In this document: positions 1 to 64,000 of the stretch, piece after piece
Layout of the letters: each line of letters begins with the position of its first letter
How positions within the stretch are numbered: position 1 is the first letter of the stretch
NCBI GenBank assembly: GCA_036383895.1
Contig: DASVNK010000030.1
Coordinates: 116,490-180,489, forward strand
Direction of reading: 5' to 3'
Length of the DNA stretch: 64,000 bases
Source of the DNA: Verrucomicrobiia bacterium
GTDB taxonomy: Bacteria > Verrucomicrobiota > Verrucomicrobiia > Limisphaerales > SXQI01
Program-made: the position numbers and the translations under genes
Notes under the pieces: model-generated
Told to the model about the DNA's origin: nothing
Databases searched by the model: none
The model's input: only the letters and a program-made list of their open reading frames with translations

Positions 1-645
1 GAAGCGAGCAGTACATGGGCCCGGGAGAAGAAAGGGAACAACGCCTACACCATTTTGGAAGCGTTTGGTCCGGAGATCACTGTTCTAAACAGTAATATCA
101 GCGAAGTGGCGCAATGTATTTATTGGTTGCCGAAGTCCCAGATTACGGGAGAAGGCTTGGCGCTGCTGACCGGGCTTTGTCATCCGTTTGCTATAAATGA
201 GTTTCAAAAATGGTTAGATGCTGCTCAGGGCGCGTGTGCCGAGTCCGGGTTTGACGTCCTCGCTTTGTTTTTTCTAGAGCAACGGATGGGACGCTGGGCT
301 ACTGCGGCATTTTCTGAGTATGACATAGCGCATGAAACCTTTAACCCGTATAATAATCGGCGCCTCCATTGCCACATGCTCGGCGTCAGTAAGTCTCATC
401 GTTTCGACCGCAGGTGGAAAGTATCGCTCAGGCATATTAAGTCGCTTTGGCCAGAGGTGCTAAATGAGCCGATCAACCCTCAGGATTCGCGATGGGCGAA
501 AATCCAGCAGTATTGCAGACGCTTTATTGTTCATAAGCTGGTCCCCCACTGGTTGCCAATTTACCCATACCTGCGCTTCCTAAAAAGGAGAAAACGATTT
601 CAGAGGCAACTGAGAAGCGCTTCCCTGGAAAAGACCTTGCGATGA
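1..645 (+). CDS. hypothetical protein, 5' end outside the window
   Basis: Frame 1 is open from nt 1 (EASSTWAREKKGNNAYTILEAFGPE...) to the TGA at 643-645. The TTG at 55 in the ORF track is only the first in-window start. The stop overlaps the next ATG (ATGA at 642-645), so the gene is coupled to the methyltransferase. No motif I can name. Confidence 0.5.
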   Translation, partial: EASSTWAREKKGNNAYTILEAFGPEITVLNSNISEVAQCIYWLPKSQITGEGLALLTGLCHPFAINEFQKWLDAAQGACAESGFDVLALFFLEQRMGRWATAAFSEYDIAHETFNPYNNRRLHCHMLGVSKSHRFDRRWKVSLRHIKSLWPEVLNEPINPQDSRWAKIQQYCRRFIVHKLVPHWLPIYPYLRFLKRRKRFQRQLRSASLEKTLR

Positions 646-1253
646 GCGTAACTCCACTCCTCCAGAAAGTCCGCAGTAAAGTGCGCAACCGTTTAGCCGC
701 GCTGATCAAAGCATACGGCGGGTCGGCTCTGAAGAAGCGGGTGTGGGATTACGAGTTTGCGAAGGGTTCTTGGGAGTTTATTGACCAGACTCCGGGTGAC
801 TATATTTATCCTTTTATTGAGAAATACTCCCGCGGGGGTTCCATTCTCGACCTTGGTTGCGGCTCTGGTAATACCGCGAACGAAGTGCAAGCCGGCTGTT
901 ACCGCAAGTATGTCGGTGTGGATATATCAGACGTAGCTGTGCAAAAAGCTATTAACCGGTCTGCCGCCAATGGCCGGAGCGCTAACGCGTATTTTCAGGG
1001 CGACATCTGCACCTATCAACCGTCTGAAACGTTTGATGTCATTCTTTTCCGGGAGTCTATTTGGTACATTCCTTTCCCTCAACTCAGGGCGCAATTGGAT
1101 CGCTATCGACAATATTTAAGCCCATGCGGAGTTATAATTGTACGGTTTTATGAAAAGCGAAAGTTCGAGGCAATCACCTCACTGATCAACAATCATTACC
1201 ACATCCTTGAAGAACACGTGTTTGATCGGGATTACATTATGATTTTTCGCTAG
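642..1253 (+). CDS. class I SAM-dependent methyltransferase
   Basis: 203-aa ORF. Glycine-rich SAM-binding motif I ILDLGCGSGNTA, then acidic VGVDISD and FDVILFRES strands typical of the Rossmann-like MTase fold. Start overlaps the upstream stop. Confidence 0.8.
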   Translation: MSVTPLLQKVRSKVRNRLAALIKAYGGSALKKRVWDYEFAKGSWEFIDQTPGDYIYPFIEKYSRGGSILDLGCGSGNTANEVQAGCYRKYVGVDISDVAVQKAINRSAANGRSANAYFQGDICTYQPSETFDVILFRESIWYIPFPQLRAQLDRYRQYLSPCGVIIVRFYEKRKFEAITSLINNHYHILEEHVFDRDYIMIFR

Positions 1254-1256
1254 TAT

Positions 1257-2267
1257 ATGATTCCTTTAGTTTCTATCCTCATACCTGCTTACAATGCGGC
1301 AGAGTGGATATCTCAGACGCTTTCCTCTGCCATTGCTCAAACCTGGCCAAATAAAGAGATCATTGTGGTCGATGATGGCTCGACCGACGACACGGTCGCC
1401 ATTGCGCGGCAATTTGAATCGCATGGAGTCCGGATCCTTCAACAGAAAAACCAGGGTGCGGCATCTGCCAGGAATCACGCTTATTCGGTCTCAAGGGGGG
1501 AATATATTCAGTGGTTGGACGCAGATGACTTGCTCGCTCCTGATAAAATATCTCTTCAAATGCAGAGAGCCGATCCAGCATTCCCCCGGGTTCTTTTTTC
1601 TTGTGCGTGGGGCACCTTTATTTATCGGCCGGCCAAGGCTCACTTCTTTCCTACTGACCTTTGGTGTGACCTGGATCCCGCCGAATGGATTCTCAGAAAA
1701 TTTGAACAGCCTATCTACATGCAGACATCTTCGTGGTTGGTCAGTCGCGAGCTTACGGAGAAGGCCGGCCCCTGGAATACAAACTTAATGGGTGACGATG
1801 ATGGTGAGTATTTTTGTAGAGTAATCATTGCCAGCACCCACGTGCGCTTTGTTCCGGAAGCAAAGGTGTTTTACCGATGCGCCGGGAATAATCGATTAAG
1901 CTACGTGGGAACTTCGAATCCAAAGCTGGAGGCGCATTTCTTATCAATGCAGCTGCATGTCCAATATACCCTTAACGCCTTGGGATCCTCAGAACGTGTT
2001 CGAGCGGCTCTTTTAACATATTTACAGCGATTTATGATTTATTTTTATGAACGTCGACCCGACATTGTCAATGAGCTGCAAAAAATGGCGTACAAATTAG
2101 GTGGTCACCTGCACGCGCCCGTCCTGCCTTGGAAGTATGCTTGGTTACAGAACCTTTTTGGATGGACTTTTGCCAGAAAGGCTCAGCTGCAATTACCGCA
2201 GGTGCGAGGACACATTCTGAGTCTTGCTGATAGAGCTTTATGGCGTTTCGAAGGTGGCAGGCGATGA
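1257..2267 (+). CDS. family 2 glycosyltransferase
   Basis: N-terminus VSILIPAYNAAEWISQTLSSAIAQTWPNKEIIVVDDGSTDDT plus LDADDLL (DxD) is the classic GT2 (GT-A) signature. Starts 3 nt after the preceding stop. Confidence 0.85.
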   Translation: MIPLVSILIPAYNAAEWISQTLSSAIAQTWPNKEIIVVDDGSTDDTVAIARQFESHGVRILQQKNQGAASARNHAYSVSRGEYIQWLDADDLLAPDKISLQMQRADPAFPRVLFSCAWGTFIYRPAKAHFFPTDLWCDLDPAEWILRKFEQPIYMQTSSWLVSRELTEKAGPWNTNLMGDDDGEYFCRVIIASTHVRFVPEAKVFYRCAGNNRLSYVGTSNPKLEAHFLSMQLHVQYTLNALGSSERVRAALLTYLQRFMIYFYERRPDIVNELQKMAYKLGGHLHAPVLPWKYAWLQNLFGWTFARKAQLQLPQVRGHILSLADRALWRFEGGRR

Positions 2268-2377
2268 TAGAACCATCCCTGCAGTGAAGTTTTAAGAAAC
2301 GTATTCCTGTCTTCGTCCGCGTTGTCAAGTGATTCAAACTGAACGAGATCAGCTTCCGGACTACTTGTCTTTATCTA

Positions 2378-3928
2378 GTGTCTTCGCAAAATATTAAGCA
2401 GGACGAAGCATCTGCGCCCGCGTTACTTAGTGCCCCTCCAGCGACCCGTGGATCTTACGGTCAAATCCTTAAGTCCTCGGTGTTGATCGGTAGCTCTTCG
2501 GCGATCAATATTCTTCTCGGGATTGTTCGTACCAAGATAGTGGCAGTGATCCTGGGCCCAGCCGGATTTGGGCTGCATGGTCTTTTTAACTCGATCATGG
2601 AACTTGTCGTGTCGATTGCGGGGTTGGGCGTTAGCAGCAGTGGTGTTCGAGAAGTCGCCGCCGCGCGGGAGTCTTCGGATTGTACCGTCGTGCCAAAAAC
2701 AGTTAAGGCCTTGCGGCGCACATGCTGGATCCTTGGCGGCCTTGGCGGGGCGAGTCTTATGGTCTTTGCTTCGTATTTCTCTAGGCTTACATTCAATTCG
2801 CCTGATTACCAATGGGGTGTGGCACTGTTAGGAAGCGCCGTATTTTTAAGAATGCTCGCTAACGGAGAATCCGCAATCCTTCAAGGTTTTCGACGGATCG
2901 GTGATCTTTCGAGATCTTCTATCTACGCGGGACTGATCAGCACGTTCGGTACGATCGTTGTTGTTTTCTACTGGCGTGAGGCGGGCATTGTTCCGGCCAT
3001 TGCCCTTACTGCGGCAGTGTCCGCAGTTGTGACGCGGTGGTACTTGCGGGGCCTCCCCTTGCACATGGACGTGTCAGATCGAGAGGACACATTGCGCCGG
3101 ATGCGATCGCTGATCCATCTAGGAGTCGCTTTCATGGCCAGTGGACTGGTTGCCATGGCTTCCGCTTATGTGATCCGGATCATGCTTACCAGTGAGCTCG
3201 GCTTGGACGCGGCCGGTTATTACCATGCTGCTTGGACCATTGGGGGTCTTTATCTGGGGTTTGTCTTTCAAGCAATGGGTGCGGATTTTTATCCACGACT
3301 AACTTCGGTTGCCCAGAATCACGAAGAGGCCAACCGTCTGGTAAATGAACAGGCTATGATCAGCTTGCTCTTAGGAGGTCCTGGCATCTTAGCAACAATC
3401 GCGTGTTCCCCGTTTGTTATCGCTCTGTTCTACTCGGAAAAATTTGCGAGTGCGGTGCCTATGCTACGTTGGATCTGCCTGGGTATGGCACTTCGGGTTG
3501 TAACATGGCCAGTTGGCTTTATGATCATAGCAAAAGCTCGGCGTGATTTAATCGTTTTCACGGAAGTCGCATGGGGTTTTGCGCATCTTTCATCCGCTTG
3601 GGTTTGCATCAAGCTATTTGGACTTAACGGAGCCGCTTTTGCTTTCTTCTTTTCTTACGTCGTTCATGGGCTGCTTGTATACTATTTAGTTCGTAGAATT
3701 TCTGGCTTTAAATGGTCTTCAGAGTATATAATCGTAGGATCCGTGTATTCAATTTTAGTTGTAACCGTATTCTTCGCAACGTTCTTCGTACCTGTTCTTA
3801 GTGCTTCGATCATTGGTATCGCTGCGTGCATAATAGCGTCGCTATATTCGTTTAGAATGCTCCTGAAATTGGTTGGAGTGGCAAACATTCCCAGTTCTTT
3901 AAAACGAGTTCTCGTTCTGTTTCGGTAG
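2378..3928 (+). CDS. polysaccharide/oligosaccharide flippase (MOP/Wzx-like)
   Basis: 516-aa ORF (GTG start), hydrophobic throughout with roughly 12-14 predicted membrane spans. Sits in a GT/methyltransferase operon. Size and topology fit Wzx/polysaccharide-biosynthesis-protein family members. Confidence 0.7.
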   Translation: MSSQNIKQDEASAPALLSAPPATRGSYGQILKSSVLIGSSSAINILLGIVRTKIVAVILGPAGFGLHGLFNSIMELVVSIAGLGVSSSGVREVAAARESSDCTVVPKTVKALRRTCWILGGLGGASLMVFASYFSRLTFNSPDYQWGVALLGSAVFLRMLANGESAILQGFRRIGDLSRSSIYAGLISTFGTIVVVFYWREAGIVPAIALTAAVSAVVTRWYLRGLPLHMDVSDREDTLRRMRSLIHLGVAFMASGLVAMASAYVIRIMLTSELGLDAAGYYHAAWTIGGLYLGFVFQAMGADFYPRLTSVAQNHEEANRLVNEQAMISLLLGGPGILATIACSPFVIALFYSEKFASAVPMLRWICLGMALRVVTWPVGFMIIAKARRDLIVFTEVAWGFAHLSSAWVCIKLFGLNGAAFAFFFSYVVHGLLVYYLVRRISGFKWSSEYIIVGSVYSILVVTVFFATFFVPVLSASIIGIAACIIASLYSFRMLLKLVGVANIPSSLKRVLVLFR

Positions 3929-3948
3929 TTCTTCCTCAGATTAGTTCT

Positions 3949-6243
3949 ATGGAGGTTCAAAAGCCAAAGCTGGTCTACTTTCAATTCAAATACGACGAGT
4001 CATTACCTGAGTTTATGCTCGCGCATAAGACGGAGCACGTTGCATGCCTGCGTGAGAGTTTCGATGTCGTCGTGATTAACGAGGACTGTGATTATAAGAG
4101 AGTCTGCGAATTGCACCAACCCGATCTCGCCCTTTTTGAAAGCGGCGTTAACCTTCGGAATTGTCGCCGCCCTCGCGTCGGGAATGTAAAAAGCGACAAC
4201 AGTATCCCGAAGTTGGGCCTCCATAACGGGGATGCATGGTGCGACACGCGTGCTGGATTTCTCTCCGATATGGAGGCGTGGGGTATTAACACCTTTTTCG
4301 CAATCTCCACCACCGAGCGCGAGCACCTGCCTGAGATTGCGCAGCACACTTTCATCTGGCCAAACTTTATCAATCCGTCGATCTACAAGGACTATAAACT
4401 CACCAAGGTTGTTCCCATCCTCTTTACTGGCGCCCTTTATAAGAACTATCCTTGGCGCCATGACGTTTTTCGCATTCTATCTGAAAAGTATCCGAATCTA
4501 CGATGCCCACATTTCGGCTATACGCATCAAGCCGGACCTAGGCAGATGCTTGTTGGGCGGAACTACGCGGAAGCTTTGAATGCCAGCCAGATCGTTCCCA
4601 CTTGTGGCACCATCGCCGGTGAGTTGGTCCGAAAGCATCTTGAAGTGCCGGCATGCAATTCCTGTTTATTGACCGAAGATAGCCCTGCGCTTCGCGCTGC
4701 AGGATTCTCGGACATGGAAAATTGTGTTTTTGTTACGCCGGCAAACGTCTCGGACCGAGTCGATTTCCTTTTCCGGAACCCTAATAAATTGGCTCAGATT
4801 ACCGCCAACGGACATGATCTTGTTCAGTCTCGCCACACCATTCGCCACCGCGACCAGATTCTTCAGTGGTACCGCATTAACAAGACGAAACCTTCTGGTA
4901 CCGAGATACAGCAGCCGAACCCATTCTCTCCTTTTGTAGTTCGACCCGTAAGTTCGATTTCCGGGCGTCTCTCAGAACCCCAATCCGGGCGCCACCTTGA
5001 GCTCCTACGGAGGGGGGATAGGGAACTGTGGAGCGGGAACTATGTAAAGGCTCGGGAGTTGTATTATCAATCCCTAGGCTATATCGGCTGGTTCGCAGAG
5101 CCTAAGATGAGACTGGCCCTCGTTGATTTATTTGTGGGAAGACCAGACGAAGCTTTGGAGCGCCTCGAGGAACTTTTGCGCTATACGCTTGTACGATATC
5201 AGGCAGATCAACCGGATCCTGTGGAGTGGGCCTATTTCGTCGTCGCACTCCTTGCGATAGGCAAAAAGAATGGTGCGATCGCTACGGCTCATCGCTTCCC
5301 CCATCTATCCCATCCGGAATTAAACCGAATTAGAGCGGTACTGAACCACCTTTTCGGCGCTAGCTTACCTGAAACTATGGCTGGAACCCGCAGACATAGT
5401 ATTCACCAACTTCCGGATAGGACTTTTGAAGGCTGGCTCGATGACCTTTGCCTGATGCTGGACAACGCTGGAGTTTCCGATGGCGGACGATTGCGGGAGA
5501 CGAAAGCGAAGATCCTCTCGGGGCGCCCGCGAATTTCTGAATCGACATCCAACAAGACGACGCTCGATGATTCGAGCGCTCCCTTTCTACCCGCGAATCT
5601 TCGCATAAAGCGGCGCGTCCGTAATCACCTTCGATCGTTTGCTCAGGCCACCGGGCGCCAATTGAACGAACTGGAGCGTAAAACGATTCCGTTCCTGCCC
5701 TACCGGATCTCATCATTGAGGAAAGAAGAACCGTACGTAGCAGTAGCCGCTCTTGCTGAGGACCACCGAATCATGAGTGCGGCAATTCTGGGAGCGGCGA
5801 GCGCCGCTCCTCTGTCAGAGGCGTTTGTTCGGAGTTTCGGCGCGCGCGACGATCAGGTTCGGCTCTTCTGCGCCCACCGTGCCGATCGCTCGAACCTTCA
5901 GCAGTACCAAAGAATAATGGGCCGCCGCATGACTGCCTTGACTATCAGTTCGGAGGCGAATTTTGGTGAGGCTGCCCTTCCGTTCCTTACCGGACTAAGT
6001 TCCGCTTTGGAGAAGGATCATTCCAGGCTCGATGTTATTCTGATCGACTTCTTCAAAGTCGGTGAATCCATCGAGATGTCCGCTGCGCTGCAGATCATTC
6101 AGCTCGCTACCTTCATTGTTCTGTTCGGCACGGACCGTCCGGTCGCCTCCGAACTGCGGCTCGCGCTCCTCTCCGATGAGAGATACCTCACTTTGAATGA
6201 CAATCTGAAGCCAGAAGCGTACTCTATCTTTCGCACGGTTTAG
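3949..6243 (+). CDS. multidomain protein: CgeB-like glycosyltransferase-type N-terminal half plus helical/unknown C-terminal half
   Basis: 764-aa ORF. Residues ~150-310 (PILFTGALYKNYPWRHDVF...VPACNSCLLTED...ENCVFVTPANVSDRVDFLFRNPNKLAQITANGHDLVQSRHTIRHR) resemble the CgeB/Glyco_trans_1_2 C-terminal fold. The middle part is TPR-like (WSGNYVKARELYYQSLGY). I do not recognise the last ~300 aa. Confidence 0.5.
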   Translation: MEVQKPKLVYFQFKYDESLPEFMLAHKTEHVACLRESFDVVVINEDCDYKRVCELHQPDLALFESGVNLRNCRRPRVGNVKSDNSIPKLGLHNGDAWCDTRAGFLSDMEAWGINTFFAISTTEREHLPEIAQHTFIWPNFINPSIYKDYKLTKVVPILFTGALYKNYPWRHDVFRILSEKYPNLRCPHFGYTHQAGPRQMLVGRNYAEALNASQIVPTCGTIAGELVRKHLEVPACNSCLLTEDSPALRAAGFSDMENCVFVTPANVSDRVDFLFRNPNKLAQITANGHDLVQSRHTIRHRDQILQWYRINKTKPSGTEIQQPNPFSPFVVRPVSSISGRLSEPQSGRHLELLRRGDRELWSGNYVKARELYYQSLGYIGWFAEPKMRLALVDLFVGRPDEALERLEELLRYTLVRYQADQPDPVEWAYFVVALLAIGKKNGAIATAHRFPHLSHPELNRIRAVLNHLFGASLPETMAGTRRHSIHQLPDRTFEGWLDDLCLMLDNAGVSDGGRLRETKAKILSGRPRISESTSNKTTLDDSSAPFLPANLRIKRRVRNHLRSFAQATGRQLNELERKTIPFLPYRISSLRKEEPYVAVAALAEDHRIMSAAILGAASAAPLSEAFVRSFGARDDQVRLFCAHRADRSNLQQYQRIMGRRMTALTISSEANFGEAALPFLTGLSSALEKDHSRLDVILIDFFKVGESIEMSAALQIIQLATFIVLFGTDRPVASELRLALLSDERYLTLNDNLKPEAYSIFRTV

Positions 6244-6462
6244 GTGAAGGGCTGTTCGGCTGGTCCATACTGCGGCTGTTGCAAAATTCTTTTACAATTC
6301 GGGGTGCTTTTGCCTCTCAATAAAGCAAGTCGCTCTTAGGTAAGAGACCTATGTCTCGCAGCATCAAGGTCTTACTTCAACCTTGGTCGGTTTATCTGCC
6401 TGTGGCCCCAACATTGCTGAATCTCCAGCTTCAGATTGCTTGGCCGAACAATAATTGTGGAA

Positions 6463-9400
6463 ATGGAACTTTTCTCCGTGTCTCTTAGGGCTTTTTGCAG
6501 GCGTGGCGCGCAGTGCCTCTTCGTCTTATTCTGCGCCGCTATTCGCGTCAGTATGGGTGCCAGCCCTGAAGCTCCAGGCTGGTTCGCGGGCGATATCCAC
6601 GTTCATCGTAGCTGCGGCGGGAGTCCGGTTCCACTTTCGACCATCTATGAAGCAATGAATGTGAACAACCTCGCGGTTGTCTCCCTTTTGGCGGATAGTG
6701 GAAATGGCGAAGTGCTGAATCCCGTCACGGATCTTCCGCTAATCAACGGTCTGGATGATGCCGGTTCAACAGCCAATCGCATTCTCCATTGGGATGCGGA
6801 GTGGCATTGGGATGCGACTTATTCCCAATATTCTCACCAGGCACTTGGCGGTCATGTTTTAACCTTGGGAATAACAAATGCGCAACAGATCTGGCACGAA
6901 TATACCTATCCTGTCTTGAAAATGGCACGCGATCACGGCGGTGTCGGCGGCTTTGCGCATATGCAGTATCTCGGCGACAGCTTTCCTAACGGCCTAAATT
7001 GCTGCCTCCCCATCGAATACCCCGTCGAGGTCGCTCTCGGTTCTGCCGATTTCGTTTCCCAGGACGTGACTGGCAGCGATACCGCCATGCAAGCTTGGTA
7101 CCGCCTGCTGAATTGCGGTTTTCGTCCAGGCTTTGCCGCTGGTTCGGACTATCCCTGCAGTGCTAATATCGGCGACCTACTCACCTACGTGAAAGTCGAC
7201 GGGACGCTGACCTACAAAAAGTACATCGACGGAATAAAGGCCGGTCGCACGGTTGTCTCCCGTAACGCACATCGCGAGTTCCTCGATCTTAAGGTGAACG
7301 CTTCAGCAGTTCCGGGCGACGAAATCAATCTCGCTCAGGCCGGTTCTGTCCCGGTGGTGGTTGTCTGGACCGCTACTCAGAATTTTACGGGTTCGTTGGA
7401 AATCGTTCAGAATGGAAACATCGTTGCAAGTCAAACTGCAACTGTCAGTGCCGGTACGCCTGTCACGTTGAATGCGAACGTAAACTTCACAAAAAGCGGC
7501 TGGCTTGTAGCTCGTCGTATGAGTAGCCGAGGACACGAAGTTCATACTGGAGCGATCTTCGTGAAAATTGGAGGAGCTCCAATCCGTACCAGTGTCACAG
7601 ACGCCGAGTTTTATGTAGACTGGATGAACCAACTCCTGCAACGCACCTCTGTGGGCGGGGTGTGGGCATCGTACTACCAGAATAACAGAGCACAGGCTCA
7701 CGCTCGAATTGACGCCGCTCGCACGCTATTTCAACAGATCGCTACGGACGCAGCTAACCTTTCATGGGGTATCACGACTGAAGGTCTTCCGGCTGCATTC
7801 CCGAATGTAGCGTACTCTGCTCAGCTTCACGCGGCAGGCGGAACGACTCCTTATACTTGGTCCGTTGTGAGCGGTTCCCTCCCGGCAGGGCTTTCTCTGT
7901 CGGCCAATGGCCAGATTTCAGGAACGCCCAGTCAAGTCGGCATTACCGCATTTAGCGTTCGCGCCGCTGACTCCAGCAATCCACAACGCGTCGCTACGAA
8001 GTCACTCACGCTCGACGTAGCTGGTGGGGCGAGCATTTGGCCAACTTCCTCTCCCCTCAATTCTGGAGACGGCGATTCTAGCGCGGTGGAGTTGGGGTTA
8101 AAGTTTCAAAGCTCGGCTTCTGGGAATGTAACAGGTATTCGCTTTTACAAATCGCCCGGAAACACTGGGCTGCACACAGGAAAAATTTGGAGCGCATCCG
8201 GCGCGTTGCTGGCCTCAACCACTTTTGTAAACGAAACACCCTCTGGTTGGCAGTTTCAGCGCCTCTCATCACCTTTGTCAATTACTGCGAATACCACTTA
8301 CATCGTCTCCTACCATGCACCTGCAGGCCGCTATGCAGCGGATTCCGGATACTTCAATTCGGCGTTCAGCAATGGTCCCTTACGAGCTCTATCTAATTCC
8401 GAAAGCGGCGGCAATGGAGTTTACCGCTACGGTTCCTCAGCGTTTCCGGATCAGACATGGGGTGCAGCAAATTATTGGGTAGACGTTCTTTTTGATCAGG
8501 GTTCAGTCAATGACACAACCCCGCCAACTATCGTGCTGCGGTCGCCAGGGGCTTCGGAAATAGGTGTTTCGCCTTCAACTGCAATCACGGTAACTTTTAG
8601 TGAGCCGGTTCAAACCGCGACAGTCAATTCCTCAACGATTGTTCTTCGCAACGCAGCGAATTCTATCATTCCGACCACTCTTTCCTACAATTCAGCCACA
8701 GCGACTGTGACCATCCAGCCTGGTTCGGACTTAAGCCTATCTTCGACCTATTCGGTCACCGTTGTTGGTGGAGCATCCGGAATCAAGGATATCGCCGGGA
8801 ATGCGCTGGCGAGTAATGCCACTTGGTCATTTGCCACCGCGAGTTCGGTGCCTCGGTCAATTTGGAATTCCTCTGTTACTCCGGCAGTTGTGGCTGATTC
8901 TGAGACCAGCGCAGTGGAGGTTGGACTTAAGTTTCAAAGCGCTGTTCCGGGCACAATTGCAGGTGTACGCTTCTACAAAGGGACTGGGAACAACGGTCCT
9001 CATGTCGGAAACCTCTGGACCAGTTCGGGCACGCTCCTAAGGAGTGTTACTTTCAACAACGAAACCGCGTCAGGTTGGCAGTCTCAAGCATTCGCGACGC
9101 CGGTTCAGATCACGCCAAACACAACTTACGTCATCTCTTATCATGCTCCAAACGGCCGATATGCGGTCAATAGCGGCTACTTCCAATCTGGTGGCTTCTC
9201 GAACTTGCCATTGCGAGCCCTCGCAAACGGTGAGGATGGCGGAAACGGCGTTTACCGCTATGGTGCAACTGGGTTTCCCAGCCAGAGTTGGAATGGCGCG
9301 AATTATTGGGTTGATGTTCTCTTCCTGCCCGAGGTTGATAACACCGCTCCCACCATCGCGGATATTTCACCCGCCGAGAACTCAAACAATGTTGGCGCTT

Positions 9401-12400
9401 ATGCCAACGTTACGGTCACCTTTTCGGAGTCAATAGATCCGGCAACCCTGGGCAGCGCCACGCTCCAATTGCGCGATGCTCAGAACAACACTGTTGCGAG
9501 TAGCATTTCCTACGATGCCGCGACAAAACGGGCCATCCTGACCCCAGCAACTCCGCTCGCGCTTTCGACTACCTATTCCGCCTCGGCAATTGGAGGAGCT
9601 TCAGGGGTTAAAGATCTTGCGGGGAATCCCTTGGCCACCACCCGGACATGGCAGTTCACTACCGCCACGCAGGCGCCACGTTCGCTGTGGAGTAATGCGA
9701 TCGTTCCGACTGTTCCTTCGAATTCCGATTCAGGTGCCGTCGAACTCGGAGTAAAATTCTCCTCTGCTGTCGATGGTCAAGTGACCGGCGTTCGGTTCTA
9801 CAAGGGGGCAGCGAACTCCGGACCGCACCGTGGTAATTTGTGGGATGTTGCTGGCAACCTTCTTGGCACCGTTCAGTTCCAGGACGAGACTGCCACGGGT
9901 TGGCAATTCCAGGCCTTTACAACGCCAGTCAACGTCTCGGCGAATACGACTTACGTAATTTCGTACCATGCTCCTGCTGGTGGGTACGCCCTCGATTCCG
10001 GCTATTTTGCTGGAACAGCCTTTAACAATTATCCGTTGCGGGCGCCTAGTACAGCAGAGAGCAGTGGTAACGGTTTGTTCCGTTACGGTGCATCCGCCTT
10101 CCCAAATCAAACTTGGAACGGCGGCAATTACTGGGTCGATGTTGTTTTTCAACCTGCCCACGAATCAGTTGCCCCAACGGTACTTGCTGTGCAACCGGCG
10201 CAGAACGCCGTCGGAGTTTTCCCGGACGCCACAATTTCCGTCCGCTTCTCGGAAGGTCTTCAACCCTCGACCGTCAGTGCATCCTCAGTGCGGTTGCTCG
10301 CGCCCGGCGGTGCCACTGTTCCCGCTGTGGTCTCGTACGATCCTGGAACATTCACGGCTACAATCGATCCTTTGGAAACTCTGGCACTTCAGGCGACTTA
10401 TACCGTTCGCGCGCTCAGTGGCGCGAGTGGCGTAAAAGACTTGGCAGGTAACGCTTTGGCCGCTGAGTTCAATTCGACGTTTTCTACCCTGGGCGAAGTT
10501 CCTAAAACGATTTGGCCAAACAGTATTACACCAGCTTTGCTGACAGATCCCGATCCATTGTCGATTGAGCTGGGGCTCAAGTTTCGCGCCAGTGTGAACG
10601 GATACGTTGCCGGGGTCAGGTTCTACAAAGGTCCCGAAAACATAGGCCCGCATATTGGCAATATTTGGAGCGCGAGCGGAACTCTCTTGGGGACGGTCAC
10701 GTTTCAAAATGAAACCGCTTCTGGTTGGCAATACCAGGCGCTACCCTCTCCGGTTCCAGTAACCGCAAACACGACCTATGTCGTCTCCTACCACACCGCC
10801 TCAGGTAAATACTCGATCAATGACGGCTACTTCCTCAGCACTGGCATTGAGAATTCACCTCTCACCGCATTGTCAAACGTAGAAGCAGGAGGAAACGGGC
10901 TCTTTCGGTACGGTGCTTCTAGCTTTCCAAGCCAATTTTACAACGGGGCTAACTTCTGGGTCGACCTTGTATTCGTTGAGAACATAGGGCCGGACGCAAC
11001 GGCGCCTCAAGTCCTTGCGGTATCTCCCCTCAACAATGCCAACAATGTCGTGCTTTCCTCTAGCGTATCGGTTCGGTTTTCAGAGACGATTGCTTCGTCT
11101 ACCGTGAATAGCTCCACGATCCTGATCAGAGACGCTCAGAACAATGTCGTTCCAACTTCCGCCTCCTATGGAACCCTGCCGTATACCGCGGTTGCCACGC
11201 CGATGAGCCCGCTCTCGCCATCATCCACCTACTTTGTCACCGTAAAAGGCGGCACCGCGGGCATTAAGGATCTCGCCGGAAACCCACTTACAGCCGACTT
11301 TCAATCGTCGTTCACCACGACGGCGCCCGATACAACCCCTCCCCAGGTTACGACCGTCAGTCCGTATTCAGGAGCTTCTGGCGTCGGCACGGCGGCACCA
11401 CTGAATGTCACCGTTTCTTTCAACGAAGCAATCAACGGCAACACTGTTTCTGGTCAGACCCTCTTCCTCCGCGATTCCGGAGGCAATCTGATTCCCGCTG
11501 TGGTTTCCTTTGCGAATAACACTGCCACCCTGATCAGCGACTCAACGCTTATCGCGGACACGACCTATACTGCGACTGTTAAAGGAGGGACGACCGGTGT
11601 CTCTGATACTTCGGGTAACCGTTTGGCAACGGACTTCACCTGGTCGTTCAAAACCATTTCTTCCAATCCGTACGGCAATGGCCCTGGCGGTCCCATTCTC
11701 CTGGTCACGGACGAATCAAATCCTTTCAGCCTCTATTACGCAGAAATCCTCTTGACTGAAGGTCTCAACGCATTTGCAATTCTAGATCGCGACTCGCTGA
11801 CCGCCGCTGCCCTTTCTCAATATGATGTCGCGATTCTCGGTTCATTTGCATTAACGCCAACCCACGTTTCCCTCTTGTCAGCTTGGGTTAACAACGGCGG
11901 AAATCTGATCGCGATGCGTCCTGACAAACAACTAGCGGCATTAGCTGGCCTGAGCGATGCAGGCACGACGTTATCTGAGGCCTACCTGCTCGTGAACACA
12001 TCCTCCGGGCCCGGCATCGGAATCGTCGGTGAAACAATGCAGTTCCACGGGACTGCCGACCGGTATACGTTGAGCGGCGCATCGAGTGTCGCCACGCTTT
12101 ACTCCACTGCAACAACGGTCACTGCGAACCCGGCTGTGACTATGCGCAGCGTCGGTTCCAACGGAGGGCAGGTGGTCGTCTTCACCTATGATTTAGCCAA
12201 GTCCATTGTCCTCACCCGTCAAGGTAACCCCGCCTGGGCTGGCCAGGAACGCGATGGAAACGAGCCATTGCGCTCGAACGACCTTTTTTACGGTCCTGCA
12301 GCGAACGATCCACAGCCGAACTGGAACGACTTTAGCAAGATCGCTATTCCGCAGGCCGACGAACAGCAACGCTTGCTTGCGAACCTGATCACCACAATCA

Positions 12401-14268
12401 ATTCAGATCAGAACTTACTGCCGCGATTTTGGTATTTTCCTCATGGACATAAGGCCGCTATTGTTATGACTGGCGATGACCATGCTCAGAATGGTTCCAC
12501 GCCGCGTTTCGACCAGTATCTCGCGTATACGCCGGCTGGTGCTTCTGTTGCCGATTGGGATGCTGTCCGAAGTTCATCGTATGTCTGGAACAACACGCCT
12601 ATTCCTGACAGCCAGGCTGCTTATTACAACTCGTTAGGATTCGAACTCGCTTTGCATATCAATACAGGTTCCTTCGGCGGCTGGATCTGCGGTAACTACA
12701 ACGCCGAGACTGTAAATTCCATTTTTACTCAGCAACTGAATGCGTTCCGTGCGCAATTTCCGAGTCTACCATCGCCGGCTACTTTACGTATGCACTGTAT
12801 CGCGTGGAGTGGCTATACAGTTCTTCCTGAAGTTTGTTTGCCGCATGGAATTAGGTTGGAGACAAGTTATTACTATTTCCCTGGCTCGTGGGTTCAGAAT
12901 CGCCCCGGCCTGTTCACCGGTTCAGGGATGGCCATGCGCTTTGCCTCTGCTCAAGGTGGCGTCATCGATGTTTATCAGGCGGCCACGCAAATGACCGACG
13001 AATCTGGCCAAAGCTATCCATTTACCTCCGATGTTCTGCTGGATCGCGCACTCGGTCCTGAAGGTTACTACGGTGCCTTTGTCGCCAACATGCATACGGA
13101 CGTAAATCCCTTCCCCCAGTCGGATGCGATTGTACAGTCTGCTCAGTCTCGCGGCGTCCCCATAATTAGCGCTCTTCAGCTTCTAAAGTGGCTCGATTCT
13201 AAGAACGGTTCGTCGTTCGGAAACATTGCATGGAATAATAATCGTCAGCAATTCTCGATTAACGCGAGTCCGGGAGCCGTCGGACTGATGGCCATGGTGC
13301 CAGTTCCTGCCGGTTACGAGGTCACCGCCGTCCGTAGGAACTCTGCCGCTGCGGAATTTGCGATTGAATCGGTGAAAGGCGTCGAATACGCGATGTTTTA
13401 CGCTCTAACAGGTAATTATGAAGTGGATTACCTTCGCGACACAGTCGCTCCAACGGTCAATTCTGTCACTCCAACGAATGCCCAAACCGCCATTGCTCCG
13501 GACAGTGCCGTCACAATTACTTTTAGCGAGGCCATTGATCCCGCAACCGTCACTGCTTCGACAATCCGCCTGCAAAACCCTCAAGGGACTGCAGTCCCAT
13601 CCACCACGCTCTACGACCAAAGTACCTTCACCGTAACGCTAATTCCAAACGCGCAACTCGCTGCTGGGACGACTTACACCGTTGCGATTTCTGGTGGTTC
13701 CAGCGGTGTAAAGGATTTCGCGGGCAATCCTCTCCAGGCGAATTTCGCCTCCACCTTCACCACCGTTCCTCAGGTTGTTTATTCTATCTGGCCGGATACC
13801 ACCACGCCTTCGACTCTGGCCGAATCGGATAGCTCCGCTGTCGAGCTCGGTCTTAAGTTCCGTTCTTCCGTGAGCGGCTCTGTGCGAGGAGTTCGCTTCT
13901 ACAAAGGCCCGGGTAATACTGGCACTCACCGCGGCAGTCTCTGGTCCGCAACTGGAACGCTCCTCGGCACCGTTGTCTTCCAGAACGAAACCGCCTCTGG
14001 ATGGCAAACCGCGCTGTTCACAACCCCAATTGCCATCAACGCAAACACAACTTACGTCGTTTCCTACCACGCTCCGGTCGGTCGATACTCCGTGAATGGC
14101 GGATTTTTCACCTCCGGTGGAGTTGATCGTCCGCCTCTCCGCGCCCTCTCAGCCGCAGAAAGCGGCGGCAACGGCGTCTACCGCTACTCAGGCACCAGCG
14201 CCTTCCCGAACCAAACCTGGAACGGCGGCAACTATTGGGTCGACGTCATCTTCCAAACCAACCCGTAA
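6463..14268 (+). CDS. giant secreted modular protein: PHP/CehA-type metallo-phosphoesterase domain, He_PIG-like Ig, 5 DUF4082-like modules, 6 SbsA/Big_5-like Ig modules, central alpha/beta region
   Basis: Single 7.8-kb ORF. The ATG at 6463 gives a signal-like N-terminus (MELFSVSLRAF..LFVLFCAAIRVSMG); the TTG at 6436 is the earliest possible start. GDIHVHRSCGG is a PHP/CehA-like metal site. Repeated AVELGLKF..V(T/A)G(I/V)RFYKG..H.G.LW..NET.SGWQ..ANTTYV.SYHAP.G.Y..GNG.(Y/F)RYG..NYWVDV modules match DUF4082. Repeated (I/V)TVTFSE.I...T..S.T..L......TY.V.V.GG..G.KD.AGN.L modules match bacterial Ig-like Big_5. Confidence 0.85.
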   Translation: MELFSVSLRAFCRRGAQCLFVLFCAAIRVSMGASPEAPGWFAGDIHVHRSCGGSPVPLSTIYEAMNVNNLAVVSLLADSGNGEVLNPVTDLPLINGLDDAGSTANRILHWDAEWHWDATYSQYSHQALGGHVLTLGITNAQQIWHEYTYPVLKMARDHGGVGGFAHMQYLGDSFPNGLNCCLPIEYPVEVALGSADFVSQDVTGSDTAMQAWYRLLNCGFRPGFAAGSDYPCSANIGDLLTYVKVDGTLTYKKYIDGIKAGRTVVSRNAHREFLDLKVNASAVPGDEINLAQAGSVPVVVVWTATQNFTGSLEIVQNGNIVASQTATVSAGTPVTLNANVNFTKSGWLVARRMSSRGHEVHTGAIFVKIGGAPIRTSVTDAEFYVDWMNQLLQRTSVGGVWASYYQNNRAQAHARIDAARTLFQQIATDAANLSWGITTEGLPAAFPNVAYSAQLHAAGGTTPYTWSVVSGSLPAGLSLSANGQISGTPSQVGITAFSVRAADSSNPQRVATKSLTLDVAGGASIWPTSSPLNSGDGDSSAVELGLKFQSSASGNVTGIRFYKSPGNTGLHTGKIWSASGALLASTTFVNETPSGWQFQRLSSPLSITANTTYIVSYHAPAGRYAADSGYFNSAFSNGPLRALSNSESGGNGVYRYGSSAFPDQTWGAANYWVDVLFDQGSVNDTTPPTIVLRSPGASEIGVSPSTAITVTFSEPVQTATVNSSTIVLRNAANSIIPTTLSYNSATATVTIQPGSDLSLSSTYSVTVVGGASGIKDIAGNALASNATWSFATASSVPRSIWNSSVTPAVVADSETSAVEVGLKFQSAVPGTIAGVRFYKGTGNNGPHVGNLWTSSGTLLRSVTFNNETASGWQSQAFATPVQITPNTTYVISYHAPNGRYAVNSGYFQSGGFSNLPLRALANGEDGGNGVYRYGATGFPSQSWNGANYWVDVLFLPEVDNTAPTIADISPAENSNNVGAYANVTVTFSESIDPATLGSATLQLRDAQNNTVASSISYDAATKRAILTPATPLALSTTYSASAIGGASGVKDLAGNPLATTRTWQFTTATQAPRSLWSNAIVPTVPSNSDSGAVELGVKFSSAVDGQVTGVRFYKGAANSGPHRGNLWDVAGNLLGTVQFQDETATGWQFQAFTTPVNVSANTTYVISYHAPAGGYALDSGYFAGTAFNNYPLRAPSTAESSGNGLFRYGASAFPNQTWNGGNYWVDVVFQPAHESVAPTVLAVQPAQNAVGVFPDATISVRFSEGLQPSTVSASSVRLLAPGGATVPAVVSYDPGTFTATIDPLETLALQATYTVRALSGASGVKDLAGNALAAEFNSTFSTLGEVPKTIWPNSITPALLTDPDPLSIELGLKFRASVNGYVAGVRFYKGPENIGPHIGNIWSASGTLLGTVTFQNETASGWQYQALPSPVPVTANTTYVVSYHTASGKYSINDGYFLSTGIENSPLTALSNVEAGGNGLFRYGASSFPSQFYNGANFWVDLVFVENIGPDATAPQVLAVSPLNNANNVVLSSSVSVRFSETIASSTVNSSTILIRDAQNNVVPTSASYGTLPYTAVATPMSPLSPSSTYFVTVKGGTAGIKDLAGNPLTADFQSSFTTTAPDTTPPQVTTVSPYSGASGVGTAAPLNVTVSFNEAINGNTVSGQTLFLRDSGGNLIPAVVSFANNTATLISDSTLIADTTYTATVKGGTTGVSDTSGNRLATDFTWSFKTISSNPYGNGPGGPILLVTDESNPFSLYYAEILLTEGLNAFAILDRDSLTAAALSQYDVAILGSFALTPTHVSLLSAWVNNGGNLIAMRPDKQLAALAGLSDAGTTLSEAYLLVNTSSGPGIGIVGETMQFHGTADRYTLSGASSVATLYSTATTVTANPAVTMRSVGSNGGQVVVFTYDLAKSIVLTRQGNPAWAGQERDGNEPLRSNDLFYGPAANDPQPNWNDFSKIAIPQADEQQRLLANLITTINSDQNLLPRFWYFPHGHKAAIVMTGDDHAQNGSTPRFDQYLAYTPAGASVADWDAVRSSSYVWNNTPIPDSQAAYYNSLGFELALHINTGSFGGWICGNYNAETVNSIFTQQLNAFRAQFPSLPSPATLRMHCIAWSGYTVLPEVCLPHGIRLETSYYYFPGSWVQNRPGLFTGSGMAMRFASAQGGVIDVYQAATQMTDESGQSYPFTSDVLLDRALGPEGYYGAFVANMHTDVNPFPQSDAIVQSAQSRGVPIISALQLLKWLDSKNGSSFGNIAWNNNRQQFSINASPGAVGLMAMVPVPAGYEVTAVRRNSAAAEFAIESVKGVEYAMFYALTGNYEVDYLRDTVAPTVNSVTPTNAQTAIAPDSAVTITFSEAIDPATVTASTIRLQNPQGTAVPSTTLYDQSTFTVTLIPNAQLAAGTTYTVAISGGSSGVKDFAGNPLQANFASTFTTVPQVVYSIWPDTTTPSTLAESDSSAVELGLKFRSSVSGSVRGVRFYKGPGNTGTHRGSLWSATGTLLGTVVFQNETASGWQTALFTTPIAINANTTYVVSYHAPVGRYSVNGGFFTSGGVDRPPLRALSAAESGGNGVYRYSGTSAFPNQTWNGGNYWVDVIFQTNP
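8035..11325 (+). repeat. four tandem DUF4082 + Ig coding modules, period about 820-830 nt
   Basis: Module starts (S/T)(I/L)W(P/N/S).. are at about 8035, 8857, 9676 and 10507. Each ends in NYWVDV(L/V)F, followed by an Ig module ending (T/S)(W/F).F.T. A fifth copy with the order Ig then DUF4082 lies at about 13438-14265. The copies are diverged (many substitutions), not identical. Confidence 0.75.
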
Positions 14269-14582
14269 TCACGGAGGGACAATCTTCCGGAGGGACGAGT
14301 TCCACGAGTCCACGAATTCCGCTTTTTAAGGCGTTCGGTGTTGACACGCAAAGCAGGTTTCCCCATCATATGCGGCATTTGAAGCATAATGTGGCTTTTT
14401 GTCCTTTGAAATAGTACTATTCCGCCATTCGCGTTTCATAACGCTTCCATTTGCGTTCTGCACTGCGTTCACGCTATTTCACGATCTTCCACTCTTTTCT
14501 ACGCTATTAAAGGCGGGGGGAAGGGGGCCGGGTGGTGCGAGGCTCCGCCCGAGCATTCACTCTGCCGCCGCGGTTTCCGCCA

Positions 14583-14692
14583 AAAAAACACACGCCTTTT
14601 GAAACAAAACACACGCCAAACACACGCGAACACACCGAAGAAACACGCGGGAAATCGCAGCAAAACACACGGAAACACACCAAACACACGCG
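14583..14692 (+). repeat. phased AAACACAC(G) array A (8 units)
   Basis: CACAC cores start at 14589, 14610, 14621, 14631, 14644, 14666, 14676 and 14685 (spacings 21, 11, 10, 13, 22, 10, 9 nt). Each core is preceded by a run of 2-7 A. The array is followed by T8 at 14693-14700. Confidence 0.8.
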
Positions 14693-14894
14693 TTTTTTTT
14701 CTGGAGGCTGCTGTTATCGCAAAGGTCAACTAAGAGCCGCTTGAGAATGGCGTGTGACGGGTTCGCGGGGATTTTGCTGGAATGCGAGGAGCGACGAATG
14801 AGTATACCCTTCAGCGGTCTGCGACTGAGAAGCAACGACGCAGTCCGGCAAAAGAGCTTGAATACGGCGCTTGGGATTTGTGAGACGCCTTCTT

Positions 14895-14990
14895 AAAAAA
14901 ACACAGTCGCACACAACGCGAACACAGATCAAACACGGCTTCGAACACAGTAAAAGGCCAGCAAAACACATATAAACACAGAAAAACACA
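14895..14990 (+). repeat. phased AACACA(G) array B (8 units)
   Basis: CACA cores start at 14902, 14912, 14923, 14934, 14946, 14967, 14977 and 14987 (spacings 10, 11, 11, 12, 21, 10, 10 nt). The array ends 100 nt upstream of the ATG at 15090. Confidence 0.8.
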
Positions 14991-15089
14991 GGTGCTTTTA
15001 AAGGAAAGAGTCTCCTAACCCTCTATTCGCCCTCCGCGTTCCTCCGCTTTCGCGCTCTTGGTGTCCTTCTGTAAACTCCGAGTAATCCA

Positions 15090-15803
15090 ATGACCCAACC
15101 CCAGGCCCAAACCACTTCCCGCATGGTTCCGTCGGTCCACGGAACCCGCAAAATTCAGCCCGATCCGCAGTTCGAAGTTGATCTCGCCGAACACCTCCGC
15201 AAATCCTATCCCGGCACATCACTTCTCGAACACTACAATCGCTTTGCTGTCGGCGATACGGAACTCGACTCCCTCATGCGCCGAGCCATCTGGCGCACCG
15301 TCGCTCGTAGGTTCGGAAATGCGGTAAAGATCGGTGCCGGCGTCGGATTCAAGCACCTCGAAACCTTTGAAATCGGCGACGGCGTCTTCATCGGTGCTCA
15401 GGCTTACATCCAAGGCCGTTACGACGGCACCACGAAGATCGGGAACCGCGTCTGGATCGGACCTCAGGCCTACTTCGATGCCCGCCATTTGATCCTTGAA
15501 GACTACGTTGGTTGGGGACCTGGCGCGAAAGTCCTCGGCTCCGCCCACACCGGCATTCCTTACGACCGCCCGGTTATCGAGACCGACCTCGAAATCAAAC
15601 CGGTCTACGTCGAGGAATGGGCCGACATCGGCACAGGTGCCGTTCTCCTTCCCGGCGTCCGCATCGGCAAGGGCGCAATTGTCGGAGCCGGCGCGGTCGT
15701 CACTCACGACGTCCCTCCTTACTCAATCGTCGCCGGCGTCCCGGCCCGGTTCCTCCGCTGGCGCGAAGGTTATAAACCGCCCGAAACCCAGAATCCTCAA
15801 TAA
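15090..15803 (+). CDS. left-handed beta-helix (hexapeptide-repeat) acyl/acetyltransferase
   Basis: 237 aa. Imperfect hexapeptide repeats ([74 protein letters not shown]), typical of sugar N/O-acetyltransferases. Confidence 0.8.
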
Positions 15804-15945
15804 CTGCGCGTCGAATGGATGCGCGGTTATTGATAAAGACTGTCGCATTTCTGCTAGCGTTTTCCCTTCGAAACAGGCCCACTTCTGATACTTTCTCTAG
15901 CGCTCTAATGGTCGCTATTTCGCCCGGAGCGCATCGATTTTTGCT

Positions 15946-16941
15946 ATGATCAAACACAAGCGTGCTCTCATCACCGGCGGCGCCGGCCTGATCGGTTCCC
16001 ACATCGCCGACAAGCTCGTCGCCGACGGCTTCGAAGAAATCGTCATCCTCGATAACTTCACCCGCGGCCGCATGCAGAACCTCGACGCCGCCTGCGCTTC
16101 CGGCAAAGTCACCCTCGTCGAAGGCGACATCCGGAACACTGAGCACGTCCGCGACGTCATGGACGGCATCGACATCGTCTTCCACGAAGCCGCGATCCGA
16201 ATCACGCAATGCGCCGAAGATCCCCGCCTCGCTCACGACGTCCTCGCGACCGGCACCTTCAACATCCTCGAAGCCGCCGTCGCCGCCAAAGTGAAGCGCG
16301 TCGTCTACGCTTCCTCCGCCTCCATCTATGGCCAGGCCGAAGAATTTCCCACCACCGAAAACCACCACGGCTACGGCAACCGCACCATGTATGGCGCGAT
16401 CAAGCTTTACGGCGAAGGCATGCTCCGCAGCTTCTATGAAATGTATGGCCTGAACTACGTCGCTCTCCGTTACTTCAATGTTTACGGTCCGCGCATGGAT
16501 GCCTATGGCGTTTACACCGAAGTGATGATCCGCTGGATGGAACGCCTCTCCAAAGGCCAGCCCTGCCTCATCCTCGGCGATGGCAGCCAAACGATGGATT
16601 TCGTTTACGTCGATGACATCGCCCGCGCGAATATCATCGCCGCCAATTCGAGCATTACCGATGACGTCATCAACGTTGCTAGCGGCGAAGAAACCAGCCT
16701 CAAGGAACTCGCGGAGGCGCTCGGGAAAGTCATGGGCGTAAATCTCCCACCGGAATTTGGTCCGGCCCGCAAAGCCACTCCCGTTTGGCGCCGGCTCGCG
16801 GATGTATCCAAAGCGCAAAAACGCCTCGGCTTCAAAACCCAAGTTTCCCTTGAGCGCGGCCTCCGCGAACTCGTCGAATGGTGGAAGAACCTCCCGAAAG
16901 GCGAAGAACTCGCCCGCCCGCCCCAACTCCAAACAAAATAG
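15946..16941 (+). CDS. NAD-dependent nucleotide-sugar epimerase/dehydratase (extended SDR)
   Basis: ALITGGAGLIGSHIADKL is a Rossmann GxxGxxG motif and YGAIK is the catalytic YxxxK. 331 aa. Confidence 0.85.
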   Translation: MIKHKRALITGGAGLIGSHIADKLVADGFEEIVILDNFTRGRMQNLDAACASGKVTLVEGDIRNTEHVRDVMDGIDIVFHEAAIRITQCAEDPRLAHDVLATGTFNILEAAVAAKVKRVVYASSASIYGQAEEFPTTENHHGYGNRTMYGAIKLYGEGMLRSFYEMYGLNYVALRYFNVYGPRMDAYGVYTEVMIRWMERLSKGQPCLILGDGSQTMDFVYVDDIARANIIAANSSITDDVINVASGEETSLKELAEALGKVMGVNLPPEFGPARKATPVWRRLADVSKAQKRLGFKTQVSLERGLRELVEWWKNLPKGEELARPPQLQTK

Positions 16942-16979
16942 GTTTTAGCCTTTAGCCTTCACCCCTCATCCCTTTTCAA

Positions 16980-18143
16980 ATGATCCCCATCGCCAAACCA
17001 ACTCTCGACGAACGCGAAGCCGACGCCGTTCGCCGCGTCATTCTCTCCGGCTGGATTACCCAGGGCCCGGAAGTTGCAGCCTTCGAAAAAGAGTTCGCTG
17101 AGTCCGTCGGGGCACCGCACGCAGTCGCTGTCTCTAACTGCACCACCGCGCTCCACCTAGCGCTTCTCGCCGCCAAAGTAGGGCAGGGCGATGAAGTCAT
17201 CACCGTCAGCCATTCATTCATCGCTACGGCAAATGCCGTCCGCTACTGCGGCGCGATTCCTGTCTTCGTTGACGTACAACGAGACACTTACAATCTCGAC
17301 CCGAATCTCGTCGAAGCCGCAATTTCGCCGAAGACCAAGGCCATCCTCTGCGTCCACCAGATCGGAATGCCCTGCGACATGGCCGCGCTTCTCGCCATCT
17401 CGCAAAAGCGCGGCCTCCCGCTCATCGAAGACGCCGCTTGCGCGATCGGCAGCGAGATCCTTTGGAACGGCAAATGGGAAAAAGTCGGTAAAGCGCACGG
17501 CGACGCTGCCTCTTTCTCTTTCCACCCGCGCAAGATTCTATCCACTGGCGACGGCGGCATGATCACCACCCGCCACAAAGACTGGGATGCCCAATTCCGC
17601 CTCTGGCGCCAGCACGGCATGTCCGTGCCCGACACCGTCCGCCACGGCTCTGCCAAAGTCATTTTTGAGAGCTACCCGCAACTCGGTTTCAATTACCGCA
17701 TGACCGATGTTCAGGCTGCCATTGGCCGCGAACAACTCAAGCGTCTCAGCACGCTCGTTCCGCGCCGTCGCGAAATGGCCAAGCGCTACAACGAACTCCT
17801 CGCCGATGTTCCCGGCCTGATCACCCCTTTCGAACCTGACTGGGCGCGCAGCAACTGGCAGAGCTACTGCGTTCGCCTTCCCGAAGGCGTCGATCAGCGC
17901 GAAGTCATGCAGATCATGCTTGACCGCAAAATCGCCACGCGTCGCGGCATCATGTGCTCCCACCGCGAAGATACTTACGCTCAGAAAAAAGAACCATGGC
18001 GCGCTTCCGGCTCACTCATCGAAAGTGAACTAAGCCAGGATCAATGCATTCTGCTCCCGTTGTTCGACCAGCTCACTCCCGAGCAGCAGGAAACAATCGC
18101 CTCCGAGCTCAAGGCTGCGCTCACTGCGGAAGTCGCCGCCTAA
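16980..18143 (+). CDS. DegT/DnrJ/EryC1/StrS-family PLP-dependent sugar aminotransferase
   Basis: MIPIAKPTLDEREADAVRRVILSGWITQGPEVAAFEKEFAE...NCTTALHLAL...SFSFHPRKILSTGDGG (PLP lysine context) is the family hallmark. Confidence 0.85.
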   Translation: MIPIAKPTLDEREADAVRRVILSGWITQGPEVAAFEKEFAESVGAPHAVAVSNCTTALHLALLAAKVGQGDEVITVSHSFIATANAVRYCGAIPVFVDVQRDTYNLDPNLVEAAISPKTKAILCVHQIGMPCDMAALLAISQKRGLPLIEDAACAIGSEILWNGKWEKVGKAHGDAASFSFHPRKILSTGDGGMITTRHKDWDAQFRLWRQHGMSVPDTVRHGSAKVIFESYPQLGFNYRMTDVQAAIGREQLKRLSTLVPRRREMAKRYNELLADVPGLITPFEPDWARSNWQSYCVRLPEGVDQREVMQIMLDRKIATRRGIMCSHREDTYAQKKEPWRASGSLIESELSQDQCILLPLFDQLTPEQQETIASELKAALTAEVAA

Positions 18144-18244
18144 CTAACAGAATGGTGGAGCGAGGACTAGCCGCGAAGCGGCTCGTCACTTAACCGTACT
18201 GACTTGGCCGAGCTTCCCGTTCGTAGATTTGATTATAACCAGGC

Positions 18245-18269
18245 GCGAGCTCCGGCTCGCCTCTTTTTT
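18245..18269 (+). terminator. GC hairpin plus T-run, possible terminator of the amino-sugar operon
   Basis: GCGAGC (18245-18250), loop TCCG, GCTCGC (18255-18260), then CTCTTTTTT, ending 1 nt before the lhgO ATG. The stem is only 6 bp. Confidence 0.35.
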
Positions 18270-18270
18270 A

Positions 18271-19494
18271 ATGTTCGATTGCACCATCATCGGCGGCGGA
18301 ATTGTCGGCCTCGCGACTGCGTATTCCCTCACGCGCGCGCAGCCCGGCATCAAAGTCCTCCTGCTCGAAAAAGAGGAGCAACTGGCTCAGCACCAAACCG
18401 GTCGCAACTCCGGCGTCATCCACTCGGGCATCTACTACAAGCCCGGCAGTTTCAAAGCCCGGTTCGCCAAAGCCGGCAGCCAGTCCATGGTCGAGTTCTG
18501 TCGCGAGCACGGACTCAAGTATGACGTCTGCGGCAAAGTGATCGTCGCTTGCGACCAGGCCGAACTCCCGCTCCTTGAAAATCTCTACCAGCGCGGACTC
18601 CAAAACGGCCTCAACATCACGCGCCTCACCGCCGAGCAAGTTCGCGAAATTGAACCGCGCGTCGCCTGCATCGCCGGCCTTCGCGTTCCCGCCACCGGCA
18701 TCGTCAGTTATCGCCAGGTCTCCGCGAAGGTCGCTGAACTCTTCCGCGAAGAAGGCGGCACCCTCGAAATGGGTGAACGCGTCGTCGAACTCGAGCGTCG
18801 CGGCAACACGCACCACGTAGAAACCAATCGCGCCGCCTACACGTCGCGCTTCGTCATTAACTGCGCCGGTCTCTATAGCGATCGCGTCGCTCGCATGTCC
18901 GGCACCGATCCCAAAATGCGCATCGTCCCTTTCCGCGGCGAGTATTACGAGCTCGTCGCGGAGAAGCGTTACCTCGTTAAGACGCTCATCTATCCGGTCC
19001 CTAATCCCGAGTTCCCATTCCTCGGCGTTCATTTCACAAAGATGATTGACGGCTCCGTCCACGCAGGCCCAAACGCCGTCCTGGCCCTGAAACGCGAAGG
19101 TTATTTCAAAACAAATTTCAGTCTCCGCGATTCGATCGAAACACTCACCTACGGCGCGTTCTGGAAACTCGCCGGCCGACATTGGGACGAAGGCTGGAAG
19201 GAAATCCATCGCTCGTTCTCAAAAGCTGCGTTCGTCCGCTCACTACAGCGGCTCATTCCGGAAGTCCGTTCCGAAGATCTCGTCCCCTGTTCCGCTGGCG
19301 TCCGTGCTCAGGCCCTCGGCGATGACGGAAAACTCATCGACGACTTCCACATCATTGCCGGCGAGCATTCGCTCAACGTCTGCAATGCGCCCTCTCCCGC
19401 TGCCACTGCCTCGCTCGAAATAGGCAGATACATCGCCGAGCAAGTGCCATCATTGGCAGCGTTGAAAACCCACGCTGCGCGCGCCCATGCTTAA
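18271..19494 (+). CDS. lhgO: L-2-hydroxyglutarate oxidase/dehydrogenase (FAD)
   Basis: MFDCTIIGGGIVGLATAYSL (FAD GxGxxG) at the very N-terminus, plus NSGVIHSGIYYKPGS and FRGEYY motifs as in LhgO/YgaF. I chose the ATG at 18271 rather than the TTG at 18229 because the dinucleotide fold starts at residue 2 in homologs. Confidence 0.75.
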   Translation: MFDCTIIGGGIVGLATAYSLTRAQPGIKVLLLEKEEQLAQHQTGRNSGVIHSGIYYKPGSFKARFAKAGSQSMVEFCREHGLKYDVCGKVIVACDQAELPLLENLYQRGLQNGLNITRLTAEQVREIEPRVACIAGLRVPATGIVSYRQVSAKVAELFREEGGTLEMGERVVELERRGNTHHVETNRAAYTSRFVINCAGLYSDRVARMSGTDPKMRIVPFRGEYYELVAEKRYLVKTLIYPVPNPEFPFLGVHFTKMIDGSVHAGPNAVLALKREGYFKTNFSLRDSIETLTYGAFWKLAGRHWDEGWKEIHRSFSKAAFVRSLQRLIPEVRSEDLVPCSAGVRAQALGDDGKLIDDFHIIAGEHSLNVCNAPSPAATASLEIGRYIAEQVPSLAALKTHAARAHA

Positions 19495-19652
19495 CCACTT
19501 TCCTTCGAATACTTTCCGTCAGCGCATTTGGAGAATGCGTGTTTCTGTGCTAAGTTCTCATATTCAGCAAAGGCAATACCTCCATTCTCAGGACCTGCCG
19601 TCTTCTTGGTCGTCCTCAGATATGCGAGGCATACAGGCTGCTAAAGGTAAGT

Positions 19653-20180
19653 ATGAGAATGAGAACGACAAAGACTTGGTCCCTCGCAAGTTTGATAATT
19701 GGCATCCTGGGGGTCGTTTCTGCACACGCACAACAAACGTTCAGCCTCGCCTGGAACGCCAATCCCGAGCCGGATATCGTCAGTTACCGCGTCCATGTCG
19801 GCACCTCAACGCGTCAATACACGCAATCATTCGCGACTACCGCTCCCTCAATCGATATCAGCACTTTGCCCGCCGGTCCGACCTACTTCTTCGCGGTAAC
19901 CGCGGTGAACAGTGCCGGTCTCGAAAGCGATTTTTCCTCCGAAATCTCCAGTGCTGGAGCGCCATCCGGCCCGCTCGTCAATTCCTCTCTTTCCGCCACT
20001 GCGATTCGCATGACGGTACAAACCTCGCCGAGCACCGTCGTCGCTTTCGATTCGAGCACCAACCTCGTCGATTGGCAGTTCTTCGCCAATCGCACCGCGA
20101 ACGCTTCTGGCGTCGCCACGCTCAATCAGACCCGCAGCACTTCCGGCCCTCGCCGCTTTTACCGCGTCCGCTTGCCTTAA
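19653..20180 (+). CDS. small secreted fibronectin-III-like protein
   Basis: Signal peptide MRMRTTKTWSLASLIIGILGVVSAHA. LAWNANPEPDIVSYRVHVGTS...YFFAVTAVNSAGLES is an FN3 pattern. The C-terminal ~70 aa end in FYRVRLP (see the finding on the shared C-terminal module). Confidence 0.65.
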   Translation: MRMRTTKTWSLASLIIGILGVVSAHAQQTFSLAWNANPEPDIVSYRVHVGTSTRQYTQSFATTAPSIDISTLPAGPTYFFAVTAVNSAGLESDFSSEISSAGAPSGPLVNSSLSATAIRMTVQTSPSTVVAFDSSTNLVDWQFFANRTANASGVATLNQTRSTSGPRRFYRVRLP

Positions 20181-20451
20181 TTCAGCCGCCCTTCGTTGAC
20201 TCCTCAGCTCTCGTAACATCTCGTTGCGAGAGCTTTGTCATTTGCGAACGACGTGTGAAGTGGATAAATGGATAAACCCTAACCTTGCATTCGACTGCGT
20301 GTTCATGCTTTCCTTCTGATTCACTTAGCGCCTGCTTTAGCCATTCAATCCCATCAAAACATACTTCAATCTTCCTACTCGTTGCGCATCAAAGGGCTTC
20401 TCTAAAGTAGCGTTCTACAGTTCTGCTCTCTTCGGCGTCACTGCAACTCTT

Positions 20452-21699
20452 ATGGCGCAAGAACCTCCGCTTTTGGCGCCACGCCCGCCAGAGCCCGCTC
20501 CGCCTGCGCCGGAAGCTCCGCAGCCGCGCCCGCCTGCCAGCTACTACGCTTCTTCTCGTGTGGGGGCTGGTTCTGCGCTCGTCCACGAGCAAGCCGCCGC
20601 GTTTTGGGGCGTGCAACCATTCGAGGAATTCCTCAAGAACCCGCTACAATGGGGCCCTTTCCAACTTCGCCCCTTCGGTTCATATCGCTTCACCTACGGA
20701 AATGGGTTAAACGTCACTCCGGGGAATCAGGTGACTACTGCGCTCCATGAAATTGCGCCCGGTGCAGTCCTCCAATCGCAACATCTCTCTTTCCGCTACT
20801 CGCCCACGATTAAATATTATTCCGCCGAGGAATTCGAAGATGGCGTCGATCACGCCGCCTCCGTGGGCGCGAATTTCGGTGTAAACGACTGGACCTTTTC
20901 CCTGGGGCACTCTTTCTCGGATACCAAGTCCCCGATGATTGAGACGGGCGCACAAACGCCACAGCAGACCCACAGCACAGTTCTCTCCGCCGCGTACCAA
21001 TATTCTAATAAAACCTCTTTCGAGTTCAGTCTCAGCCAATCCATTCAGGAAGCGGACGCTCTCAATAGCTCCATTGGTTGGTCGTCCATGAATTGGGCGA
21101 ATTATCACTGGACGGAAAAAACCTTGATTGGTTTGGGCGTTGGCGGTGGTTATACAAAACAGGATTTCGGCGATGATATGACGAACGAACAGCTTCAGGG
21201 GCGCATCGCCTGGCATCCGAGTGCGAAGCTGAATCTTAGTCTCAACGGCGGCGTTGAGTTTCGGCAATTTGTCAGCTCGGATCTCGACGATCAGGTCAAT
21301 CCAATCTTTGGTGCATCAATCAACTACAGCCCTTGGGAACCCACCACCTTTTCCCTAGGCGCGAATCAAAGCACAGGTGCTTCCCTTCTCGAGGCGCAGA
21401 CCACCGAAACCATCAGCTTTAACGTTGGTGTTCGGCAACGCCTCCTCGAAGTCCTCCACCTTGGCCTTTTTGCCGGATATCAGCAGCTTGAGTATCAAGG
21501 GTATGCCGGCACTGGCTCAGGCGGACTTCAAGAGGATCGCACGGACGAAATCCTCTCCTACTCGGTGGATCTTGGTTTCACCATCTTCACGAAAGGCGAA
21601 ATTTCCCTCTTCTACCAGCGAAGCGAAAACGATTCGAATGCAGAAGAATTCAGCTACGACAGCGATCAATACGGTTTCCAACTCGCTTACCACTTCTAA
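20452..21699 (+). CDS. putative outer-membrane beta-barrel protein of the exosortase locus
   Basis: 415 aa. Alternating amphipathic strands (TFSLGHSFS, SFEFSLSQS, IGLGVGGGYTKQ, LNLSLNGGVEFRQ, ISFNVGVRQ, YSVDLGFTIF, ISLFYQRSE). C-terminal YGFQLAYHF with terminal Phe is typical of OMPs. The N-terminus is proline-rich and has no obvious signal peptide. Confidence 0.55.
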   Translation: MAQEPPLLAPRPPEPAPPAPEAPQPRPPASYYASSRVGAGSALVHEQAAAFWGVQPFEEFLKNPLQWGPFQLRPFGSYRFTYGNGLNVTPGNQVTTALHEIAPGAVLQSQHLSFRYSPTIKYYSAEEFEDGVDHAASVGANFGVNDWTFSLGHSFSDTKSPMIETGAQTPQQTHSTVLSAAYQYSNKTSFEFSLSQSIQEADALNSSIGWSSMNWANYHWTEKTLIGLGVGGGYTKQDFGDDMTNEQLQGRIAWHPSAKLNLSLNGGVEFRQFVSSDLDDQVNPIFGASINYSPWEPTTFSLGANQSTGASLLEAQTTETISFNVGVRQRLLEVLHLGLFAGYQQLEYQGYAGTGSGGLQEDRTDEILSYSVDLGFTIFTKGEISLFYQRSENDSNAEEFSYDSDQYGFQLAYHF

Positions 21700-22003
21700 A
21701 CTGATCATCTCGGCGTTCAGTCAATAAGATCCTGTTGCAGGGTTGCCGAGTGCACGCTTCGAGGTTATTAGCCACATTATCGCCGTCTCCCATTCTTTAA
21801 CGCCCGCATCGCAAAACGATACGGTAGTTACTCGCTAGCCAGCAAAAGGCGAGGACGTCGTCGAGAGATAAATTCCTATGTAAGCAGGCTTTACGCGGCA
21901 ATTCACGGTCCGTGCCACCAAAAGGCCCTAGGCCATTTTTCTCGCGTTCCTAACATTTTCCGCACCAGTGGTTTGGAATGCACAATTCCAAAACGGGCTG
22001 ATT

Positions 22004-22019
22004 TGGCAAGATCGCTGCT
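22004..22019 (+). promoter_or_regulatory. candidate sigma-54 (-24/-12) promoter
   Basis: TGGCAA-GATCG-CTGCT. GG at 22005-06 and GC at 22017-18 have the canonical 12-nt offset of TGGCAC-N5-TTGC. Lies 28 nt upstream of the ATG at 22047. Preceded by the palindrome TTTGGAAT-GCACA-ATTCCAAA (21972-21992). Confidence 0.4.
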
Positions 22020-22046
22020 CATACCGTTCTCGAATACGCACCGGCA

Positions 22047-22643
22047 ATGAATAGTTACACAAAGACGAAACTAGCCTTAACGGCCGCGGCTCTCCTCGCC
22101 GCGATCCCAAGCGTTCAGGCGATCCCAAGCATCTCAGGTAGCATCGATTTCAACGGTCTCAATGCGACCGTTGAAATTACTGGCGCAACTGGCGATAATC
22201 CCTTTCTGACTGGCACGGGCTTCGATTTCTCGGATGGAACAAACATCGAAGTCGCCCAAGGCGCTTCCGGTACCTATGCAGGGCTGGTTGGTGAAGTTGG
22301 CACCATTAGCGATTTCTCGTTCGATCCACTCGGCGGCGGCATTAATCCAGTATGGTTGTTGAGCGTCGGCGGATTTTCCTTCTCCCTCGACAGCATCTTG
22401 AATGTTGCGCGTAGTGATTTTTCGCTGGGCATTGAAGCCGCCGGCACCGCTTCCGGCACCGGGTTTTCTTCCACGCCGGGGACGTTTTACCTGTCCATTG
22501 CTGACGATGGTGGAATCACCAAATTCGGCTTTTCCGCTGGAACGGTCGCTGAAGGAACTTCCGTTCCGGACGGCGGCTCAACCGTTATGCTCGCTGGCGT
22601 GGCCTTGCTCGGCATCGCTGCGGTGCGTCGCAAACTCTCCTAA
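22047..22643 (+). CDS. VPDGG-type PEP-CTERM sorting-domain protein (paralog 1)
   Basis: Signal peptide (LALTAAALLAAIPSVQA). C-terminus VPDGGSTVMLAGVALLGIAAVRRKLS has motif, TM helix and basic tail, i.e. PEP-CTERM architecture in the VPDSG-like variant. Confidence 0.8.
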   Translation: MNSYTKTKLALTAAALLAAIPSVQAIPSISGSIDFNGLNATVEITGATGDNPFLTGTGFDFSDGTNIEVAQGASGTYAGLVGEVGTISDFSFDPLGGGINPVWLLSVGGFSFSLDSILNVARSDFSLGIEAAGTASGTGFSSTPGTFYLSIADDGGITKFGFSAGTVAEGTSVPDGGSTVMLAGVALLGIAAVRRKLS

Positions 22644-22660
22644 TCTCAACCGCCCCAAAA

Positions 22661-23251
22661 ATGAACAAAATCATAACAGCTTTCGTAATTCTCGGCGGTT
22701 TCATGGCGTCCGCCACTGTGCAAGCCGTTCCTTACATTGACGGCAGCATCCGTTTTAACGGCTACAACAGCGCCGTGGTTGACATCACCGGTGAAGCCGC
22801 TGGCCAAAACGAATTCCTTTATGGCACCGGCTTCGATTTCTCGGATGGCCCTAACATCCAGGTAGCCACCGGCACCGGCTCGTATGCTTCCTCTGTCGGC
22901 CAGATCGGAACGATCAATGACTTCGTCTTCGAACCGCTTCAGCTTGGTGGCGTCGATCCTGTCTGGATTCTTCTGAACGGTTTCGCTTTCAATCTTCAAA
23001 CAGTGGAGAAGATTAGCAGGTCAAGTTTCTCTCTTGCGATTCAGGGCACCGGAGTCGCTTACGACCAGGCTGGCAATTACGCCCCCACTCCTGGAACGTT
23101 TAGTTTCTCGACGCAAGGGAACGCGAAGAATACCACGTTCACCTTCTCAGCCGGTTCAACCTCGGCTGCTCCTGTTCCTGATGGCGGTCTCACTTTGGGC
23201 TTCCTTGGCCTAAGCCTGCTTGGCCTCGTCGCAATGCATCGCCAAAGTTAA
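22661..23251 (+). CDS. VPDGG-type PEP-CTERM sorting-domain protein (paralog 2)
   Basis: Signal peptide (ITAFVILGGFMASATVQA). C-terminus VPDGGLTLGFLGLSLLGLVAMHRQS. Body colinear with paralog 1 (GTGFDFSDG.NI.VA.G.G.Y...VG.(V/I)GTI.DF.F.PL). 17-nt gap from paralog 1. Confidence 0.8.
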   Translation: MNKIITAFVILGGFMASATVQAVPYIDGSIRFNGYNSAVVDITGEAAGQNEFLYGTGFDFSDGPNIQVATGTGSYASSVGQIGTINDFVFEPLQLGGVDPVWILLNGFAFNLQTVEKISRSSFSLAIQGTGVAYDQAGNYAPTPGTFSFSTQGNAKNTTFTFSAGSTSAAPVPDGGLTLGFLGLSLLGLVAMHRQS

Positions 23252-23274
23252 GCGATTCAAATCAACTTTTTGCG

Positions 23275-23310
23275 AAGGCAAGGCGTTCAGCGCCTTGCCT
23301 TTTCTGCTTT
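23275..23310 (+). terminator. rho-independent terminator
   Basis: AAGGCAAGGCG (23275-23285), loop TTCAG, CGCCTTGCCTT (23291-23301), followed by TTCTGCTTTT. Lies directly after the second VPDGG gene. Confidence 0.65.
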
Positions 23311-23436
23311 TGCTTCCTTCCTATTGGCGGCCTTATCTCTCCGCGAAACCGCTTATCCGCGCCCGTCATTCGCGAGAGTTATTGTTGCCGCAAGCGTTTC
23401 TTGGGCGATACTCGCCGGTCTTTGGCTGTTTGATCG

Positions 23437-24369
23437 ATGGGCCCCGCGGATCAAGTTCGTATCGCACTAGCGCCGCACCAAACTGGGAATGCGGCTACTC
23501 CGTTCCGCTTTTTTTGGATCGCAACCGGTGTGCTCGCCCTTTGCTTCGGTAAAGTCCTGTTCGATTTAATCCGTCACGCGCTCAACGAAAGTCTCCATTC
23601 TCACATCTTTCTGGTCCCGTTCGTTAGCGCCTACCTTCTTCATCTACAGTGCGCCGAACTACCGCGCGTAAAAAGAGGCCCCAATCTTACTTCGGGGATC
23701 TGTTGGACCGTCGCCGTTTTCTCCCTCGCGGGCTACGCCATCATGCGACCCTTCCTCAGCCACAACGACTATCTCTCCCTAACGGTCCTTTCTTTCGTTT
23801 GCTTTGTCTTCGCGAACGTCGCCTGCTTTCTCGGAACCGCTTTCTTCAAAGCTGCTGCCTTTCCCATTCTTTTTCTGCTCTTTCTCGTTCCGTTGCCTGA
23901 TTTCCTCGTCAACGCTCTCGAGATTGCATCTCAATTCGGCTCTGCCGAAGTTTATTCGTGGATGATGAATCTTTCGGGCGCGACGTATTATCGCGAGGCA
24001 CGCACCTTCGTTCTTCCAAACCTCACCATCGTCGTCGCCCAAGAATGCAGCGGCATTCGCTCCAGCCTCGTTCTCTTCATCACCAGCCTCATTGCCGGCC
24101 ACATGTTCCTCCGCACCACCTGGAAGAAATGGGTGCTCGCACTCGCCGTGTTCCCACTCGGCCTCATTCGAAACGCTTTCCGCATTTACATCCTTTCCAT
24201 GGCGTCAGCACACTGGAATCCTGACGTCATTCACAGTCCGATTCATCATCGCGGCGGTCCTATCTTTTTCGCACTCAGCCTCGTTCCATTTTTTCTCCTG
24301 CTCCTTTGGCTAAGAAGAAAGGATTGCAAGCGCCCTAATACGGTGATCTCTGCCTCGTCTCCTTCTTAA
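23437..24369 (+). CDS. exosortase (EpsH/Xrt family transpeptidase)
   Basis: 310-aa polytopic membrane protein with the family hallmarks HSHIFLVPFVSAYL, catalytic-Cys motif VVAQECSGIRSSLVLF and IRNAFRIYILSMASAHW (Arg/His). Confidence 0.85.
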   Translation: MGPADQVRIALAPHQTGNAATPFRFFWIATGVLALCFGKVLFDLIRHALNESLHSHIFLVPFVSAYLLHLQCAELPRVKRGPNLTSGICWTVAVFSLAGYAIMRPFLSHNDYLSLTVLSFVCFVFANVACFLGTAFFKAAAFPILFLLFLVPLPDFLVNALEIASQFGSAEVYSWMMNLSGATYYREARTFVLPNLTIVVAQECSGIRSSLVLFITSLIAGHMFLRTTWKKWVLALAVFPLGLIRNAFRIYILSMASAHWNPDVIHSPIHHRGGPIFFALSLVPFFLLLLWLRRKDCKRPNTVISASSPS

Positions 24370-24378
24370 AAAACCGAA

Positions 24379-27300
24379 ATGCAAAAAACCATTCTTAACG
24401 CTCTCCTTCTTGGGGTTCTATTGGTCTGCGGCTGCAGTTCCGAATCCAAACTCGCGCGGCACATTCAACGCGCCGACGCTTTCTACGAGAAAGGCGAACA
24501 CGAAAAAGCGCGCATCGAATACCTCAACGCCTTTCAACTTGATCAGAGCAATCCGCACGTTGCCTCCCGCCTCGCCGAAGCTTTCCTTAAGGACGGTGAA
24601 GTGATGCAGGCATTCCGGCTCTATGACCGCGCTCTTTCGCTCCAGCCCACCAATAACGACACTCGCATCAAAGTCGCCAGCATTCTTCTCCTCGGCGGCA
24701 AGGCAGCCGACGCCCGCGAACACGCAAGCGAAGTGCTGAAGAACGCACCGCTCCATCCCGATGCTCTGCTCCTTTACGCTAATGCTTCGATCCGCACCAA
24801 CGAACTCGCCGAAGCGCGCACTCGATTCGAATCTCTCGTTGCCGCAAACCCGAACGTTGCGGCCGTTCATCTTGCCAATGCTACCATCGCCCAGCGTCTG
24901 CAATCATGGGACAAAGCCGCGGCCGCCTTCAAACGCGCTGTTGAACTCGAGCCAAAATCAGCCAGGAACAATCTCGCTCTCGGCAGTTTCTATTTCCTTC
25001 GCGGTGACACAAACAACGCCGGCGTTCATCTAAAAGCCGCAATGGAACTATCTCCCGCAAAATCGGTCGAGCGGCTCGGCTACGCTGAGTTCCTCTTAAA
25101 GACTGGCGAATCCAAAGCCGCTGAATCTCTTCTCACTGAAGCGACCACCGCGCATCCTGATTTCACTTCCGCCTGGAACATGCTTACTCAGCTTGCTTTC
25201 GCACAGAATGACACCAACAAAGCCGCCACGCTCATCTCCAGCGCTCTCGCCAAGACCCCGAACGATCGCGATGCTCGCCTCAATCAAGCGCGCCTGAAAC
25301 TCGCTTCGCGAGATTACAAAACGGCGCTCGCGGACCTCCAGCGCCTTGCAGCCGAGCATCCGCGCGACCCTCAAATCCAGTTCCAACTCGCCATCGCTCA
25401 CCTTGCCAACGAAGATCAGAATCAGGCCTTCGCCGCGGTCGATCGTGCCATCAATTTCAATCCAAACAATCTCGATGCACTTCTCCTTCGCGCCCGCCTG
25501 CTCGTTGCGCGCGGCGATTGGAATAATGCCCTGCCCGAACTCAACGATCTCACCCGTCGCTTTCCCAGCGCCTCTCAACCCTACTTCCTCCTGGCCTCCG
25601 CTCACCGTGCTCGTGGCGCCACCAACGAAGCTGCCGCTGCTTACACTACCATCACCAAGGCCTTCCCTAAAGACCCGCTCGGTTTCCAACTCCTCGGCGT
25701 TTCGCTTCGCCAACAAAATAAGCCATCCCAGGCGCGCCAGGCTTTCGAGGAAGCTCTCGGAATCGCGCCCGATTATCTCGCCGCCATCGAAAGTCTCACC
25801 GACCTGGACATCGAAGCGAAACAGTTTGACGCGGCTCTCAAGCGCGTGAGTTTCTACGTGGAGAAATATCCCAAGAGCCCATTGCCTCCGCTCCTATTGG
25901 GTAAAATCTATTTTCAGGAACAAAAAATCAGCGACGCGGAAGCCGCCATCCAAAAGGCCATCGCGTTAGAGCCTGAATTCATGCCTGGCCACCGCACGCT
26001 CGCCAACCTCTACGTCCAGACGAAAGAAACCGATAAAGCTATCGCCAAGTACGAAGCGATCGTCGTTAAAGATTCCAAAGACATCGCCAGCCGTATCCAA
26101 CTCGGCATGCTTTACGATGCCACCAGTAAGTTCGACCGCGCGCTCGAAAACTACGAGGCCGTTCTCAAGCTGAATCCCAACTCGCTCGTTGCCCTCAACA
26201 ACATCGCCTACCTCCTCAGCGAGCGCATCAATCAAGTCGATCGCGCCCTCCAATATGCCCGCCGCGCCCGCGACCTCAACCCGCAGGAACCCGCCGCCGC
26301 CGACACCTTCGGTTGGATTCTGTGGAAGAAGGGCCAATATCCCGAAGCTCTTGCCGCCCTTCAACAGTCCGCCGATCGCCTGCCAGATCAACCCGAGGTC
26401 CAATACCACCTCGGCATGGCGCAATACATGATCGGCGACATCCAGTCCGCTACCGCTTCCCTCACGAAAGCCACTCAATCGACGAATGATTTCATCGGCA
26501 AGAATCTCGCCGCCGATGCTCTCGCGCTCCTTCGAATCAATCCCGCGAAAGGAACGCAGCAGGACATTGAAGCAATTCAAAGCCACGTCTCCAGCAACCC
26601 CAAAGACATTTTCGCTCACGTCCAACTCGCCCGTCTATTCGAAGCAAAAGCCGATTGGAACAAAGCCCGCGAAGCTTACGAAAAAGCGCTTTCCATCAAT
26701 CCCCGTTCTCTCATCGCGCTCTCGGGACTGGCCAACCTCTACGCCACCTCCCTAAACCAGCCAGACCGCGCGTTGGAATATTCACGTCAGGCCTGGAACA
26801 TCGCCCCGAACGCTTCCACCGCGGCAACGGTCGGCCCTGCAGCCTACAATGCCGGCGATTTCAAGTGGGCCAACGGCCGCCTCATCGAGGCGGTGCGCAC
26901 TCAACCTTCACCCACCCTGCTCTACTATAAAGCGCTCGCTTCCTACGCTCTCGGCTCGCTCCCGCAAGCGCGCGATGAGTTCAGTCGGCTCATGAACCAG
27001 TCCCAAGGCCTCGATACCTCGGTTCTCGGACTCGCCAAATCCGCGCTCGTTCTCGTCAAATTCCACCTTGGCGAGGCTTCCCTCGAGGACGCCGAACGCG
27101 CCCTCAAAACCGCCCGCGATCTGAGTCCGCAATTCCTTCCCGCTCTCGTGGCCGAAGGCGAAATTGCTGAGCAGAAGAACGACTTCACCGCCGCGCGCTC
27201 CGCTTACGAATCCGTTCTCAGATCCCGCCCACAAGCGCTCGTCGCCCAACGCCAACTTGCCATCCTTCTCGCGGATAAACTCCCCGACGACAACCGCGCC

Positions 27301-27588
27301 CAACAGCTCGCCACCTCATTGCGCCAGGATTTTCCAGATGATCCCGCGCTCTCTAAAATTCTCGGCAAGGTCGCCTACCGCCGCGGTGAACACCGTGAAG
27401 CCGCGCGTCTGCTTTCCAGCGCCGCCGCTCGCCTCCCGAAAGATGCTGACCTTCTCTTTCATCTCGGGATGGCTCAATATCACGCGAAGGAAAAGGCCGC
27501 CAAGGACAGCCTAAACAAAGCGATCGCCCTCGCGCCGAACGCTCCCTTTGTAGCCGACGCCCGCAAAACGATCGCCGAGCTGAACTGA
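24379..27588 (+). CDS. prsT: PEP-CTERM-system TPR-repeat lipoprotein (PrsT-like)
   Basis: 1069 aa. Lipoprotein-type signal (LLLGVLLVCGCSS). Wall-to-wall TPR repeats. Sits between the exosortase and the PrsK-type kinase, as in described XrtA loci. Confidence 0.75.
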   Translation: MQKTILNALLLGVLLVCGCSSESKLARHIQRADAFYEKGEHEKARIEYLNAFQLDQSNPHVASRLAEAFLKDGEVMQAFRLYDRALSLQPTNNDTRIKVASILLLGGKAADAREHASEVLKNAPLHPDALLLYANASIRTNELAEARTRFESLVAANPNVAAVHLANATIAQRLQSWDKAAAAFKRAVELEPKSARNNLALGSFYFLRGDTNNAGVHLKAAMELSPAKSVERLGYAEFLLKTGESKAAESLLTEATTAHPDFTSAWNMLTQLAFAQNDTNKAATLISSALAKTPNDRDARLNQARLKLASRDYKTALADLQRLAAEHPRDPQIQFQLAIAHLANEDQNQAFAAVDRAINFNPNNLDALLLRARLLVARGDWNNALPELNDLTRRFPSASQPYFLLASAHRARGATNEAAAAYTTITKAFPKDPLGFQLLGVSLRQQNKPSQARQAFEEALGIAPDYLAAIESLTDLDIEAKQFDAALKRVSFYVEKYPKSPLPPLLLGKIYFQEQKISDAEAAIQKAIALEPEFMPGHRTLANLYVQTKETDKAIAKYEAIVVKDSKDIASRIQLGMLYDATSKFDRALENYEAVLKLNPNSLVALNNIAYLLSERINQVDRALQYARRARDLNPQEPAAADTFGWILWKKGQYPEALAALQQSADRLPDQPEVQYHLGMAQYMIGDIQSATASLTKATQSTNDFIGKNLAADALALLRINPAKGTQQDIEAIQSHVSSNPKDIFAHVQLARLFEAKADWNKAREAYEKALSINPRSLIALSGLANLYATSLNQPDRALEYSRQAWNIAPNASTAATVGPAAYNAGDFKWANGRLIEAVRTQPSPTLLYYKALASYALGSLPQARDEFSRLMNQSQGLDTSVLGLAKSALVLVKFHLGEASLEDAERALKTARDLSPQFLPALVAEGEIAEQKNDFTAARSAYESVLRSRPQALVAQRQLAILLADKLPDDNRAQQLATSLRQDFPDDPALSKILGKVAYRRGEHREAARLLSSAAARLPKDADLLFHLGMAQYHAKEKAAKDSLNKAIALAPNAPFVADARKTIAELN

Positions 27589-27671
27589 TACGCAGTTGTT
27601 TTTTCGTGAGTGCCGAACGCCGTTCGCTCTTGTAGCTTCGCGAAAGTAGCTCGCGTTCGCACAATCTTATC

Positions 27672-29762
27672 GTGGACCTCGTCTCGATCTTATTTTTCGC
27701 GACTGCGGCGATCGCCGGGGGGATCGCTGCTTTAGCCTTCGTCCGAAATTCTGGCGCCCCTGCGCGCCGCACTTTCTGCGTCGCACTCGGGCTCCTTGCG
27801 GTCCAGTCAGCCCTCGCAGGCCTCGTACACAATGCCTCTACCACTGACGCAGCCAACTTCTGGCGCACCTGGTGGCTCGTCCCTCAAGCCCTCTCTCCGG
27901 CAGCCTGGCTTCTTTTCGTTCTGAAATATTCTCGCGGCAACTTCTCAATCTCGTTCAAAAACTGGCTACCCATTTTTGTTGCTCTCACCGCCATTCCGCT
28001 GGCCACCATCACGCTCCTTCCGGAAAATGTTCTTATTCCGCAGGCAGTCGGCGATTCTCCCGGATCTTTTGCCATCGGTGGTGCCGGATTTATTCTCTAT
28101 CTTAGCATCGTTCTCGGCTCTGCCCTCATCCTCATCAACCTCGAACGCACCTTCCGTGCCGCCGTCGGCACCATGCGCTGGCGTCTCAAATATGTCATTC
28201 TTGGGACCGCCGCGATTTTCATCGTCAAACTCTACACCTCCTCCCAAGTCGTCCTTTTCAAGTCCCACACCCTCACGCTGGACATCATTAATTCCATCGC
28301 GCTCCTCATCGCTTGCGCACTCTTCCTTGTCGGCCTCCTCCGTTCCGGGCTGTTCCGCGTCGAAGTTTATCCATCGGAGAAAGTCCTCCAATTCTCCGTC
28401 GCGGGAGTTCTCATCGGCGCCTATCTCGTTCTGATCGGACTTTTCTCAAAGATTTTCGCCGGGTGGGAAGGTCCCCAGGCTTTCGCCCTCAAAGCGTTTC
28501 TCCTCCTCTCCTCTCTCGCACTTGTTGGCATTCTTCTCGTCTCGGAACGCTCCCGCGACAAGCTCCGCCGTTTTGTCAGCCGCCATTTCCATCGCCCCTT
28601 TTACGACTACCGTTCGCTCTGGCTCAACTTCACTGAAAAGAGCGCCACCATCGTCGATGCCGACACTCTCTCCCGCACCGTGGCCGACTGGCTTTCCGAA
28701 CATCTACGCGTTCTCTCCACTTCCGTCTGGCTTGTCGACAAAGATTCCGGCACCGCCCGCCTCGCCGCTTCCACTGGCGTTTCCGCTCCAGACCAACAGA
28801 TTACTGGCGCCATTGCTACTGAACTCATCCAGGCGCTCGAACGCGAATCCTCTCCCTTCGACATCGATGATCGCAGTGATTCCTGGATCAATACGCTCCG
28901 GGGGTTCTTCCCCGACCATTTCGAAGGCGCGGGCAATCGCATCTGTGTCCCGCTCACCGCCGCCGGACGCCTCGTCGGTTTCTGCACGCTCGGCGACCGC
29001 GTTAATTACATTCCGCTCGAACTCCAGGAACTTGAACTCCTGAAATGCGTGGGCGACCAGGTCGCTTCCAACCTCCTCAACCTTCAGCTCTCCAACCGCC
29101 TTATTCAGTCCAAGGAAATGGAAGCGTTCCAAACCATCTCCGCTTTCTTCGTCCACGACCTCAAGAACACCGCGTCTACTCTCAATCTCACGCTCCAGAA
29201 TCTCCCGAAACATTTCGACAATCCCGAATTCCGCAAGGACGCGCTCCGCGCGATCGGCAAAAGCGTCAACCACATCCAGGAACTCATATCGCGTCTCACG
29301 CTCTTCCGCCAAAAGCTTGAACTCAACAAAACTTCCGTGGATCTGAACGCCTGCGTCCGTGAGTTCCTCTCGGCCCACAAACAAATCCAAATCTCCATCT
29401 CCACCGACCTCGCGGAAATCCGACCGGTCCTCGCCGACCAGGAACAACTCCAAAAAGTTCTCACCAACCTGGTCCTCAATTCCGTCGACGCTCTCCGCTC
29501 GGGTTCAAACGGCCTTATTCGCATTTCCACCCGTCAGCACAACGGCACGGTCCAACTCAGCGTCACCGATAACGGCTGCGGCATGTCACCGGACTTCATT
29601 GCGCGGTCCCTGTTCCGCCCGTTTCAAACCACTAAGAAGGGGGGCATCGGCATCGGCATGTTCCAAAGCAAAGCCATTATCGAAGCGCACGGCGGCCGCG
29701 TCGAAGTTCAGTCCGAACTTCAAAAAGGAACCACCTTTACCATCTCCCTCCCCGCCTGTTGA
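27672..29762 (+). CDS. prsK: PEP-CTERM-system sensor histidine kinase (PrsK-like)
   Basis: 696 aa, GTG start. About 8 N-terminal membrane spans, GAF-like middle, H-box FVHDLKNTAS, N-box LTNLVLNSVDAL, G-boxes DNGCGM and GGIGIGM. Confidence 0.8.
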   Translation: MDLVSILFFATAAIAGGIAALAFVRNSGAPARRTFCVALGLLAVQSALAGLVHNASTTDAANFWRTWWLVPQALSPAAWLLFVLKYSRGNFSISFKNWLPIFVALTAIPLATITLLPENVLIPQAVGDSPGSFAIGGAGFILYLSIVLGSALILINLERTFRAAVGTMRWRLKYVILGTAAIFIVKLYTSSQVVLFKSHTLTLDIINSIALLIACALFLVGLLRSGLFRVEVYPSEKVLQFSVAGVLIGAYLVLIGLFSKIFAGWEGPQAFALKAFLLLSSLALVGILLVSERSRDKLRRFVSRHFHRPFYDYRSLWLNFTEKSATIVDADTLSRTVADWLSEHLRVLSTSVWLVDKDSGTARLAASTGVSAPDQQITGAIATELIQALERESSPFDIDDRSDSWINTLRGFFPDHFEGAGNRICVPLTAAGRLVGFCTLGDRVNYIPLELQELELLKCVGDQVASNLLNLQLSNRLIQSKEMEAFQTISAFFVHDLKNTASTLNLTLQNLPKHFDNPEFRKDALRAIGKSVNHIQELISRLTLFRQKLELNKTSVDLNACVREFLSAHKQIQISISTDLAEIRPVLADQEQLQKVLTNLVLNSVDALRSGSNGLIRISTRQHNGTVQLSVTDNGCGMSPDFIARSLFRPFQTTKKGGIGIGMFQSKAIIEAHGGRVEVQSELQKGTTFTISLPAC

Positions 29763-29804
29763 CTTCCCGCTCCGGCGGTTCATTCTCCACAGCAAGGAGA
29801 GATA

Positions 29805-30260
29805 ATGAACGCCGACAAACTCAAACCACTCGCCCGCGACCTGCGCAAAACTCCACCGCGCAGTCCGCGCGAAACCCTCGGCGGCTTCGTCATCGCCGCG
29901 CGCATGCTCGACAAGGCCCGTGCCGATCTGCTCAGCATCAACGGCGAATACAATTTCTTTCCCTGCGGTCTCGGGGCCTTCTTCTGGAAATTCACCGGCC
30001 TGGACGCCCAGAAGTTCAAAGAATTCGTCGCCACCGGTGCCACCGACAAAGAAGTCGACCAATGGCTCCGCGCCAACGCCACCCAGAAGGACCCCAAAGC
30101 GATCATCAAGTGGAACAACGAGATGATCGGCCTTCGCCTCTGCGATCTCCCCGACCAGGTCCAGGAATACTTCGAAACCTACATTCCGCAATTCTGCCGG
30201 CCGCCCAGCAAAGTAAAATTCTTCTTCGACGTTTACGATGTTGAAGAGGGCGTCTTGTAA
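29805..30260 (+). CDS. DUF5069-like protein
   Basis: 151 aa with AAGGAGAG Shine-Dalgarno 5 nt upstream. PRSPRETLGGFVIAARMLDKARADL...EYNFFPCGL resembles DUF5069 as I remember it. No functional inference. Confidence 0.5.
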   Translation: MNADKLKPLARDLRKTPPRSPRETLGGFVIAARMLDKARADLLSINGEYNFFPCGLGAFFWKFTGLDAQKFKEFVATGATDKEVDQWLRANATQKDPKAIIKWNNEMIGLRLCDLPDQVQEYFETYIPQFCRPPSKVKFFFDVYDVEEGVL

Positions 30261-30272
30261 CGCGCCTGCCTC

Positions 30273-31157
30273 TCAATCGAATTCCGGCAGCGGAAGATTA
30301 AGGACTGGTCGCTCCACGACCGATCTCAACTGCAACTTCTGCTTCGTTTCCCCGCCCGTCTGCAGAAATAACCAATCCCCTTCGAGCCCAGCGTCAATCG
30401 TCTCCTTGGCCTCCCATTCGGCGCCCGACGCCGTGAACCGCCCGCGACTCAGCGCCACCCAATCCCCGCCCGTCGATTTCACCCATCCTTCACCGAACCG
30501 CGCCCGCCGCGCTTCCTGCGCGCTCTTGTAGTCCCGCCGAAAATCCTCAACGAACGAATACAATCCCTTCAACGGCTGGCCTCCCGTTCGAACGCGGAAA
30601 GTCACCAACTTCCGCCACTTTCCATCCTGCAGCACAAAACCAGTATACGCCGTCTTCTCACCTTCCACCTTCCCGCGCACTAGAAACCGATTCGTCTGGC
30701 CGATCATCCATTCAAAATCACCCATGCATTGCCCGCCGGTTCCTTCGCCGCCGAACCGCCGAATACGCATTGCCGGATCACTGAACAAAACCTCCACGCG
30801 CTCCTCCAATTTCACGGCGTTCGGGTCATCTCCCTTAGTCGGATCCCACACCGAAAAAATGATCACCTTCTTTCCATTGCCTAGTTCCTGGATACCGAAG
30901 TAACCGGTGTTCCATCCGCAAGCCATGAAGTAACTGCCCGGGGTGGATTGATCCACGATCATGCTGGTGGTGAAGATCTCGGCATCCGGCGCCGGCCATC
31001 CCCAATGCACGGATCGAGCAGCGCGCGGTTCCTTTACGTCCGCAGCGAATAGTTGCAGGCCGGCGAGGAGAAGGAGCGGCAGAGATTTGATGGAGTTTGA
31101 TCTGTTCGCTCCATCAATTCTGTTTTTTGTGTTTTTTGTGTGTTGTTTTGTATTCAA
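30273..31157 (-). CDS. secreted DUF3472/DUF5077-like protein
   Basis: Mature part SVHWGWPAP...YFMACGWNTGYFGIQE...IFSVWDP...RFGGEGTGGQ...GFV..DGKWRKLVTFRV..GQPLKGLYSFVEDF matches DUF3472. Signal-like IKSLPLLLLAGLQLFAADV. The nearest canonical start upstream of it is the TTG at 31157. The 424-aa track ORF (to 31547) runs through CA repeats and is rejected. Confidence 0.65.
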   Translation of the reverse strand: MNTKQHTKNTKNRIDGANRSNSIKSLPLLLLAGLQLFAADVKEPRAARSVHWGWPAPDAEIFTTSMIVDQSTPGSYFMACGWNTGYFGIQELGNGKKVIIFSVWDPTKGDDPNAVKLEERVEVLFSDPAMRIRRFGGEGTGGQCMGDFEWMIGQTNRFLVRGKVEGEKTAYTGFVLQDGKWRKLVTFRVRTGGQPLKGLYSFVEDFRRDYKSAQEARRARFGEGWVKSTGGDWVALSRGRFTASGAEWEAKETIDAGLEGDWLFLQTGGETKQKLQLRSVVERPVLNLPLPEFD

Positions 31158-31198
31158 AATCTTGTAAGGGGTTGATGGTGAGTTATTAGGGTTTTTCA

Positions 31199-31318
31199 GA
31201 GCTGTGTGTGCGCAGGGTGTTTTTTGTGTGTGAGCTGTGTGTGAGCTGTGTGTGTGCCGGGTGTGTGCCGGGTGTGTGCCGGGTGTGTGAGGGTGTTTTT
31301 CCGGTGCTTGTTTTGTGT
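31199..31318 (-). repeat. phased CACAC array C, including 11-nt perfect tandem repeats
   Basis: Plus-strand GTGTG blocks start at 31204, 31218, 31226, 31237, 31248, 31261, 31272, 31283, 31293 and 31315 (spacings 14, 8, 11, 11, 13, 11, 11, 10, 22). GTGTGTGCCGG occurs 3 times perfectly (31250-31282) plus 1 imperfect copy. GAGCTGTGTGT occurs twice (31232-31253) plus a dispersed copy at 31199. More units (TGTTTTTTGTG) lie at 31121-31150. Confidence 0.85.
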
Positions 31319-31615
31319 CTGATAACGAACACGGGAACCATGAATCGCGCTGGACCGGGACGAATTCACATGAATTCGCAGACGAGGCAGATCGCCGGTT
31401 GGGGACACACTGAACCTGTCCGTTGTGGGTGTGTTGTGGCCACTTGGCCGGGGTGGGCGAACAGGAGACTCGAGGTCGAGGCTTTTGTTCGGACACGGAC
31501 CGAGCGACCACGAATGTTTGTTCGTGATCATGGGAATGATTTAGCAAAAGAAGGCGCTAGTGTCAACGTGAATTGTGCACGCGGTTAACGGTGAATAGCC
31601 ACTTACCTGGGTTGG

Positions 31616-32050
31616 TTACAGGTGGACAATATCTACGTCGTTCCAAGCGTCCTTGAGATATTCGGCGACAATTCTGCGATGACATTGGTGTGGTTTGTCT
31701 TCGCTGCATAACAGGCAGGCTCCTTTGAAAAGGTCCGGATCGAGTTGTTTCTCGATCGCACGTTCTTTAATCAGGTCGCGGAAGCGTCTTTCATAATTCT
31801 CCCAGCCGCGCTTTTCCTTTCGGTATTCGTCGAGCATCTCCTGAGTGGGCGCGAGCGATGGGAGATGGAGGTATTCGCCGCCGAGAACTTCGCGGGTGAA
31901 AAAGTTTAGATCGTCGCGTTTGCTGAAGCCGGCAAGATGACTAGTGTTATTCAGGCGAACATCCAGGATGCGCTTCACACCGGCATTTCGTAGTCGGCCG
32001 AAAAAATCCGCTGCGCTCTTTTCTGTAAATCCAATTGTGTAAATCTCCAT
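31616..32050 (-). CDS. DUF488 family protein (short paralog)
   Basis: Starts at MEIYTIGFTEKS (ATG 32050), not the track start at 32119. Family motifs: TIGF(T/S), DVR, and LCSEDKPHQCHRRIV (CxE..P..CHR). Begins 4 nt after the stop of the upstream gene. Confidence 0.8.
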   Translation of the reverse strand: MEIYTIGFTEKSAADFFGRLRNAGVKRILDVRLNNTSHLAGFSKRDDLNFFTREVLGGEYLHLPSLAPTQEMLDEYRKEKRGWENYERRFRDLIKERAIEKQLDPDLFKGACLLCSEDKPHQCHRRIVAEYLKDAWNDVDIVHL

Positions 32051-32054
32051 TGAA

Positions 32055-32558
32055 TCACCGTTCTCGATAAACGCTGTCTCTCTCGTAGTAATAGAGCGCA
32101 CGCAAAGCCGACGTAGCATGCTCGCCCCAATGAATTCGATAAGCCTGACGCCAGAATCGCTCGGCTTCGGATGGTGCAGTGTGCTCGTGAATGTAAAGGC
32201 CGTGACTTAAGTCCTGGTAGATGTCTATTAGATCATCGAGCAACTCGCCTGGAAGGACTTCATTCTTTTCAAGCTCAAAGCAGTCGGCGGATTCGAAGTA
32301 CCAGTGAAAAGGTAAATGGGGAAACGACCCCCGCACTTCCTTGTAGTCACGCTTTCGGAACTCGTGGGTTCCCGCGTCATCTTTGCCGTCGTCATTGATT
32401 TTGACAACGAGATGAATCAACTCAGAAAGTGTAATCACCAGCCATCGCTCCAGATCCGCTTTTGGTTCAGCTGACTCGGCCCACCTGCAGAACTCGTGAG
32501 CCACGTCTTTAAAAGTGCGCTTCATCGAATTACCCGTGACCTGCATGTCGTCGCCCAT
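32055..32558 (-). CDS. uncharacterised acidic protein, possibly DUF5063-like
   Basis: 167 aa. C-terminal LLDDLIDIYQDLSHGLYIH...FWRQAYRIHWGEHATSALRALYYY resembles what I recall of DUF5063 (..DIY.DL..GL....W...F..HWG.H...ALRAL). The assignment is unverified. Sandwiched between two DUF488 genes on the same strand. Confidence 0.45.
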   Translation of the reverse strand: MGDDMQVTGNSMKRTFKDVAHEFCRWAESAEPKADLERWLVITLSELIHLVVKINDDGKDDAGTHEFRKRDYKEVRGSFPHLPFHWYFESADCFELEKNEVLPGELLDDLIDIYQDLSHGLYIHEHTAPSEAERFWRQAYRIHWGEHATSALRALYYYERDSVYRER

Positions 32559-32599
32559 TACCTGTCACTTCCTCGATTCAGATTCCTGACCGGTAGTTT

Positions 32600-33196
32600 T
32601 CAACTTCTTTCCTCCTCCTCACCCTGTCGATACGCAATCTTCAACGCTTGCTTTTCATACGCCTGCTCCAACAACTCCTCCGCTGTTTCAAACAACGACG
32701 GCTGATTCAACTTCATCTCCGCGCGCAATCGCTCCTCCAACGTTTCATGCGATTCCAAACTCCCGTCGGCGAGAATGTGCGAGATTTTCACCCCGCGCCT
32801 CCGCAATTCCCGGCACACCAAAATTGTCCGATGACAGGTCAGCGGATCCTTCTCCGTGCACATCAACGCCAGCCGAAATTTCTGCACACCCTCCAATACC
32901 CGCCGAATCCCCTCCGCAAACGCTACCGTCCGCGCGATCAATTCATACCGAGCCTGCCCATCGACATAACATTCCCGCTCACTCCGCCGCGCCCCCAGCT
33001 CCTCTCCCAAGAAAACATAACGGATACTCTCCTTCTTTAACAACGTTTCCAGTATCGGCCGATTAAACTGCGGCAACCGCTGGGAGAATGGACTCGACCG
33101 CACATCCCCCACCGCCGTGATTCCATGCAGCCGAAGCAAGCGCACAAACTCCGTCGGCTCGTGTGTTGAATGACCAATCGTAAACAGCTCCTGCAT
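32600..33196 (-). CDS. DUF488 family protein (long paralog, C-terminal helical extension)
   Basis: MQELFTIGHSTH, GDVRS and LMCTEKDPLTCHRTILV carry the same TIGHS / DVR / CxE..P..CHR motifs. An extra ~55-aa charged tail follows (ETLEERLRAEMK...GEEEERS). Confidence 0.8.
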   Translation of the reverse strand: MQELFTIGHSTHEPTEFVRLLRLHGITAVGDVRSSPFSQRLPQFNRPILETLLKKESIRYVFLGEELGARRSERECYVDGQARYELIARTVAFAEGIRRVLEGVQKFRLALMCTEKDPLTCHRTILVCRELRRRGVKISHILADGSLESHETLEERLRAEMKLNQPSLFETAEELLEQAYEKQALKIAYRQGEEEERS

Positions 33197-33316
33197 CGTC
33201 CGCCCAATTTTTCAACTGAACGAACCCGGCCGCAATGTTTTAACGCAGTTCGCCACTCGGTTTTCGCGCTCTAGTAGTGTCGTTCGAAATTGGAGCTTCA
33301 CACCACGTGCTCGGTG

Positions 33317-33333
33317 TGCTATCATTGATAGCA
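33317..33333. promoter_or_regulatory. palindromic operator candidate for the RHH antitoxin
   Basis: TGCTATCA-T-TGATAGCA is a perfect 8+8 palindrome ending 10 nt before the antitoxin ATG (33343). Confidence 0.5.
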
Positions 33334-33342
33334 GTAATCAAC

Positions 33343-33579
33343 ATGCCACAACTGGTCGTCAGAAAAATCGGAGAAAATCTCGTCAGAAAGTTAAAAGCAC
33401 GGGCGGGACTCCACGGCGTATCCATGGAAGAAGAGCATCGGCGTATCCTGCGGGAGGCGCTTTTGGGGAAAACGTCGAGCCGGCCATCTTTCAAAGATTT
33501 TCTGCTTTCAATGCCCGATTCTGGTTCCGACAGCATTTTCAAGCGAGCCACGGACAGGGGCCGAAGAGTTGCCCTATGA
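33343..33579 (+). CDS. vapB: ribbon-helix-helix antitoxin (FitA/VapB-type)
   Basis: MPQLVVRKIGENLVRKLKARAGLHGVSMEEEHRRILREAL is the Arc/MetJ RHH N-terminus typical of FitA-like antitoxins. I used the ATG at 33343 rather than the track start at 33277. Its stop overlaps the toxin start (ATGA). Confidence 0.8.
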   Translation: MPQLVVRKIGENLVRKLKARAGLHGVSMEEEHRRILREALLGKTSSRPSFKDFLLSMPDSGSDSIFKRATDRGRRVAL

Positions 33580-34001
33580 AGGGGTATCTGCTGGACACAA
33601 ATGTCGTCAGCGAACTTCGAAAAGGCAGCCGTGCAGATTCCAATCTATTGGCCTGGTGGCAGGCCGTTGACGAGGAAGAACTATTCCTGAGCGTGTTGGT
33701 GCTCGGGGAGCTTAGAAGTGGCGTTGAAAGAATTAGACGGCGGGACCCTGCTCAGGCTCAAGCGTTAGAACGGTGGTTGGTGGATCTGGAAGACACCTAT
33801 GCTGACCGAATCTTTCCAATAACAGCAGCAATCGCTGATCGGTGGGGCAGGCTAAGCGCGGGTGACCCGCTGTCGGTCGTTGACAGCCTCATGGCAGCGA
33901 CTGCAATACAAAATAATCTTACTCTGGTGACTCGAAACACCGAGGACGTTCGACGGACTGGCGTGAATTTTCTGAACCCGTTCGAGAACGTCAGGACATA
34001 G
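33576..34001 (+). CDS. vapC: PIN-domain toxin (VapC/FitB-type ribonuclease)
   Basis: 141 aa. Acidic PIN residues are in the canonical places (LLDTNV, VLGELRSG, VVDSLMAATA, LVTRNTEDV). Confidence 0.85.
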   Translation: MKGYLLDTNVVSELRKGSRADSNLLAWWQAVDEEELFLSVLVLGELRSGVERIRRRDPAQAQALERWLVDLEDTYADRIFPITAAIADRWGRLSAGDPLSVVDSLMAATAIQNNLTLVTRNTEDVRRTGVNFLNPFENVRT

Positions 34002-34059
34002 CTGAAGCAGTTCCACGCCTCAGGCAGGCGCACTTCTTTTGGCTGGACCGCTCGAATTC

Positions 34060-34782
34060 TTATCCGCTCAACCGCACAAACCCCGCCGCAATCTTATATT
34101 GTTTGCCGTGCCACGGCGGTGTGAGGCTGATGCACACATAGGTTGGGCCGCCCAGGGAAATATCCACACTCAAAGGTTCTTCGCCGTGTAGCGGAATGTC
34201 CGGATAACAATCGGTCTGCAAGAGTGGATCAGTCACCGTGAACTCGTGGAACAAGCGCCGATACTTCAGTGAAATGCGCCGATGCTGTTTATCAATCCTG
34301 CTGCCGGACTCGTTCAGATTTTTGTCCGTCCATGCGCGGACGGGGCCGACCACTTCGGGCTCGATGAAATACAACGACGCGGGCTCACCCATCGTTTCGA
34401 CGTAACCGGCCTCTACATCGCGCTTGTGTGTTCCCCAAAGCTGCAGCGGATGATCCAACAATTTGGGAATCTCCTCCATCGGCAAAGTCCCGCGATCCCG
34501 CCATGGCGCTCGACGCACCATCAGCCAATTCTCGGGTTGGTCGGGCAACGGCACGATTCCCTCCAGCGGCACATCGATTATATCCAGCAATTGCGGCTCA
34601 CGCCCCAACTGTTCCAACATCCACGAAACCAAAACTTCGCCGCCCTCCTCCGAGCCAACCACCCGAATCCAACTGCCCAACTCGATCTCGCCCCGCTTCG
34701 AAATAATCTCCTTACCCGCCAGGCAGCGCCCCGAGTTCTTCACACTATTTGCCAGCACCACGATGCGCTTAATGACAGCCAT
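34060..34782 (-). CDS. conserved hypothetical protein (N-terminal LANSxKxxGRCxAGKE motif)
   Basis: 240-aa ORF with no overlapping alternative. The N-terminus RIVVLANSVKNSGRCLAGKEI...WIRVV...LLDIIDVPL looks like a widespread uncharacterised bacterial family. I believe it is catalogued as a dual-OB-fold domain, but this is not verifiable here. Confidence 0.55.
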   Translation of the reverse strand: MAVIKRIVVLANSVKNSGRCLAGKEIISKRGEIELGSWIRVVGSEEGGEVLVSWMLEQLGREPQLLDIIDVPLEGIVPLPDQPENWLMVRRAPWRDRGTLPMEEIPKLLDHPLQLWGTHKRDVEAGYVETMGEPASLYFIEPEVVGPVRAWTDKNLNESGSRIDKQHRRISLKYRRLFHEFTVTDPLLQTDCYPDIPLHGEEPLSVDISLGGPTYVCISLTPPWHGKQYKIAAGFVRLSG

Positions 34783-34878
34783 GCGCTTCTATAAGCATCG
34801 GTGCTTTCGAGTGTATCTTTCAGTGGTGGCCGGGCGAATTCTTTTTGTCTTCTGTTTTTCACCCGTTAAGCTCCGGCC

Positions 34879-35562
34879 ATGTCTGAGCGGAAGGCGCAGA
34901 TCAAACGCGCCACCAGGGAAACGCAGATCGAAGTAAAGTTGGATATTGACGGCACCGGTAAGTCGTCGATCTCCACTGGCATTCCGTTCTTCGATCACAT
35001 GCTTACCTTGTTCGCGAAACATTCGGTGGTGAACCTCACGCTGAAATGCAAAGGCGATCTGGAGATCGACGCGCATCACACGGTCGAAGATTGCGGCATC
35101 GCGCTCGGGCAGGCTTTTCGGCAAGCGCTCGGCGAAAAAACAGGAATTCGGCGTTACGGAACAGGCTTTAACGCTAACGGAACCGGCAGTGCGTCAACCT
35201 CACGCCTAAAAGCCGAAGCATTCGTTCCGATGGACGAAACGCTTGCTCGCTGTGTCATTGATTTTTCGGGGCGGCCTTATCTGGTTTGGCGAGGATTGGA
35301 TAAACTTGCATATAAGCAACTTACATCCAAAGAGAAGGCGCAGGATATGTCGTCGGCGTTTCGATTTGGGTTAGCACGGGAGTTTTTTCAGGGGTTTACG
35401 AACGAAGCGCGTTGTAATCTGCACTTGGAATTGCTGTATGGAGATGAACCGCACCATGTTGTAGAAGCGTTGTTCAAGGCTTTTGCCAAGGCCACGGACT
35501 TTGCCTGCCAGCGTGACCCTCGCATCGCCGGCCAGATTCCCTCCACCAAAGGAAAGCTGTAG
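34879..35562 (+). CDS. hisB: imidazoleglycerol-phosphate dehydratase
   Basis: RATRETQIEVKLDIDGTG, GIPFFDHMLTLFAKH, IDAHHTVEDCGIALGQA, EPHHVVEALFKAFA and IPSTKGKL are the IGPD metal-binding and signature motifs. At 227 aa it is longer than usual because of two insertions. Confidence 0.9.
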   Translation: MSERKAQIKRATRETQIEVKLDIDGTGKSSISTGIPFFDHMLTLFAKHSVVNLTLKCKGDLEIDAHHTVEDCGIALGQAFRQALGEKTGIRRYGTGFNANGTGSASTSRLKAEAFVPMDETLARCVIDFSGRPYLVWRGLDKLAYKQLTSKEKAQDMSSAFRFGLAREFFQGFTNEARCNLHLELLYGDEPHHVVEALFKAFAKATDFACQRDPRIAGQIPSTKGKL

Positions 35563-35610
35563 AATCTATCCACACTCCTGAATAGACCTGCCCTAAACCC
35601 CGTCAATCCA

Positions 35611-36216
35611 ATGACGAGCAAACTGAACTATTCGACAGCCAAAGACGAAGAGCTCGTAAAGTCGGCGCAAAGCGGCGACATGGCTGCATTCGAAGAGCTG
35701 GTGGCGCGTCATCGCGACAAGATCTATGCGCGGGCATTTAGCATGCTGCGCAATGAAGAAGAAGCGACTGATCTTTCTCAGGAAGCATGGGTGAAGGGTT
35801 GGCAGCGACTCGTCCAATTCCAGGGCGACTCGAGTTTTGCCACGTGGATGACGCGGATTGTCATCAACCTTTGCCTGGATCAACTGCGCAAGAACAAGCG
35901 CGTTCGTTCGGAGTCGATCGATGAGATGAACGAAGACACGGGCGGGGTGGAACGGCAATTGCCGGTCATTACACCGAACCCGACCGAAGGACTGGAACGG
36001 AGCGAGCTTAGGGCGCGCATCGATAAAGCGCTCGGGCAGTTATCCTATGAGCACCGCACCGTGCTCGTGCTACATGAATTTGAAGATTTGGAATACAAAC
36101 TGATCGCCAAGAAGATGGGATGTTCGATCGGCACCGTAATGTCCCGTTTGTTCTACGCGCGGCGGAAAATGGCATCGCTGCTCGCAGGACTAAAGCGAGA
36201 GGAATTGGAAAAATGA
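35611..36216 (+). CDS. ECF (group IV) RNA polymerase sigma factor
   Basis: Region 2 (FEELVARHRDKIYARAFSMLRNEEEATDLSQEAWVKGW) and region 4 (YEHRTVLVLHEFEDLEYKLIAKKMGCSIGTVMSRLFYARRKM) are present. Confidence 0.9.
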   Translation: MTSKLNYSTAKDEELVKSAQSGDMAAFEELVARHRDKIYARAFSMLRNEEEATDLSQEAWVKGWQRLVQFQGDSSFATWMTRIVINLCLDQLRKNKRVRSESIDEMNEDTGGVERQLPVITPNPTEGLERSELRARIDKALGQLSYEHRTVLVLHEFEDLEYKLIAKKMGCSIGTVMSRLFYARRKMASLLAGLKREELEK

Positions 36217-36683
36217 ACAGAGAGACGCAACTACAGGTCCAGGCTTACCTCGACAACGAGTTAAGCGCTGGCGAAGCGCGCAAAGTGAGCCAGCTCATCA
36301 GCTCGGACACATTTGCTCGCGACTTATTTAACGAACTGAAGGGCACCCGCGAAGTTCTGATGGAGAACGAACCGGCGGTGCAGGTTCCCGATTCGCGCGA
36401 TTTTTATTGGTCGCAGATCCAGCGGCGGATCGCCACCGCGGAACGGGAGCCGGCAGTGAAGCATGCGCGGCCGTGGTGGATTCGCCTGCTCGCTCCAGCG
36501 GCGGGCGCGGTTGCTTTGTTCGCGGTTCTTTTGAGCGTGATGAGCCCGAGCAATGAAAAGATCAACATCTCGGGCGCGATCGCTGCCACGCCGCATCAAT
36601 TGGAGCAGCCTTCGGATGTTTCAACCATCACCTTCCGTTCGGAAAGCGAAGGGGTAAACGTAGTCTGGATTACTAGCGAGTAA
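36213..36683 (+). CDS. anti-sigma factor (single-pass membrane)
   Basis: ATGA overlap with the sigma gene. N-terminal anti-sigma helix bundle pattern (LQVQAYLDNELSAGEARKVSQLI). TM segment WWIRLLAPAAGAVALFAVLLSVM. I used the ATG at 36213 instead of the track start at 36120. Confidence 0.7.
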   Translation: MNRETQLQVQAYLDNELSAGEARKVSQLISSDTFARDLFNELKGTREVLMENEPAVQVPDSRDFYWSQIQRRIATAEREPAVKHARPWWIRLLAPAAGAVALFAVLLSVMSPSNEKINISGAIAATPHQLEQPSDVSTITFRSESEGVNVVWITSE

Positions 36684-36705
36684 CCTATAGAGTCGCGCCG
36701 CTGTC

Positions 36706-37155
36706 ATGCATATGATGTCCAACGTTCTTCGACCGTTCTTAATCGCTCTTTTTGCCTTGGCAGCTCTCGTGCAGAGCCACGGCGGAGACCAGAAGTTTGC
36801 CGCGATGCTCATCTGGGGCACTGACGGCGAAAAGCCGGCAGGCAAAGAAAAAGAACTGAAGGACGTCGATCCGGCGCTGAAGGAAAAGTTCGGCAAGATC
36901 TTCAAATGGAAAAACTATTTCGAAGTCAACCGCACCAATGTCACCGTTAAGCCGACTGAGCCCCGCGAAATCGAGCTCAGCAGCAAGTGCAAGGTGAAGA
37001 TCCACCACACGGACAAAGGCACTGAAATTGAGTTGATCGGCGACGGCAAGAGCGTGTCCAAACAAACCATCACAATGCCCATAAAAGATATTCAAGTCAT
37101 TGCCGGGCCGGACAAAAACGCGACTGCGTGGTTTGTTGTTCTGAAACCAGAGTAG
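36706..37155 (+). CDS. small secreted protein, unknown function
   Basis: 149 aa. Signal peptide (LRPFLIALFALAALVQSHG), lysine-rich mature part. Follows the sigma/anti-sigma pair on the same strand. Confidence 0.5.
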   Translation: MHMMSNVLRPFLIALFALAALVQSHGGDQKFAAMLIWGTDGEKPAGKEKELKDVDPALKEKFGKIFKWKNYFEVNRTNVTVKPTEPREIELSSKCKVKIHHTDKGTEIELIGDGKSVSKQTITMPIKDIQVIAGPDKNATAWFVVLKPE

Positions 37156-37217
37156 TCCCGAAGGGCTGGGGAGATTGCCCGGCTAGATAACGTTTGGTGT
37201 TCTCCCGTTCCTGCTGG

Positions 37218-38789
37218 TTAGAACAACACATCCATCTGGATGCGTTCCAGCAGTGTTCCTTCGGTGTAATAAAGCCGGGAAAGCGCTGTGTTGTAATCGC
37301 GCCTGGCGGCGGCTTCAGCAATCCGCGCATTGGCCACGTTCTCTTGCGCTTCGAAAACGAGTTGCAGCAAACCTGCGCCGCGCGCTTGGCGCACTTCCTC
37401 AACGTCGGCCGCATCGGCCGTGTATCGCACCGCCTCGCGAGCTGCCTCGACGCGATCGAAACTGAATCGCGCCTGGTCGACCGCATCCGCGATCTCCCGC
37501 AAAATCATTTCTTCCTTCTGTTTCACGAGCAGGTCGGCTTGTTTCTTTAGCTCTTTGCCGGAACGATAATTCGCTCGTTCCGCCCGGAAGCCGAGCGGCA
37601 GGGAGAATAAAATGCCAACGGCGCTGTTTGGCGCGGCTCGATCTTCGATCTGCTCCAACGCGAGTGAAAGGTCCGCCTCTGGTTGTATCGTCGGAAATGC
37701 CCGAATGGAATCCGCGCCTTTCAATTTGTAAGAGCCAAAAAGATTCAGCGAAGGCAGAAGCTGATTGCGATAATATTTTAGCGTCAGATCGGCAGTCTCG
37801 ACGTTAACCGCTAGTTGGAGCAGGTCGGGTCGTTGTCGCAATCCGACGCGCCAACTTTCGGATACATTGAACGTCTGCGGAATCGTCAGGAGCGCGTCCG
37901 ATGCTTCCAGCGGCACCTGCGTCCAATTCTCCGGCGCTACGCCCATCAATGTGCGTAAGTTGTTGCTCGCGGTCGCCACCTGGTTACTCGCCAGCACCAG
38001 GTTGTGTTGCGCTTCGGCCATTTCCGCCAACGCCCACTTTTCTTCCACGGTGGTTCCCATGCCGAAGCGCACCCGCTGCTGCGTGCTGCGGAGCAAATCC
38101 TGCCGGGTGCTCGCCAGGCTTTGGAGCGCCCGCAGGTTCTCCCACGCATACGCTAAATCGTAGTAAGCGACCTGGGTCTGGTGAATCACCGTCATCGCGA
38201 TGAAGTGCACGCCCAGCTCCGTCACTTTCAGGTTTTGTTTATTGACCTTGATCTGCCAGCGCGGCAGGTCGATCCAGAAGTTTCTCAGCAGGGGCTGCTC
38301 CGCGTAAAACCCGGCATCCACTTTGTAAGAATCAAAGTTCAGAAAATCCCGCGTTCCCGAACTATGCACGTAGCGGCCGTCTAACCTGTAGTTCAACCCG
38401 CTCGGGAGAAATCCGCTGACGTCCGCCGACACCAGGTCCAGATCGGCCTGGTAAGGCGAATCCACTGCGGGATTCAATGGGTCGAACCCGCCCGGGTCAC
38501 TGGATTCCTCGCGGGAATATCGAGTGGTGAAGAGCGGATCGTAATAGGCGCCGGCCAAACTCACTCGATTTTGCGCGACTTCCTGCGAAATGCGTTCGAC
38601 TTGCAACGTCCGGTTCTGCAACAGCGCGTTATCCAGCGCTTCACGCATCGAGATGGCCCCGCCCTGGCCAAGGTTCTGCGCGCGTATCGCGATCGCTCCA
38701 AAGGACAGGAGCAACACCGACCTTAAGCAACAGCGCAAACCTGCGCGAACACACTGCGAACGTTTCATTGGCTTGGTTTTCCGCGGCAT
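37218..38789 (-). CDS. TolC-like outer-membrane efflux protein (OEP family)
   Basis: Start taken at the ATG at 38789 (MPRKTKPMKRSQ...LLLSFGAIAIRAQ, a signal peptide). Two OEP repeats with typical coiled-coil heptads (ALDNALLQNRTLQ.., RQDLLRSTQQRV.., YRSGKELKKQADLLVKQKEE..). The 667-aa track ORF extends into the SxtJ-like gene and is rejected. Confidence 0.8.
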   Translation of the reverse strand: MPRKTKPMKRSQCVRAGLRCCLRSVLLLSFGAIAIRAQNLGQGGAISMREALDNALLQNRTLQVERISQEVAQNRVSLAGAYYDPLFTTRYSREESSDPGGFDPLNPAVDSPYQADLDLVSADVSGFLPSGLNYRLDGRYVHSSGTRDFLNFDSYKVDAGFYAEQPLLRNFWIDLPRWQIKVNKQNLKVTELGVHFIAMTVIHQTQVAYYDLAYAWENLRALQSLASTRQDLLRSTQQRVRFGMGTTVEEKWALAEMAEAQHNLVLASNQVATASNNLRTLMGVAPENWTQVPLEASDALLTIPQTFNVSESWRVGLRQRPDLLQLAVNVETADLTLKYYRNQLLPSLNLFGSYKLKGADSIRAFPTIQPEADLSLALEQIEDRAAPNSAVGILFSLPLGFRAERANYRSGKELKKQADLLVKQKEEMILREIADAVDQARFSFDRVEAAREAVRYTADAADVEEVRQARGAGLLQLVFEAQENVANARIAEAAARRDYNTALSRLYYTEGTLLERIQMDVLF

Positions 38790-38872
38790 GTCGTACTGCT
38801 CATGCGCTGTGGGCACAGTGTTAAACGAAGTGAAACGAAATCGCCAGCAGTGAATCACGCCGAACGCACCAT

Positions 38873-39277
38873 TTAAAACTGCTGCTCCAGTTTCCCGCGC
38901 TTGCGCGCCGGTTTCCAAAAGGTCTGAAGGCCAGGCGGTATGCGGATTTCGAGCAGATCTTTTCCAATCACTCGCAAGAACAATCCAAGGGGTGTCACCA
39001 CCAGCAAATAGAAAATCGTCAGAATCACTTTTCCGACAACTTGCCCAATGTGGAACGATACGGTCATCGCCCCGCGATAGAACCCACGAAACATCTCGGG
39101 GTTGAGCACTGCCAGCACCACGCCTATCGTCGCAACGCTCACCGCCATGCTGTAGCCGCGCGCATCGATCCACTTTTTCCAGAATGCGATTCCGCCTAGC
39201 ACCAGCAGCATCGCGCAGCACAACAGCGCGAAATTACGCCACTCTTTTGGATCTTCCTTCAGCCGCGGTTTCATCAT
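38873..39277 (-). CDS. SxtJ-like small membrane protein
   Basis: 134 aa with three hydrophobic spans. The start overlaps the carbamoyltransferase stop by 1 nt (TGATG). Position and size match the SxtJ family found next to NodU/CmcH carbamoyltransferases (from memory). Confidence 0.55.
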   Translation of the reverse strand: MMKPRLKEDPKEWRNFALLCCAMLLVLGGIAFWKKWIDARGYSMAVSVATIGVVLAVLNPEMFRGFYRGAMTVSFHIGQVVGKVILTIFYLLVVTPLGLFLRVIGKDLLEIRIPPGLQTFWKPARKRGKLEQQF

Positions 39278-41091
39278 CAGTCCAGCACCTTTCGCGTGGA
39301 AAATTTATGCGGTGGTTGCTTTGTTCGTTCCAAAATGAAATTCCCAATCGCCAGGTAATCCATCTCGGTTTGCAGGAAGCAGCGATACGCGTCCTCCGGC
39401 GTGCAAACAATGGGCTCGCCTCGAATATTGAAAGACGTATTCACCAGCAGCGGACAACCGGTGAGCCTCTCGAATGCGCTAATTAAATTGTGGAACTTCG
39501 CATTCTCCTCGCGGCGGACCGTTTGAACCCGCGCCGAATAATCGACATGGGTCACTGCGGGAATTTTCGATCGAACCACCTTCAGCCGCTCGAACCCGCT
39601 TCGCTCCTCGCTCACGTTTGTTCTTTGGCTTTCCTTCACCGGGGCGACCAACAACATATAGGGCGAATCCGAATTCAATTCGAAGTAGTCACTCACCCGC
39701 TCGCGCAAGACCGCAGGGGCAAACGGCCGAAACGATTCCCGCTGCTTCACTTTTAAGTTCAGAACGCGCTGCATTTCCACCGAACGCGGATCACCCAGGA
39801 TCGATCTGTTCCCCAGAGCGCGTGGCCCGAATTCCATTCGTCCCTGCACCCAGCCGACAACTTTTCCGTTCGCCAGAAGCTCTGCCGTCTTCGCAATCAC
39901 TTCTTCTTCACTGCACCGCACGAACACCGCGGAATAATTTTCCAACGTCCTTAAAATCTCCGCCTCACTGAACTCCGGGCCCAGCAGCGAAGCTTTCATT
40001 CGATCGCCCGTTGTCGGCGCGACGCGCGGTTCGCCTTTGACTTGCAGGTGCCGATGCCATGCAGCTAATGCCGCGCCCAGGGCCCCCCCCGCATCGCCCG
40101 CCGCTGGCTGCACCCAGATGCGCTCAAAAATCCCTTCCCGCAAAATCTTACCGTTCGCCACGCAATTCAGCGCCACCCCGCCCGCCATGCATAAATTCCT
40201 GCTGCCAGTTACTTCCTTCGCTCGGCGCGCCAGCCGCAAGATCATCTCCTCCGTCACCTCCTGGATCGACCGCGCCACGTCGAAATGCGTCTGATCGAAC
40301 GCTCCTTCCGGCTCCCGAGACGGCCCGTCGAAAAGCGCGTCGAACTTCTCGTTCGTCATCCTTCGTCCCAGCAGAAAATCAAAATACTCCAGGTTCAGCC
40401 GAAAAGACCCATCCTCCTTCAACACCAGCAACTCATCGCGAATTTTGTCGGCGAATCTCGGTTCACCGTACGGCGCCAACCCCATCAACTTGTACTCGCC
40501 CGAATTCACCCGGAACCCGCAATACACCGTGAATGCCGAGTAGAGCAGCCCAAGCGAGTGCGGAAAATTCAGTTCTGCAATCGGCTCAATCTCATTCCCG
40601 ATCCCACGCGAAATCGTCGTCGTCGCATATTCACCAACTCCGTCCACCGTCAAAATCGCAGCCTCTTCGAACGTACTCGGAAAAAACGCGCTCGCCGCGT
40701 GCGCTTCATGATGGCCGCTGAACAGGACCGGCACCGCCTTTGGTAAATTTAATTCGCGCTGAATCGTGCCGCGCATGTTCAACTTCTCCGCCAGCCACCC
40801 CGGCATGCTCCCCACGAACGAACGGAACCCCCGCGGCGCAATCGAAAGAAACGTCTCGAGCGCCCTCGAAAATTTCAGAATTGGTTTCTCATAAAAAACC
40901 ACCGCATCCAAATCCCCAACCCCAATTTTCCCTTCCGCCAAACAATACTTAATCGCATTGGTCGGAAATGATTCATCATTCTTCTTCCGCGTGAATCGCT
41001 CTTCCTGTGCCGCCGCCACGATATCCCCGTCGCGCAGCAACACCGCCGCCGAATCATGGTAAAACGCCGAAATTCCGAGAAGATGGCGCAT
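39277..41091 (-). CDS. NodU/CmcH-family carbamoyltransferase
   Basis: 604 aa. N-terminus LGISAFYHDSAAVLLRDGDIVAAAQEERFTRKKND plus HHEAHAASAF, GGVALNCVANG and a C-terminal YrdC/Kae1-like half (VDYSARVQTV..LVNTSFNIRGEPIV) are diagnostic. Confidence 0.9.
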   Translation of the reverse strand: MRHLLGISAFYHDSAAVLLRDGDIVAAAQEERFTRKKNDESFPTNAIKYCLAEGKIGVGDLDAVVFYEKPILKFSRALETFLSIAPRGFRSFVGSMPGWLAEKLNMRGTIQRELNLPKAVPVLFSGHHEAHAASAFFPSTFEEAAILTVDGVGEYATTTISRGIGNEIEPIAELNFPHSLGLLYSAFTVYCGFRVNSGEYKLMGLAPYGEPRFADKIRDELLVLKEDGSFRLNLEYFDFLLGRRMTNEKFDALFDGPSREPEGAFDQTHFDVARSIQEVTEEMILRLARRAKEVTGSRNLCMAGGVALNCVANGKILREGIFERIWVQPAAGDAGGALGAALAAWHRHLQVKGEPRVAPTTGDRMKASLLGPEFSEAEILRTLENYSAVFVRCSEEEVIAKTAELLANGKVVGWVQGRMEFGPRALGNRSILGDPRSVEMQRVLNLKVKQRESFRPFAPAVLRERVSDYFELNSDSPYMLLVAPVKESQRTNVSEERSGFERLKVVRSKIPAVTHVDYSARVQTVRREENAKFHNLISAFERLTGCPLLVNTSFNIRGEPIVCTPEDAYRCFLQTEMDYLAIGNFILERTKQPPHKFSTRKVLD

Positions 41092-41094
41092 CGC

Positions 41095-41247
41095 TTAAAG
41101 AAACGGATACAGAAACGGCGCCAAAATCGACGAATTCGTGAAAACAATCACCGCCCCGATCGCCACCAGCAGCAGCACTAGTGGCAGCAGCCACCACTTT
41201 TTCTCCTGCCGCAAAAACAACAAAAACTCTTTCAACAACTGCCACAT
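41095..41247 (-). CDS. DUF5989/SxtK-like 50-aa membrane peptide (below the ORF-track cutoff)
   Basis: My own translation of the minus strand gives MWQLLKEFLLFLRQEKKWWLLPLVLLLVAIGAVIVFTNSSILAPFLYPFL*. The stop lies 3 nt before the carbamoyltransferase ATG. KKWWLLP plus one TM helix matches the small protein routinely found beside these carbamoyltransferases. Confidence 0.6.
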   Translation of the reverse strand: MWQLLKEFLLFLRQEKKWWLLPLVLLLVAIGAVIVFTNSSILAPFLYPFL

Positions 41248-41381
41248 GGCTGCGCGGCTACATAGCTTTATTCCCGGCGAAAATTCAATCGCTATCTAAA
41301 GGCGCGACAGGTTCATCTCCTTGACCGTGCTGTTCCGGCGCATAGATTCACCGCACTAAACTCGAAGCTTTCACGACCCCG

Positions 41382-43613
41382 ATGGACAAAACCGCAAGCG
41401 TCACCCCAGCGCAAACCGCTGCCCCTCCGTCCGCCATCGCCTCGGGTCTCAGCGATAAACTCGCTATTGACGTCAGCGCCGCATCGCTCGGCCTCTTCCG
41501 TTTTTTCTTCGGTGTGGTGATGTTGCTCGAGGCGATCTCAATCGTTCGACCCATGGCGAGCGCGGCGGGTTCGATTCCCTTGGAGACCTATTACACCTCG
41601 CCCGAAATTAGGTTTCACCTTCCCTACGCGGCGTTTACCTGGCTGCCCCTTTTCGCTCCCGGCGTCGTTAGGTTGATCGTTGGATTGCTCGGCGTTGCCA
41701 GTGCTGCCCTCGCCTTCGGCGTCGCGTCGCGAATCTCCGCTGCGGTCGTCTTCTTAACCTGGGGCTACCTCTACGCGGTTGAATCAACCCGCACTTATTG
41801 GATGAGCTACTACTATCTGGAATTGCTCGTCGCATTCCTGCTCATCTGGGTACCGGCCGGACACCGCTTTTCGATGCGCAATTTATTCGTCGATTCAAAC
41901 TCCAAAAAGAACGCTGCGCTGGCTCCGGTTACCGTGCCCTTCTGGTCGATTCTCCTGTTCCGCCTTCAACTCGTTATTACCTATTTCTACGCTGGCCTCG
42001 CGAAAATAAATGCGGATTGGCTCCTTGATGCACAACCCATCCGAAAATTCCTTGCCGACGCCTCTGTTGGTGCTCCGGCTGCTCTGCAGTCGATCTTCAA
42101 CCACGTTCCGTTCGCTTTTTTCCTGTCCTGGGCCGGCGCAATCTTCGATCTTTCCGTTGGATTTCTCCTCCTCGCGCGACGCACCCGCGTGCTCGGGATG
42201 CTGCTCTTGATCGTCTTCCATTCCACGAATCATCTCTTTCTCTTCGACGACATTGTTTGGTTTCCATTGCTCGGCGTGCTCAGCGCCACGATTTTCCTAA
42301 ATCCGGATTGGCCGGATCGCTTCTTGAAATGGCTGCGCAAACCGCATCTGACTAAGCCCGACCTCAAGTGGCTTGTTCCCGGTGCAATTCTTGTTCCCAT
42401 CCTCGGCGCTGCACTCGGTTGGAAATCCGCCGCTGCAGAACGCTTCCGCGCAACCTCCCCCATTTCAAAACTCTGCCTCTCACTTTTCATCGCTTGGATC
42501 GCCTTCCAGGTATTACTCCCGGCACGCCACCTCCTGATTCCCGGAGATGTTAGGATTACCTTCGAAGGCCTCAGCTTCAGTTGGCGCCTCAAAGCCGAAG
42601 TTTATCGGGTTGAGCCCGCGCAAATCATCATCGCTGACGAACAAATCATTTCAAAAACCGGAGGCGAGCACGTCATTCACTGGGATAAATGGTCGTCGGA
42701 CAAAACTCTCTTTCGTTTCGTCGATCGCGCCTCCATCGTCTGGACGAACCTTCCAGAAATCGTCGTCGTCCACGAACCGCTCTTGGGCGACCGGATCTTC
42801 TACAATCCCGTTTCGGCAGGACGTTCCCTCAACGAAGCAGAAGCTCGCGCGCGCATCACCCAAATTTGGCAGGAACGATTTGGACGTGCTCCGAGCGGCA
42901 TGGCGCGAACCTTCCCCGTCGCAGAAATCCTCCAGGGCTATGCGCGATCACTCCAAAATCGCGGAGCTTCCGCCGACCGATCCCCGCGCGAATTGCTGCG
43001 GAACATGTTCACCGATCCTAAGTTGTCCGCGCTCACCAGGCGCCTTCATCCTTTCGATTCCGAAGGTGCAAACAGCGCCGATTTGCCGTTTTTGATCATT
43101 GAAGACCCTCAACTGCTTAGAGCCAACCCGGCTGGGAAAACTGAAATCGTAGCGAATCTCTGGAAAACGGGCCCGGAACAGCAAGCTCCTGCCGAAAAGA
43201 TCCGTCATGAGGGAGGAACTCCAGTCTCGCGCTTCATGCTGAAGGATTCGACTTCCTCGGTCGAACTGCTCCCATACGCGGCTATCGTCACCTTCTCGAA
43301 CGCACCGAATTCTCCCGTCGTCGCATGGAACATGTTCAAAGATGCAACCCTCTCCAAAGCGATGCACATCAGCACCAACCCCTTCCTCTTGCAACGTTAC
43401 GCCCTGCGCGTTGCAAAACTCTGGCACGAAGCCTCCGGCCACACCCCCAAAGTGCACGCGCATACCGCAATTTCTTTCAATGGCCGCCCCCTCCAGCAGA
43501 GCGTTGACCCCGAAATCGACCTCGCCGCAGTCCAGCTCAATCACTTTACCCACAACCCCTGGATAAATGACCTTAAACAGGGACGAATTCCACCTGCCCA
43601 GGCACGGCGTTAA
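41382..43613 (+). CDS. full-length vitamin-K-dependent gamma-carboxylase homolog (HTTM domain plus lumenal-type domain)
   Basis: LGLFRFFFGVVMLLEA (human LGIFRFLFGFLMVLD). VPFWSILLFRLQLVITYFYAGLAKINADW (human [29 protein letters not shown], containing the catalytic Lys), with the Lys codon at 42003-42005. FSWRLKAEVYR (human YSWDMMVHSRS). C-terminal ISFNGRPLQQSVDPEIDLAAV (human [21 protein letters not shown]). 743 aa versus 758 aa in human. Confidence 0.8.
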   Translation: MDKTASVTPAQTAAPPSAIASGLSDKLAIDVSAASLGLFRFFFGVVMLLEAISIVRPMASAAGSIPLETYYTSPEIRFHLPYAAFTWLPLFAPGVVRLIVGLLGVASAALAFGVASRISAAVVFLTWGYLYAVESTRTYWMSYYYLELLVAFLLIWVPAGHRFSMRNLFVDSNSKKNAALAPVTVPFWSILLFRLQLVITYFYAGLAKINADWLLDAQPIRKFLADASVGAPAALQSIFNHVPFAFFLSWAGAIFDLSVGFLLLARRTRVLGMLLLIVFHSTNHLFLFDDIVWFPLLGVLSATIFLNPDWPDRFLKWLRKPHLTKPDLKWLVPGAILVPILGAALGWKSAAAERFRATSPISKLCLSLFIAWIAFQVLLPARHLLIPGDVRITFEGLSFSWRLKAEVYRVEPAQIIIADEQIISKTGGEHVIHWDKWSSDKTLFRFVDRASIVWTNLPEIVVVHEPLLGDRIFYNPVSAGRSLNEAEARARITQIWQERFGRAPSGMARTFPVAEILQGYARSLQNRGASADRSPRELLRNMFTDPKLSALTRRLHPFDSEGANSADLPFLIIEDPQLLRANPAGKTEIVANLWKTGPEQQAPAEKIRHEGGTPVSRFMLKDSTSSVELLPYAAIVTFSNAPNSPVVAWNMFKDATLSKAMHISTNPFLLQRYALRVAKLWHEASGHTPKVHAHTAISFNGRPLQQSVDPEIDLAAVQLNHFTHNPWINDLKQGRIPPAQARR

Positions 43614-43816
43614 AAATATCGGCGCTTTCAGGCGGGCGATTCAGCTACATGGAAGAAAACGGGGGCTTTCCGTTGTCGGCTTTGGCCAGGGCAAAAAAAA
43701 CGCGCTGGAATCTTTCGTCACATTTTCTTTGACATCTTTTATCAAAATTGCGAAAACAACTCTTACCCAAAACTGTTTCGCGGCCGAAGTGGCTGTGGGA
43801 CTAATAAGATACAACC

Positions 43817-46800
43817 ATGCATAGACTACCCTTAACAGGTGATCTGTCGTCTCGTACGAGACAGAAATCCGCTGTTGTCGGGTTGCTTGCCGCCACGCTT
43901 ATCGCTGGCGCAACAACTTCACAAGCGGGTACTGCCACGTTCGATTTCGAGACAGACCCTCTCGCTCAAGGACTCACCATCACCACCAGTCACGACGCTG
44001 CCTGGGTGACAACTGGCGGAAATCCAGGTGGATTTCTCGCTCTCACTTACTCCGAAAACAGCCAAAGCGGTGTTGTTACCTTCCCGGACATCGATGCGGG
44101 CAAACTCGTCAAAGCTTTCCGCTTTGAAGCAGATGTACGCGCTGGTAATTCGCAAGGAGATCGTCCTGCTGACGGCTTTGCTATCAGCTTCGCACGCTCA
44201 GGCGACCGCTTCTTCAACGACGGCAGCTTCGCTGTTGGTGGCCCACCAGAATTCGGGACTGAAACTGGTCTCGCCATTTGCTTCGATACTTGGGCTGGTA
44301 ACAACGAACTCCCTGGTGGCGATATCGAAGGCTTGATCGTCCGCGTCGATAACGTCTCGATCAGCAAAACGGATTTGCCGGTACGCAACGGTGCTTGCGA
44401 CGACCTGAACAGTTTGCAGACCGGTCTCCGTGATGCTGCATTCTGGACGGACTTTGCCGCCGACCCGGATAATAATTCGCCCCGCTCTCCAGCAGCTTGG
44501 GATACTCTCTGCTGGCAGAAGGTCGTCGCTGACCTCGACGAAACCGGCAAGCTGACCGTTACATGGAAAGGCCGAGCCGTTCTCTCTAACTTCCAGACGA
44601 CCTACTTCCCGAGCGCGAGCCGCCTCGTTCTCTCTGGCCGAACTGGTGGCGCTAATGAGCAGACCCACTTCGACAATATTAAACTCACCACGATTCCCGC
44701 CAGCCAGCCGATCTTGAGCCAGGCAAGCGGCGATGCGTGCGGGGTCAGCTTCCAGATAGCCGACGCCGGGGCGATTTCGGTGAATCAAAGTTCGGTCACG
44801 GTCACGATGAATGGAACTCCGGTCACTCCGAGTGTTTCGTATACCGCCCCGAACACCACGATCACAGTTACCCCGGCAACCCCGCTTCCGCTTGGTTCCA
44901 CCAACACGTTCGTGATTAACTACACCAGCACTGATGGAACACCTAGCGGCGCGTTAACACGCACCTATGTGGTGCCGGCGACCGCTCTGGTTCCTGCCGC
45001 AGCGGCAACCACGCAGTTCACAGCCGCCAGCAGTGGTTTCACCTACCGCATTCACCAACTTGCGACCGGTCGCGGTCCTGGTGACGCAAACTTCGTCGAA
45101 CAAGGTGAAAACCAGGCTGCTGGTGGATTCCTCGAAGTCAACGGAACCCCTCGCGCAAACGTTGCTGAACCTTCAGCCGCTAACGGTATCGTTGAACTGA
45201 TCAACTGGGAACAGAATGGCGGAGACCTCGCTGGTAATCCGGATAACTTCAACTCCGTCGAACCCGAAGCTGCTCCGCAGGCGAACTCGACGATTCCAGG
45301 CATCCCTGGTATTGAAGAAGTGCCCGATACCGACAACGTCGTCGCTGAAATCCTTACCTTCCTCGAATTAAAGAGGGGTTGCCATGTTCTCGGCGTAAAC
45401 AGTGACGACGGTTTCCTCGTCACTCTCGGTCACAGCCCATTCAGTCCCGTCCTCGGTCAGTTCAGTGGCGGTCGCGGTGCGTCCGATACAACCTTCCGCC
45501 TTTTCGTTGAGCAGGATGGTGTTTACCCAGTCCGACTCCTTTGGTGGGAAGGTGGCGGTGGCGCTAACGTTGAGTTCTTCAGCGTCGTCGGCACGAACAA
45601 ATACCTCATCAATGATCGCAGCCAGACCGCCGCGATCAAGGCTTACAGCCAGGGTAGCACCCCGGGCTACCTCGATTCACTCGCTCCTGCCAACAATTGG
45701 AACGGTGCGAATCCAACTGGCCCAGTGGTTGTTACCTTCACGAACGGTCTCACCAGCTTGAATCAAGCTTCGGTGATCCTGAACGTCGACGGCACAGTGG
45801 TCACCCCGGCTCCGCAAGTCAGCGGTGGCACCGTTACGTACCGTTTCGCTCCGACGACCCCATGGGCGTTCGGTTCGGCTCATACCGGAAGCGTTGTCTA
45901 TGCCTTCGGTGCAGGCACAACCGTAACTCAAGCCTTCCGCTTTGGCGTTCGCAGCCAAACTTTGGCTGACTTCGGCCCCGGCGGTTTCGCAATCGAAGCT
46001 GAACATTTCGACTACAACTCTGGCCAGCATATCACCACCGTCGACACCATGCCCTATATTGGCGACGAGTACGATACGCTCGGCGCTGTTCGCGATACTG
46101 ATTACCGCGCTCCGGATAACGGTCCGTTCAACGCCGCAGGCGGTCCGGATGGTTACGCCTATCGTACCGGTATCCCTGCCGAACCAGCTCCATCAGTGAA
46201 TCGCTTCGTTCCGATGGATGCTCAGACAGCAGCCGGAACGCTTGACACTACCCGTCCAGGCGGATGGGAAGTGACGACCAACTACAAGATCGGTTGGGTG
46301 GGTGACGAGTGGTATAACTATACCCGCGTCGTTACTAACGGTAATTACAAGATTATCGGTGTTCAGTCGCACGGCAACGCAGCGGGTGATCCAAATCGTC
46401 TCCGCGCGCGTTTCGGCGTCGTGCTGGCAGGCGCTGGCACTCCAACGCAAACTGTCGTCGAAGTCGGTTCTTATAGCCGTCCGGCCACAGGCGGATGGGG
46501 TGAAAACGCCATCTCTGTCGCTCAACAGGGTGGCCAGGACACCGTCATCAACTTTGGCGGCACAGCGGCTGGAACATCCACGCAGACCCTCCGGGTCTGG
46601 GCAGACGAAGGCGACTTCGACTGGTGGGCTCTGATTCCGACAACCGAACCGACACCCGCACCTTCGGTCACTTCTTCAAGCCCGCTTAACGGTGCTTACA
46701 CAGTAGCCGATGCGCTGACCTTCGGGATCACAGACGTCCTACGTCAGCACAAGATCAACCTCAGCTCTGTGGCCCTAACGGTGAACGGTGCGAATGTAAC

Positions 46801-47761
46801 TTCAGCCGCGCAAATCACCGATACAGCAGCTGGCGTTGACGTCCGATATGCACCGGCTGGTGGATTCGCTGCGAATACCTATAACTACACGCTCACGTTC
46901 ACTGACACGAGCGGAGCAACTCGCACTCATACGGGTAGCTTCATCTCGGTCAACAGCCCGAACGTGTTCGTGATTGAAGCGGAAGACCTGAACCATGGCA
47001 GCGGTCAGACCGTCGCCGCAGCGAGCACTATGCCGCTGCAACAGGGCCTCTATAACGGGTTGGGCGCTGTCGAGGGCGTTGATTACAACGTCATTGACGA
47101 CCAGGCGGGTGAGGCAACTTACCGCGTCGGTGAGACTGCAGGTGCCAACATCCCGATGAACGGTGGCGGCGATCCAGATCGCGGTCCATTCAACGTCACG
47201 CCGAGCTACAAGATCGGCTGGACCTCGGGCGGTGCTACACCGGAATGGTTCAACTACACCCGCACCTTCCCAGCGGGCACATACAACGTCTACGCTGCTC
47301 TCTCACACGGCGGCGGCGGACCAACCGCTGGTAGCCTGCAAACTGTTGCAGATGCTACCGTGACGAACCAGACGCTCACCGAGCAAGGTACGTTCAACAT
47401 CGCCGGCGGTACGGGTGGATGGGGTGTTAATCGCCTCGTTCCGCTCATCTCTGGCGGTAACCTCGCCAGCGTTTCGCTCAGCGGTACCCAAACCGTGCGC
47501 ATGACCATGGCGTCGGACGCGGACTTCGATTACCTGTTGTTCGTCCCGGCTGGCGGACCTCCCCCGGGTGCTACGATCACCAGCGTCACCCGTTCTGGTG
47601 GCAACATCACGATCAACTGGACCGGTGGCGGTCGCCTCTTCTCAGCCCCTGCGCTGAACGCGGATGGAAGCGCCACATGGACTCTGGTCGCGGGTCAAAC
47701 TGCGACCTCTGCAACGGTGCCAGTATCAGGCAACGCGCAGTTCTTCATGGTCCGTCCATAG
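43817..47761 (+). CDS. 1314-aa secreted protein: L-type-lectin-like, Ig-like, PA14-like and two CBM6/35-like modules
   Basis: Signal peptide. DRPADGFAISFARSGD resembles the legume-lectin ADG(F/L)AF motif. GFLVTLG...TTFRLFVEQDGVYPVRLLWWEGGGGANVEFFSV is PA14-like. FAIEAEHFDYNSGQ and FVIEAEDLNHGSGQ begin two CBM6-like beta-sandwiches. C-terminal ~67 aa end in AQFFMVRP. Confidence 0.7.
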   Translation: MHRLPLTGDLSSRTRQKSAVVGLLAATLIAGATTSQAGTATFDFETDPLAQGLTITTSHDAAWVTTGGNPGGFLALTYSENSQSGVVTFPDIDAGKLVKAFRFEADVRAGNSQGDRPADGFAISFARSGDRFFNDGSFAVGGPPEFGTETGLAICFDTWAGNNELPGGDIEGLIVRVDNVSISKTDLPVRNGACDDLNSLQTGLRDAAFWTDFAADPDNNSPRSPAAWDTLCWQKVVADLDETGKLTVTWKGRAVLSNFQTTYFPSASRLVLSGRTGGANEQTHFDNIKLTTIPASQPILSQASGDACGVSFQIADAGAISVNQSSVTVTMNGTPVTPSVSYTAPNTTITVTPATPLPLGSTNTFVINYTSTDGTPSGALTRTYVVPATALVPAAAATTQFTAASSGFTYRIHQLATGRGPGDANFVEQGENQAAGGFLEVNGTPRANVAEPSAANGIVELINWEQNGGDLAGNPDNFNSVEPEAAPQANSTIPGIPGIEEVPDTDNVVAEILTFLELKRGCHVLGVNSDDGFLVTLGHSPFSPVLGQFSGGRGASDTTFRLFVEQDGVYPVRLLWWEGGGGANVEFFSVVGTNKYLINDRSQTAAIKAYSQGSTPGYLDSLAPANNWNGANPTGPVVVTFTNGLTSLNQASVILNVDGTVVTPAPQVSGGTVTYRFAPTTPWAFGSAHTGSVVYAFGAGTTVTQAFRFGVRSQTLADFGPGGFAIEAEHFDYNSGQHITTVDTMPYIGDEYDTLGAVRDTDYRAPDNGPFNAAGGPDGYAYRTGIPAEPAPSVNRFVPMDAQTAAGTLDTTRPGGWEVTTNYKIGWVGDEWYNYTRVVTNGNYKIIGVQSHGNAAGDPNRLRARFGVVLAGAGTPTQTVVEVGSYSRPATGGWGENAISVAQQGGQDTVINFGGTAAGTSTQTLRVWADEGDFDWWALIPTTEPTPAPSVTSSSPLNGAYTVADALTFGITDVLRQHKINLSSVALTVNGANVTSAAQITDTAAGVDVRYAPAGGFAANTYNYTLTFTDTSGATRTHTGSFISVNSPNVFVIEAEDLNHGSGQTVAAASTMPLQQGLYNGLGAVEGVDYNVIDDQAGEATYRVGETAGANIPMNGGGDPDRGPFNVTPSYKIGWTSGGATPEWFNYTRTFPAGTYNVYAALSHGGGGPTAGSLQTVADATVTNQTLTEQGTFNIAGGTGGWGVNRLVPLISGGNLASVSLSGTQTVRMTMASDADFDYLLFVPAGGPPPGATITSVTRSGGNITINWTGGGRLFSAPALNADGSATWTLVAGQTATSATVPVSGNAQFFMVRP

Positions 47762-47783
47762 TTCGTAGTAACTAGAATTCGCA

Positions 47784-47815
47784 GGGCCGGAGGTTCGCCT
47801 CCGGCCCTTTTTCTT
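47784..47815 (+). terminator. rho-independent terminator
   Basis: GGGCCGGAGG (47784-47793), TTCG loop, CCTCCGGCCC (47798-47807), then TTTTTCTTTT. Confidence 0.85.
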
Positions 47816-47856
47816 TTGAGCAGTGACTCCGACTATGCGACCTTCCACTCACTGCG

Positions 47857-50800
47857 ATGTGTCCTCAGCCTTTTCTCAACAGGTTCCTTCTCGCAGTCTG
47901 CTCGTGCATTCTCGTCGGTAGCGGATTTGCGGCAGAGTCATGGAAGCAACGCGCAGGTTTCCGTTCTCTTTCCATCTCACCGGCAGAGTCTCCAAAACCC
48001 GGCTTCACACTTACCAGCGGTCAAGGTTCCATCGCCTTCACAAACGCTCTCTCCGAAACACGCCACCTCACCAACCAGATTCTCCTGAACGGCTCCGGCG
48101 TCGCTGCTGGCGACATTAACAACGATGGGCTCACCGATCTCTATTTTTGCGGTCTCGACTCACCCAATGCCCTCTTCAAGAATCTCGGTAACTGGCGCTT
48201 CGAAGAAATCGCTGCTTCCTCCGGCGTGGATTGTTCCGATCTTCTCGCCACCGGTTGCGCGCTCGCGGATTTGGATGGCGACTCCGACCTCGATCTGCTC
48301 GTCAATTCAGTAGGGCAGGGCACGCACCTCTTCTACAACGACGGCCAGGGAAAATTCACAAAGGGTCCAGTCCTGAACCAAAACCTCGGCGGCATGTCTT
48401 CCGCCCTGGGCGATCTCGACGGCGATGGCTACCTCGATCTTTATATCGCTAACTACCGCACGCTCGGTTTGATGGATATTCCGAACGCTCGCGCCACCTT
48501 CAAAACCGTCAACGGGAAATCTTACGTCGAAACCTTCAACGGCCGCCCCACCACTTCCCCGGATCTCACCAATCGCTTTTCCGTTGGCGGCGGCATCGAA
48601 GAAAATGGCGAACCCGATCTCATCGCCCGTAATCAAAGCGGCACAAATTTCACCGCAATTCCCGCGACTTCGTTTTTCGATTCCGCAGGCAACCCGTTGC
48701 CGACAGAATTCTTCGATTGGGGCCTCGCCGTCGCCATCCGCGACATCAACGGTGACTCGCTCCCCGACATTTACGTCTGCAACGATTTTCAATCCGAGGA
48801 TCGCCTCTGGCTCAATCAGGGTTCCGGCAAGTTCCGCCTCGCGCCACCGCTCACTCAACGCAAAACCAGCCTCTTCTCCATGTCCGTGGATTTTGCTGAC
48901 ATCAACCGCGACGGTCACGACGATTTCCTCCTCGCCGACATGCTCAGCCGCGAGCACTCGCAGCGCATGCGCGATCTTCCGGACGCACCACCGCCCTATA
49001 ACATCGGCGAGTTCGGCAACCGCCCTCAGTACAGCATCAACACCCTCTTCCTCAATCGCGGCGACAACACCTTCTCCGAAATCGCTCAACTCAGCCGCAT
49101 CCACGCGACCGACTGGACCTGGTCCTGCATCTTCATCGACGTCGACCTCGATGGTTGGGAGGACATCCTTTTCTCCAACGGCATGGAACGCGCCGCACGC
49201 GACCTCGATGTCGCCGATCGCATGAAAACGCTGCGCGCCACCCGCCGCATGTCGGACGCCGAGATTTTTCGCGCCCGCAAAGCGTTTCCCCGACTGGCCC
49301 CGCCGAACCTCGCTTTCCGAAACAAACGCGACCTCACCTTCGAGGACGCCAGCGCCCAATGGAACTTCAACCTCGCCGGTGTTTCGCACGGCATGGCGCT
49401 AGCAGATCTCGATAACGACGGCGACCTCGACGTCGCAGTCAACAACCTGAATGCCCCCGCCGCGATCTACCGCAATGACACCTCCGCGCCGCGCGTCGCT
49501 GTCCGGCTCAAAGGCACCTCTCCAAACACCCGCGGCATTGGCGCAAGAATCACCGTCCGAGCCGAAGGCCTCCCAACCCAATCACAAGAAATGATGGCCG
49601 GTGGTCGCTATCTTTCCTCGGATGATCCGATTCGCACCTTCGCCGCCGGTTCCGCTCGGTCCGTCGAGATTGCCGTGCGCTGGCGCGACGGTTCACAATC
49701 CCGCCTCACCAATTTGCCTCCGAACCACATTTACGAGATTGATCAATCATCCGCTCGCACGCTCGCCAATTCGCAGCCGCAATCCACAAATGCGCCCCCA
49801 CTGTTCGAAGACGTTTCGCACCTCCTGAATCACTCGGTTCCAGAGCAAGGCTACGACGATTTCGCCCGCCAACCCCTCCTCCCACGCAAGCTCAGCCAAA
49901 ACGGCCCGCCCATCGCCTGGCTTGATTGGAACAATGACGGCTGGCCAGATCTCGTCGTTGGCGCTCCCAAAAATGGAACGCTCGCTCTCTTCCTGAACAA
50001 CAGAACCGGCGGTTTTACCCGCGCCTCCGAAGCTCAATACAACGGTCCCGTTAAGCGCGATATCGTGTCACTTGTCCCATTCGTTTCAGAAGGGAAGCCC
50101 ATGCTGCTGGCCGCGCTTTCAAATTACGAAGACGCTCTCGCCTACAGCCCCGCCGTGCTCGCTTTTTCACCTGGAGCTACCTCCGCTTCAGAAATCGCTC
50201 CCGCCTGGGAAGCCTCTGCTGGTCCCATGGCTCTCGCCGATATCGATTCTGACGGCGACCAGGATTTATTTGTCGGCGGTATGGTGATTCCTGGCCGTTA
50301 TCCGGCCGCAGCGTCTTCACGCCTCTTCAAAAGCGAAAACGGAAAATTCGTCCTCTACCCTACTGAATCCGCCTTAACCAACCTGGCGCTCGTCACGGGC
50401 GCAGCCTTCGCCGATCTCGATTCCGACAAGGACCTCGATCTCATCCTGGCGTGCGAGTGGTCGCCGGTCCGTATTCTCATCAACAACAACGGCAAGTTCG
50501 TCGATGCCACTGATCGCCTGGGCCTCAACAATCACAAAGGGCTCTGGCAAGGCGTCGCAACCGGCGACTTCGACAAAGACGGCCGCATCGATTTCGTCGC
50601 CAGCAACTGGGGCCGCAATTCAAAATACCAGAACTCCCCGTCGCATCCCGCGCGGCTTTATTATGGCGACTTCGACGATGACGGCACCTTCGACATTATT
50701 GAATCGCATTTCGAACCTTCGCTTGCCAAGGATGTCCCGGACCGCCAGCGCAATGTCCTCGGCTCCTCGCTCAGCTTCATCAACGACCGTTTCCGCACCC

Positions 50801-51273
50801 ACGCCGCCTATAGCAAAGCCAGCGTCGACGAAATCCTCGGCGAAGCCCGCAATCGCGCCGCCGTCGCCGAAGCAAACCATTTCGAAACCACCGTTTTTCT
50901 GAACCGCGGTGATCGGTTCGAAGCGCGCCCTTTGCCCGTCGAAGCGCAGTTCGCCCCCGCCTTTGGCGTCTGCGTCGGCGACTTCGATGACGACTCAAAC
51001 CTCGACATTGTCCTCGCTCAAAATTTCTTCGCGGTCACACCGGAAACACCGCGCCACGACGCCGGCCGCTCTCTTCTCCTGCGTGGCGATGGCAAAGGAG
51101 ATTTCACTGCACTCGCCGGCCATGTGAGCGGTTTACTCGTTTACGGCGAGCAACGCAGCGTCGCGAGCGCTGATTTCGACAAGGACGGTCGGCTCGATCT
51201 CGCCATCACCCAAAACGGTGGAGAGGTAAAACTCTTCCGCAATCGCACTGTGAAGCCCGAGGCTAATCAGTAG
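47857..51273 (+). CDS. CRTAC1-family protein (FG-GAP/VCBS repeats plus two ASPIC/UnbV domains)
   Basis: Repeated DxDxDGxxD FG-GAP calcium loops (GDINNDGLTDLY, ADLDGDSDLDLL, GDLDGDGYLDLY, ADLDNDGDLDVA, ...). UnbV_ASPIC pattern NTRGIGARITVRAEG..QSQEMMAGGRYLSSDDPIRTF. 1138 aa with a signal peptide. Confidence 0.85.
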   Translation: MCPQPFLNRFLLAVCSCILVGSGFAAESWKQRAGFRSLSISPAESPKPGFTLTSGQGSIAFTNALSETRHLTNQILLNGSGVAAGDINNDGLTDLYFCGLDSPNALFKNLGNWRFEEIAASSGVDCSDLLATGCALADLDGDSDLDLLVNSVGQGTHLFYNDGQGKFTKGPVLNQNLGGMSSALGDLDGDGYLDLYIANYRTLGLMDIPNARATFKTVNGKSYVETFNGRPTTSPDLTNRFSVGGGIEENGEPDLIARNQSGTNFTAIPATSFFDSAGNPLPTEFFDWGLAVAIRDINGDSLPDIYVCNDFQSEDRLWLNQGSGKFRLAPPLTQRKTSLFSMSVDFADINRDGHDDFLLADMLSREHSQRMRDLPDAPPPYNIGEFGNRPQYSINTLFLNRGDNTFSEIAQLSRIHATDWTWSCIFIDVDLDGWEDILFSNGMERAARDLDVADRMKTLRATRRMSDAEIFRARKAFPRLAPPNLAFRNKRDLTFEDASAQWNFNLAGVSHGMALADLDNDGDLDVAVNNLNAPAAIYRNDTSAPRVAVRLKGTSPNTRGIGARITVRAEGLPTQSQEMMAGGRYLSSDDPIRTFAAGSARSVEIAVRWRDGSQSRLTNLPPNHIYEIDQSSARTLANSQPQSTNAPPLFEDVSHLLNHSVPEQGYDDFARQPLLPRKLSQNGPPIAWLDWNNDGWPDLVVGAPKNGTLALFLNNRTGGFTRASEAQYNGPVKRDIVSLVPFVSEGKPMLLAALSNYEDALAYSPAVLAFSPGATSASEIAPAWEASAGPMALADIDSDGDQDLFVGGMVIPGRYPAAASSRLFKSENGKFVLYPTESALTNLALVTGAAFADLDSDKDLDLILACEWSPVRILINNNGKFVDATDRLGLNNHKGLWQGVATGDFDKDGRIDFVASNWGRNSKYQNSPSHPARLYYGDFDDDGTFDIIESHFEPSLAKDVPDRQRNVLGSSLSFINDRFRTHAAYSKASVDEILGEARNRAAVAEANHFETTVFLNRGDRFEARPLPVEAQFAPAFGVCVGDFDDDSNLDIVLAQNFFAVTPETPRHDAGRSLLLRGDGKGDFTALAGHVSGLLVYGEQRSVASADFDKDGRLDLAITQNGGEVKLFRNRTVKPEANQ

Positions 51274-51284
51274 TTTTCCGCCGC

Positions 51285-54200
51285 TTACGCGAACAAACTC
51301 TGTATCTCTTCCCACGTAAGATTGTTCGCCATCTGCTCCTCCCCGCTCAACGTTGATTGGATCAACTCGCGCTTTTTGTTCTGCAAATTCAGGATTTTTT
51401 CTTCCACCGTTCCGCGCGTAATCAGCTTATAGCTCGTCACCACGCGCGTTTGCCCGATCCGGTGTGCGCGATCCGTCGCCTGTGCTTCCACCGCCGGATT
51501 CCACCACGGATCAAAATGAATCACCGTATCCGCCGCTGTTAAGTTCAGTCCCACGCCACCGGCCTTCAAACTGATCAGGAAAACAGGAATGTTCGCCTTG
51601 CTCTGAAATTCCTGCACCACCTTCGCCCGATCCTGCGTGCTCCCATCCAAATAGCTGAACTCAATGCTCTCGCTCCTCAAATGCTCCTTCAGCAGCGCGA
51701 GCATCTCCGTAAACTGGCTGAACACCAGCACGCGATGCCCGCCATCGATCACCTCCTGCAACAACTCGCCAAACAGCTCCACCTTTCCCGAATTCGCCTC
51801 GCTTGCGCGCTCCAGTTTCAGCAAGCGCAAATCGCAGCACACCTGCCGCAGCCGCAACAGCGCAGTCAAAATCACCATTCTGCTCTTCTGGATTCCTTGG
51901 TGCCCCACCGCGGTTGAAATCTCCTGCCGGCTGCTCTCCAGCAATTGTTGATACACCTCCTGCTGCTCCGCTGTTAATTCGCAGAACGACACCTGTTCCA
52001 ATTTCTCCGGAAGATCCTTCGCAACCTCCGTCTTCAATCGCCGCAGTAGAAACGGCCGAATCCTCCGCGCCAGCCGCGCCTTCGCCTCAGCATTATTCTC
52101 TCGCGCAATCGGCGCTTCATACCTCTCCTTGAAATCCGTCGCTGAACCCAAATAACCCGGCATCAAAAAATCGAAAATCGACCACAGATCCAGCACTGAG
52201 TTCTCAATCGGCGTTCCCGTCAACACCAGGCGGTTTCTCGCCCGAATCGATTTCACCGCCTGCGCGTTTTGTGTCTGTCGATTCTTAATATGCTGCGCCT
52301 CATCCAGTGCGACCGTGTCGAACTCAATCCCGCGATAAACATCCGCATCTCGCCGAATGAGCGCATAACTCGTCACCACCAAATCGGCCTTCTCAATCTC
52401 CGAAAACAACTCCGCGCGCTTCGGCCCATGGAGCGCAATCACCTTCAACTCCGGCGTAAACTTCGCAGCTTCCGCCACCCAGTTAAAAACCAGCGAGGTC
52501 GGGCATACAATCAGCGACGGCAATGTTTCGTTTCGTCGCTCAACAACATATTTTAAGAACGCGAGCGTCTGTAGCGTTTTGCCCAAACCCATTTCATCCG
52601 CGAGGATTCCGCCAAACCGATTCCGCCTCAGAAAATCCAGCCATCCCACGCCATGTTTCTGATACGGACGCAGAACATCTTCCAGGTTCCCCAGCGGCGG
52701 CACTTCAAACTTCGCCTCGCCGCTATGCTGCTGTGCCTTCGCGCGCCATTCCTGCGGTGCTTTGACCTGCCATGATTTATTTTCCGCGAGCGCAGCCGAC
52801 AAAAATCCCGCCTGCTGGTTGGCAATCCGATATCCATTCGCGTGCTGCTCCGGCGCACAATCGAGCAACACTTCCTGCAACTCCTCCACCGCGCCGGTAT
52901 CGATGATCGCGAATTTCCCGTTCGGCAGGCGCGTGTGACTCTGCCCCGACCGAATCAACCGCTGGATTTCCGCGGTCGAAAATTTCTGACCTGAGCCGCT
53001 CTTGTACGCTACATCCACATCGAACCACTGCTGCCCGGACGGCGTCACTTCGAAGCTCGGTTCGATCCGTTCCAGGTTCTTCGCTGTGCTCTTCTCCAGC
53101 CGTTCCTCCAGAACCACCTTCCATTCGCGCTCCAGCTTGTGGTAATCGCGCGCGAAAAAGTTCAGCACCGAACTCTGTCCCGCGAGTTGCAGCACGCCTT
53201 CCTCGTGCGGTCCGGTGAATCCCGCCCTTTGTAATTTCCCAAGCGCAGCCTGTTCGACCGCCAAATCCCGCGTCCCATACCGCGTCGCGCTGCTCGGGTC
53301 GGGCATCCACACCGACTCCTTGGCCGACGCTGTCCCAGCCGTGATCCGCTTGCCGCCGTAATCGAAATGCAATTTTCCCTCCAGGTGTGCAATTCCTCCC
53401 GCGAGTTCCAGCACCACGCGCGGCGAGGCCGTCACCAACTCGAATTGCTCCATCGCGAAATTCGCTTCCACTTCGCACGTCGTTTGCAACCGCGGCCAAT
53501 CCTGGCTGAGGAACAGTGGGATATCTTTCCGCTCGATCCGAACTTCTCCCGCGAGCAACTCCTTCGCCGCGCTCGGCAGAAAAATCGGTTGAAACTCCTT
53601 CCCGTCAAAAATCCATGATTCCTCCGCTCCGCGAATCACCGCTGACGAGTCGAGCTTTTGTCTCACCTTCAAAGCAATTGCTCCGGTTTTCTCCAGCGAC
53701 GCCGCCAACTTCATCCGCACCGCTTCACCGGAAACCGAAATCGCATTTGTCTTTCCCAACGTTACTCGCGGATGTCCCACGGAAGCCCGCAGCACCTTCA
53801 CCAGTTCATCCGGCCCTGCCATGAACATCCCCGGCGTATCGCCTGCCGCACCTTCCAACGCGTCGAGCAACCGCGTATCTTCCTCACTGAACGCAAACGT
53901 CTCTCCATCCGCCAACACGTTCAGCGGCGTCCGCCCCTTTGCCCAGATCGCCTCCGCGTAAAGCATCACCTTCCCCTTCGCCAGAGCCTGCGAAAAATTC
54001 GGCGGGAACACCAAAGCGATCTCCGCCTCGCGACCTTCCGCTGATCGTTTGATCCGCTTGAACGTCTTTTCCACGCGCATCGCGTTCCCTGGAGCAGAAC
54101 TCTTTGTCTTTTCCTTTTCCGCGTTGGCCTGCGTTCCGCCCGTGGCCTGCTGCACATGGTGCAAACCCACCGCAATCGAATGAACACACATCGCCCCCCA

Positions 54201-54440
54201 GCTCCGGGCCGTCCGGCAGGTGCACAAATTGTCGATATTGATCGTGTCCTTGATCACCAACCCGGCCCGATACGAAGTCGTCCCTTCTTGAACCACCCCT
54301 TTTAAAACCGGCGACGTCCAGTTCGATGACAGCACCCGTTCACCAGCAAGCACCCCGCGCGCCTGTTTCAACACGTCCCAACCCGCGATCTTGGCGAGAA
54401 ACTGTTCACTCAATTCGACCTTATCTGCCACTGCGCTCAC
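51285..54440 (-). CDS. SNF2-family helicase with N-terminal SWIM zinc finger
   Basis: SWIM CTCRTARSWGAMCVHS. Helicase motif I ILADEMGLGKT, motif II LDEAQHIKN, C-terminal HELICc (VFLISLKAGGVGLNLTAADTVIHFDPWWNPAVEAQATDRAHRIGQ). The start is uncertain: AGGAGG abuts the GTG at 54440, so the in-frame GTG at 54431 (9-nt spacing) is more likely. Confidence 0.9.
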   Translation of the reverse strand: MSAVADKVELSEQFLAKIAGWDVLKQARGVLAGERVLSSNWTSPVLKGVVQEGTTSYRAGLVIKDTINIDNLCTCRTARSWGAMCVHSIAVGLHHVQQATGGTQANAEKEKTKSSAPGNAMRVEKTFKRIKRSAEGREAEIALVFPPNFSQALAKGKVMLYAEAIWAKGRTPLNVLADGETFAFSEEDTRLLDALEGAAGDTPGMFMAGPDELVKVLRASVGHPRVTLGKTNAISVSGEAVRMKLAASLEKTGAIALKVRQKLDSSAVIRGAEESWIFDGKEFQPIFLPSAAKELLAGEVRIERKDIPLFLSQDWPRLQTTCEVEANFAMEQFELVTASPRVVLELAGGIAHLEGKLHFDYGGKRITAGTASAKESVWMPDPSSATRYGTRDLAVEQAALGKLQRAGFTGPHEEGVLQLAGQSSVLNFFARDYHKLEREWKVVLEERLEKSTAKNLERIEPSFEVTPSGQQWFDVDVAYKSGSGQKFSTAEIQRLIRSGQSHTRLPNGKFAIIDTGAVEELQEVLLDCAPEQHANGYRIANQQAGFLSAALAENKSWQVKAPQEWRAKAQQHSGEAKFEVPPLGNLEDVLRPYQKHGVGWLDFLRRNRFGGILADEMGLGKTLQTLAFLKYVVERRNETLPSLIVCPTSLVFNWVAEAAKFTPELKVIALHGPKRAELFSEIEKADLVVTSYALIRRDADVYRGIEFDTVALDEAQHIKNRQTQNAQAVKSIRARNRLVLTGTPIENSVLDLWSIFDFLMPGYLGSATDFKERYEAPIARENNAEAKARLARRIRPFLLRRLKTEVAKDLPEKLEQVSFCELTAEQQEVYQQLLESSRQEISTAVGHQGIQKSRMVILTALLRLRQVCCDLRLLKLERASEANSGKVELFGELLQEVIDGGHRVLVFSQFTEMLALLKEHLRSESIEFSYLDGSTQDRAKVVQEFQSKANIPVFLISLKAGGVGLNLTAADTVIHFDPWWNPAVEAQATDRAHRIGQTRVVTSYKLITRGTVEEKILNLQNKKRELIQSTLSGEEQMANNLTWEEIQSLFA

Positions 54441-54454
54441 CCTCCTTTAACCGG

Positions 54455-54486
54455 ATAAAAACACAATAAAACACAATCAAACACGA
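54455..54486 (+). repeat. phased AAACACA array D (3 units, 10-nt spacing)
   Basis: ATAAAAACACAAT AAAACACAAT CAAACACGAT. CACA cores at 54462, 54472 and 54482. Lies in the divergent region between the SNF2 gene and the Calx-beta gene. Confidence 0.7.
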
Positions 54487-54688
54487 TAACGTTAACCGCT
54501 AAAGAATGCGTAAAGTATTCGAGAACAAGAACATGCGTCAAAATTCTCTTTAGATTCGTTTTTCCGCTGTAAGTCAATTGCCTACAGGCCCTTAGTCCCG
54601 CCGTACGACGAACCCTTAGTCATCAGGCTGTTGCTTCTTGCAGGTGGTGCGATCCTACCCCGCGCTTATCCTTCTCCCAGACAGAAAG

Positions 54689-55366
54689 ATGAAGCCCATG
54701 CTCTGCACCACCCGCTCCCAATCGGCCTTCCTTCTCGCACTGATCCTGGCACTCATTTTCGTTTCCGCATCCTTTGCGGCCGGGGATGTTAAAATCTTCG
54801 GCTACGAAACACCCGCTTACGTCGACATCGACCGCTCCGAATATCGGGTCAACGAAGCAGACGGCACCGTATCCATCATCCTCGTCCGCTCGGGCGACTT
54901 CCGCCAAACCACCACTGTCGATTACCAGACGATGGAACTCGAAGCCAGCGAAGGCCAGGATTACAAAGCCACCGGCGGCACGATCACTTTCCGCCCGGGC
55001 GAGGGCTTCAAACAAATCGTCCTGCAAATCATCGCCGACGATGCAGCGGAGCCTTCCGAATCCTTCAATTTCGAACTTACCGGCGGCGGACCAAACACCG
55101 TCCTTGGCCGAGCCTGGACTACGGTGTGGATCGAAGACGCACCGCGTGCTCCAAGTCAGCCAAATATCGAAATCGCCTCTGCTGCGAATGGGCAAATCCT
55201 CCTTTCCTGGGAATCAGACCGCGCCTGCGGCCTCGAACGTTCCGCCAATCCAGCCGGTGGCTCATGGGAACCAGTCCCCTGCAATCCCGTCGCCGAAGGA
55301 AATCGCTTTCAGGTCTCTCAACCTCTCGGCGGCACGCTTTACTTCTACCGCCTCCGAGCAGAGTAG
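54689..55366 (+). CDS. secreted Calx-beta domain protein
   Basis: The ATG at 54689 gives the signal peptide MKPMLCTTRSQSAFLLALILALIFVSASFA. YRVNEADGTVSIILVRSGDFRQTTTVDYQTMELEASEGQDYKATGGTITFRPGEGFKQIVLQIIADDAAEPSESFNFEL is a Calx-beta motif. C-terminal ~70 aa end in LYFYRLRAE. Confidence 0.7.
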   Translation: MKPMLCTTRSQSAFLLALILALIFVSASFAAGDVKIFGYETPAYVDIDRSEYRVNEADGTVSIILVRSGDFRQTTTVDYQTMELEASEGQDYKATGGTITFRPGEGFKQIVLQIIADDAAEPSESFNFELTGGGPNTVLGRAWTTVWIEDAPRAPSQPNIEIASAANGQILLSWESDRACGLERSANPAGGSWEPVPCNPVAEGNRFQVSQPLGGTLYFYRLRAE

Positions 55367-55371
55367 GGGAC

Positions 55372-56478
55372 TTACGCCGGCTTTCCGCCGCGCGCCTGTT
55401 CTTCCAGCCAATCGCATGCGATCGGCAAAATCCTGCTCCAATGAAACGTCTTCGCTCGTTCCCAAGCCGCAAGCCTCAGCCGATCGTACATACCTGCCTC
55501 CGTCACTAGCTCCCGAATCCTCGCTGCCAATAGTTCTGGGGTTTCCCCACGCGCCACCACCCCCGTCTCGTTATCCAGTGTGGATTCCCGCAAACCAGCT
55601 ACCGGATACACCGCCGCCGGCGTCCCCATCGCATTCGCCTCGATTACATTCAGTCCCCAACCTTCCCGCTGCGACGTGTGCAAAAGCAAATGACTATCGC
55701 GTAGCAATGCGTCCTTCTCCGCCTCCTTCAACGCACCAACAAATTCCACCTGCTCCTGTAACCCACACTCCGCCACCACTCCCCGCAACACATTCTCAAT
55801 CTCGCCCACGCCCACAATTCGCATCCGCGCTTCAGTCCCCAATTTCTTCAACTCCGCCACAGTCCGAATCGAATGATCAATCCGCTTGTTCGGCGCCAAT
55901 CGTGAAACCACGACCAGCTTTAACGGTTGCACCAGTGTCTTTTCCTCCAGCGTGGGCAAGGCCACCGTATGCACCCCGTAGCGAATGATATCGACCCGCT
56001 TCACTCCATGCGCCAGCAACTGGTCCCGTGTCGATTCGCATGCCGTCCAAAAAGTCACGTTCCGGTAGAGCCAGTGAGTCCATCGCTCTTGAGTCTTCCC
56101 AATCGTGTTCCAGGGAAATTGGTAAAAGGCGTCCCAAATCGGCCCCAGCACCTCGTGAATGTAAGCCACGCAATTCGTCCCGCACCACCAAGGGGCATAC
56201 CACGGAATTCCGTGATGCTGATCAATCACCAGATCAAACCGCGCCTGCTTCCGATACCATTTCCGCGCTTCCAAAATTGAAGTTCCCTTCCCACCTCCCC
56301 GCAGAATCTTAATCCCCTCAATTGTCGTTTCCGGCGCGCAACCCTCAAACGCGTTCGCGAACCAATAAACCTCGTGCCCCCGTTCCGCGAGCGCTGCCAA
56401 ATACCCGCGCGTCACCCGTTCCGCCCCGCCCGCGAGCGGGTTCTCCGGATCACGCCAGTTCAGCATCAAAAAACGCAC
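55372..56478 (-). CDS. GT4 (GT-B) glycosyltransferase
   Basis: MRFLMLNWRDPENPLAGGAERV N-terminus and C-terminal LLLHTSQREGWGLNVIEANAMGTPAAV (E-x7-E region) are typical of retaining GT4 enzymes. Confidence 0.85.
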   Translation of the reverse strand: MRFLMLNWRDPENPLAGGAERVTRGYLAALAERGHEVYWFANAFEGCAPETTIEGIKILRGGGKGTSILEARKWYRKQARFDLVIDQHHGIPWYAPWWCGTNCVAYIHEVLGPIWDAFYQFPWNTIGKTQERWTHWLYRNVTFWTACESTRDQLLAHGVKRVDIIRYGVHTVALPTLEEKTLVQPLKLVVVSRLAPNKRIDHSIRTVAELKKLGTEARMRIVGVGEIENVLRGVVAECGLQEQVEFVGALKEAEKDALLRDSHLLLHTSQREGWGLNVIEANAMGTPAAVYPVAGLRESTLDNETGVVARGETPELLAARIRELVTEAGMYDRLRLAAWERAKTFHWSRILPIACDWLEEQARGGKPA

Positions 56479-56592
56479 TCGCCGGTTTATCCTTCACCCC
56501 TTCGCGAGATGCAATCTTCCTTCGCTCGCATCCGAAGGACTGTGAACGACTCGAGTCGGGTAAACCCTGAGCATTTCTGACGGCTGTGGCTT

Positions 56593-56625
56593 TTTTTGAG
56601 CAGGGATTTCGTTCATGCTCAAAAA
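56593..56625. promoter_or_regulatory. 10-bp perfect inverted repeat, candidate enhancer-binding-protein site
   Basis: TTTTTGAGCA (56593-56602), 13-nt spacer, TGCTCAAAAA (56616-56625). Lies about 90-120 nt upstream of the sigma-54 -24 element. Confidence 0.3.
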
Positions 56626-56661
56626 GAGCCATTTTCATTTGACCTTCTCCGGCTGGTGTAA

Positions 56662-57159
<498 letters not shown>

Positions 57160-57178
57160 CCCTCAAAACCAAACCCAA

Positions 57179-58648
57179 ATGAAAAAACTCCTTTTTACAT
57201 TTTTGTTGCTCTGCAGCTTCACCGCCGTCCTCGCGGCGGAAGAAGTAAAAGCATCCGTTCCCACAGATGCTGCGGCGCCGGTCGCGGCGGCCGTGGCTGA
57301 TGAATTAAAAGATCCCGATCTCGCGGCGCGCGTTGCTGAAATCGAAGCATATTTGAACAACACCGCGCGTCCGAGTGGCGAAGCGAAAGTGAAGAGCAAC
57401 ATTGGCGGTCCTGGTCCCGGCCACAACGCCTGGCAGATGGTGTCGACTGCGTTGGTGCTTTTCATGACTCTTCCTGGCCTCGCACTTTTCTACGGCGGAT
57501 TAGTTCGTCGGAAAAACGTTCTCTCAGTCTTGGCACAGTGCCTTGGCATTGCCGGGATGGTCACAATTCTCTGGTGGGTTTGTGGTTACAGCCTCTCGTT
57601 TAGCGGCGGAAATGCCTTTATCGGCGATTTCGCAGCAGCGTTCTTCAAAGGTATTGAACCTGGTAAAGTCGGCGCTGGCTACCACTGGATTAGCGACAGC
57701 ATGTGGGCCATGTTCCAGCTCACCTTCGCGATCATCACTCCAGCCCTGATCATCGGCGCGATCGCGGAGCGTATGAAATTCTCCGCAGTGCTGCTTTTTG
57801 TGGCTCTCTGGATGTTCGCTGTTTACTTCCCGCTCGCGCACATGGTCTGGGCGACAAACGGTTTCATGTGCGGCGCGTTGAATCCTGAGGCGGGCATCAA
57901 AGCATTGGATTTCGCCGGTGGAACCGTCGTTCACATGAGTTCCGGTTGGAGTGCGCTGGTGCTCTGCTTGATTCTCGGTAAGCGTCTCGGCTTCGGCAAA
58001 GAGCCTATGCCTCCGCACAGCATGGTGCTATGTATGGTCGGCACGGGAATGCTCTGGGTGGGTTGGTATGGTTTCAACGCCGGCTCGGCACTAGGCGCTG
58101 ATGCAATCGCTTCGAATGCTTTCGCAACGACAACTCTGGCGGCTGCAACGGCTGGTTTTGTGTGGGGCTGCATCGAATGGATCTCCCGCGGCAAACCAAG
58201 CGTGCTGGGCTTCTGCTCCGGCATCGTCGGCGGCCTGGTTGTCATTACTCCTGCAGCTGGCTTCGTGAACACGACCGGCGCGATGATCATTGGCGTCCTT
58301 GCTGGTGCGATTCCTTACTTCGCAGTTGCCAAGATGAAAGCGATGTTCGGCTACGACGACGCATTGGATACCTTCGGCATCCACGGCGTGGGCGGAACGC
58401 TCGGCGCAATCCTCACTGGCATCCTCGCGGATCCGGCGGTGAACTCAGTCATCACTCCTGAGCTGAAAAGCCAGCTTCTCGGCGCTCAGATCAAAGCGAT
58501 CCTCGTGACGATGGTCCTCTCGATTGTCGGCACCGCCGTGATCGCCCTAGTGGTGAAAGCAGTCCTCGGACTCCGTCCGGAGGAAGAAGCCGAAACGATC
58601 GGCCTGGATCTCGTCGAACACGGCGAAGAGGCTTATCACGGCGCTTAA
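57179..58648 (+). CDS. amtB: ammonium transporter (Amt family)
   Basis: Signal peptide, then Amt signatures: AWQMVSTALVLFMTLPGLALFYGGLVR, DFAGGTVVHMSSGWSALV, WYGFNAGSA, HGVGGTLGAILTGI. Confidence 0.95.
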   Translation: MKKLLFTFLLLCSFTAVLAAEEVKASVPTDAAAPVAAAVADELKDPDLAARVAEIEAYLNNTARPSGEAKVKSNIGGPGPGHNAWQMVSTALVLFMTLPGLALFYGGLVRRKNVLSVLAQCLGIAGMVTILWWVCGYSLSFSGGNAFIGDFAAAFFKGIEPGKVGAGYHWISDSMWAMFQLTFAIITPALIIGAIAERMKFSAVLLFVALWMFAVYFPLAHMVWATNGFMCGALNPEAGIKALDFAGGTVVHMSSGWSALVLCLILGKRLGFGKEPMPPHSMVLCMVGTGMLWVGWYGFNAGSALGADAIASNAFATTTLAAATAGFVWGCIEWISRGKPSVLGFCSGIVGGLVVITPAAGFVNTTGAMIIGVLAGAIPYFAVAKMKAMFGYDDALDTFGIHGVGGTLGAILTGILADPAVNSVITPELKSQLLGAQIKAILVTMVLSIVGTAVIALVVKAVLGLRPEEEAETIGLDLVEHGEEAYHGA

Positions 58649-58667
58649 CCATAAACCTCAACCTTTT

Positions 58668-58701
58668 CGAGGCTGCTCTCGCGCAAGCGGGAGCAGCTTC
58701 G
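58668..58701 (+). other. strong stem-loop with GNRA tetraloop between amtB and glnA
   Basis: GCTGCTCTCGC (58672-58682) pairs with GCGGGAGCAGC (58687-58697) with one G-U pair. The loop is GCAA. Three or four extra outer pairs are possible. No downstream T-run, so it is not a canonical intrinsic terminator. Confidence 0.5.
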
Positions 58702-58732
58702 TCTCAAACCAACAGTGAATCAGAAAAAAGAA

Positions 58733-60145
58733 ATGAGCACACCGAAGAGCGTTATAGATAACGCCAAGAAACAGGGCGCCAAAATGGTCGACGTCAAGTT
58801 CGTCGACACATTCGGCACATGGCAGCACTTCAGCGTCCCCATCGCTGAGCTAACCGAAGATGTCTTCGAAGAAGGATTCGGTTTTGACGGATCATCCATC
58901 CGCGGCTGGAAGAGCATCGAAGCGAGCGACATGCTCGCCATGCCCGATCCGAAGACCGCGTTCATCGATCCGTTCTGCAACGTGCCCACGCTCAGCCTTA
59001 CCTGCACCATCGCGGAGACCGGCACCAAGGAAGCCTACAACCGCGACCCGCGCGGCATCGCGCAACGCGGCGAAAAATATCTCCAATCAACCGGCCTAGC
59101 GGACACCGCGGTCTTCGGCCCGGAAGCGGAGTTCTTCATCTTCGACAACGTGCAGTACGACCACAAAGCGAACGGCACGTTCTACAGCATCGATTCGGAA
59201 GAAGGCATCTGGAATAGCGGTCGCGATGAAATGCCGAACCTCGGTTACAAGATTCGCTACAAGGAAGGTTACTTCCCGGTCGCGCCTACCGATACGCAGC
59301 AGGACATCCGCACCGAAATGACGCTGGTCATGGAACAGCTCGGCATTCGCGTCGAGCGCCAGCATCACGAAGTCGCCACCGCCGGCCAGGCGGAAATCGA
59401 TTTCCGTTTCGATACGCTCGTGAAAACCGCCGACACGATGATGCTCTACAAATACATCATCAAAAACGTCGCGCGGAAGCATGGTAAAACCGTGACCTTC
59501 ATGCCGAAGCCCCTCTTCGGCGACAACGGTTCCGGCATGCACACGCATCAATCGCTCTGGAAGAAGGGCAAGCCGCTCTTCGCCGGCAACGAATACGCCG
59601 GTCTTTCACAAATGGCGCTGCATTACATCGGCGGCATTTTGAAACACGCCAAGGCGCTCTGCGCGATCTGCAATCCCACGACGAACTCCTACAAACGTCT
59701 CGTTCCTGGGTACGAAGCACCGGTGAATCTCGCTTACAGCGCGCGCAATCGTTCCGCTGCCATTCGCATCCCGATGTTCAGCGAAAATCCCAAAGCCAAG
59801 CGCATCGAGTATCGCCCGCCGGATCCGGCCGCCAATCCATATCTCTGCTACACCGCGTTGCTTATGGCCGGCCTCGACGGCGTCCTCAACAAAATTGATC
59901 CAGGCGAACCGATGGACAAAAACATCTACGAACTGCCGCCCGAAGAACTCAAAAAAGTTCCGAACGTGCCCGGCAGTCTCGGCGAAGCGCTCGACCATCT
60001 CGAGAAAGACAACGCCTTCCTCCTGAAGGGCGACGTCTTCACCAGCGACTTCCTCGAAATGTGGATCAGCCACAAACGCAAGGAACACGACGCACTCCGC
60101 CTGCGTCCGCATCCCTACGAATTCTTCCTCTACTACGACGTCTAG
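58733..60145 (+). CDS. glnA: glutamine synthetase type I
   Basis: [79 protein letters not shown] and the adenylylation-loop region NIYELP are the canonical GSI motifs. Confidence 0.95.
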
Positions 60146-60180
60146 AACTGGGTCGGAGGAACCCCAACCAGATGCACACA

Positions 60181-60210
60181 CGGCGCGGCGCAAGTCGCGC
60201 CGTTTTTGTT
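60181..60210 (+). terminator. rho-independent terminator after glnA
   Basis: CGGCGCG (60181-60187), 8-nt loop, CGCGCCG (60196-60202), then TTTTTGTTT. Confidence 0.6.
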
Positions 60211-60271
60211 TACAAACATCCCGCCGCATTGGAATTGTCCCGCAACACCGGCTCGATCATAATACAGCGCG

Positions 60272-60808
60272 ATGAAAAAGAAGATACCAGTCGCGTTGCT
60301 GTGCGTACTGTATCTCATTTTCTTCGGCACGCTCGCATCCACTTTCAGCGACCTGCCGAACCGCGTGGCGACGCATTTCGCCGCGGACGGGCGGCCAAAT
60401 GGCTGGATGAGCCGGGAAACGCATCTCTTGTTTATGCTTGGTCTTGCGACTGGTTTGCCCGGGATTGTGGTCGGGCTCTGCTATGTGAGTCGTTTTCTCC
60501 CTGTCGACCTCCTAAATATTCCGCACCGCGGATATTGGACGGCACCAGAGCGGCGCAAATCCACCTATGACTTTCTTTTCAATCATTCATTTTGGTTTGC
60601 CTCCCTTGCGGTCGCCTTCGTGACCGGAATTCACCTCTCGATTCTCAACGCCAACACTAAAATTCCAGCCGAGCTGTCGATGGAGAACCTGCTGGTCGTT
60701 GCCGTTGGCTTCCTAGCGGGCATTTTGGTGTGGGCACTTACATTAATTCGTCACTTCAAAAATCCGCCAACTGCGAACACTCTTCACTTCAGCGCAAACG
60801 TTGGATGA
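60272..60808 (+). CDS. DUF1648-like membrane protein
   Basis: 178 aa with four hydrophobic spans. N-terminal LPNRVATHFAADGRPNGWMSRE matches the DUF1648 P..(I/V).THF...G.P(D/N)GW motif. Confidence 0.6.
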   Translation: MKKKIPVALLCVLYLIFFGTLASTFSDLPNRVATHFAADGRPNGWMSRETHLLFMLGLATGLPGIVVGLCYVSRFLPVDLLNIPHRGYWTAPERRKSTYDFLFNHSFWFASLAVAFVTGIHLSILNANTKIPAELSMENLLVVAVGFLAGILVWALTLIRHFKNPPTANTLHFSANVG

Positions 60809-61033
60809 AGCCGTGGAATAGGTACTGCGCTTTAAGGTTCCTCAGCAGAATTCCCGAGTCGCTTAGGCAAATTTCTGAACTCCTCCGCGCCAACTCATGA
60901 GCCGCAAACCGTGTGGCGGTCTGGGGCTGCGCTGCTATTCTGAAGTCGCCATGAATAACTGGGAGAACTCGGATTGGTTTAAGAACTGGGAACAGCTCGC
61001 GAATAACGCCGGCGGCACCCGCGGTTGAGCAGT

Positions 61034-62194
61034 TCAAAGAGCCCGCGCAAGGATCGTGAGCAATTGCTCACGATTCAGTTGCACCGGGTTCGCTTTCATA
61101 CTGCTCGCCCGCTCGGCGCGTTCGGCCAGTATATCGAACGAACTCTCCTTGACCCCGAAGCTTCCCAACCCTCTCACTCGCAAGGTTCGACAAAGATCAT
61201 CAATCCACTCGACTCCGCCCGTTCCCTTCGCTTTCCCGCTATCTGTTACCAGACGGGCGACCTCGTCGTAGCGTGCCACTATTTCGCTGCGTCCCGACTG
61301 AGTAGCCACTGCTAAATTCATGCCCATCACCGGCGCCAACAGCGCCGCACAGATCGCTCCATGGGGTGCATCAATCATCCCGCCAATCGGAGCCGCAAAT
61401 CCATGCACCGCGCCCAAACCCGCGTTCGCCAACGCTAATCCGCCGCAAAGACTCCCAAACGCCATTTCACGGCGTGCGTCCTTGTCACGCCTCTCCGAAA
61501 ACACGCGAGGCAAAGCATGAACAACCCGCGGAATAGCTTCCCGACAAATCGCATCGGTCAGCGGGTTTGCACGGTTACAAACAAACGGTTCAATCAACTG
61601 CGTCAACGCATCCAACCCAGTCTGTGCGGTCAAGTCCGGCGGCAATTCATAAGTAAGTTCCGGATCTATCACCGCCACCGCCGGCAACATCTTTGCACTC
61701 CGCAGACTGACTTTCACCTGGTGTTCCGGTGAACCAAGCACCGCATTGCGCGTCACTTCCGCTCCTGTTCCCGCTGTGGTTGGAACCGCAAGGTAGGGCA
61801 GGGGAGATTCCACGAGTGGCTGTGCTTTCCCAATGACTTCAACGTAATCCAGCACATCCCCTAAATTCGTCGCGAGTGCGGCAATCGCTTTCCCCGCGTC
61901 GATCACACTTCCACCGCCCACGCCAATCACTGCGTTCGCTCCAAATTCCCGCGCACAGCTCGCGCCGTAGCGCGCCACATCAATCGTCGGTTCGCCTTCG
62001 ACTGGGAAGATCGCAGTATCGCAACTTTCCTTTTTCAGCTGATTCAATAACCACGTTGCGCGTTCCTGGTTCTTTCCGGTAACGACAAGAACACGGCTGC
62101 CCAAGCTGCGCGCAATCTTCGCAATCTCGCGCCTTTTCCCCTCTCCGAAAATAATCCTGCGCGCGGTGGCGAACTCAAAGTTCATATCACGCAT
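61034..62194 (-). CDS. iron-containing (group III) alcohol dehydrogenase
   Basis: MNFEFATARRIIFGEGK start region, GGGSVIDAGKAIA, and metal-binding His cluster (GAVHGFAAPIGG...PHGAICAALL). Start at MRDMNF (62194) or MNF (62185). The track start at 62251 would overlap the upstream gene by 35 nt. Confidence 0.85.
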   Translation of the reverse strand: MRDMNFEFATARRIIFGEGKRREIAKIARSLGSRVLVVTGKNQERATWLLNQLKKESCDTAIFPVEGEPTIDVARYGASCAREFGANAVIGVGGGSVIDAGKAIAALATNLGDVLDYVEVIGKAQPLVESPLPYLAVPTTAGTGAEVTRNAVLGSPEHQVKVSLRSAKMLPAVAVIDPELTYELPPDLTAQTGLDALTQLIEPFVCNRANPLTDAICREAIPRVVHALPRVFSERRDKDARREMAFGSLCGGLALANAGLGAVHGFAAPIGGMIDAPHGAICAALLAPVMGMNLAVATQSGRSEIVARYDEVARLVTDSGKAKGTGGVEWIDDLCRTLRVRGLGSFGVKESSFDILAERAERASSMKANPVQLNREQLLTILARAL

Positions 62195-62216
62195 TCCCGA
62201 CAAATCCGACACTGCT

Positions 62217-62522
62217 TCAGTACTCCAAATCTGCCGGGTCAATATTCCCATATTTAATACTGCTGCGCGGTTCAGCCATCATCTCCGCCACAGTGTCTCT
62301 CCACGTTTGGTAGTGCTGCGTCTCTTTGTGTAACGCGGGCGCGTCCGTCGTTCGGTACGCTTCAATCAAAACAAACCGCGTCGGATCATCCGCCTGCTGC
62401 AAGAGGTCGAATCGCGCAATTCCTTTCTCCTTCCGGCTTGCTTGCGCGTTCGCCGTCGTCGCTCGAATGAAATCTTCCACGCAATCACCCTTCACCCGCA
62501 CCTGCACAATCACCACTAACAT
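62217..62522 (-). CDS. ABM-family (antibiotic biosynthesis monooxygenase-like) protein
   Basis: 101 aa. Ferredoxin-like MLVVIVQVRVKGD..FI.AT..NA..S..E.G...FDLLQ...DP..F.L.E.Y....A...H..T.H pattern of putative quinol monooxygenases. Confidence 0.75.
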   Translation of the reverse strand: MLVVIVQVRVKGDCVEDFIRATTANAQASRKEKGIARFDLLQQADDPTRFVLIEAYRTTDAPALHKETQHYQTWRDTVAEMMAEPRSSIKYGNIDPADLEY

Positions 62523-62569
62523 GAGCGCACTCTAGCCATCTTCATTTCAGTCTCAACCCGAACCTTCCG

Positions 62570-64000
62570 ATGTTCGGATTTGTGGAAGTCTTTGCCGCCA
62601 ACAACGATTCGTTGAAAACCGCCGGCGCGTTTGCTAGCTTCGCGCCCTCAGCAACAGGAGCTGAGCCGTATCGCTTTAAGTTACCGAAGTCCGTGATCGC
62701 CCTAACGAAGTTTTTATCGTCTCGCTCATTTCGCCCATTCGTCCTGCTTGCCATCTACAGTGTTGTTCTGCTGATCTCGTTCTACGTAGCCTACCTGCTA
62801 CGCTTCGATTTTCAGTTTCCCGATTTTTTCTTCCGCCAATTCAAAATGCACGTGTTTTGGGTGATCTGCATGAAATTGGCGATTCTCCTGCTATTCGGTC
62901 AGTTCGCAGGTCTTCTCAGTTACTTCAGCATTCCAGATCTGCGCCGCCTGCTCTTCGCGTGCTTCACTGCTTCCGGCATCCTGCTCGCCATCCGCTATAG
63001 CAATCCTGCTTTCTTCCCGCTCCCTCGTGGCGTCATCCTCATTGATTTCATGCTCACCTTCGTGGGCGTCTCCATTTTTCGCGTTTCCTTTCGCGTTCTC
63101 CGCGAGCGCTACTTGTCGAACTCGAAGGTGCAAAGGCGAACCCGCCGCGTCGGAATCTTCGGTGCGGGGCATGTCGGAGCCAGCCTGGCTCGCGAATTGA
63201 TGGCCAAACGCGGCCTCGGTTTGCAACCAGTCGCCTTCTTCGATGACGACAAACAGAAATGGCGTTCACGCGTTCATGATATTCCAGTTGTGGGCGCCCC
63301 GGAGCGGCTACTAGACGGCAAACTCAACCTCCAACTCGAAGAGGTCATCATCGCCATGCCGGACGCCTCCGCAAAACGCATTGGCGAGTTGGTAAAACTC
63401 CTTCAACAAACGCGCCTGAAGTTCGAAACGGTCCCCTCAATGGACCAGCTCGCGACCGGAAAAGTAAAAGTCAGCCAACTTCGCAACGTCGAAATTCAAG
63501 ATCTTCTCGGCCGCGAGCCCGTCGAACTCGAAACCACGGCTATCTCCACTCTCCTTCAAGGTCGCGTGGTCATGGTCACCGGCGCTGGCGGCAGCATCGG
63601 GTCCGAACTCTGCCGCCAAATCGCGACGTTTAATCCCAAACGCCTACTCCTCGTAGAGCAATCCGAAGTCCAAATCTTCGCTATCGAACAGGAACTCATT
63701 GAGCGCGGCTACGGTGGCGTGGTTCTGCCCCTGGTCGCGGACGTTCTCGACACCGCGCGCATGCGCCACATCTTCGGACGTTTTCAACCTGCGGTCGTTT
63801 TTCATGCCGCGGCCCATAAACACGTCCCCATGATGGAGAGTCAGCCCAGCGAAGCCATCAAGAACAACAGCTTTGCAACTGCTCGCCTGGCCGAGCTTGC
63901 GCTGGAATTCGGTGTCGAACGCTTCGTCCTCATCTCCACCGACAAAGCCATCAACCCCACCAACGTGATGGGCGCCACCAAGCGCATGGCCGAGATCTAT
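62570..64000 (+). CDS. CapD/PglF/WbpM-like membrane-anchored nucleotide-sugar 4,6-dehydratase (3' end outside window)
   Basis: The frame is open from the ATG at 62570 to the window end and is not in the ORF track because there is no stop. N-terminal TM helices (FVLLAIYSVVLLISFYVAYLLRFDF..). First Rossmann RRVGIFGAGHVGASLAREL. Second VMVTGAGGSIGSELCRQI..VFHAAAHKHVPMME..ISTDKAINPTNVMGATKR. The GTG at 62693 is an alternative start. Confidence 0.85.
   Translation, partial: MFGFVEVFAANNDSLKTAGAFASFAPSATGAEPYRFKLPKSVIALTKFLSSRSFRPFVLLAIYSVVLLISFYVAYLLRFDFQFPDFFFRQFKMHVFWVICMKLAILLLFGQFAGLLSYFSIPDLRRLLFACFTASGILLAIRYSNPAFFPLPRGVILIDFMLTFVGVSIFRVSFRVLRERYLSNSKVQRRTRRVGIFGAGHVGASLARELMAKRGLGLQPVAFFDDDKQKWRSRVHDIPVVGAPERLLDGKLNLQLEEVIIAMPDASAKRIGELVKLLQQTRLKFETVPSMDQLATGKVKVSQLRNVEIQDLLGREPVELETTAISTLLQGRVVMVTGAGGSIGSELCRQIATFNPKRLLLVEQSEVQIFAIEQELIERGYGGVVLPLVADVLDTARMRHIFGRFQPAVVFHAAAHKHVPMMESQPSEAIKNNSFATARLAELALEFGVERFVLISTDKAINPTNVMGATKRMAEIY

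Follow-up and report, generated by a model that had tools for sequence, protein, structure and literature searches.

Helically phased RAACACR arrays in a non-coding gap of a Limisphaerales polysaccharide locus as a candidate cis-regulatory element

Introduction

An 820-nt gap between a gene for a 2610-aa DUF4082/Big_5 protein and a set of sugar-modification genes carries two blocks of short, regularly spaced repeats, and the question raised by this locus is what these blocks do, if anything. No other non-coding stretch in the window, by which we mean the whole of the DNA analysed, 64 kb of one genome, is as long as this gap. The window covers an exosortase/EPS polysaccharide locus of an uncultured soil Verrucomicrobium of Limisphaerales type, and the named homologues of its proteins are from Verrucomicrobia or Limisphaerales MAGs.

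To our knowledge, gene regulation in free-living Verrucomicrobia is almost unexplored. No cis-regulatory motif of the RAACACR-array kind was found for Verrucomicrobia in the literature searched. The kind of element is known; the motif and its presumed binder are, as far as could be found, not described. A 7-bp site that stays intact amid changing surroundings and precedes polysaccharide and secreted-protein genes offers a concrete way to a regulator, and the arrays would show the origin and resizing of such elements over very short evolutionary distances. If they are merely curved DNA or decaying minisatellites, the finding is an ordinary one. The reading we favour, with a probability of roughly 45%, is a DNA-level one, in which the arrays are helically phased regulatory DNA, curved and probably also a cooperative binding platform.

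Gene context of the gap

Upstream of the gap, the gene order is methyltransferase, GT2 glycosyltransferase, flippase and the 2610-aa DUF4082/Big_5 protein (7.8 kb). The gap is followed by a hexapeptide acetyltransferase, an epimerase/dehydratase, a DegT aminotransferase and a DAO oxidoreductase, and then by a porin, a VPDSG-CTERM protein, the exosortase EpsH, a TPR protein and a 7TM-GAF histidine kinase. The first-pass annotation saw no convincing ORF between the stop codon at 14268 and the start codon at 15090, and this holds, as the ORFs inside the gap are all short (at most 92 aa) and of low complexity. The features of the gap, and the gene behind it, are the following.

14341–14369 (+): TTGACA-17-CATCAT, the only sigma-70-like consensus match of the gap, about 210 nt upstream of block A
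14468–14508 (+): TTCACGCTAT-type repeat, period 10, about four copies, upstream of block A
14583–14692 (+): block A, eight RAACACR units
14693–14700 (+): T8 run, directly 3' of block A
14701–14894 (+): spacer domain between the blocks, G-richer than the blocks
14895–14990 (+): block B, eight units, one of them degenerate; the conserved part of the element
14991–15089 (+): stretch from block B to the ATG, pyrimidine-rich and G-poor
15090–15803 (+): hexapeptide-repeat acetyltransferase, first of the sugar-modification set, with the NAD-dependent epimerase/dehydratase and the DegT-type aminotransferase next

No candidate regulator gene adjoins the gap, which counts against the DNA-level reading. 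Among the window ORFs scanned there is no response-regulator gene, and the sole histidine kinase found lies 13 kb from the gap. The two same-orientation clusters of ~11-bp repeats recall the parC-type plasmid centromeres, which have two clusters of ~11-bp iterons. Unlike these, the arrays have no partition genes beside them, their neighbours being the DUF4082/Big_5 giant protein and sugar-modification enzymes of a polysaccharide locus. The array region also gave no blastn match to plasmids or phages, and a mobile-element or plasmid origin was rejected on that ground.

Over the whole window, the + strand has more C than G throughout (cumulative GC skew of -3.95 over 64 kb), and the genes are mostly on the + strand. 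A sigma-54-type -24/-12 element (TGGCA-N7-TGCT, GG and GC 12 nt apart) is found at 22004–22019 (+), about 30 nt upstream of the VPDSG-CTERM gene (22047–22643), at the locus that also has EpsH, the TPR protein and the 7TM-GAF histidine kinase.

Layout and unit of the two blocks

The coordinates reported earlier are all correct. The CAC cores of block A start at 14589, 14610, 14621, 14631, 14644, 14666, 14676 and 14685, with AACAC at 14587, 14608, 14619, 14629, 14642, 14664, 14674 and 14683, and the block ends in CACGCG followed by the T8 run at 14693–14700. The CAC cores of block B start at 14902, 14912, 14923, 14934, 14946, 14967, 14977 and 14987, with AACAC at 14900, 14921, 14932, 14944, 14965, 14975 and 14985. 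Both blocks thus have eight units, unit B2 being degenerate (GCACACA). Block A is composed of 47% A, 33% C, 15% G and 5% T.

The hexamer AACACR has no window-wide enrichment (64 observed vs 56.7 expected). Its clustering in the gap exceeds chance by far: 15 of the 64 occurrences fall within 14587–14990 (~400 nt), all on the + strand. The pattern AAACAC-N3-7-AAACAC-N3-7-AAACAC has three matches in the window (at 14663, 14964 and 54459) vs 0.00 in 100 shuffles. When 29 units from the window and its relatives are anchored on AACAC, the consensus is RAACACR, with a purine at position -1 in 27 of 29, A or G at position +5 in all 29, and heterogeneous flanking positions. A CRISPR reading was rejected, the units being 10–11 nt long and without spacers of the usual length.

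Spacing follows a lattice of one helical turn, as first proposed. Unit-to-unit distances cluster at 10–11, 21, 32, 43, 54 and 65 nt, and the Fourier power peaks at a period of 10.75 nt in both blocks (5.8 of a maximum of 8, and 6.2 of a maximum of 7). Successive spacings in block A are 21, 11, 10, 13, 22, 10 and 9 nt. The steps of 21–22 nt are missing lattice positions; a site is skipped there and phase is not lost. A period of 10–11 nt is also given by any tandem repeat with an 11-mer unit, which counts against the DNA-level reading. Shifted by ~302 nt, one block falls into register with the other, and the two-turn step ahead of the final three units coincides; the flanks of the two are unrelated.

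Predicted curvature

Curvature was predicted with a dinucleotide wedge model over 110-bp segments, the output of which serves for ranking only, and in this ranking block B is first in the window, block A second, the array at ~54455 third and the array at ~31121 fifth. The predicted bend of block B is about equal to that of a perfect A6N5 x10 control. The A-runs ahead of the cores are in helical phase and range from A2 to A7, with only some reaching 4 nt. Many have 2–3 nt, below the classical length for A-tract bending, and this counts against the DNA-level reading.

Conservation among relatives

Among 53 metagenomic relatives of the acetyltransferase (66–80% aa identity), the gap in front of the gene has at most 193 nt, and usually there are fewer than 100 nt or an overlap. 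A relative at 84% aa identity has a gap of 52 nt. Runs of three AACAC, ACACA or CACAC units within 14 nt are absent from ~430 kb of DNA of these distant relatives; five such runs of AACAC occur in the 64-kb window.

The close relatives, taken as members of the same 90%-identity protein cluster as the acetyltransferase, form two lineages (L212/L213/L209 and L215). In L215 the gap measures 461 nt; block B has six units there, and block A is missing. The L212 lineage has a four-unit block B and the spacer domain from ~14750 on (~88% conserved), with a 60-nt insertion. The comparison for block A covers L215, as the six independent low-coverage contigs of the L212 lineage (L209–L214) all end in or just upstream of the array region.

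Block B thus has eight units in the window, six in L215 and four in L212. The ~43 nt of block B that the L212 lineage is without correspond to four lattice periods, by our own count from the alignment. Spacings of 10–12 and 20–21 nt are retained in the close relatives despite small indels, and the two-turn skip is retained in both L212 and L215. The best-conserved segment of the gap across the three lineages is GAACACA..CAAAACACAnATAAACACrGAnAAACACrG, and the gap outside block B is barely alignable with L215.

Conservation in block B is concentrated in the cores. Between the window and L215, 32 of 35 core positions are identical and 38 of 66 non-core positions (Fisher p = 5e-4), and between the window and L212, 23 of 24 and 27 of 39 (Fisher p = 0.012), in a comparison of three lineages only and with aligners that tend to pair repeated cores. 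Judged from these alignments, there is core-specific constraint on the non-coding twin arrays, at least on block B, and in a narrow clade only.

Absence from the orthologous gap in close relatives had been named beforehand as an argument against a function. Block B is kept in the closest relatives and absent in all more distant ones. Since arrays are absent at 80% aa identity or less, and already at 89–90% for the DUF3472 gene described below, any function must be young and dispensable, which counts against the DNA-level reading. The arrays are gained and lost quickly, with cores kept where an array persists.

Remaining parts of the gap

The spacer domain is not convincingly coding, and a consensus fold with L212 (two sequences) gave no covariation. 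A small protein at 14741–14896 was considered and rejected: the frame is open in L212, but conservation does not extend to the start, a frame-shift affects the middle, and by our own count all four substitutions in the shared C-terminal part are non-synonymous. The T8 run at 14693–14700 is partly complementary to the A7 at the start of block B (inverted repeat I5), and no counterpart of it follows block B in the relatives.

An A/T-rich patch lies 3' of the last block B unit in three of three lineages. Consensus scans of the three lineages found no sigma-70-like promoter adjoining block B or at a conserved offset from it, a point against the DNA-level reading, and no sigma-54 promoter adjoining block B was seen by eye. 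The acetyltransferase ATG is not preceded by a Shine-Dalgarno sequence in any of the three lineages; the SNF2 helicase gene of the window has a clear GGAGG.

Near the upstream end of the gap, ACGAGTTCC is repeated three times with period 9 at 14295–14320 (+). The segment ~14272–14325 is recognisable in L215, at another distance from the stop codon.

Related arrays elsewhere in the window

Two other genes of the 64 kb also have the motif upstream of them, which favours the DNA-level reading. The recurrences named in the first-pass annotation are real but of unequal quality: 54455–54486 has three clean units, 31121–31151 has two units, and the repeat at 31201–31300 is of a different, young kind.

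54455–54486 (+): three-unit array with 10-nt spacing and clean units, matched by the three-unit pattern
31121–31151 (-): two AACACA units and an A-rich tail, directly upstream of the DUF3472 gene
31201–31300 (-): 11-nt tandem repeat CACACACCCGG / CACACACAGCT, with a CACACAC core and no A-runs; young

The 54455 array lies between divergent genes, SNF2 helicase (GTG at 54440, -) and Calx-beta (ATG at 54689). In a relative at 83% aa identity two units are kept, 11 nt apart, together with the following ATAACGTTA, and in a relative at 69% the array is absent. The CA-rich repeats in front of the DUF3472 gene are absent in relatives at 89–90% aa identity.

The CA-rich strand had been described as always the sense strand of the next downstream gene. 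This is so for the next gene at three loci, but the 54455 array also adjoins the divergent SNF2 gene, 15 nt from its start codon, and reads TGTGTTT in the SNF2 sense. A promoter-like TTGACG-16-AATACT on the minus strand (54514–54541) weakens the rule further. A transcript started there would have the array in the SNF2 5' leader, as UGUGUUU just upstream of the GGAGG Shine-Dalgarno sequence.

The start of the DUF3472 gene itself (30273–31118, -) is peculiar. There is no in-frame ATG, GTG or TTG near the signal peptide, an ATG at 31114 is out of frame, and the frame, read on through the CA-rich repeats, meets no stop as far as a TTG at 31547. In relatives the start is an ATG a few codons ahead of the hydrophobic core. 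This could reflect an assembly error, a frameshift or initiation at ATT.

RNA-level properties

No Rfam family reached the gathering threshold in the whole window, nor was there any hit with E up to 10 in 14200–15200. The gap folds no better as RNA than shuffled sequence (z = -0.4 and +0.5). With fold scores near zero and no Rfam match there is no RNA-level signal, which favours the DNA-level reading. The T8 run has no hairpin before it and so is not an intrinsic terminator.

As RNA, both blocks fall within the least-structured 1% of 100-nt segments of the + strand by MFE, a prediction that follows from their composition (C/G of 2.0–2.1, T of 5–7%). The first-pass annotation had proposed a Rho loading (rut) site. 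The composition agrees with this: RNA of at least 70–80 nt that is C-rich, G-poor and unstructured is present. Rho primary sites prefer YC dinucleotides, and these are about 4-fold depleted in the blocks (4.2–4.5 per 100 nt vs 16.7 window-wide), which argues against efficient contact with the Rho primary site.

Alternative explanations

Three other accounts were weighed against the DNA-level reading. In one, which we regard as rather unlikely, the arrays are transcribed within a long unstructured A/C-rich leader or inter-operon RNA, and RAACACR acts single-stranded. It could do so as a rut-like landing platform where Rho stops read-through from the 7.8-kb upstream gene before it reaches the sugar genes, as an unfolded stretch that enhances translation from a start codon without Shine-Dalgarno sequence, or as multiple sites for an RNA-binding protein. 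The arrays could indeed be inside the 5' UTR, and the consistent orientation, with three loci at which CA is on the strand in which the next gene is read, would be in keeping with a role as RNA and speaks against a DNA-level one. The lack of structure, the C/G ratio of ~2 and the low T content fit as well, as do the missing Shine-Dalgarno sequence of the acetyltransferase in all three lineages, next to the GGAGG of SNF2, and the fact that both the 31121 array and the L215 array finish ~30 nt before a start codon. However, the near-helical DNA period with exact two-turn skips has no obvious rationale in RNA, the YC depletion weighs against the Rho mode, and neither an Rfam match nor covariation was found. 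At 54455, moreover, an array in the Calx-beta mRNA would need a promoter inside the SNF2 coding region, and the promoter-like site on the minus strand would instead put it in the SNF2 leader as UGUGUUU. Known binders recognise GGA (CsrA) or AANAANAA/ARN (Hfq, Crc), and RAACACR is unlike these. A free-standing sRNA made from block A is a far weaker candidate and hardly probable at all. It would run from the TTGACA-17-CATCAT site to T8, and its eight single-stranded CA motifs would make it a protein sponge; the promoter-like match at 14341–14369, the T8 run 3' of block A and the repeated unstructured motifs made it worth considering. But the promoter-like site is a single consensus match, T8 has no stem before it and no equivalent after block B in relatives, the fold scores and Rfam gave nothing, and L215, a close relative, is without block A. 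This proposal of the first-pass annotation has little support.

The arrays may also be functionless, that is, minisatellites that arose from a CA-rich, slippage-prone seed, were resized by unequal recombination and are now decaying. We hold this to be unlikely, although several observations agree with it. Tandem Repeats Finder reports block A as a decayed 10/11-nt repeat (65–67% matches) and 31201–31289 as a young one (80–94% matches), and other short-period repeats occur in the same gap. The units are head to tail, their number differs among close lineages (8, 6, 4), and slightly more distant relatives are without arrays. When 185,579 species genomes were scanned for three AAACAC units in phase, the matches listed were taxonomically scattered, and the multi-unit arrays among them were perfect 6–12-nt minisatellites, some probably coding, that occur sporadically in unrelated phyla. 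Neutral decay, however, is expected to erode cores and spacers equally. Here AACAC is intact in 15 units while every spacer is different, and the cores are preferentially conserved between lineages, so that uniform decay of the units was not found. The same 7-nt motif occurs at unlinked loci, and within a gap that has otherwise diverged, block B is conserved best.

Of the three hypotheses put forward in the first-pass annotation, curved DNA or a binding lattice therefore fits best. It is the one that goes with the 10.75-bp period and the conserved two-turn skips, with the top predicted curvature, and with a 5-nt core kept while spacers diverge, both within the genome and among relatives. In the DNA-level reading, the blocks would be cis-regulatory direct repeats of the 7-bp RAACACR (TGTGTTY on the other strand), with a short A-run ahead of each site. 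Sites one or two helical turns apart would all be on the same side of the duplex, a geometry that would make the DNA ahead of the sugar-modification genes intrinsically curved. The arrays would most likely also be a cooperative head-to-tail platform for a lineage-specific DNA-binding protein, with transcription of the downstream genes as the target. Block B would be the conserved functional core and block A a younger paralogous copy, and arrays would grow and shrink by whole lattice periods. A wider proposal is that RAACACR lattices serve, as operator or RNA target, a so far undescribed regulator found in a narrow Limisphaerales clade only. It would control EPS decoration and secreted proteins, and the building and resizing of arrays by whole helical turns would make this control of expression tunable and quick to evolve, in a contingency-like manner. 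This we consider quite improbable as it stands.

Comparison with known systems

ArcA operators consist of 2–5 direct repeats, mostly 11 or 22 bp apart centre to centre, and multiple repeats are seen also for OmpR and PhoB (PMC3798270). The arrays resemble operators of the OmpR/PhoB family (ArcA, Pho and PhoP boxes) in having 5–7-bp direct repeats at ~11 bp, with extra repeats one or two turns off, on one helix face and upstream of genes. Centre-to-centre distances of 10–11 bp are found here (spacings of 9–13 nt, period 10.75), and extra repeats at integral helical turns (~22 bp) are represented by the steps of 21–22 nt in both blocks. The arrays are longer (8 + 8 units) than the ArcA operators, and the motif is not a described box and is limited to a very narrow clade. 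By this likeness, an OmpR/PhoB-like winged-helix regulator would be the best analogy for the binder. On the other strand, TGTGTT presumably resembles the TGTTA, TGTTTA and TGTCA half-sites of OmpR/PhoB-family boxes, which we take as a lead only.

With curved phased A-tract DNA the arrays share A-runs in helical phase, the top predicted curvature of the window and a position upstream of genes. They differ in that many A-runs have only 2–3 nt and that conservation extends to the CAC(A/G) core, which would not be needed for curvature by itself. Like rut sites, they have ~100 nt of C-rich, G-poor, unstructured sequence with evenly spaced C, in an untranslated region after a long gene; unlike rut sites, they are YC-poor, and the 54455 array is found where no upstream same-strand transcript is expected. 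Finally, several copies of a short motif in unstructured RNA are also typical of sponge sRNAs (CrcZ, RsmY/Z, CsrB), but here the motif is another one, and a terminator hairpin, a conserved transcript unit and an Rfam match are all lacking.

Other observations in the window

Two further loci are worth recording. At 41382–43613 (+), a 743-aa protein combines an HTTM domain with a vitamin-K-dependent gamma-carboxylase lumenal domain, and a carbamoyltransferase gene adjoins it in divergent orientation. Lastly, 31616–34782 holds a cluster of DUF488, DUF5063 and DUF488 genes together with a PIN-domain gene (33576–34001), preceded by a small ORF, and a dual-OB (DuOB) protein. This cluster may be a toxin-antitoxin or defence-type islet.
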